Below are positions 1 through 25,312 of a stretch of DNA of 25,312 bases, piece after piece (position 1 is the stretch's first letter; each line of letters begins with the position of its first letter). The notes under the pieces are model-generated. The model worked only from the letters and a program-made list of their open reading frames with translations. It was not told where the DNA came from and searched no databases. The stretch comes from Actinomycetota bacterium (GTDB taxonomy: Bacteria > Actinomycetota > Thermoleophilia > Gaiellales > Gaiellaceae): NCBI GenBank assembly GCA_013695295.1, contig JACDAS010000208.1, forward strand, positions 1 through 25,312, written 5' to 3'. The position numbers and the translations under genes are program-made.

Positions 1-26
1 AAAAGCCCCGCGTTAGCAGGGCTTTT
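1..26 (-). terminator. Intrinsic terminator hairpin downstream of tRNA-Glu
   Basis: AAAAGCCC (1-8) and GGGCTTTT (19-26) are inverted repeats; the minus strand ends in a T run at the window edge, 3 nt past the tRNA CCA. Confidence 0.7.
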
Positions 27-29
27 CTG

Positions 30-106
30 TGGTAGGCGCATACGGGATTCGAACCCGTGCCGCCGCCGTGAGAGGGCGGTGTCCTAGGCCACTAGACGAA
101 TGCGCC
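30..106 (-). tRNA. tRNA-Glu, anticodon CTC
   Basis: Minus strand folds GGCGCAT-TC-GTCT/AGTGGCCTA/GGAC-A-CCGCC/CTCTCAC/GGCGG-CGGC-ACGGG/TTCGAAT/CCCGT-ATGCGCC-TA-CCA. One extra base precedes ACCA (see findings). Confidence 0.95.
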
Positions 107-116
107 CGCGGGCGAA

Positions 117-122
117 AGTGTA
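117..122 (-). promoter_or_regulatory. Putative -10 box (TACACT) of tRNA-Glu
   Basis: TANNNT hexamer 10 nt upstream of the mature tRNA 5' end, within a 23-nt intergenic gap. Confidence 0.6.
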
Positions 123-129
123 GCGACGC

Positions 130-1443
130 TCAGCCGGGCTCCACGACCGCGGGGCCGGGCTCGGCTGCGGCGATCGCGTCCGCGCTGAGCGGCCCGCTGT
201 AGGGATAGCGGTCGCTGAGCAGGAACAGGTAGGCGTTGACCTGGCCGGCGTACCCGAGGGCGTAAGCGCCGGCGTCTCGCAGGCCCTCCGGCATCCGGCC
301 GCGGGCGAGTGAGGCGAACCACCCCAGAAGGCCCGCGACCCCGAGCAGCCCGCCGACCGCGGCGTTGATCAGGAGCGCCGGGAGTCCGAGCAGGATCCGG
401 AACGCCGTCACCAGGCGGTGCTGCGGGCGGAAGGGGTCGAGCTCGAGGTCGATCGGGTAGCTGCCCGCCCGGCCCGTGAAGCCGGGGAACTGGTTGCCGA
501 TCAGAAACAGGAAGGCGGTGACGTGCGTCGAGTAGCGGACGAACGCAGCCAGGAATCGCGCAAACGGCCGCGGCGAGCGCCCGATCGCGAGCGTGGCGAA
601 CCAGTTCAGGACGGCGACGATCAGCGCCACAACGGCCCAGAGCAAGAGCCAGACGAAGTGCGGGAAGGCGAGCAGGAGGCGGAAGAACACCGTCAGGCGC
701 GAGCGCCGCAGCTCGCCGTCCGAGACGACGAGCCGGGCGGGCGGATGCGGCGGACTCTCGCCCTCGTGGCCCTGCACGCGCCCCAGGTGATGACCCGGGC
801 TCGAGTTCGGGTAGCGGTCGGTGAGGATGAACAGGTAGGCGGAGAGCTGCCCGCTGTAGCCGAGGCTCCACGCGCCGAGGTCTCGGAGGCCGCGTGAGGC
901 ACGCCCGCGGGCGAGCGCGGCGAACCAGAGCAGGAACCCGACGGTGAAGAGGATCCCCCCCCGGAAGGAGCCGTAGCTGGTGGGCCCGCCCGCGGCGCCG
1001 ACGAAGACGAGGCCGATCAGGATCGCCGGGATCGCGAGCAGGAGCCGGAAGCCGACTGTCCACCGGTTCTGCCGCTCGGGCGGGGCGATCTCGAGGTCGA
1101 CGGGGTACCCCTTGCTCTGGTCTCCGAGGTAGAAGGCCGGGAAGGGGTTCGCGGCGAGGAAGAGGTAGGCCTCGACGTGGGTCAGGTAGCGGAGGTAGCC
1201 CGCGAGGAAGCTGTGGATGCCGTCCGGAGTCTGTCCACGGAAGAGCACGACCCACCAGTTGACGAAGCAGAGCACGCCCGCCACGACGCCGAAGAGCGCC
1301 GCCCAGAAAAGGTGTGGCAGCGCCAGGAAGAGGCGGAAGCCGACGGTCAGGCGGGAACGCTGCAGATCGTCCGAGACGACGAGGCGGACGGGATGCCCGG
1401 GTGAGGGGCCGTCCGCGACGATCGGCGGCTGGGCCACGTCCAC
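130..1443 (-). CDS. DUF4389-like repeat membrane protein (four related units)
   Basis: 437-aa ORF with four related hydrophobic units (R.TV.FRL.LA.P ... F..L..G..P.G ... AYLFL....YP/FP). GTG start lies 6 nt after TAGGGT. Confidence 0.8.
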   Translation of the reverse strand: MDVAQPPIVADGPSPGHPVRLVVSDDLQRSRLTVGFRLFLALPHLFWAALFGVVAGVLCFVNWWVVLFRGQTPDGIHSFLAGYLRYLTHVEAYLFLAANPFPAFYLGDQSKGYPVDLEIAPPERQNRWTVGFRLLLAIPAILIGLVFVGAAGGPTSYGSFRGGILFTVGFLLWFAALARGRASRGLRDLGAWSLGYSGQLSAYLFILTDRYPNSSPGHHLGRVQGHEGESPPHPPARLVVSDGELRRSRLTVFFRLLLAFPHFVWLLLWAVVALIVAVLNWFATLAIGRSPRPFARFLAAFVRYSTHVTAFLFLIGNQFPGFTGRAGSYPIDLELDPFRPQHRLVTAFRILLGLPALLINAAVGGLLGVAGLLGWFASLARGRMPEGLRDAGAYALGYAGQVNAYLFLLSDRYPYSGPLSADAIAAAEPGPAVVEPG

Positions 1444-1469
1444 GGTGTGACCCTAGTCAACCATCCAGC

Positions 1470-2408
1470 TCAGGGCTCGGCCAGGCGCTCCTCCGGGCGG
1501 ACGACACGGCGCCAGCGGAGGGTGCGGAGCATCACGAGGATCGCCGTGAAGCCCAGGAGGAGGTTGGCGGCGACGGTCGCGACGTGCATCCCGACGCTGA
1601 AGGTGAGCACCGTGCTGGTCGCGATCTCGTCCCTGTAGATGTAGACGAGGAGCCCCTGGACGGTGCCGACGCCGCCAGGCGTAAACGGGAGCAGGGTCGA
1701 GATGCTCTGCACGATCAGGACGATCAGCGCGTTGTGCGCGGTAGCGGGCATGTGGAACGCCTCGAGGAAGAAGTAGACCGAGGCGAAGCGGAAGCTCCAG
1801 CTGAGCGCCTGCCAGGAGACGACCCGAGTCACGTAGCGACGCGGGTCGTGGAGGATCGCGAACCCCTGCCGCACCCGCTCCCAAAACGACTGCAGGCGCC
1901 GCTCCGCGAGCACGAACGCCGCCGCTATGGCGATCAACGCCAGGCCCGCGATGACGATCGAGGCATTCGGATGCCGCGGGATCCAGCTCCAGTCGATCGT
2001 CGGCAGGTCCGGCAGGACGTCGAGGCCCGGGAGGGCGCCGATCGCGAAACCCCAGAGGATCAGACTCCCAGCCAGCACCGAGTCGAACAGGGTCTCCGGC
2101 AAGAGGGTCGCACCGAGCGTGGGGTAGGTCGAGCCCTCGACGCGCCGCTTCGCGAGGAAGAGTCTCAGGAGGTCGCCTCCGCGCGCGGGCGTGATCGAGT
2201 TGACGCCGACCCCTGCGACGTAGGCACCGAACAGACCTCGCCGGGGCACGTCCGTCCCCGGGTAGGCGGCCCGGATGATGTGCCGCCACGCGAGCACGCG
2301 GACGCCGAGGCGCAGGAAGTGGAGAGCGAGCGCGATCCCGAGCGCCGCCCACCCGATCTCGCCCAGGCTCGAGAGGAAGCGCTCGACGGCGTGGTAGAAG
2401 GTCTCCAT
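1470..2408 (-). CDS. Lysylphosphatidylglycerol synthase TM / flippase-like (YbhN/UPF0104) membrane protein
   Basis: Multi-TM protein with NSITPARGGDLLR and LPFTPGGVGT motifs typical of the family. ATG at 2408 is preceded by GAAGGAGG, so the start is moved from the track's 2432. Confidence 0.85.
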   Translation of the reverse strand: METFYHAVERFLSSLGEIGWAALGIALALHFLRLGVRVLAWRHIIRAAYPGTDVPRRGLFGAYVAGVGVNSITPARGGDLLRLFLAKRRVEGSTYPTLGATLLPETLFDSVLAGSLILWGFAIGALPGLDVLPDLPTIDWSWIPRHPNASIVIAGLALIAIAAAFVLAERRLQSFWERVRQGFAILHDPRRYVTRVVSWQALSWSFRFASVYFFLEAFHMPATAHNALIVLIVQSISTLLPFTPGGVGTVQGLLVYIYRDEIATSTVLTFSVGMHVATVAANLLLGFTAILVMLRTLRWRRVVRPEERLAEP

Positions 2409-2430
2409 CCTGCGCGCCTCCTTCGCGACC

Positions 2431-2457
2431 AAAAAAGCCCTGCTCCCGCAGGGCTTT
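2431..2457 (-). terminator. Intrinsic terminator downstream of tRNA-Gln
   Basis: Perfect 10-bp stem AAAGCCCTGC-TCCC-GCAGGGCTTT (2434-2457); the minus strand ends in six T. Confidence 0.8.
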
Positions 2458-2465
2458 CATCCAGG

Positions 2466-2536
2466 CTGCGGGGCTAGGATTCGAACCTAGACTACTCGGT
2501 CCAGAGCCGAGCGTCCTACCGTTAGACGACCCCGCA
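2466..2536 (-). tRNA. tRNA-Gln, anticodon CTG (CCA not encoded)
   Basis: TGCGGGG-TC-GTCT/AACGGTA/GGAC-G-CTCGG/CTCTGGA/CCGAG-TAGT-CTAGG/TTCGAAT/CCTAG-CCCCGCA-G, followed by CCT. Confidence 0.95.
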
Positions 2537-2547
2537 AAGGGGCGGCA

Positions 2548-2553
2548 ATTGTA
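2548..2553 (-). promoter_or_regulatory. Putative -10 box (TACAAT) of tRNA-Gln
   Basis: Near-consensus -10 hexamer 11 nt upstream of the tRNA 5' end. Confidence 0.65.
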
Positions 2554-2577
2554 GCCCAGGGTGGATCGAGCATCGGA

Positions 2578-3465
2578 CTACGTCTCGAGCCGGTACACCG
2601 GAACGAGGCTCTTCTCCGCCTCCGTGTCGATATGGGCGATCACCTCGACGTAGGGCTCCAGCCCGGAGCCTCGCAGCTTCGCCTTCAGCAGCCCGTCGAC
2701 CTGATAGATCCCCGAGGAGTTGTTCATCAGGATCTCGATCCTGATCGGCCGCTCCTGCCCGTCGGTGATCGTCACGTCCTCGATCGCCGCCGCCGACAGC
2801 GAGTGGATCGAGACCCGTCCACGCTCGAACGGGATGCGCGAGCGGCCCTGCTCCATGTCGAGCGCGTCCGCAACCCGGACGATCCCGGCCTCGAGCGTCA
2901 ACGGCTTGCCGTACTCGCGGTGGCTCGTGATCGCCTGGAGGACCTCGGCCGCGATCACGGTGGTGTCCGGCTCCTCGTACAGCTCCCGGAGGAGCTCGCG
3001 CACCTTCGGCTCGGCCAGGAAGAGGCTGAAGTCCTCGTGCCCGTCGCGGTGGACGGCCATCCCGATGCAGTGGAGGAGCGCGGCAAGTGTCACCACGACC
3101 TCCGCGTCCTCGACAGCCATCCCGTAGTCGCGCACCATCGCCGGTGAGACTCGGTGCTTCGTCAGCTGGCGCAGGAGCTTCAGCGCGACATTCGTGACGA
3201 TCTGGATGTGCACCCAGGAGTGGTCGTTGATCTCGAGCCGGGCGACCGCGTTCACGTTGGCTACGTGCCACCAGCCCTTCAACTGGCGGTCAGCATTGAC
3301 CCGCTCGACGATCGTCCGCAGCTTGCGGTTGCCGCGCGTCGGGATGTTGATCCGCATCCGCTCGACCGCCTGGGCGGGAGTGAGGCGGGTCTCGTGCTCT
3401 GCCTCCTCCGAGACCGGCTGGTCGATCCGCTGCTCGGTCTCGGGATCGAGCGGGGTCTCGTCCAT
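2578..3465 (-). CDS. HD-superfamily metal-dependent phosphohydrolase (COG3294-like), HC variant
   Basis: Real C-terminal 295 aa of track ORF 2578..5217: INDHSWVH, LLHCIGMAVHR, ADALDM. ATG 3465 lies 8 nt after TAGGCT. Confidence 0.8.
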   Translation of the reverse strand: MDETPLDPETEQRIDQPVSEEAEHETRLTPAQAVERMRINIPTRGNRKLRTIVERVNADRQLKGWWHVANVNAVARLEINDHSWVHIQIVTNVALKLLRQLTKHRVSPAMVRDYGMAVEDAEVVVTLAALLHCIGMAVHRDGHEDFSLFLAEPKVRELLRELYEEPDTTVIAAEVLQAITSHREYGKPLTLEAGIVRVADALDMEQGRSRIPFERGRVSIHSLSAAAIEDVTITDGQERPIRIEILMNNSSGIYQVDGLLKAKLRGSGLEPYVEVIAHIDTEAEKSLVPVYRLET

Positions 3466-3476
3466 GACGAAAGAGC

Positions 3477-5278
<1,802 letters not shown>

Positions 5279-5282
<4 letters not shown>

Positions 5283-5455
5283 CGTCGTCCCGTCTCGGTG
5301 GGTACGACGGTCTGCCGGTGGGCCGCTGGGGTTGAGCGGCCGCACCGGCAGAGCCGCCGCGGCCTCTTCGGGGCGGCGTCGCGAGCGAGCGCCTTCACGT
5401 CCGCGCTCTCTTTGTTGACGCGTCTGGCACGGGAGACCCCACCTCCCCGACCCAT
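5279..5455 (-). CDS. Candidate 58-aa basic small protein (not in ORF track)
   Basis: MGRGGGVSRARRVNKESADVKALARDAAPKRPRRLCRCGRSTPAAHRQTVVPTETGRR. TAGGCT box (5462-5467) is 6 nt before the ATG, and the TGA overlaps the ATG of the next ABC gene. Confidence 0.45.
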
Positions 5456-5489
5456 GGCGCGAGCCTAATCCGGAAAATCGCCGTCGTGG

Positions 5490-5521
5490 GTGCCGGTTTC
5501 GTGCCGGTTTCGTGCCGGGTC
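5490..5521. repeat. Short tandem repeat (GTGCCGGTTTC)x2 plus GTGCCGGGTC
   Basis: 11-nt units at 5490-5500 and 5501-5511 and a degenerate third copy at 5512-5521, just after the ABC stop codon. Confidence 0.75.
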
Positions 5522-5525
5522 GCGG

Positions 5526-7307
5526 TCACGAGGCGGCGGCCGCCTCGACGGCCTCGACGACCCGATGTCCCAGCAGGCCGTGCTCGTGGATCTCGCGGTA
5601 GACGTCGCTCGCCTCGATCAGGTCGGCATGGGTTCCGCGCGCTGCGATTCGGCCCTGGTCGAGCACGACGATCTCGTCCGCCAGCGCGATCGTCGAGAGC
5701 CGGTGCGCGATGATCAGCGTCGTCCGGCCGCGCATCGCCTCGCGGAGGCCGAGCCGGATCCGGGCCTCGGTGGTTGCGTCGACCGAGGCGGTCGCATCGT
5801 CGAGGATCAGGATCCGCGGATCGACGACCAGCGCTCGCGCGATCGCGAGGCGCTGCCGCTGCCCGCCCGACAGGGTGATTCCGCGTTCGCCGATGACGGT
5901 GTCGTAGCCCTGCGGCAGCTCCTCGATGAACTCGCTCGCCTGCGCGAGCCGGGCCGCGTCGGCCACGTCTTCGTCGGTCGCGTCGGGCGCCCCGAAGGCG
6001 ATGTTCTCGCGCACCGTGGCCGAGAAGAGAAACGAGTCCTGCGAGACGACGCCGATCGCGCGACGCAGCGACGTGAGGCGCGCGTTCCGGACGTCGACCC
6101 CGTCGATCGTCACCCGCCCCGCACTGACGTCGTAGAAGCGCGGGACGAGCGCGGTCAGCGCCGTCTTGCCCGAGCCGGTGTGCCCGATCAGCGCGATCGT
6201 GCGGCCGGCTCCGACCTCCAGGTCGATCCCCTCGAGCACCGGCCGGCCGGGGGCATACTCGAAGCCGACCTCTTCGAAGCGGATCGCACCGCCGCCAGGG
6301 GGGAGCTCGACGGCGTCCGGGCGCTCGGAGATCTCCTCGGGCTCGTCCAGCACCTCGAAGATTCGCTCGCCGGACGCGGTCGCCCGCTGGGCCTGGCCGA
6401 TCCACATCCCGAGCATGCGCAAGGGCATCACGAGCATCGTCACGAGCACGTTGAACGCCACGAAGTCTCCGATCGAGAGCGTGCCAGCGACGACCATGTG
6501 CCCGCCCGCGAACAAGACCCCACCCTGCGCGAGGAGCGGGATGAAGGCGATCAGCGGCACGTAGAACGCCCGCTGGCGGTTCGCCTTGACGGTCTGTGCG
6601 AAGACGGCCTCGGAGCGGCGCTCGAACTTCGCCTGCTCCTCGGGCTCCTGGGCGAAGGACTTGACGACGTGGACGCCGACGATGTTCTCCTCCGCGACGG
6701 TCGCGACGTCGGCCATCCGTTGCTGGACGTCCCGGAGCGTCGGGTGCGAGATGTGGCTGTAGCGGTAGGCGAGCCCGACGAGGACGGGCCCGATCGCGAG
6801 CGGGATCAGCGCGAGCCGCCACTCCATCCAGAAGAGCACCGCCGTGACGCCGACCAGCGTCAGGACGTGCTGGAAGAAGAAGATCAGGCCGTAGCCGAGG
6901 AAGAAGCGGACGGCCTGCAGGTCGACCGTGGCCCGCGACATCAGCTGGCCCGTCTGGTGGCGGTCGTAGAAGCCGAACGAGAGCCGGACGAGCTTCGCGT
7001 AGAGCGCGTTTCGCATGTCGAACTCGACGCCGAGAGCCTGCCTGCCGGAGATGAACCTCCGACCGACCATCAGCACCGCCTTGACGAGGCCCAGTCCGAG
7101 GATGAGGGAGACGAGGAGCCAGAGCTCGTGGCGGTCGTGTGGTCTGATCGCCCGGTCGATCACCCAGCCGCTCGCCCGGACGAGCACGATCTGGACTCCC
7201 TGCGAGCCCGCGGCGAGCACGACCGAGACGATCAGGGAGACCTTGTAGGGGCGCAGGAAACCGAGCAGGCGGACGAACGTGCGGCGATTTTGAGGCGTCC
7301 CGGTCAC
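5526..7307 (-). CDS. ABC exporter half-transporter (TMD+NBD), subunit with non-canonical Walker B
   Basis: Walker A GHTGSGKT, signature LSGGQRQ, Walker B ILILDD (Asp replaces the catalytic Glu), IAHRLST. GTG start 6 nt after TAGATT. Confidence 0.92.
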   Translation of the reverse strand: MTGTPQNRRTFVRLLGFLRPYKVSLIVSVVLAAGSQGVQIVLVRASGWVIDRAIRPHDRHELWLLVSLILGLGLVKAVLMVGRRFISGRQALGVEFDMRNALYAKLVRLSFGFYDRHQTGQLMSRATVDLQAVRFFLGYGLIFFFQHVLTLVGVTAVLFWMEWRLALIPLAIGPVLVGLAYRYSHISHPTLRDVQQRMADVATVAEENIVGVHVVKSFAQEPEEQAKFERRSEAVFAQTVKANRQRAFYVPLIAFIPLLAQGGVLFAGGHMVVAGTLSIGDFVAFNVLVTMLVMPLRMLGMWIGQAQRATASGERIFEVLDEPEEISERPDAVELPPGGGAIRFEEVGFEYAPGRPVLEGIDLEVGAGRTIALIGHTGSGKTALTALVPRFYDVSAGRVTIDGVDVRNARLTSLRRAIGVVSQDSFLFSATVRENIAFGAPDATDEDVADAARLAQASEFIEELPQGYDTVIGERGITLSGGQRQRLAIARALVVDPRILILDDATASVDATTEARIRLGLREAMRGRTTLIIAHRLSTIALADEIVVLDQGRIAARGTHADLIEASDVYREIHEHGLLGHRVVEAVEAAAAS

Positions 7308-7316
7308 ACTCCCAAT

Positions 7317-7940
7317 CTAGCCACCGGGTTCCATGCTCCCGAGACGCCCGAGCTCCCGGCGGACGAGTGCCGCGGCCTGGTCGAGGCGGGCGCGGTTCGC
7401 GGCGTCGTTCAGCCAACCGCTGGCACCGGAGGGATGGGGGAGGGGCACGACCCTGCATCCCCCGAGCTCGAACGTCGCCCCGACGCACTCGCTGATGCTT
7501 CCGAATCCGAGCAGGCGGCGCGCCGCGAGTCCGCCGACGGTCACGACCAGCTCGGGGCGGAGCAGGCGGAGCTCCCATTCGCGCCAGAACGCGCACAGGG
7601 CCTGCTCGCGCGGGGTGGGGGTGCGGTCGCCGCGCCCCGTCTCGGGCCTGCCCGGGTAGCAGCGCGTGACCGAGGCGCAGTAGAAGGTGGCGTAGAACTG
7701 CTCCTCGTCGAGGTCGAGCCAGCGGCGGAGCGTCCGGCCGGCGCGTCCGCGCCAGGGGCGCCGCTCCTCGCCCTCCACGACGCCGGGCGCCTGGCCGAGC
7801 AGGTACGCACGCTGCTCCGCATGCCCGTGGACGACCGGCAGCGACTCGAGCGGGTACCCCGCCTCGGCGCACGCGCGGCAGACGCGGTTGTCGCGCTGGA
7901 GCGACGCGAGCGACCGGTACGAGGAGCGACGGCGGGTCAC
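7317..7940 (-). CDS. Uracil-DNA glycosylase superfamily protein
   Basis: Motifs CRAC, GQAPG, PWRGRAG, RCYPG and PLPHPSG resemble family 4/5-type UDG motifs A and B; GTGA coupling to the upstream remnant. Subfamily not assigned. Confidence 0.85.
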   Translation of the reverse strand: MTRRRSSYRSLASLQRDNRVCRACAEAGYPLESLPVVHGHAEQRAYLLGQAPGVVEGEERRPWRGRAGRTLRRWLDLDEEQFYATFYCASVTRCYPGRPETGRGDRTPTPREQALCAFWREWELRLLRPELVVTVGGLAARRLLGFGSISECVGATFELGGCRVVPLPHPSGASGWLNDAANRARLDQAAALVRRELGRLGSMEPGG

Positions 7941-8182
7941 GCCCGCACGACGGCGAACCTGCCCTCGTGGAGCACGTTGCCGCCGCCGAGCTCGGCCGCG
8001 AGCTCCGCTCCCTTGAAGTACCGCTTGTAGACCTCCCAGCGGGAGCCGTCGTTCAGCAGGCGCTCCTGCCGCTGCACGGGTGCCTCGGCCGGGCGGAAGT
8101 GCGAGTCGCAGACGACGAGCTCGGGAGCCACCCGTCTCGCCTCCGAGAGGAACCGGAGCCGGTCGGGCTCCTCGAGATGGCC
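7937..8182 (-). pseudogene. 3' half of a class I SAM-dependent methyltransferase-like gene, 5' half missing
   Basis: GHLEEPDRLRFLSEARRVAPELVVCDS...RLLNDGSRWEVYKRYF resembles the C-terminal half of small class I MTases. There is no GxGxG motif, and coding sequence stops abruptly where a repeat copy begins (about 8182). Family call is from recall only. Confidence 0.6.
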
Positions 8183-8244
8183 TCTGCCCCTGATCCGTCC
8201 GAACTGACCGGGCGAGCGCGTGGGATTCAGACCCACGCTCCTAG
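8182..8244. repeat. Truncated (right-hand ~60 nt) copy of the 16079-16373 repeat unit
   Basis: CTCTGCCCCTGATCCGTCCGAACTGACCGGGCGAGCGCGTGGGATTCAGACCCACGCTCCTAG aligns with CTCTGCCCGTGATCCGTCTGAACCGACC...GAGCG...CACGCTCCTAG of the array. Confidence 0.9.
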
Positions 8245-8248
8245 ACTA
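8242..8248. promoter_or_regulatory. Overlapping divergent -10 boxes TAGACT (+, 8242-8247) and TAGTCT (-, 8248-8243)
   Basis: Each hexamer lies exactly 6 nt before a GTG (8254 on +, 8236 on -). Confidence 0.5.
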
Positions 8249-8253
8249 CGCGC

Positions 8254-9126
8254 GTGTCGCGGCCGCTCGAGTCGGTTCCGAACTTCTCCGAGGGCCGCGA
8301 CCGGGATGTGTTGGAGCAGCTCGGTGCGGCGCTCGCCGGGCCCGCACGGCTACTCGACCTTCACGCAGATCCCGACCATCACCGGTCGGTCTTCACGCTC
8401 GTGGGGGACGACGAGCAGCTGCTCGAGGGGCTCGTCGCCGGTGTCTCGCTCGCGCGCGAGCTGATCGATCTGCGCCGGCACGCGGGAGCCCATCCCCGGG
8501 TGGGTGCCGCCGACGTCGTGCCCGTCGTACCGATCGACGAGGACGACCTCGGGCGCGCCCGCACGGTTGCGCTGGCGCTCGGGCGCCGCGTGGGCGAGGA
8601 CGTCGGACTGCCCGTCTTCCTCTACGGCGAGCTCGCCCCGGGGCGCGGGCCAGCGTTCTTCCGACGGGGCGGACCCGCGGAGCTCCAGCGGCGGCTCGAC
8701 GCGGGGGAGCTGCGACCCGACTTCGGCCCGTCCAGCCTCGACCCGCGCGCCGGCTGCGTGCTCGTCGGCGCCAGGCGGGCGCTGATCGCGTTCAACGTCA
8801 ACCTGCGCGGCGACGTCGAGCTCGCGCGCACTGTCGCGTCGCTCGTGCGCGAGCGTGACGGCGGGTTCCCCGGCGTCCGCGCGCTCGGCCTCGACCTCCC
8901 GGGCGCGGGTCTCGCGCAGGTGAGCATGAATATCGAGGACTGGCGCGCGACCGCTCTGCACGAGCTGGTGGAGCGGATCGATCGTGAGGTGCGCGGGCGC
9001 GGGGGGGAGGTGGTGGGCTCGGAGCTCGTGGGGCTGATGCCGGCGGCCGCCGCGGCCGCCGCCGCGGGAGCGGCACTTCGCATCGAGGGATTCGATGCGA
9101 CGCGTCTCCTCGAGCTCCGTCTCTGA
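8254..9126 (+). CDS. ftcD: Glutamate formimidoyltransferase (formiminotransferase domain of FTCD, no cyclodeaminase domain)
   Basis: ESVPNFSEGRD, DPDHHRSVFT, HPRVGAADVVP, LIAFNVNL and QVSMN are characteristic formiminotransferase motifs; close to hutHUI. Confidence 0.92.
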   Translation: MSRPLESVPNFSEGRDRDVLEQLGAALAGPARLLDLHADPDHHRSVFTLVGDDEQLLEGLVAGVSLARELIDLRRHAGAHPRVGAADVVPVVPIDEDDLGRARTVALALGRRVGEDVGLPVFLYGELAPGRGPAFFRRGGPAELQRRLDAGELRPDFGPSSLDPRAGCVLVGARRALIAFNVNLRGDVELARTVASLVRERDGGFPGVRALGLDLPGAGLAQVSMNIEDWRATALHELVERIDREVRGRGGEVVGSELVGLMPAAAAAAAAGAALRIEGFDATRLLELRL

Positions 9127-9149
9127 CGGAGCTTGTCGAGACGGTTGGC

Positions 9150-10667
9150 CTAGGCCTCCGCGCGCGAGAGGTCTGCGACTGCGGGGCCCTGGATCACGCG
9201 GCCGTCGACGGCGAACCGCGAGCCGTGGCAGGGGCAGTCCCAGCTTCGCTCGCCCGCGTTCCACGAGACGATGCAGCCGAGGTGCGTGCAACGGGCCGAG
9301 AGCACGTGCAGCGCTCCCGAGTCGTCCCGGTGCACGGCGAGCTGACGCCTGCCGACCCGGACGACTGCTCCGTCGCCGGCTGCGATGTCGTTCACGCCCC
9401 GGCCGAGGCCCGCGAGCCGCCCGGCGGCGAGGTGCCTGGCGACGGACGCGTTCTCCGTCGCGAACCTGCGGGCGGCTGCTCGCGGCTTCAGCCGCCCCGG
9501 GTCATAGAGGTCGGCCCAGGGATTTTCGCGGCCGGCGATCGCGTCGGCGAGGACGATCGCCGCCGCCGTGCCGTTCGACATCCCCCACTTGCCGAAGCCG
9601 GTGGCGACGTACACGTGTCGCGACCGGGGCGTCAGCCGGCCGACGAACGGGACGCGGTCGACGGACAGGTAGTCCTGGGTCGACCAGCGATGGGTGATCT
9701 CGCCGGCTGCCGGGAAGCGCTCTCGCAGGAAGGACTCGAGGTTCCGGTAGCGCCGGTCCGTATCGGTCTCCTCGCCCGGCCTGTGTCCCTCCCCGCCCAC
9801 GAGCAGCAGGCGGCGCCCCTCGGCGGCAACGGTCCGCAGCGACCTGGTCGGCGTCCCGACGTTGATGAACATTCCCTCGGGTGCCTGGTCGGCGTCGATC
9901 GCCGCCGTCAGCGCGTAGCTGCGATGTGCGTGAGCGCGCGCGAAGTAGAGGCCGCGATCCAGAAACGGAAGGTGGGTCGCCAAGACCACGTCGCGGGCGC
10001 GGACGAGGCCACGGTCGGTGGTGACCGTGCAGGGCTCGCCCTCGTCGACCTGCGTCGCCCGCGTCTCCTCGAGCACGGCGTGCCCGCCCGATCGGAGCGC
10101 CTCCGCCAGCGGCAGCAAGTACTTCCGGGGATGGAACTGCGCCTGCCCGGTGAGACGGATAGCCCCCGCGACAGGAAAGGGGAGAGGGGTCTCCTCGACG
10201 AGCGTTGCCGGCAGGCCGAGACGCTGCATCGCGTCGACCTCGTCGCGGAGCCGGTCGCGCTCCTCGTCCCGCTCGGCGAAGACGTAGTTGGTCGCCTGCT
10301 CGAGGTCGCAGTCGATCGCGTGCCGGTCTGCCAGGGCCCGCACGCGCTCGATCGCGGCCTGGTTCGCGTCGGCGTACGCTCGGGCTCCCCGCTCGCCGAA
10401 GCGCGCGATCAGCTCGGCATAGATCAGGCCGTGGCCGGACGTGAGCTTGGCGGTCGTGTAGCCGGTGACGCCGCGCGCGACCCGGGAGGAGTCGAGGACG
10501 GCCACCCGGCGACCCTCCTCGGCGAGCAGCGTCGCGAGGGTCAGCCCCGCGATTCCCGCGCCGAGGACGGCGACGTCGACGTCGAGCTCTCCCTCGAGCG
10601 GCGGGTAGCGCGTCTGCGGAGTCGAGTCGACCCAGTACGAGGATTTTCCGGGGGCTGGAGCGGCCAT
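9150..10667 (-). CDS. FAD-dependent oxidoreductase with C-terminal Rieske [2Fe-2S] domain (YhfW-like)
   Basis: N-terminal GAGIAG dinucleotide-binding motif, DAO-like body, ATGFGKWG, and Rieske motifs CTHLGC and CPCHGS. Confidence 0.92.
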   Translation of the reverse strand: MAAPAPGKSSYWVDSTPQTRYPPLEGELDVDVAVLGAGIAGLTLATLLAEEGRRVAVLDSSRVARGVTGYTTAKLTSGHGLIYAELIARFGERGARAYADANQAAIERVRALADRHAIDCDLEQATNYVFAERDEERDRLRDEVDAMQRLGLPATLVEETPLPFPVAGAIRLTGQAQFHPRKYLLPLAEALRSGGHAVLEETRATQVDEGEPCTVTTDRGLVRARDVVLATHLPFLDRGLYFARAHAHRSYALTAAIDADQAPEGMFINVGTPTRSLRTVAAEGRRLLLVGGEGHRPGEETDTDRRYRNLESFLRERFPAAGEITHRWSTQDYLSVDRVPFVGRLTPRSRHVYVATGFGKWGMSNGTAAAIVLADAIAGRENPWADLYDPGRLKPRAAARRFATENASVARHLAAGRLAGLGRGVNDIAAGDGAVVRVGRRQLAVHRDDSGALHVLSARCTHLGCIVSWNAGERSWDCPCHGSRFAVDGRVIQGPAVADLSRAEA

Positions 10668-10690
10668 TGCTCGACGCTACACTCGCCCGC
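10668..10690. promoter_or_regulatory. 23-bp divergent promoter region with overlapping -10 boxes
   Basis: TACACT (+, 10678-10683) is 7 nt before hutH GTG; TAGCGT (-, 10679-10674) is 6 nt before the oxidoreductase ATG; the boxes share the TA at 10678-10679. Confidence 0.65.
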
Positions 10691-12229
10691 GTGGGCGGGG
10701 CCGAAACCCTCACCGGCGATCGTCTGACCGTCGACGACGTCTGGGCAGTGGCCGTCGGCGGAGCTCCGGTCGCCCTCGCCGACAGCGCGCGCGAGCGGAT
10801 GCGGGCCGCACGCACCCTGGTCGACCGGGTCGCGCACGATTCGACCGAGTACACCTACGGCGTCAACACCGGCTTCGGGCGCTTCGTCACACAGGCGATT
10901 CCGGAGGAGCTCGTCGAAGAGCTCCAGCTGCGGCTGCTCCGCAGTCATGCCTGCGGCGTGTCCGAGCCCTACCCGAGCGAGGTCGTTCGCGCAGCGATGC
11001 TGCTCCGGGCGAATGCGCTCGCCAAGGGGTACTCGGGAGCCTGCGTGGAGACGGTGGAGCTGCTGATCGAGTGCCTGAACCGCGGCGTGCTGCCGCGCGT
11101 TCCAAGTCGAGGCTCGGTCGGGGCGAGTGGCGACCTGGCTCCACTCGCTCACCTGGCGCTCCCCCTCGTCGGCGAGGGCGAGGCCTGGTTCGAGGGCGAG
11201 CGGCTTCCGGGCGCCGTCGCACTGGAGCGCGCGGGTCTCGAGCCGATCAGCCTCCAGGCCAAGGAGGGGCTCTCGCTGGTCAACGGGACGCAGTTCATGG
11301 CCGCGATCGGCGCGCTCGGGATCGCGAGGGCGCAGCGGCTGGCGAAGGCGGCCGACATCGCGTGCGCGCTCTCGCTCGAAGCGCTCCAGGGCTCCCGGGT
11401 GAGCTTCCTGCCGCAGATCCACGCCCTGCGCCCGCTGCGGGGCCAGGGGGAGGCGGCGGCGAACGTCCTCCAGCTGCTGGAGGGCTCGGCGATCCTCGAG
11501 TCGCATCGCTGGTGCGACCGGGTCCAGGATGCGTACTCGCTCAGATGCGCCGCCCAGGTGCACGGCGCCTCGCGCGACCTCCTCGGCTACGTCGCCGCCA
11601 CCGTCTCGGTCGAGGTGAACGCCGCGACCGACAACCCGCTCGTGCTCGTGGACGAGGAGCGCCTCGTGTCGAACGGCAACTTCCACGGTCAGCCGCTCGC
11701 CTTCGCGCTGGATGCCCTGACGATGGCCGTCTCGGAGCTCGCGAACATCTCGGAGCGGCGCGTGGAGCGGCTCGTCAACCCGAGTCTCTCAGGCGGCCTG
11801 CCGGCCTTCCTCACGGACGACGGCGGCCTCAACTCCGGGTTCATGATCGTCCAGTACGTGGCCGCGTCCCTCGTCAGCGAGAACAAGTCGCTCTGCCATC
11901 CGGCGAGCGTGGACTCGATCCCGACGAGCGCGAACCAGGAGGATCACGTCTCGATGGGGAACGCATCGGCGCTCAAGGCGTGGCAGGTGCTCGGGAACGC
12001 GGAGCGGGTGCTCGCGATCGAGTTCCTGGCCGGGTCGCAGGGGGTGGAGTACCTGGCGCCGCTCGAGCCGGGGGTGGGCGCCTCGGCGGCTCGCCGCTTC
12101 GTACGGAGGTTCTCGCCTCGCCTGCGCGACGACCGATCCCTCTCGGCAGAGATCGAGGCCGTTGCGGACACGATTCGGGACGGCTCGCTGGTCGAGGCCG
12201 TCGAGGGCGCGGCCGGAGCGCTCAGGTGA
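10691..12229 (+). CDS. hutH: Histidine ammonia-lyase
   Basis: YGVNTGFG, LLRSH (Ser-His pair typical of HAL specificity), MIO-forming GASGDL, QDAYSLRC, SNGNFHG, QEDHVSMG. Start moved from TTG 10667 to GTG 10691 on promoter spacing. Confidence 0.97.
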   Translation: MGGAETLTGDRLTVDDVWAVAVGGAPVALADSARERMRAARTLVDRVAHDSTEYTYGVNTGFGRFVTQAIPEELVEELQLRLLRSHACGVSEPYPSEVVRAAMLLRANALAKGYSGACVETVELLIECLNRGVLPRVPSRGSVGASGDLAPLAHLALPLVGEGEAWFEGERLPGAVALERAGLEPISLQAKEGLSLVNGTQFMAAIGALGIARAQRLAKAADIACALSLEALQGSRVSFLPQIHALRPLRGQGEAAANVLQLLEGSAILESHRWCDRVQDAYSLRCAAQVHGASRDLLGYVAATVSVEVNAATDNPLVLVDEERLVSNGNFHGQPLAFALDALTMAVSELANISERRVERLVNPSLSGGLPAFLTDDGGLNSGFMIVQYVAASLVSENKSLCHPASVDSIPTSANQEDHVSMGNASALKAWQVLGNAERVLAIEFLAGSQGVEYLAPLEPGVGASAARRFVRRFSPRLRDDRSLSAEIEAVADTIRDGSLVEAVEGAAGALR

Positions 12230-12455
12230 GACCCCGGGGTGAAGATCCACGGAGGGCCTCCCCGCACCCCCTGCGGGACAGCGCGATCTTCTATGCCGTG
12301 CTGGCCGGCCTGATCGTGCTGATCACCGCGCTGACGCACGGCCGCCTCTTCCCCGGAGAGGTGAGGGGCAAAGGGGGGCTGCTGAAGCTGATCGCCGAGG
12401 TGGGTGCCGTCCCGGTGGCGCTCATCTTCTTCGGTGTCGCGACGGGATTCAGCTG

Positions 12456-14204
<1,749 letters not shown>

Positions 14205-15458
14205 GTGGCAGCGCCGCCTCCCGAGCCGGCGCGCCCGCTGACCCGGCGGCTGCTCGTCCGCGACCTCGCGCAGGTCGTCTCGCCCGCGGGCCGGGGCGCA
14301 CCTCTGCGCGGGTCGCAGCTTGGTGCGGTCGACGTCGTCGAGCGGGCCTACCTCCTGTGTGAGGAGGGGCGAGTCGCAGCCGTCGGCCGGATGCGCGAGC
14401 TCCCAGATCTCGGCGGCGCCGTGGAGGAGCTCGACGGGCGCGGTCTCTGCGCGATCCCGGGTCTCGTCGACTGCCACACCCACGCGTGCTTCGCGGGCGA
14501 CCGGGTCGAGGAGTTCGCACTGCGCGCGGGTGGGGCGAGCTACGAGGAGCTCCACGCGGCCGGAGGCGGCATCCTCTCGACCGTGCGCGCCACCCGGGCG
14601 GCGGGCGAGAACGGCCTGCTCGAGGCGGTATCGAGGCACCGAGCCTGGATGTTGCGGGCCGGGACGACGACGTGGGAGGCGAAGTCGGGCTACGGCCTCG
14701 ATCGAGAGACCGAGCTCGCGTCCTTGCGCGCGATCCGCGATGCGGGAGGGGCCGCGACCTGGCTGGGGGCCCACGCCGTCCCCCCGGAGTTCGCGAGTCC
14801 CGACGCGTACCTGGACTTCGCGCTCGAGGAGGTGCTGCCCGAGGCAGCGCAGCTCGCCGAGGCGGCCGACGTCTTCCTGGAGCGAGGGGCCTTCGACGCC
14901 CTGCAGGCGCGCCGCTTTCTCACGGCCTGCCGGGAGCACGGCCTCGCGCTCCGGCTGCACGGCGACCAGTTCACGCAGGCCGGTGCAATCGGCCTCGCAA
15001 TCGAGCTCGCCGCCCGCTCGGTCGACCATCTGGAGGCGACGGGCGACGACGGGGTCCGCGCGCTGGCGCTCAGCGACGTGTCGGCGGTACTCCTGCCCGC
15101 GAGCGCCCTCTTCCTCGGCCGTCCGATGCCGCCCGCGCGAGCTCTCGTCGACGCCGGGGCCGCGGTGGCGCTCGCGACCGACTTCAACCCCGGCAGCGCG
15201 TACTGCGAGAGCCTGCCGCTCGTGTGCTCGCTCGCGGCGACGCAGCTCCGGTTGACCCCCGCCGAGGCGCTCTCCGCGTGCACGGTCAACGCTGCGCACG
15301 TCCTCGGGCGGGCCGGGCGCAAGGGACGGCTCGCTCCGGGCTTCGATGCCGACGTCGTCCTGCTCGACGCCCCCGACTGGCGGCACCTGTCCTACCATCT
15401 CGGCGGCGACCTCGTGCGGGGCGTCCTGCTCGGCGGCCAGCAGGCGGAGCTACGCTAG
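14205..15458 (+). CDS. hutI: Imidazolonepropionase
   Basis: PGLVDCHTH, GGGILSTVRATR, EAKSGYGLD, SVDHLE, ATDFNPGS; starts immediately after the hutU stop. Confidence 0.96.
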   Translation: MAAPPPEPARPLTRRLLVRDLAQVVSPAGRGAPLRGSQLGAVDVVERAYLLCEEGRVAAVGRMRELPDLGGAVEELDGRGLCAIPGLVDCHTHACFAGDRVEEFALRAGGASYEELHAAGGGILSTVRATRAAGENGLLEAVSRHRAWMLRAGTTTWEAKSGYGLDRETELASLRAIRDAGGAATWLGAHAVPPEFASPDAYLDFALEEVLPEAAQLAEAADVFLERGAFDALQARRFLTACREHGLALRLHGDQFTQAGAIGLAIELAARSVDHLEATGDDGVRALALSDVSAVLLPASALFLGRPMPPARALVDAGAAVALATDFNPGSAYCESLPLVCSLAATQLRLTPAEALSACTVNAAHVLGRAGRKGRLAPGFDADVVLLDAPDWRHLSYHLGGDLVRGVLLGGQQAELR

Positions 15459-15617
15459 GGCCTGTCCGGAAAGGGAGCCGCCGCTCATGCCGTGCCAGAA
15501 GCAAGCGATGCAAGGACGCAGGGAGCCGCAATCTGCGGGCAGATTGGGGCGACTGAGGACGCGGCAGCGCGCCGCTTGTCGCGCGGCAGGAGCCCGGCCC
15601 GCTTTCTGGACAGGCCC
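15458..15617. mobile_element. MITE-like element A (160 bp)
   Basis: 16-bp terminal inverted repeats GGGCCTGTCC(G/A)GAAAG (15458-15473 and 15602-15617, one mismatch), flanked on both sides by CTA (15455-15457, 15618-15620); no transposase. Confidence 0.85.
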
Positions 15618-15626
15618 CTAAGTCCG

Positions 15627-16082
15627 ATGCCCTCTCGCAAGCAGCGACGGCGGCGTGCCAAGGACAGGCGTCACGAGTACGAGTACGTCCTCGTGGACTC
15701 GGAGGGCCACGAGGTCGAGGGCGCGGAGGAGGAAGAACCGCGGCCCGACAGGCGCGCTCGCACGGATGCGCGCGCCGAGCGGCCCCGTGGCGGATCCGCT
15801 CGCCCCGCCCAGGCCGGGCGCGGCGGCCGCAAGGTCGAGCCGGCGTCCTGGCGCCGCGTCGCGCGCCGGTCGCTGATCTTCGCCCCGCTGATGTTCATCA
15901 CCGTCGTCCTGCTGAATCGCAAGCAGACGACCGGCGCGCACCTCGTCACGACGGCGTTCCTGCTCACCTTCTTCGTGCCCTTCCAGTACGTGATGGACAC
16001 GATCGTCTACCGCTCATACCTGCGCCGGACCGGCCAGGGGGCCTCCGGCAAGGGCGAGTCGAAGCCGGCGAAGCGGCGCTAG
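15627..16082 (+). CDS. Hypothetical membrane protein (basic/acidic N-terminus, two C-terminal TM segments), 151 aa
   Basis: Track ORF 15492..16082 starts inside MITE A; the first ATG after the MITE gives MPSRKQRRRRAKDRRHEYEY...; TM segments SLIFAPLMFITVVLL and LVTTAFLLTFFVPFQYVM. Confidence 0.75.
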   Translation: MPSRKQRRRRAKDRRHEYEYVLVDSEGHEVEGAEEEEPRPDRRARTDARAERPRGGSARPAQAGRGGRKVEPASWRRVARRSLIFAPLMFITVVLLNRKQTTGAHLVTTAFLLTFFVPFQYVMDTIVYRSYLRRTGQGASGKGESKPAKRR

Positions 16083-16373
16083 GGCGTCGCTTGCGATGCC
16101 CGCCTCAGGATCGCGGGCTCTGCCCGTGATCCGTCTGAACCGACCGAACGAGCGCGTGGAGTAGGGTCACGCTCCTAGGGGCGTCGCTTGCGATGCCCGC
16201 GTCAGGATCGCGGGCTCTGCCCGTGATCCGTCTGAACCGACCGGCCGAGCGCGCGGGGTCCAGACCCACGTCCTAGGGCGTCGCTTGCGATGCCCGCCTC
16301 AGATCACGGGCTCTGCCCGTGATCCGTCTGAACCGACCCGGCCGAGCGGGTGGAGTGGACCCAACGCTCCTAG
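16079..16373. repeat. Tandem array of three 96-98 bp CTAG-delimited structured units
   Basis: CTAG at 16079, 16175, 16273 and 16370. Units share an almost identical ~65-nt core (GGCGTCGCTTGCGATGCCCGC..CAG(G)ATC(G/A)CGGGCTCTGCCCGTGATCCGTCTGAACCGACC) and a more variable ~30-nt hairpin GAGCG...CGCTC. Confidence 0.95.
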
Positions 16374-16711
16374 CGCTGCTCGCCGCGGTAGTGGCCCTCG
16401 CCGGGCCACGGCGCGAGCAGGAGGAGGATGAGGGCGCCGTTCTCGGAGGAGACGACGTGACGCTCCTGCGGAGCGAACGTCGCGAGCGTCCCGGCACCGG
16501 CGTCCATCGCCTCTCCGTCCGCCGGGCCGATCCGCACGGAGCCGTCGACCACCAGCACGAATGCCCGCTCCTTGACCTCGTGCTCGCCGAGCTCCTGCCC
16601 GGGGTCGAGCGCGATCAGCACTGCGCGTGCCTCGCCGTGGCCGGAGAAGAGGACGACGGGCGAGCGGCTTCCGCCGGGGGTTTCGATCTCGCGGAGGCTC
16701 CAGGTCTGCAC
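16370..16711 (-). CDS. Cupin-domain protein (113 aa)
   Basis: C-terminal part of track ORF 16370..17167: GQELGEHEVKERAFVLVVDGSVRI...FAPQERHVV cupin motifs. GTG 16711 lies 8 nt after TAGATT. Confidence 0.85.
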   Translation of the reverse strand: MQTWSLREIETPGGSRSPVVLFSGHGEARAVLIALDPGQELGEHEVKERAFVLVVDGSVRIGPADGEAMDAGAGTLATFAPQERHVVSSENGALILLLLAPWPGEGHYRGEQR

Positions 16712-16750
16712 GGGAGAGGAATCTACCCTGCGGGTTAGACTGGAAGCTCG

Positions 16751-17401
16751 ATGGCACTCGCGGTCGATCGCTACGAGCTGGGGCAGATCGGGACGAATTG
16801 CTATGTCGTCCGAAGCGGGCCCGGGGCGACCGACGCGGTCGTCGTCGATCCTGGTGGGGACGTCACCGCACTGCGGCTCGAGCTCGCACGGCTCGGGAGG
16901 CGCTGCCGCGCGATCCTGATCACGCACTGCCACTGGGACCACCTCGGCGGCGTCGCCGATCTCGCCGAGGCGACCGGTGCCCCGGTCCACATGGGCGCCG
17001 ACGAGGCCGGCGTCCTCGAGGCTCCTGCGGACTTCTACCCGGGCGTCCGGGTACGCCCCTACGTGCCGGAGGTTCGCCTCGCCGGCGACGAGACGCTCGA
17101 CCTGGCTGGGATCACGTTCGAGACGGTGCGCGTCCCGGGTCACTCGCCCGGGCATCTCGCGTTCCATGCCGCGGGATCACTGTTCTCGGGCGACGTTCTC
17201 TTCGCCGGCTCCGTCGGCCGCACCGACCTGCCGATGGCCGACTGGGAGACGCTCCTGGCCTCGATCAGGCTCCTCCTCGCGCGCTTCCCGCCCGAGACGG
17301 TCGTCTACTCCGGCCACGGCCCGCCGACGACGCTTGGCGAGGAGCTCGCACGCAACCCGTTCCTGACCGAGCTCCGCGCGGAGCAGCACAGCGCGGCGTG
17401 A
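16751..17401 (+). CDS. MBL-fold metallo-hydrolase (glyoxalase II/YcbL-like)
   Basis: THCHWDH, GHSPGH, FSGDVLF and SGHG metal-binding motifs; usual neighbour of hisS. Confidence 0.93.
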   Translation: MALAVDRYELGQIGTNCYVVRSGPGATDAVVVDPGGDVTALRLELARLGRRCRAILITHCHWDHLGGVADLAEATGAPVHMGADEAGVLEAPADFYPGVRVRPYVPEVRLAGDETLDLAGITFETVRVPGHSPGHLAFHAAGSLFSGDVLFAGSVGRTDLPMADWETLLASIRLLLARFPPETVVYSGHGPPTTLGEELARNPFLTELRAEQHSAA

Positions 17402-18627
17402 AGTTCTCGGCGCCGCGCGGCACGCACGATCTCCTTCCCGCCGACTTCCCGCTCTGGAGCCGGATCACCCGGACGGCCGAGGAGGTCTGCGAGACCTACG
17501 GGTACCGGCCGATCCTGACGCCGGGCTTCGAGGACACGGACCTGTTCCGGCGCACCTCGGGCGCGGGGTCGGACATCGTGCGGAAGGAGATGTACACGTT
17601 CGAGGACCTCGGCGGCCGCTCGCTCACCCTGCGGCCGGAGGCCACCGCCCCGATCTGCCGCGCCTACGTAGAGCACGGCCTGCACCGGGAGCCGCAGCCG
17701 CAGAAGCTGTTCACGATCGCGCCGGTCTACCGTTACGACACCCCGCAGAAGGGACGCTTCCGTGAGCACCGGCAGCTCTCGGTCGAGGCGATCGGAACCG
17801 ACGACCCGGCAATCGACGCCGAGCTGATCTCACTCTACGTCGAGCTGCTCGGGCGGCTTGGAGTCGAGGGCTACCGCATCCACCTGAACTCGATCGGCGA
17901 CCGCGCGTGCCGGCCGGCCTACGTCGAGCGGCTGCGCGCCTGGCTGGCCGGGCACGGCGAGGCGCTCGACGACGACAGCCGTGAGAAGGCCGTCGCGAGC
18001 CCGCTCCGCGTGTTCGACACGAAGAACCCGGTGGTCGCCACGGCGCTCGAGGCCGCACCCACGATCGGCGAGTCGCTCTGCGAGGCGTGCGCCGCGCACT
18101 TCGCCGCCGTCCGGCGCTACCTGGATGCCTACGGCGTCGACTACGAGCTCGTGCCGACGCTCGTCCGCGGGCTCGACTACTACACCCGGACGACCTTCGA
18201 GTTCGTGGCCTCTGACTTGGGTGCACAGGATTCGCTCGTCGGCGGCGGCCGCTACGACTACCTCGTCGAGGAGATCGGCGGGCCGCCGACTCCCGCGATC
18301 GGCTTCGGTGCCGGGATCGAGCGCCTGCGGCTCGCGCTCGAAGCCGTGGACGCAGCCGCCGAGCAGCCACGGCTGGAGGTCTTTTTCGCGGTCGAGCCCG
18401 AGGCGGCCCGGGAGCCCGTGCTGCAGCTGATGGCGACGCTCCGCCGCGCCGGGCGCGCCTGCGACACGGACTACGCCGGCCGCTCCCTGAAGGGTCAGCT
18501 GACCCAGGCGCAGCGGGCCGCCGCGGGGACGGTCGTCGTCGTCGGCTCGGGGTCGGTCTCGATCCGGCGGCGGGGGGTCGCCGACACCGTGGTCTCGACG
18601 CTGGACGAAGCGGCCGGCCTCCTGTGA
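17398..18627 (+). CDS. hisS: Histidine--tRNA ligase
   Basis: Real part of track ORF 16627..18627, from GTG 17398 (GTGA overlap): APRGTHD, KEMYTFED, LRPEATA, LVRGLDYYT, GGRYD, GFGAGIERL. Confidence 0.97.
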   Translation: MKFSAPRGTHDLLPADFPLWSRITRTAEEVCETYGYRPILTPGFEDTDLFRRTSGAGSDIVRKEMYTFEDLGGRSLTLRPEATAPICRAYVEHGLHREPQPQKLFTIAPVYRYDTPQKGRFREHRQLSVEAIGTDDPAIDAELISLYVELLGRLGVEGYRIHLNSIGDRACRPAYVERLRAWLAGHGEALDDDSREKAVASPLRVFDTKNPVVATALEAAPTIGESLCEACAAHFAAVRRYLDAYGVDYELVPTLVRGLDYYTRTTFEFVASDLGAQDSLVGGGRYDYLVEEIGGPPTPAIGFGAGIERLRLALEAVDAAAEQPRLEVFFAVEPEAAREPVLQLMATLRRAGRACDTDYAGRSLKGQLTQAQRAAAGTVVVVGSGSVSIRRRGVADTVVSTLDEAAGLL

Positions 18628-20372
18628 GCTGGCGCGACCACCGCTGCGGGGAGCTGCGCTCGAACCACGTGGGGGAGACGGTGACCCTGGCGGGCTGGGC
18701 AGCCAGGCGCCGGGACCACGGTGGGCTCGTGTTCGTCGACCTTCGAGACGACGCCGGCCTTTGCCAGCTCGTCTTCAACCCGGAGCGCTCGGCCGAGGCC
18801 GCGGCGGCCGCGCACGGCGTCCGGAACGAGTTCGTGCTGCGCGCGACCGGCGAGGTCGTCGCCCGCGCGGCCGACGCCGTGAACCCGGCGCTCCCGACGG
18901 GCGAGGTGGAGGTGCAGATCGACCGGCTGGAGGTGCTCTCGTCGTGCCCGCCGCTGCCGTTCCAGGTCGACGAGGAGGGGGTGGACGAGAACCTCCGCTA
19001 CACCCATCGCTGGATCGACCTGCGCGGGCGCCGTCTCCAGCGCAACATCCGCGCGAGGGCACGGCTCGTCTCGATCATCCGACAGGAGGTGGAGGCGGAA
19101 GGGTTCGTCGACATCGAGACACCGATCATGGCCAAGCCGACGCCCGAGGGCGCGCGCGACTTCCTCGTCCCGACGCGCCTGCAGAAGGGTCGCTTCTTCG
19201 CGCTGCCGCAGTCGCCGCAGATCTACAAGCAGCTGCTGGTCATCTCCGGCTTCGAGCGCTACTACCAGATCGCCCGCTGCTTCCGCGACGAGGATCTCCG
19301 GGCCGACCGCCTCCAGGAGCTGACCCAGCTCGACGTGGAGATGGCCTTCCCAGACGAGGAGTTCCTCTTCGCGTTGATGGAGCGGACGGTGCAGCGGATC
19401 TGGCGGGAGGTGAGAGGAGTCGAGCTCGAGGCGCCCTTCGCGCGCATGACGTGGGACGAGGCGCAGCTCCGCTACGGGAGCGACAAGCCCGATCTGCGCT
19501 TCGGGCTCGAGATCGTCGACGCCACCGAGGTCACGCGCGACTCGGCCTTCAAGGTCTTCGCGAGCGCGCCGGCCGTCCGCCACCTGACCGTCCCGCAGGA
19601 GCTCTCGCGCGCCGAGCTGGCGAAGCTCGAGGAGGTCGCCCGCCGCTGGGGAGCGAAGGGGCTCGCCTACCTCGTCTTCGGCGCCGACGGCGAGGTACGG
19701 TCGCCGATCGCGAAGTTCCTCTCCGAGCGTGAGCTCGCCGCCTTCCGCGCCGACGCGGGCTCGACCGTCCTCTTCGGCGCCGACGAGCCGCACCTCGTCG
19801 CGCGGGTGCTCGGCGCGCTTCGCCTGCATCTCGGCCGCGAGCTGGACCTGATCGACCGGGAGGCCTGGCGGTTTCTCTGGGTGACCGACTTCCCCCTGCT
19901 CGAGTGGGATCCCGAGGCGGATCGGTGGACCGCCGTGCATCACCCGTTCACGCGTCCGAACGACGAGGGGGTCGCGCTGCTCGACACCGACCCCGGCGCC
20001 GCGAAGGCGGTCGCGTACGACCTGGTCGGAAACGGGATCGAGCTCGCCGGCGGCTCGTTCCGGATCCACGAACAGGCGCTCCAGGCACGCATCTTCGACC
20101 TCCTCCGCGTCTCGCGTCAGGAGCAGGCCGCCAAGTTCGGGCACCTCCTGAACGCGCTCGCGATGGGGGCGCCTCCGCACGGGGGCATCGCTTCGGGGAT
20201 CGACCGGCTCTCGATGGCCCTGCTCGACGAGCCGCTGATCCGCGACACGGTTGCCTTCCCGAAGAACCAGGCCGGCCTCGACCCGATGACCGGCGCGCCG
20301 ACCGACGTGACGCCCGAGCAGCTCGCCGAGCTCGGGCTCCGGCCCGCTCCGGCCAAAGAGCGAAACCGGTAG
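18624..20372 (+). CDS. aspS: Aspartate--tRNA ligase (possibly non-discriminating)
   Basis: RRRDHGGLVFVDLRD, TPEGARDFLVP, LPQSPQIYKQLL, CFRDEDLRADR, HHPFT, GAPPHGGIA. His in DHGG points to the Asp/Asn type but this is not decisive. Confidence 0.98.
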   Translation: MSWRDHRCGELRSNHVGETVTLAGWAARRRDHGGLVFVDLRDDAGLCQLVFNPERSAEAAAAAHGVRNEFVLRATGEVVARAADAVNPALPTGEVEVQIDRLEVLSSCPPLPFQVDEEGVDENLRYTHRWIDLRGRRLQRNIRARARLVSIIRQEVEAEGFVDIETPIMAKPTPEGARDFLVPTRLQKGRFFALPQSPQIYKQLLVISGFERYYQIARCFRDEDLRADRLQELTQLDVEMAFPDEEFLFALMERTVQRIWREVRGVELEAPFARMTWDEAQLRYGSDKPDLRFGLEIVDATEVTRDSAFKVFASAPAVRHLTVPQELSRAELAKLEEVARRWGAKGLAYLVFGADGEVRSPIAKFLSERELAAFRADAGSTVLFGADEPHLVARVLGALRLHLGRELDLIDREAWRFLWVTDFPLLEWDPEADRWTAVHHPFTRPNDEGVALLDTDPGAAKAVAYDLVGNGIELAGGSFRIHEQALQARIFDLLRVSRQEQAAKFGHLLNALAMGAPPHGGIASGIDRLSMALLDEPLIRDTVAFPKNQAGLDPMTGAPTDVTPEQLAELGLRPAPAKERNR

Positions 20373-20424
20373 ATGGTTGACCGGTTCCCCCTCCGCCGGC
20401 GACGGACGCTAATCTCGCGGTCGT

Positions 20425-21090
20425 ATGCCTGAAGGACTCGGGCCGAGGGTCGCTGTCGAGACGGGATTCCTGATCCTGCTCGCGGTCGGGGCAGCGGTCG
20501 CCGACCTCGAGCCGCTGCTGATCGTGCTCGTGATGGCAATCGGCTGGATTCTCGTCTCGCTCGTGGAGCTGCTCGCATCCCGCTCGCGCCAGGGCCTCGG
20601 TGTCTCGGGGCCGCTCGAGGCCCGCGGGGCACCGGGCGTCGCGACGCAGCTTCCGGCGGGCCCTCCGATCGCCGAGCCCGCGGCCTACGCCGTCGCCTAC
20701 GAGCCGCCGGCGGCCGCGCAGTACCCGCCCGCCCCGGCTCTCGAGCCACCTGTCCCGGAGGAGCCGCTGCCGGAGCAGCCGCCACCCGAGGCCCCGGCCG
20801 CCGAACCGCAGCCGCAGCCGTCCGACTACGACTTCGAGTTCACGAAGCCCGGTGAGCCGGAGGACGTCTCTGCAACCGGGGTGCTCGAGCCGGCGGCCGA
20901 ACACGTCGAGCCAGAGCCGCCCGCATCATCCGCCGCCGCCGAGGCCGGTACGACCGGCTTCGCGGCCCCCCAGCGGCAACGTGTCTCGCACCGCCTCCCG
21001 CCCCTCCAGCCGCGAGCGAAACGCAGCTGGTTCGGCCGGGCCGCGCGCCGGCGGGAGAAGCCGAAGCCCGAAGAGGAGGAAGCGAACTAA
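20425..21090 (+). CDS. Hypothetical protein: N-terminal two-TM anchor plus Pro/Glu-rich disordered tail
   Basis: 221-aa ORF; hydrophobic residues ~9-48, PE/PA-rich middle, basic RSWFGR end; TAATCT 9 nt upstream. Confidence 0.75.
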   Translation: MPEGLGPRVAVETGFLILLAVGAAVADLEPLLIVLVMAIGWILVSLVELLASRSRQGLGVSGPLEARGAPGVATQLPAGPPIAEPAAYAVAYEPPAAAQYPPAPALEPPVPEEPLPEQPPPEAPAAEPQPQPSDYDFEFTKPGEPEDVSATGVLEPAAEHVEPEPPASSAAAEAGTTGFAAPQRQRVSHRLPPLQPRAKRSWFGRAARRREKPKPEEEEAN

Positions 21091-21251
21091 ATGGTTGAGC
21101 GGAAATTCGCGCAGCGCAGCTGGTGGCCCAGACACGGCGCCGCTCACCACGTCAGGTCACGACCCGTAGCGCTGCTACGCGCCGCAACCGGCCGCGGCGA
21201 CCCGCTTGGCCTGGGCCATCCCTGCGGGTGCGCCAATTTCCGCTCAACCAT
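21091..21251. mobile_element. MITE-like element B (161 bp)
   Basis: 23-bp terminal inverted repeats ATGGTTGAGCGGAAATT(C/G)GCGCA (21091-21113 and 21229-21251, one mismatch), flanked by CTAA and CTAG; internal palindrome CGTAGCGCTGCTACG. Confidence 0.88.
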
Positions 21252-21258
21252 CTAGGCC

Positions 21259-21969
21259 GTGTGGTCTCACGGCCCGACACGGTTTGCGTTCGAGGCCGCA
21301 TTCCTGATCACAGTCGCGGTCGTGACGGGGCTCGCTCACCTGAGTCCGCCCGCGATCATCGTGATCATGCTCTTCGCCTGGCTCCTGACCGTGCTCGTGG
21401 AGAGCGCGACCGCCCGCGGCTGGCAGAACCCCCTGGCGCGGCCCCTGCCGCCCCCCGTAGCTCGCCACGATGCGCCCCACCCGTCCGGCCGGATCGCCGC
21501 CGCTCCAGCGGCGAGCCGCGCGGCTTCCGAGAAGATCGCCCCGGAATGGCTGGAGTCGGCCGAAGCGCTCGGGATCACCATCTCGGGCTTCGAGCCTCCG
21601 CCCGCGGCGGCACCGATCGTTCCACCCGCCGCCGCGGAGGCTCAGGACGAGCCGGAGCTTCGGCCCGAGGCTGCGCCCGAACCGGAGCCCGAGCCGCTTC
21701 CCCCACCCGAGCCGGGGGCCGCACCTCCGTCGGCTCCCGCTCCGGCCGACCCGGAGCCCGTGGCGGAGCCTGAGCCCGCCTGGCCCCCTGCGGCCCGGGT
21801 TCGGCTTCCGCTTCGGTTCCGCAGCCAGGCTCGTCGCCGTGTGGAGGCTCCGCCTGCGGAGCGCCCGGAGCCGGTGGTGCTCGAGTCTCCGCTCGCCCCG
21901 CCCGAGGCACCCGACCCGCCCGACCACCTCTCGGCCCGGCCGCTTCGCGTGCGGATGCCGCTCCGGTAG
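21259..21969 (+). CDS. Hypothetical two-TM-anchored Pro/Glu-rich protein, paralog of 20425..21090; part upstream of an in-frame TAG
   Basis: N-terminus GPTRFAFEAAFLITVAVVTGLAHLSPPAIIVIMLFAWLLTVLVE aligns with GPRVAVETGFLILLAVGAAVADLEPLLIVLVMAIGWILVSLVE. Confidence 0.7.
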   Translation: MWSHGPTRFAFEAAFLITVAVVTGLAHLSPPAIIVIMLFAWLLTVLVESATARGWQNPLARPLPPPVARHDAPHPSGRIAAAPAASRAASEKIAPEWLESAEALGITISGFEPPPAAAPIVPPAAAEAQDEPELRPEAAPEPEPEPLPPPEPGAAPPSAPAPADPEPVAEPEPAWPPAARVRLPLRFRSQARRRVEAPPAERPEPVVLESPLAPPEAPDPPDHLSARPLRVRMPLR

Positions 21970-22728
21970 CGCACGCAGGCCCGCCGGCGGGTCGAGCCGC
22001 CGCCGCCTCCTCGCCGCGACGTCTTCGTCTCGGCCGAGCCGCCGCGGTCGTTGCCGGCCGAGGCTCCCGCGCCCGAGCCGACGCCGCCTCGCGTCCGGCT
22101 GCCGCTCCGCTTCCGCAGCACGGCGCGGCCCCGATCAGAGCCGCTCGTTCAGCCAACCGAGCCCGCTCCGGAACCCCTCGAGGAGGAGGTTGCGCCGCCC
22201 GCCCTTCCCGCGCGCGTCCATCTACCGCTCCGGTTCCGGACCGCCGCAAGGGGGCGCCCGGTCCCGACGGCCTCCCTGAGGAGCTCGCAGCCCGACCCGC
22301 CCGAGCTCGCCGCCGAGCCGGTGCCGCAGGAGCCGGAGCGGCCGGCCGAGGACGGAGACGAGGTCGTGCCGGCGGAGGGCGAGGCGCCCGGCGCGACGCC
22401 GGAGCCGGTCGAGCCTCGCAGCTCGGAGCCGACAGCGCGCCGCTGGCCATGGCGCCGGCTACGCCGCCGCGCGCGCCCCGAACGGCGTCCCGGGGAGCGG
22501 GTCGAGCCGCCTCAGGCCGAGGAGGAGGTCCGGGGTCTCGAGCCCGCGATGCCCGAGCCGGCGAACGAACTCTCCGAGTCGCCGCAACTCCCGTTGACCA
22601 AGCCGCTTCCCGGCGACGACCTCCCCTCGCCCTCGGAAGCCGGCCAGCTCGAGGTCGCTGAGCCAGAGCCGATCTCTCCTCCGCAGCCCGAGGCCGTTGC
22701 TCCGCCCGCGGCCGAGCACAACCGGTGA
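21970..22728 (+). pseudogene. In-frame continuation of 21259..21969 beyond the TAG (would give 489 codons in total)
   Basis: Same frame, same composition and same RVxLPLRFR repeats; its TGA overlaps the GTG of the next gene. Nonsense mutation, base-call error and readthrough cannot be distinguished here. Confidence 0.65.
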
Positions 22729-23144
22729 GCCCGGCACTCGCCCAGCGGGAGCTCGCACTCGCCGGCGTCGCCCTCCTAGCGGTGCTCGTCTCGCTCGCGC
22801 TCGGAGGCACCGGCTCGGACGCCAAGGACCGGGGCGTGCCTCGCCCGGTGACCGTGGGGGGCGCCGGCTGGTACGAGGCCCTCGCAGCTCCGCGCGAGGG
22901 GCCGTACGGCGGGCGCTCGGCCTGCGGCCGGGTGATCCGCCGGGAGACGCTGGGCGTGGCCCATCCGGTGCTGCCCTGCGGCGCGAAGATCTTCATCTCG
23001 TTCGACGGCAAGCAGGTCCTCACCCAGATCGTCGATCGGGGGCCGGATGAGCCAGGACTCGACTTCGAGATCTCGACCGCACTCGCGCGGAGGCTCGCCC
23101 TGACCGGGGTGCAACGGATCCGATGGAGCTTCGCTCGGGCCTGA
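22725..23144 (+). CDS. RlpA-like double-psi beta-barrel protein with N-terminal membrane anchor
   Basis: SACG...GVAHPVLPCG...IVDRGP...FEISTALARRL matches the RlpA/DPBB pattern; hydrophobic N-terminus with no obvious lipobox Cys. Confidence 0.75.
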   Translation: MSPALAQRELALAGVALLAVLVSLALGGTGSDAKDRGVPRPVTVGGAGWYEALAAPREGPYGGRSACGRVIRRETLGVAHPVLPCGAKIFISFDGKQVLTQIVDRGPDEPGLDFEISTALARRLALTGVQRIRWSFARA

Positions 23145-23187
23145 GAAGCTCTGAGCCGCGCGCGGGAAGGTCGGCTACAGTGGCCCG

Positions 23188-23343
23188 GTGCTCGACCCCG
23201 TTCGCGGCTCCGCGGACATGTAGAACCAACATCCGATGCAAGGGCGCCCGAGTCGGGCCGAAGGGGTTTCTCCGAAGCTCGCAGGGCACCCACCTGGTTT
23301 GTCCAGGTTCGCACGGACGCGGAGAGACGGCGGGGTGGGGCAC
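23188..23343 (+). ncRNA. ssrS: 6S RNA
   Basis: Long rod: GTGCTC/GGGCAC, ACCCCG/CGGGGT, CTCCGCG/CGCGGAG, GAACC/GGTTC, around a central bubble with GAACCAACAT and GGGCACCCACCTG (23284-23296), motifs typical of Firmicutes-type 6S RNA. TACAGT -10 box 6 nt upstream; lies between aspS and mnmA. Confidence 0.85.
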
Positions 23344-23405
23344 ATCTCGCTCGTCGTCTGATCAGGCAACGGGGTGCCGGCCAACCTTTACGCTAGCCTG
23401 GACCG

Positions 23406-24665
23406 GTGCGCGAGGTGGTGGGAGACGCGTCCCGCGACGGGGACTTCGCGCTCGTCCGTCTGCGGATCGACGGCGAGCGGATCGTCGACGCGGACGCGGA
23501 CGGCCTCGTGGCGCCGCTCGCGGGCCTGAGCCTCCTCGAGGCGGCAGCGGTGCCGGGCGAGACGCTCGCCGTCGATGCCCTGGCGAATGCGCTCGGCCCG
23601 GTCTTCCGAGCTGCTCCCGCCCCGGGGCGGGTCGCCGTGGCGATGAGCGGCGGCGTCGACAGCGCGGTCGCGCTGCTCCGCGCGGGGTCAGGGGCCGTCG
23701 GCGTGACGCTCCGCCTCTGGATCGACCCGGCCGCGCCGGACGCAGCGCGGGCATGCTGCTCGCCCGAGGCTGTGATCGCCGCCCGCCAGACCTGCCACTC
23801 ACTCGGACTGCCGCACGTGACGCTCGACCGCCGCGAGGAGTTTCGGCGAGCGGTCGTCGGGCCGTTCGTTCGCGGCTACGCGCGCGGCGAGACGCCGAAC
23901 CCGTGTAGCCGCTGCAACGGCGGCTTCCGCTTCGCCGAATTGCTCGCGTTCGCTCGCCGAGCCGGAGCGGCACGGCTTGCCACCGGGCACTACGCGCGCA
24001 TCGCCTCCCACCGCGGCCGCCTGCTTCTCGCGCGGGCGCTCGACGAGGACAAGGATCAGTCGTACATGCTCGCCCGCCTCGACCCCCGACGACTCGGGCG
24101 CATCTGGTTCCCGCTCGGCGAGTCGACGAAGCCCGACGTGCGCCGGGAGGCCGCAAGCCGGGGGCTCGCGGCCGCGGCGAGGCCGGAGAGCCAGGAGGCC
24201 TGCTTCCTCGGCGGCGACGACTACAGACGCTTCCTGGAGCGCCAAGGCCTCCGCCCTGAGCCCGGGTCGCTGCTCGACGAGCACGGGCAGCGGGTCGGAA
24301 GCCATTCGGGCCACTGGCGCTTCACGCCGGGGCAGCGGCGCGGGCTCGGCCTCACTGCCGCCGCACCGCTCTATGCGCTCTCGACCGACGCCCGGACGAA
24401 CACCGTCGTCGTCGGCCCCCGCGAGAGCCTCGCACGGCGGCGCATCTCGGTCCGGGGCAGGCTCTTCGTCCCTGTCAGCGAGGCCGAGGTGAAGCTCCGC
24501 TACCGAGGGCCGGCCCTTCGGACCGGCGTTCGCGCGAGCGAGCGCGGGTTCCGCCTCGAGCTCCGCGAGCAGAGCTTCGGCGTCGCCCCCGGGCAGACCG
24601 CGGTCGTCTACGAGGACGGCGTCGTGGTCGGCTCGGGGCTCGTGGCCTCGAGCGAAGCCGCCTGA
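23406..24665 (+). CDS. mnmA: tRNA-specific 2-thiouridylase with ~70-aa N-terminal extension
   Basis: AMSGGVDS PP-loop, TPNPCSRCN, ATGHYAR, DKDQSYML, SQEACF, FTPGQRRG, VAPGQTAV. GTG 6 nt after TAGCCT. Confidence 0.96.
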   Translation: MREVVGDASRDGDFALVRLRIDGERIVDADADGLVAPLAGLSLLEAAAVPGETLAVDALANALGPVFRAAPAPGRVAVAMSGGVDSAVALLRAGSGAVGVTLRLWIDPAAPDAARACCSPEAVIAARQTCHSLGLPHVTLDRREEFRRAVVGPFVRGYARGETPNPCSRCNGGFRFAELLAFARRAGAARLATGHYARIASHRGRLLLARALDEDKDQSYMLARLDPRRLGRIWFPLGESTKPDVRREAASRGLAAAARPESQEACFLGGDDYRRFLERQGLRPEPGSLLDEHGQRVGSHSGHWRFTPGQRRGLGLTAAAPLYALSTDARTNTVVVGPRESLARRRISVRGRLFVPVSEAEVKLRYRGPALRTGVRASERGFRLELREQSFGVAPGQTAVVYEDGVVVGSGLVASSEAA

Positions 24666-24741
24666 GTTGCTCGACCGGGGACTCCTGCGATCCGCGGCCG
24701 CTGGGCCTGGTGCGGCACGGTTCAGCACTAGGATCGAGACT

Positions 24742-25125
24742 GTGCCGAACGAGATCACGCTGACGCTGCCGCGGGACCACGACCTCTTCGGCGTCGCCCA
24801 CCTCGTCGTCGGCGGCATCGCGGCTCGCTTCAACCTCACGCTCGAGCATCTCGAGGATCTTCAGATCGCCCTCGACGGCCTGCTCGAGCACGGCGACGCG
24901 CGAGAGGCGACGGTCGTCCTTCGCATCGAGGAGCAGGGGCTCCACGCCCGGGTCGGGCCCTTCGAGGGCGAGGCCCTTCAGCGCGAGCTCGACAGCGAGC
25001 TCGAGCCCGTCGGCCTCCGTCGGCTGCTCGACACCGTGGCCGCGGGCTACAGGGTGATCTCGGACGGGCAGCGTCGGTGGATCGAGCTGACGAAGGAGAT
25101 CGGCACTCTGGAAGACCCGGCCTGA
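24742..25125 (+). CDS. RsbW/SpoIIAB-like anti-sigma factor, apparently degenerate
   Basis: ITLTLP...AHLVVGGIAARFNLTLEHLEDLQIAL resembles the RsbW N-terminus; TGATG coupling to the sigma factor. Start moved to GTG 24742 (TAGGAT 7 nt upstream). Confidence 0.75.
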   Translation: MPNEITLTLPRDHDLFGVAHLVVGGIAARFNLTLEHLEDLQIALDGLLEHGDAREATVVLRIEEQGLHARVGPFEGEALQRELDSELEPVGLRRLLDTVAAGYRVISDGQRRWIELTKEIGTLEDPA

Positions 25126-25312
25126 TGGCGGGCAAGAGCGACAAGGCGCTCCTCCGCCGGTATCACGAGCATGGCGATGTCGCGGCGCGCGAGCAGTTGA
25201 TCGAGCAGTACATGTCGCTCGTGCGCTCGCTCGCCCGGCGGTATTCCTACCGGGGCGAGCAGCTCGAGGATCTCGTCCAGATCGGCGCGATCGGCCTGAT
25301 CAAGGCGATCGA
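25125..25312 (+). CDS. SigB/SigF/SigG-type RNA polymerase sigma factor, 5' part (runs off the window)
   Basis: Not in the track. Translates MAGKSDKALLRRYHEHGDVAAREQLIEQYMSLVRSLARRYSYRGEQLEDLVQIGAIGLIKAID, matching sigma-70 region 2.1-2.2 of the group 3 SigB/F type. Confidence 0.93.
   Translation, partial: MAGKSDKALLRRYHEHGDVAAREQLIEQYMSLVRSLARRYSYRGEQLEDLVQIGAIGLIKAI

Follow-up and report, generated by a model that had tools for sequence, protein, structure and literature searches.

A three-unit CTAG array in a Gaiellaceae genome probably formed from a non-coding element that inserts at stop-codon tetranucleotides

The array at 16079-16373 of the window (the whole 25,312-nt stretch of DNA that was analysed) is probably made of three independent or semi-independent copies of a non-coding, non-autonomous element of about 93 nt, which inserts at stop-codon tetranucleotides. 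Insertion and its target word are seen directly in orthologous sites that are filled in one genome and empty in another. In addition, the paired positions of the element covary across its family with a clear strand asymmetry, and its tail diverges faster than its core. From these observations we infer active mobility of the element, now or in the past, and a core that serves as a recognition module.

In the mechanism that we propose, the element would insert at a stop-codon tetranucleotide and leave a copy of it on both sides, the target being CTAG in this genus and RTGA at overlapping stop/start junctions in a distant genus. Since the tetranucleotide would stand on both sides, the flanking genes would keep their stops (or stop and start), and since every copy would have a fresh target beside it, arrays could grow. 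The core would be the cis-acting module needed for copying, read on one strand, and the tail would be free to vary except for its last bases and, in operon-dwelling lineages, its ribosome-binding site.

The array and its flanking genes

Tandem Repeats Finder reported 16079-16373 as a repeat with a period of 97, 3.0 copies and 87% matches. The units lie head-to-tail in the order CTAG-unit-CTAG-unit-CTAG-unit-CTAG, each being 93 nt long, or 97 bp with a shared CTAG, and a 21-nt piece of their hairpin 1 was found at 3 places in the window, compared with 0.03 occurrences expected by chance. To score the units we used R1, a covariance model of the core, with covariation taken from 47 core sequences of many genomes. 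The features are as follows.

8176..8245, + strand: 5'-truncated unit, with unit sequence to about 8241 and a terminal CTAG at 8242-8245
15576..16082, + strand: upstream gene (longest open reading frame from 15492), its stop kept by the CTAG of the element
16079..16082, no strand: left CTAG, with the TAG stop of the + gene ending at 16082
16083..16175, + strand: unit 1 (93 nt), R1 score of 81.2 bits at 16080-16151
16176..16179, no strand: CTAG common to units 1 and 2
16180..16272, + strand: unit 2, R1 score of 80.1 bits at 16177-16248
16273..16276, no strand: CTAG common to units 2 and 3
16277..16369, + strand: unit 3, R1 score of 64.6 bits at 16274-16345
16370..16373, no strand: right CTAG, whose CTA is the stop (on the - strand) of the - gene 16370-17167
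16370..17167, - strand: convergent downstream gene with a weak Cupin_2 match, its stop kept by the last CTAG

Both repeat finding and reading of the sequence agree with the first-pass annotation, which had described three CTAG-separated units of about 97 bp, and the gene ends at 16082 and 16370 bear out its claim that the first and last CTAG are the stops of the + and - genes. A further copy that it had placed at 8218 was found as the 5'-truncated unit listed above. The inverted ends G(A/G)GCGT that it had proposed are present as GGGCGT and GGAGCGT, although they are short, imperfect and not kept in other genera.

Unit 1 runs from hairpin 1 through hairpin 2 and the conserved single-stranded motif CCGTCTGAACCGACCG to a variable tail with hairpin 3. 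Unit 2 has one additional G at its start compared with units 1 and 3, and hairpin 2 of unit 3 carries an A-T pair in place of the G.T of units 1 and 2. The + gene ending at 16082 gave no Pfam match. When the whole window was searched against Rfam, only two tRNAs scored above the gathering score, and a permissive search of 15950-16500 gave best matches at chance level (E 1.2 or worse).

Folding and covariation of the core

Each unit had been said to fold three hairpins. Hairpin 1 (GGCGTCGC-TT-GCGATGCC) and hairpin 2, an 11-bp stem of GGATC(G/A)CGGGC-TCT-GCCCGTGATCC, form in all three units as described, whereas hairpin 3 (GAGCG...CGCTC, in the tail) is only weakly formed and differs from unit to unit. 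The G/A change in hairpin 2 does keep the pairing, as had been claimed, since it turns a G.T wobble into an A-T pair. Relative to shuffled sequences, the folding z-scores of the units ranged from -2.3 to -2.6 on the plus strand and from -1.1 to -2.2 on the minus strand.

The core comprises the first 72-74 nt, that is, two GC-rich hairpins and the conserved single-stranded motif. The covariation test suggested in the first-pass annotation was carried out on the 47 core sequences, and compensatory changes preserve the pairing at 11 of the 22 predicted pairs. Among 893 pair cells, 786 were Watson-Crick, 60 were G.T, 1 was A.C, 23 were other mismatches and 23 were gaps. Because a G.T pair on the given strand is an A.C mismatch on the opposite strand, the sequence is suited to folding on the given strand alone. 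This asymmetry of the wobble pairs therefore suggests an element that acts, or moves, in single-stranded form, as RNA or as DNA. The loops of the core are often CTTG, CTTCG or CTCCG, which resemble the stable CUUG and UNCG tetraloops of RNA. Compensatory differences were also found between copies inside one genome, both in G122 (a distant genus of the same family, in three contigs) and in G169, which could mean that selection acts on each resident copy and that the element has a host function.

Dispersed copies and distribution among relatives

The genome of the window (G000) is a 2.3-Mb MAG of 71% G+C in 358 contigs, 82% complete. In the genome-wide search for the core that had been recommended, nhmmer gave 25 matches on 16 contigs: arrays of five units (running off a contig end), three units and two units, about 12 solo copies and a few truncated ones. 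R1 gave 31 matches, solo or arrayed, with about 11 divergent copies, and some of the matches are sister families that have hairpin 1 in common. Partial copies on contigs C235 and C345 were considered as traces of a longer form and turned out to be plain truncations. Among the ends examined in this genome, CTAG was present at 10 of the 14 left and 11 of the 15 right ones. The word itself is strongly avoided in the genome, with 1111 occurrences against 6055 expected from base composition, and the copies adjoin stop codons on either side and in either orientation.

Among other sampled genomes of the same family, 11 of 45 contained the core by R1. In four other families of the order the counts were 0/37, 0/14, 0/9 and 1/45 genomes, and elsewhere in the phylum the core was found in 1 of 150 other genomes, that one being a MAG with 6% contamination. 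Element-bearing genomes carry from 10 to at least 32 copies, 32 being the upper limit of the count. BLAST of unit 1 matched 6 genomes, each from another genus, among 24 further members of the family, and 0 of the 16 genomes searched from other families. In public genomes, the query CCGTCTGAANNGACCG returned many chance matches and at least about 38 loci with a true core among the matches listed, and the contigs with a core were, among these matches, mostly MAGs of Gaiellaceae, Gaiellales or uncultured Actinomycetes. Judged by this distribution of sequence matches, the element appears to be a repeat of one family of uncultured soil Actinomycetota and to occur almost never outside it.

Filled and empty sites

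An empty site with both stops in a single CTAG had been predicted, and this arrangement was found in the relative G014, where the orthologous spacer reads GCGCG-CTAG-GCGCC and one CTAG serves both stops. The orthologous spacer is nearly empty in G005 (TAA-GAG-CTA), and in the sister species G001 it is 64 nt long and element-free. The truncated unit at 8176-8245 has the same right flank as an orthologous two-unit array (L200) in G001. This site is occupied in both species; therefore, some sites are either old or hot spots that are used repeatedly. At each of these two loci hairpin 2 shows the variant of its own genome, and we read the common site as one of turnover or gene conversion.

A further comparison is offered by the dppB|dppC junction, which is filled by a copy in G122 and reads TACTCGTGAGCGTCGC, an overlapping stop/start GTGA, in G016. 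The junction is similarly short in most other relatives (the comparison includes G192 and G021, which are flagged as unpublished). Contigs from four metagenome runs cover both edges of the window's array, none of them spanning it. As they break inside the array, they showed no presence/absence polymorphism; two single-contig joints skip 477 nt in X3 and 356 nt in X4.

Constant core, variable tail and growth of arrays

The tail consists of about 25 nt located 3' of the core. In 19 aligned units of G000, the mean column entropy rose from 0.14-0.39 bits within the first ~90 alignment columns to 1.1-1.5 bits at the 3' end. Mean pairwise distances were 0.05-0.08 in the core and 0.29-0.31 in the tail. 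In G001 (55 units at 24 loci), the core is near-invariant and the last ~20 nt are 10-40% non-consensus, with distances of 0.035-0.039 for the core versus 0.14-0.17 for the tail. In both of these genomes, which belong to one genus, the tail diverges at about 4-6 times the core rate. G122, from the distant genus, has about 12 nearly random nucleotides in the tail, with conservation of the core and of the final 9 nt.

The uneven conservation along the unit, to which the first-pass annotation had drawn attention, is real by both entropy and distance in G000 and recurs in G001 and G122. The word hypervariable, which it had used for a hairpin of the unit, overstates the variation of the tail in G001. 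We read the unevenness as general, with its degree set by the age of the copies. In our reading the core is constrained, whether this applies to all resident copies or reflects that a copy without an intact core has no descendants, and the tail is nearly neutral; the homogeneity of the core could also come from gene conversion among cores rather than from recent copying. The variable stretch is not derived from the flanks, for the longest words that it shares with its own flanks equal those shared with the flanks of other loci. The recommended comparison of loop sequences with other loci, which is a weak test, gave no more matches than shuffled loops. The suggestion of an array processed into small RNAs with variable loops is not supported, as the loops match nothing beyond chance and copies occur in both orientations.

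In G000, the tail distance between adjacent units was 0.314 (6 pairs) versus 0.292 between units of other loci. Since neighbours are no more alike than distant units, repeated insertion fits better than plain tandem duplication. The corresponding distances in G001 were 0.142 (31 pairs) and 0.168 (P about 0.05). The inner junctions of the G001 arrays are often GTAG or CCAG, their outer borders are CTAG, and identical dimer types are found at several loci. This pattern fits repeated landing on a regenerated CTAG, sometimes with copying of whole dimers, and recent local duplication fits it less. The dispersal of the copies, their CTAG ends, the empty site and the comparison of array units together support the first-pass view of a non-autonomous element that uses and regenerates CTAG.

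Operon-dwelling copies

We examined 21 copies in G122, and 14 of them lie in sense orientation between co-directional genes. Most of these share a fixed geometry, in which the element (TGAGAC...) opens with the TGA stop of the upstream gene. In 12 of the 14, the next gene starts, with GTG or ATG, at a distance of exactly 27 nt behind the core. The tail is composed of CACG, ~12 variable nt, GGAGG, NN, CGGCT and (G/A)TGA. A 34-codon frame whose terminal TGA overlaps the downstream start is present in 11 copies, namely 10 of the 12 with the fixed geometry and one with an uncalled upstream gene, and 10 of these 11 frames open with an ATG or GTG that overlaps the upstream stop. By its sequence, the element in G122 would rebuild the stop, bring a ribosome-binding site (GGAGG, Shine-Dalgarno-like) and rebuild the start. 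The genome of the window contains at least one copy of the operon type (contig C197). Some copies inside operons are antisense: 4 of 21 for G122, 6 of 24 for G169 and, counted by locus, 5 of 29 for other genomes.

TGA stands on both sides of the G122 copies, and the base before the left TGA differs from that before the right TGA in 7 of 10 cases. This mismatch implies either a duplication limited to three bases, with a purine at the end of the element, or a right-hand word that is element-borne. In general, the flanking TAG/CTAG or TGA may be a target-site duplication or an element-borne end, both of which give the same picture. Same-strand pairs of copies 2.0 and 2.5 kb apart (G122, G169) were considered as a longer autonomous form and rejected, since they enclose ordinary operon genes and no transposase.

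Candidate enzymes and alternative explanations

None of seven enzyme families (RAYT/Y1, IS5-type, IS630, IS110, TnpB, reverse transcriptase and Ssn) emerges as the mobiliser. A linked transposase with the same ends, which the first-pass annotation had proposed to look for, was not found among the families searched, Y1, IS5-type and IS110 included. The IS630 domain DDE_3, TnpB (PF07282) and the reverse transcriptase RVT_1 were each found in 0 of 5 genomes, and a TnpB-carrying parent element was likewise not found in these. IS110 was present in 4 of the 5 genomes and absent from G122, and DDE_Tnp_1 or DDE_Tnp_1_2 occurred in some genomes; G122 itself gave no match to DDE_Tnp_1, DDE_Tnp_1_2, IS110, DDE_3, TnpB or RVT_1. 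The Ssn/SRM system was also considered and rejected. Neither strand of the array matches the SRM pattern as published. All 41 GIY-YIG matches in the 25 genomes searched lie in open frames of at least 138 aa; in those five of the 25 that bear the element the frames are 449-1216 aa, and no small GIY-YIG gene was found in them.

A classical MITE moved in trans by an IS5-superfamily DDE transposase, with CTAG (or TA) as its target-site duplication, would account for the CTAG on both sides of the units, the more so as IS5-group elements prefer YTAR/TNA targets. The genome of the window contains an IS of ~981 bp, bounded by CTAG on either side, with the perfect inverted repeat CTAGAGGCTTGATGTGGGTTC and a DDE_Tnp_1 transposase. 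A relative of it with 64% identity occupies, in G001, the CTAG that borders a unit array. We nevertheless consider this explanation improbable. The inverted repeat of the IS (GAGGCTTGATGTGGGTTC) is absent from the unit ends, which, as GGGCGTCGC... and (reverse-complemented) GGAGCGTGGG..., agree with each other over ~7 nt only and with a gap. Among five element-rich genomes searched, the transposase of this IS was found only in G001, and G122 has neither DDE_Tnp_1 nor DDE_Tnp_1_2. The unequal left and right tetranucleotides of the G122 copies (7/10) also speak against it, and strand-asymmetric hairpins are unneeded for a double-strand cut-and-paste. Movement as single-stranded DNA by a Y1 HUH transposase (RAYT or IS200/IS605 TnpA), as for REP/REPINs or PATEs, would agree better with hairpins on one strand, the lack of terminal inverted repeats and a 5' tetranucleotide with a like one at the 3' end. 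In the family sample, Y1_Tnp occurs in 11 of 12 element-bearing genomes, and one Y1 gene of G001 lies 600 nt from a three-unit array. However, Y1_Tnp is equally common without the element, being present in 25 of 34 element-free genomes of that sample and in 109 of 151 genomes of the order irrespective of the element (a survey that includes G083, flagged as unpublished). Apart from this survey and the dppB|dppC comparison, nothing here draws on the genomes so flagged. No Y1_Tnp match was found in G169, which is a single contig with at least 24 element copies, and units lie within 1.5 kb at 1 of 14 Y1 loci, the other 13 having none. The Y1 gene of G001 has its own, different flanking repeats, TnpB gave no match, and hairpins 1, 2 and 3 are mutually unlike, whereas the two ends of IS200/IS605 elements resemble each other. 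The strand asymmetry, the absence of inverted ends and the word-specific target resemble HUH-type elements more than DDE-type MITEs, but the enzyme evidence does not support the HUH-type class either, and we regard a Y1-moved repeat as a poor candidate.

A host-kept cis-acting RNA, such as an intercistronic mRNA stabiliser, a processing site, a translational-coupling device or a small-RNA array, is unlikely, even though several features are those expected of an RNA: the covariation, the G.U pairs on one strand, the CUUG/UNCG-like loops, the compensatory differences between copies of one genome, and the sense copies in G122 (14/21) with their fixed start distance and Shine-Dalgarno-like GGAGG. 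Against it stand the patchy occurrence in the family (11/45 genomes), the orthologous sites that are filled in some genomes and empty in others, and the antisense copies in operons (5/29 loci in other genomes, 6/24 in G169). The window's own array lies between convergent genes, no Rfam family reached the threshold there, and the loops match nothing beyond chance. Plain local tandem duplication of an immobile minisatellite would produce units lying head-to-tail with one period, and the arrays of G014 do consist of near-identical units that look locally duplicated. This explanation is very hard to reconcile with dispersed solo copies on 16 contigs, with neighbours in G000 that are no more alike than distant units and with a CTAG at each junction, and we give it hardly any weight.

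The reading that we prefer is the insertion of non-autonomous copies at stop-codon tetranucleotides. A fuller version of it, which we put forward tentatively, is that these are harmless-by-design elements that fold as single strands, land on CTAG or RTGA at gene borders, rebuild the stop and, in operons, carry in a ribosome-binding site, a start codon and a read-through mini-ORF. They may be copied by an enzyme outside the tested transposase families, for which the core would be the handle, the tail being an adapter that fits the element to its locus.

Significance and relation to known systems

The element provides a well-delimited repeat family with a covariance model for poorly known soil Actinomycetota, as well as a clean example of an element preserving the stops and starts of its neighbours. 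Such repeats break assemblies, as seen in the 358-contig MAG, in the array that runs off a contig end and in the contigs of four metagenomes that stop in the array. The gap in rate between core and tail gives a way to separate the cis-acting part from the passenger part. Since none of the seven enzyme families is associated with the element, its mobiliser could expose a new route of mobilisation. In the literature on Actinobacteria REP/RAYT, CTAG MITEs and Gaiella intergenic stem-loops, we found no published description of the family. It had been proposed as an undescribed system; this seems to hold for the family, but not for its kind, as intergenic repeats of the MIRU, MITE or REP kind are already known. 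It lacks the defining features of a DDE-type MITE (shared inverted ends), of REP-RAYT, of PATEs and of Ssn/SRM.

The element resembles the MITEs of the IS5 superfamily that target CTAG/YTAR in being small, non-coding and multi-copy, with CTAG on both sides and often with TAG stops, and in having an IS with CTAG ends in the same genome. It differs from them in that it shares no terminal inverted repeats with an IS, its most conserved part is internal, its hairpins are strand-asymmetric, and an element-rich genome (G122) has no match to such a transposase. With REP/REPIN-RAYT and the PATEs of IS200/IS605 it has in common hairpins on one strand, the lack of inverted ends, a conserved adjoining tetranucleotide and clustering. 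Unlike these, it has no association with Y1, its unit is longer with three unlike hairpins, and its word is a stop-codon word (CTAG/RTGA); the similar subterminal hairpins by which PATEs are recognised have no counterpart here, as hairpins 1 and 3 are unlike. ERIC and Correia (NEMIS) sequences are intergenic repeats of ~100-150 bp that are co-transcribed, conserved across genera and inserted at TA-containing sites, and they are long imperfect palindromes with inverted ends. The element is an intergenic repeat like them, but it is asymmetric. As outlined in PMC11893778, Ssn GIY-YIG nucleases act with SRM/NTS, which are multi-copy hairpin repeats read as single-stranded DNA; the element is likewise a multi-copy hairpin repeat, whereas the SRM pattern as given there matches the array on neither strand.

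The MIRUs, in the summary of Supply et al. (1997) given in PMC3184786, are actinobacterial repeats of 40-100 bp in tens of copies, for which no mobilising enzyme is known and whose small ORFs run at their ends into the stop and the start of the neighbouring genes. Compared with this description, the element is likewise solo or tandem, intergenic, often located in operons and built of GC-rich internal inverted repeats, and its filled sites likewise have tetranucleotide direct repeats. The stop, ribosome-binding site and start arrangement of G122 is that reported for mycobacterial MIRUs in the same summary (PMC3184786). A small ORF of this type, overlapping the flanking stop and start, was found in G122 and G169, and the window's own array, lying between convergent genes, is without it. 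By the same description, the element is unlike MIRUs in its defined two-hairpin core with covariation and in its occurrence in one family of soil Actinomycetota. In this genus, moreover, its copies occupy CTAG words at the ends of genes, in both orientations, rather than lying mostly within operons as MIRUs do. On the organisation of MIRUs as summarised, they appear to be the closest known system, with CTAG-targeting MITEs, REPINs/PATEs and ERIC/Correia sequences more distant, and the mobiliser of the element, if found, would also be relevant to the spread of MIRUs, a question of long standing.

Repeat families related to the element core

The covariance model of the element core, which covers hairpins 1 and 2, gave a weak match of 22.8 bits on the minus strand at 5319-5396 of the window. 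This copy is a member of a second repeat family that has hairpin 1 in common with the element, while its second hairpin and junction differ from those of the element and read AGAAGAGGCC-stem-GGCCGCTCRACCC. Sibling copies of this family and a third repeat type were located on other contigs of the same genome (G000):

C231:147-220, second-family copy
C283:1530-1605, second-family copy
C251:922-999, second-family copy
C74:5793, C223:2146 and C158:2671, third repeat type

The intergenic gap holding the window copy also contains a tandem repeat with an 11-nt period, GTGCCGGTTTC x 2.6, at 5490-5518. Among the matches listed, core copies on two public MAG contigs (L022 and L036) had an additional hairpin, belonging to a different repeat type, nested within hairpin 2.

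Metagenome assemblies over the array

In four soil/terrestrial metagenome runs, the summed contig depth on the units (window 16061-16315) was about 5- to 80-fold the flanking depth, with contigs terminating within the array; therefore, the repeat disrupts short-read assembly.

Transposase genes and other mobile elements

The following features were found in extracted loci of G000 and its sister species G001:

L150 1100-2080 (G000:C182), IS of ~981 bp
L150 2069-2755, minus strand, putative serine-recombinase-like ORF, read by eye from the sequence and adjoining the IS
L141 1330-2070 (G001:C26), Y1_Tnp gene, 188 aa

The IS encodes a DDE_Tnp_1 transposase of 287 aa, and CTAG forms part of its inverted repeat, which is perfect over 21 nt. 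The homologue of this IS in G001 (L182) sits within the CTAG bordering a unit array. The Y1_Tnp gene has repeats of its own on both sides, CCGGGCCTGGCCCC(C)TG(A/G)ACA, which are dissimilar to the CTAG-flanked element. In the related genome G005, the dppB/dppC operon junction (L253, G005:C19), which a copy of the element fills in G122, is occupied by a ~190-bp palindromic MITE, different from the element, with inverted ends GTGTCCCGTTCCAGAAGT and stop words containing TA on its flanks. A piece related to this MITE lies in the G020 spacer (L135) orthologous to the window array.
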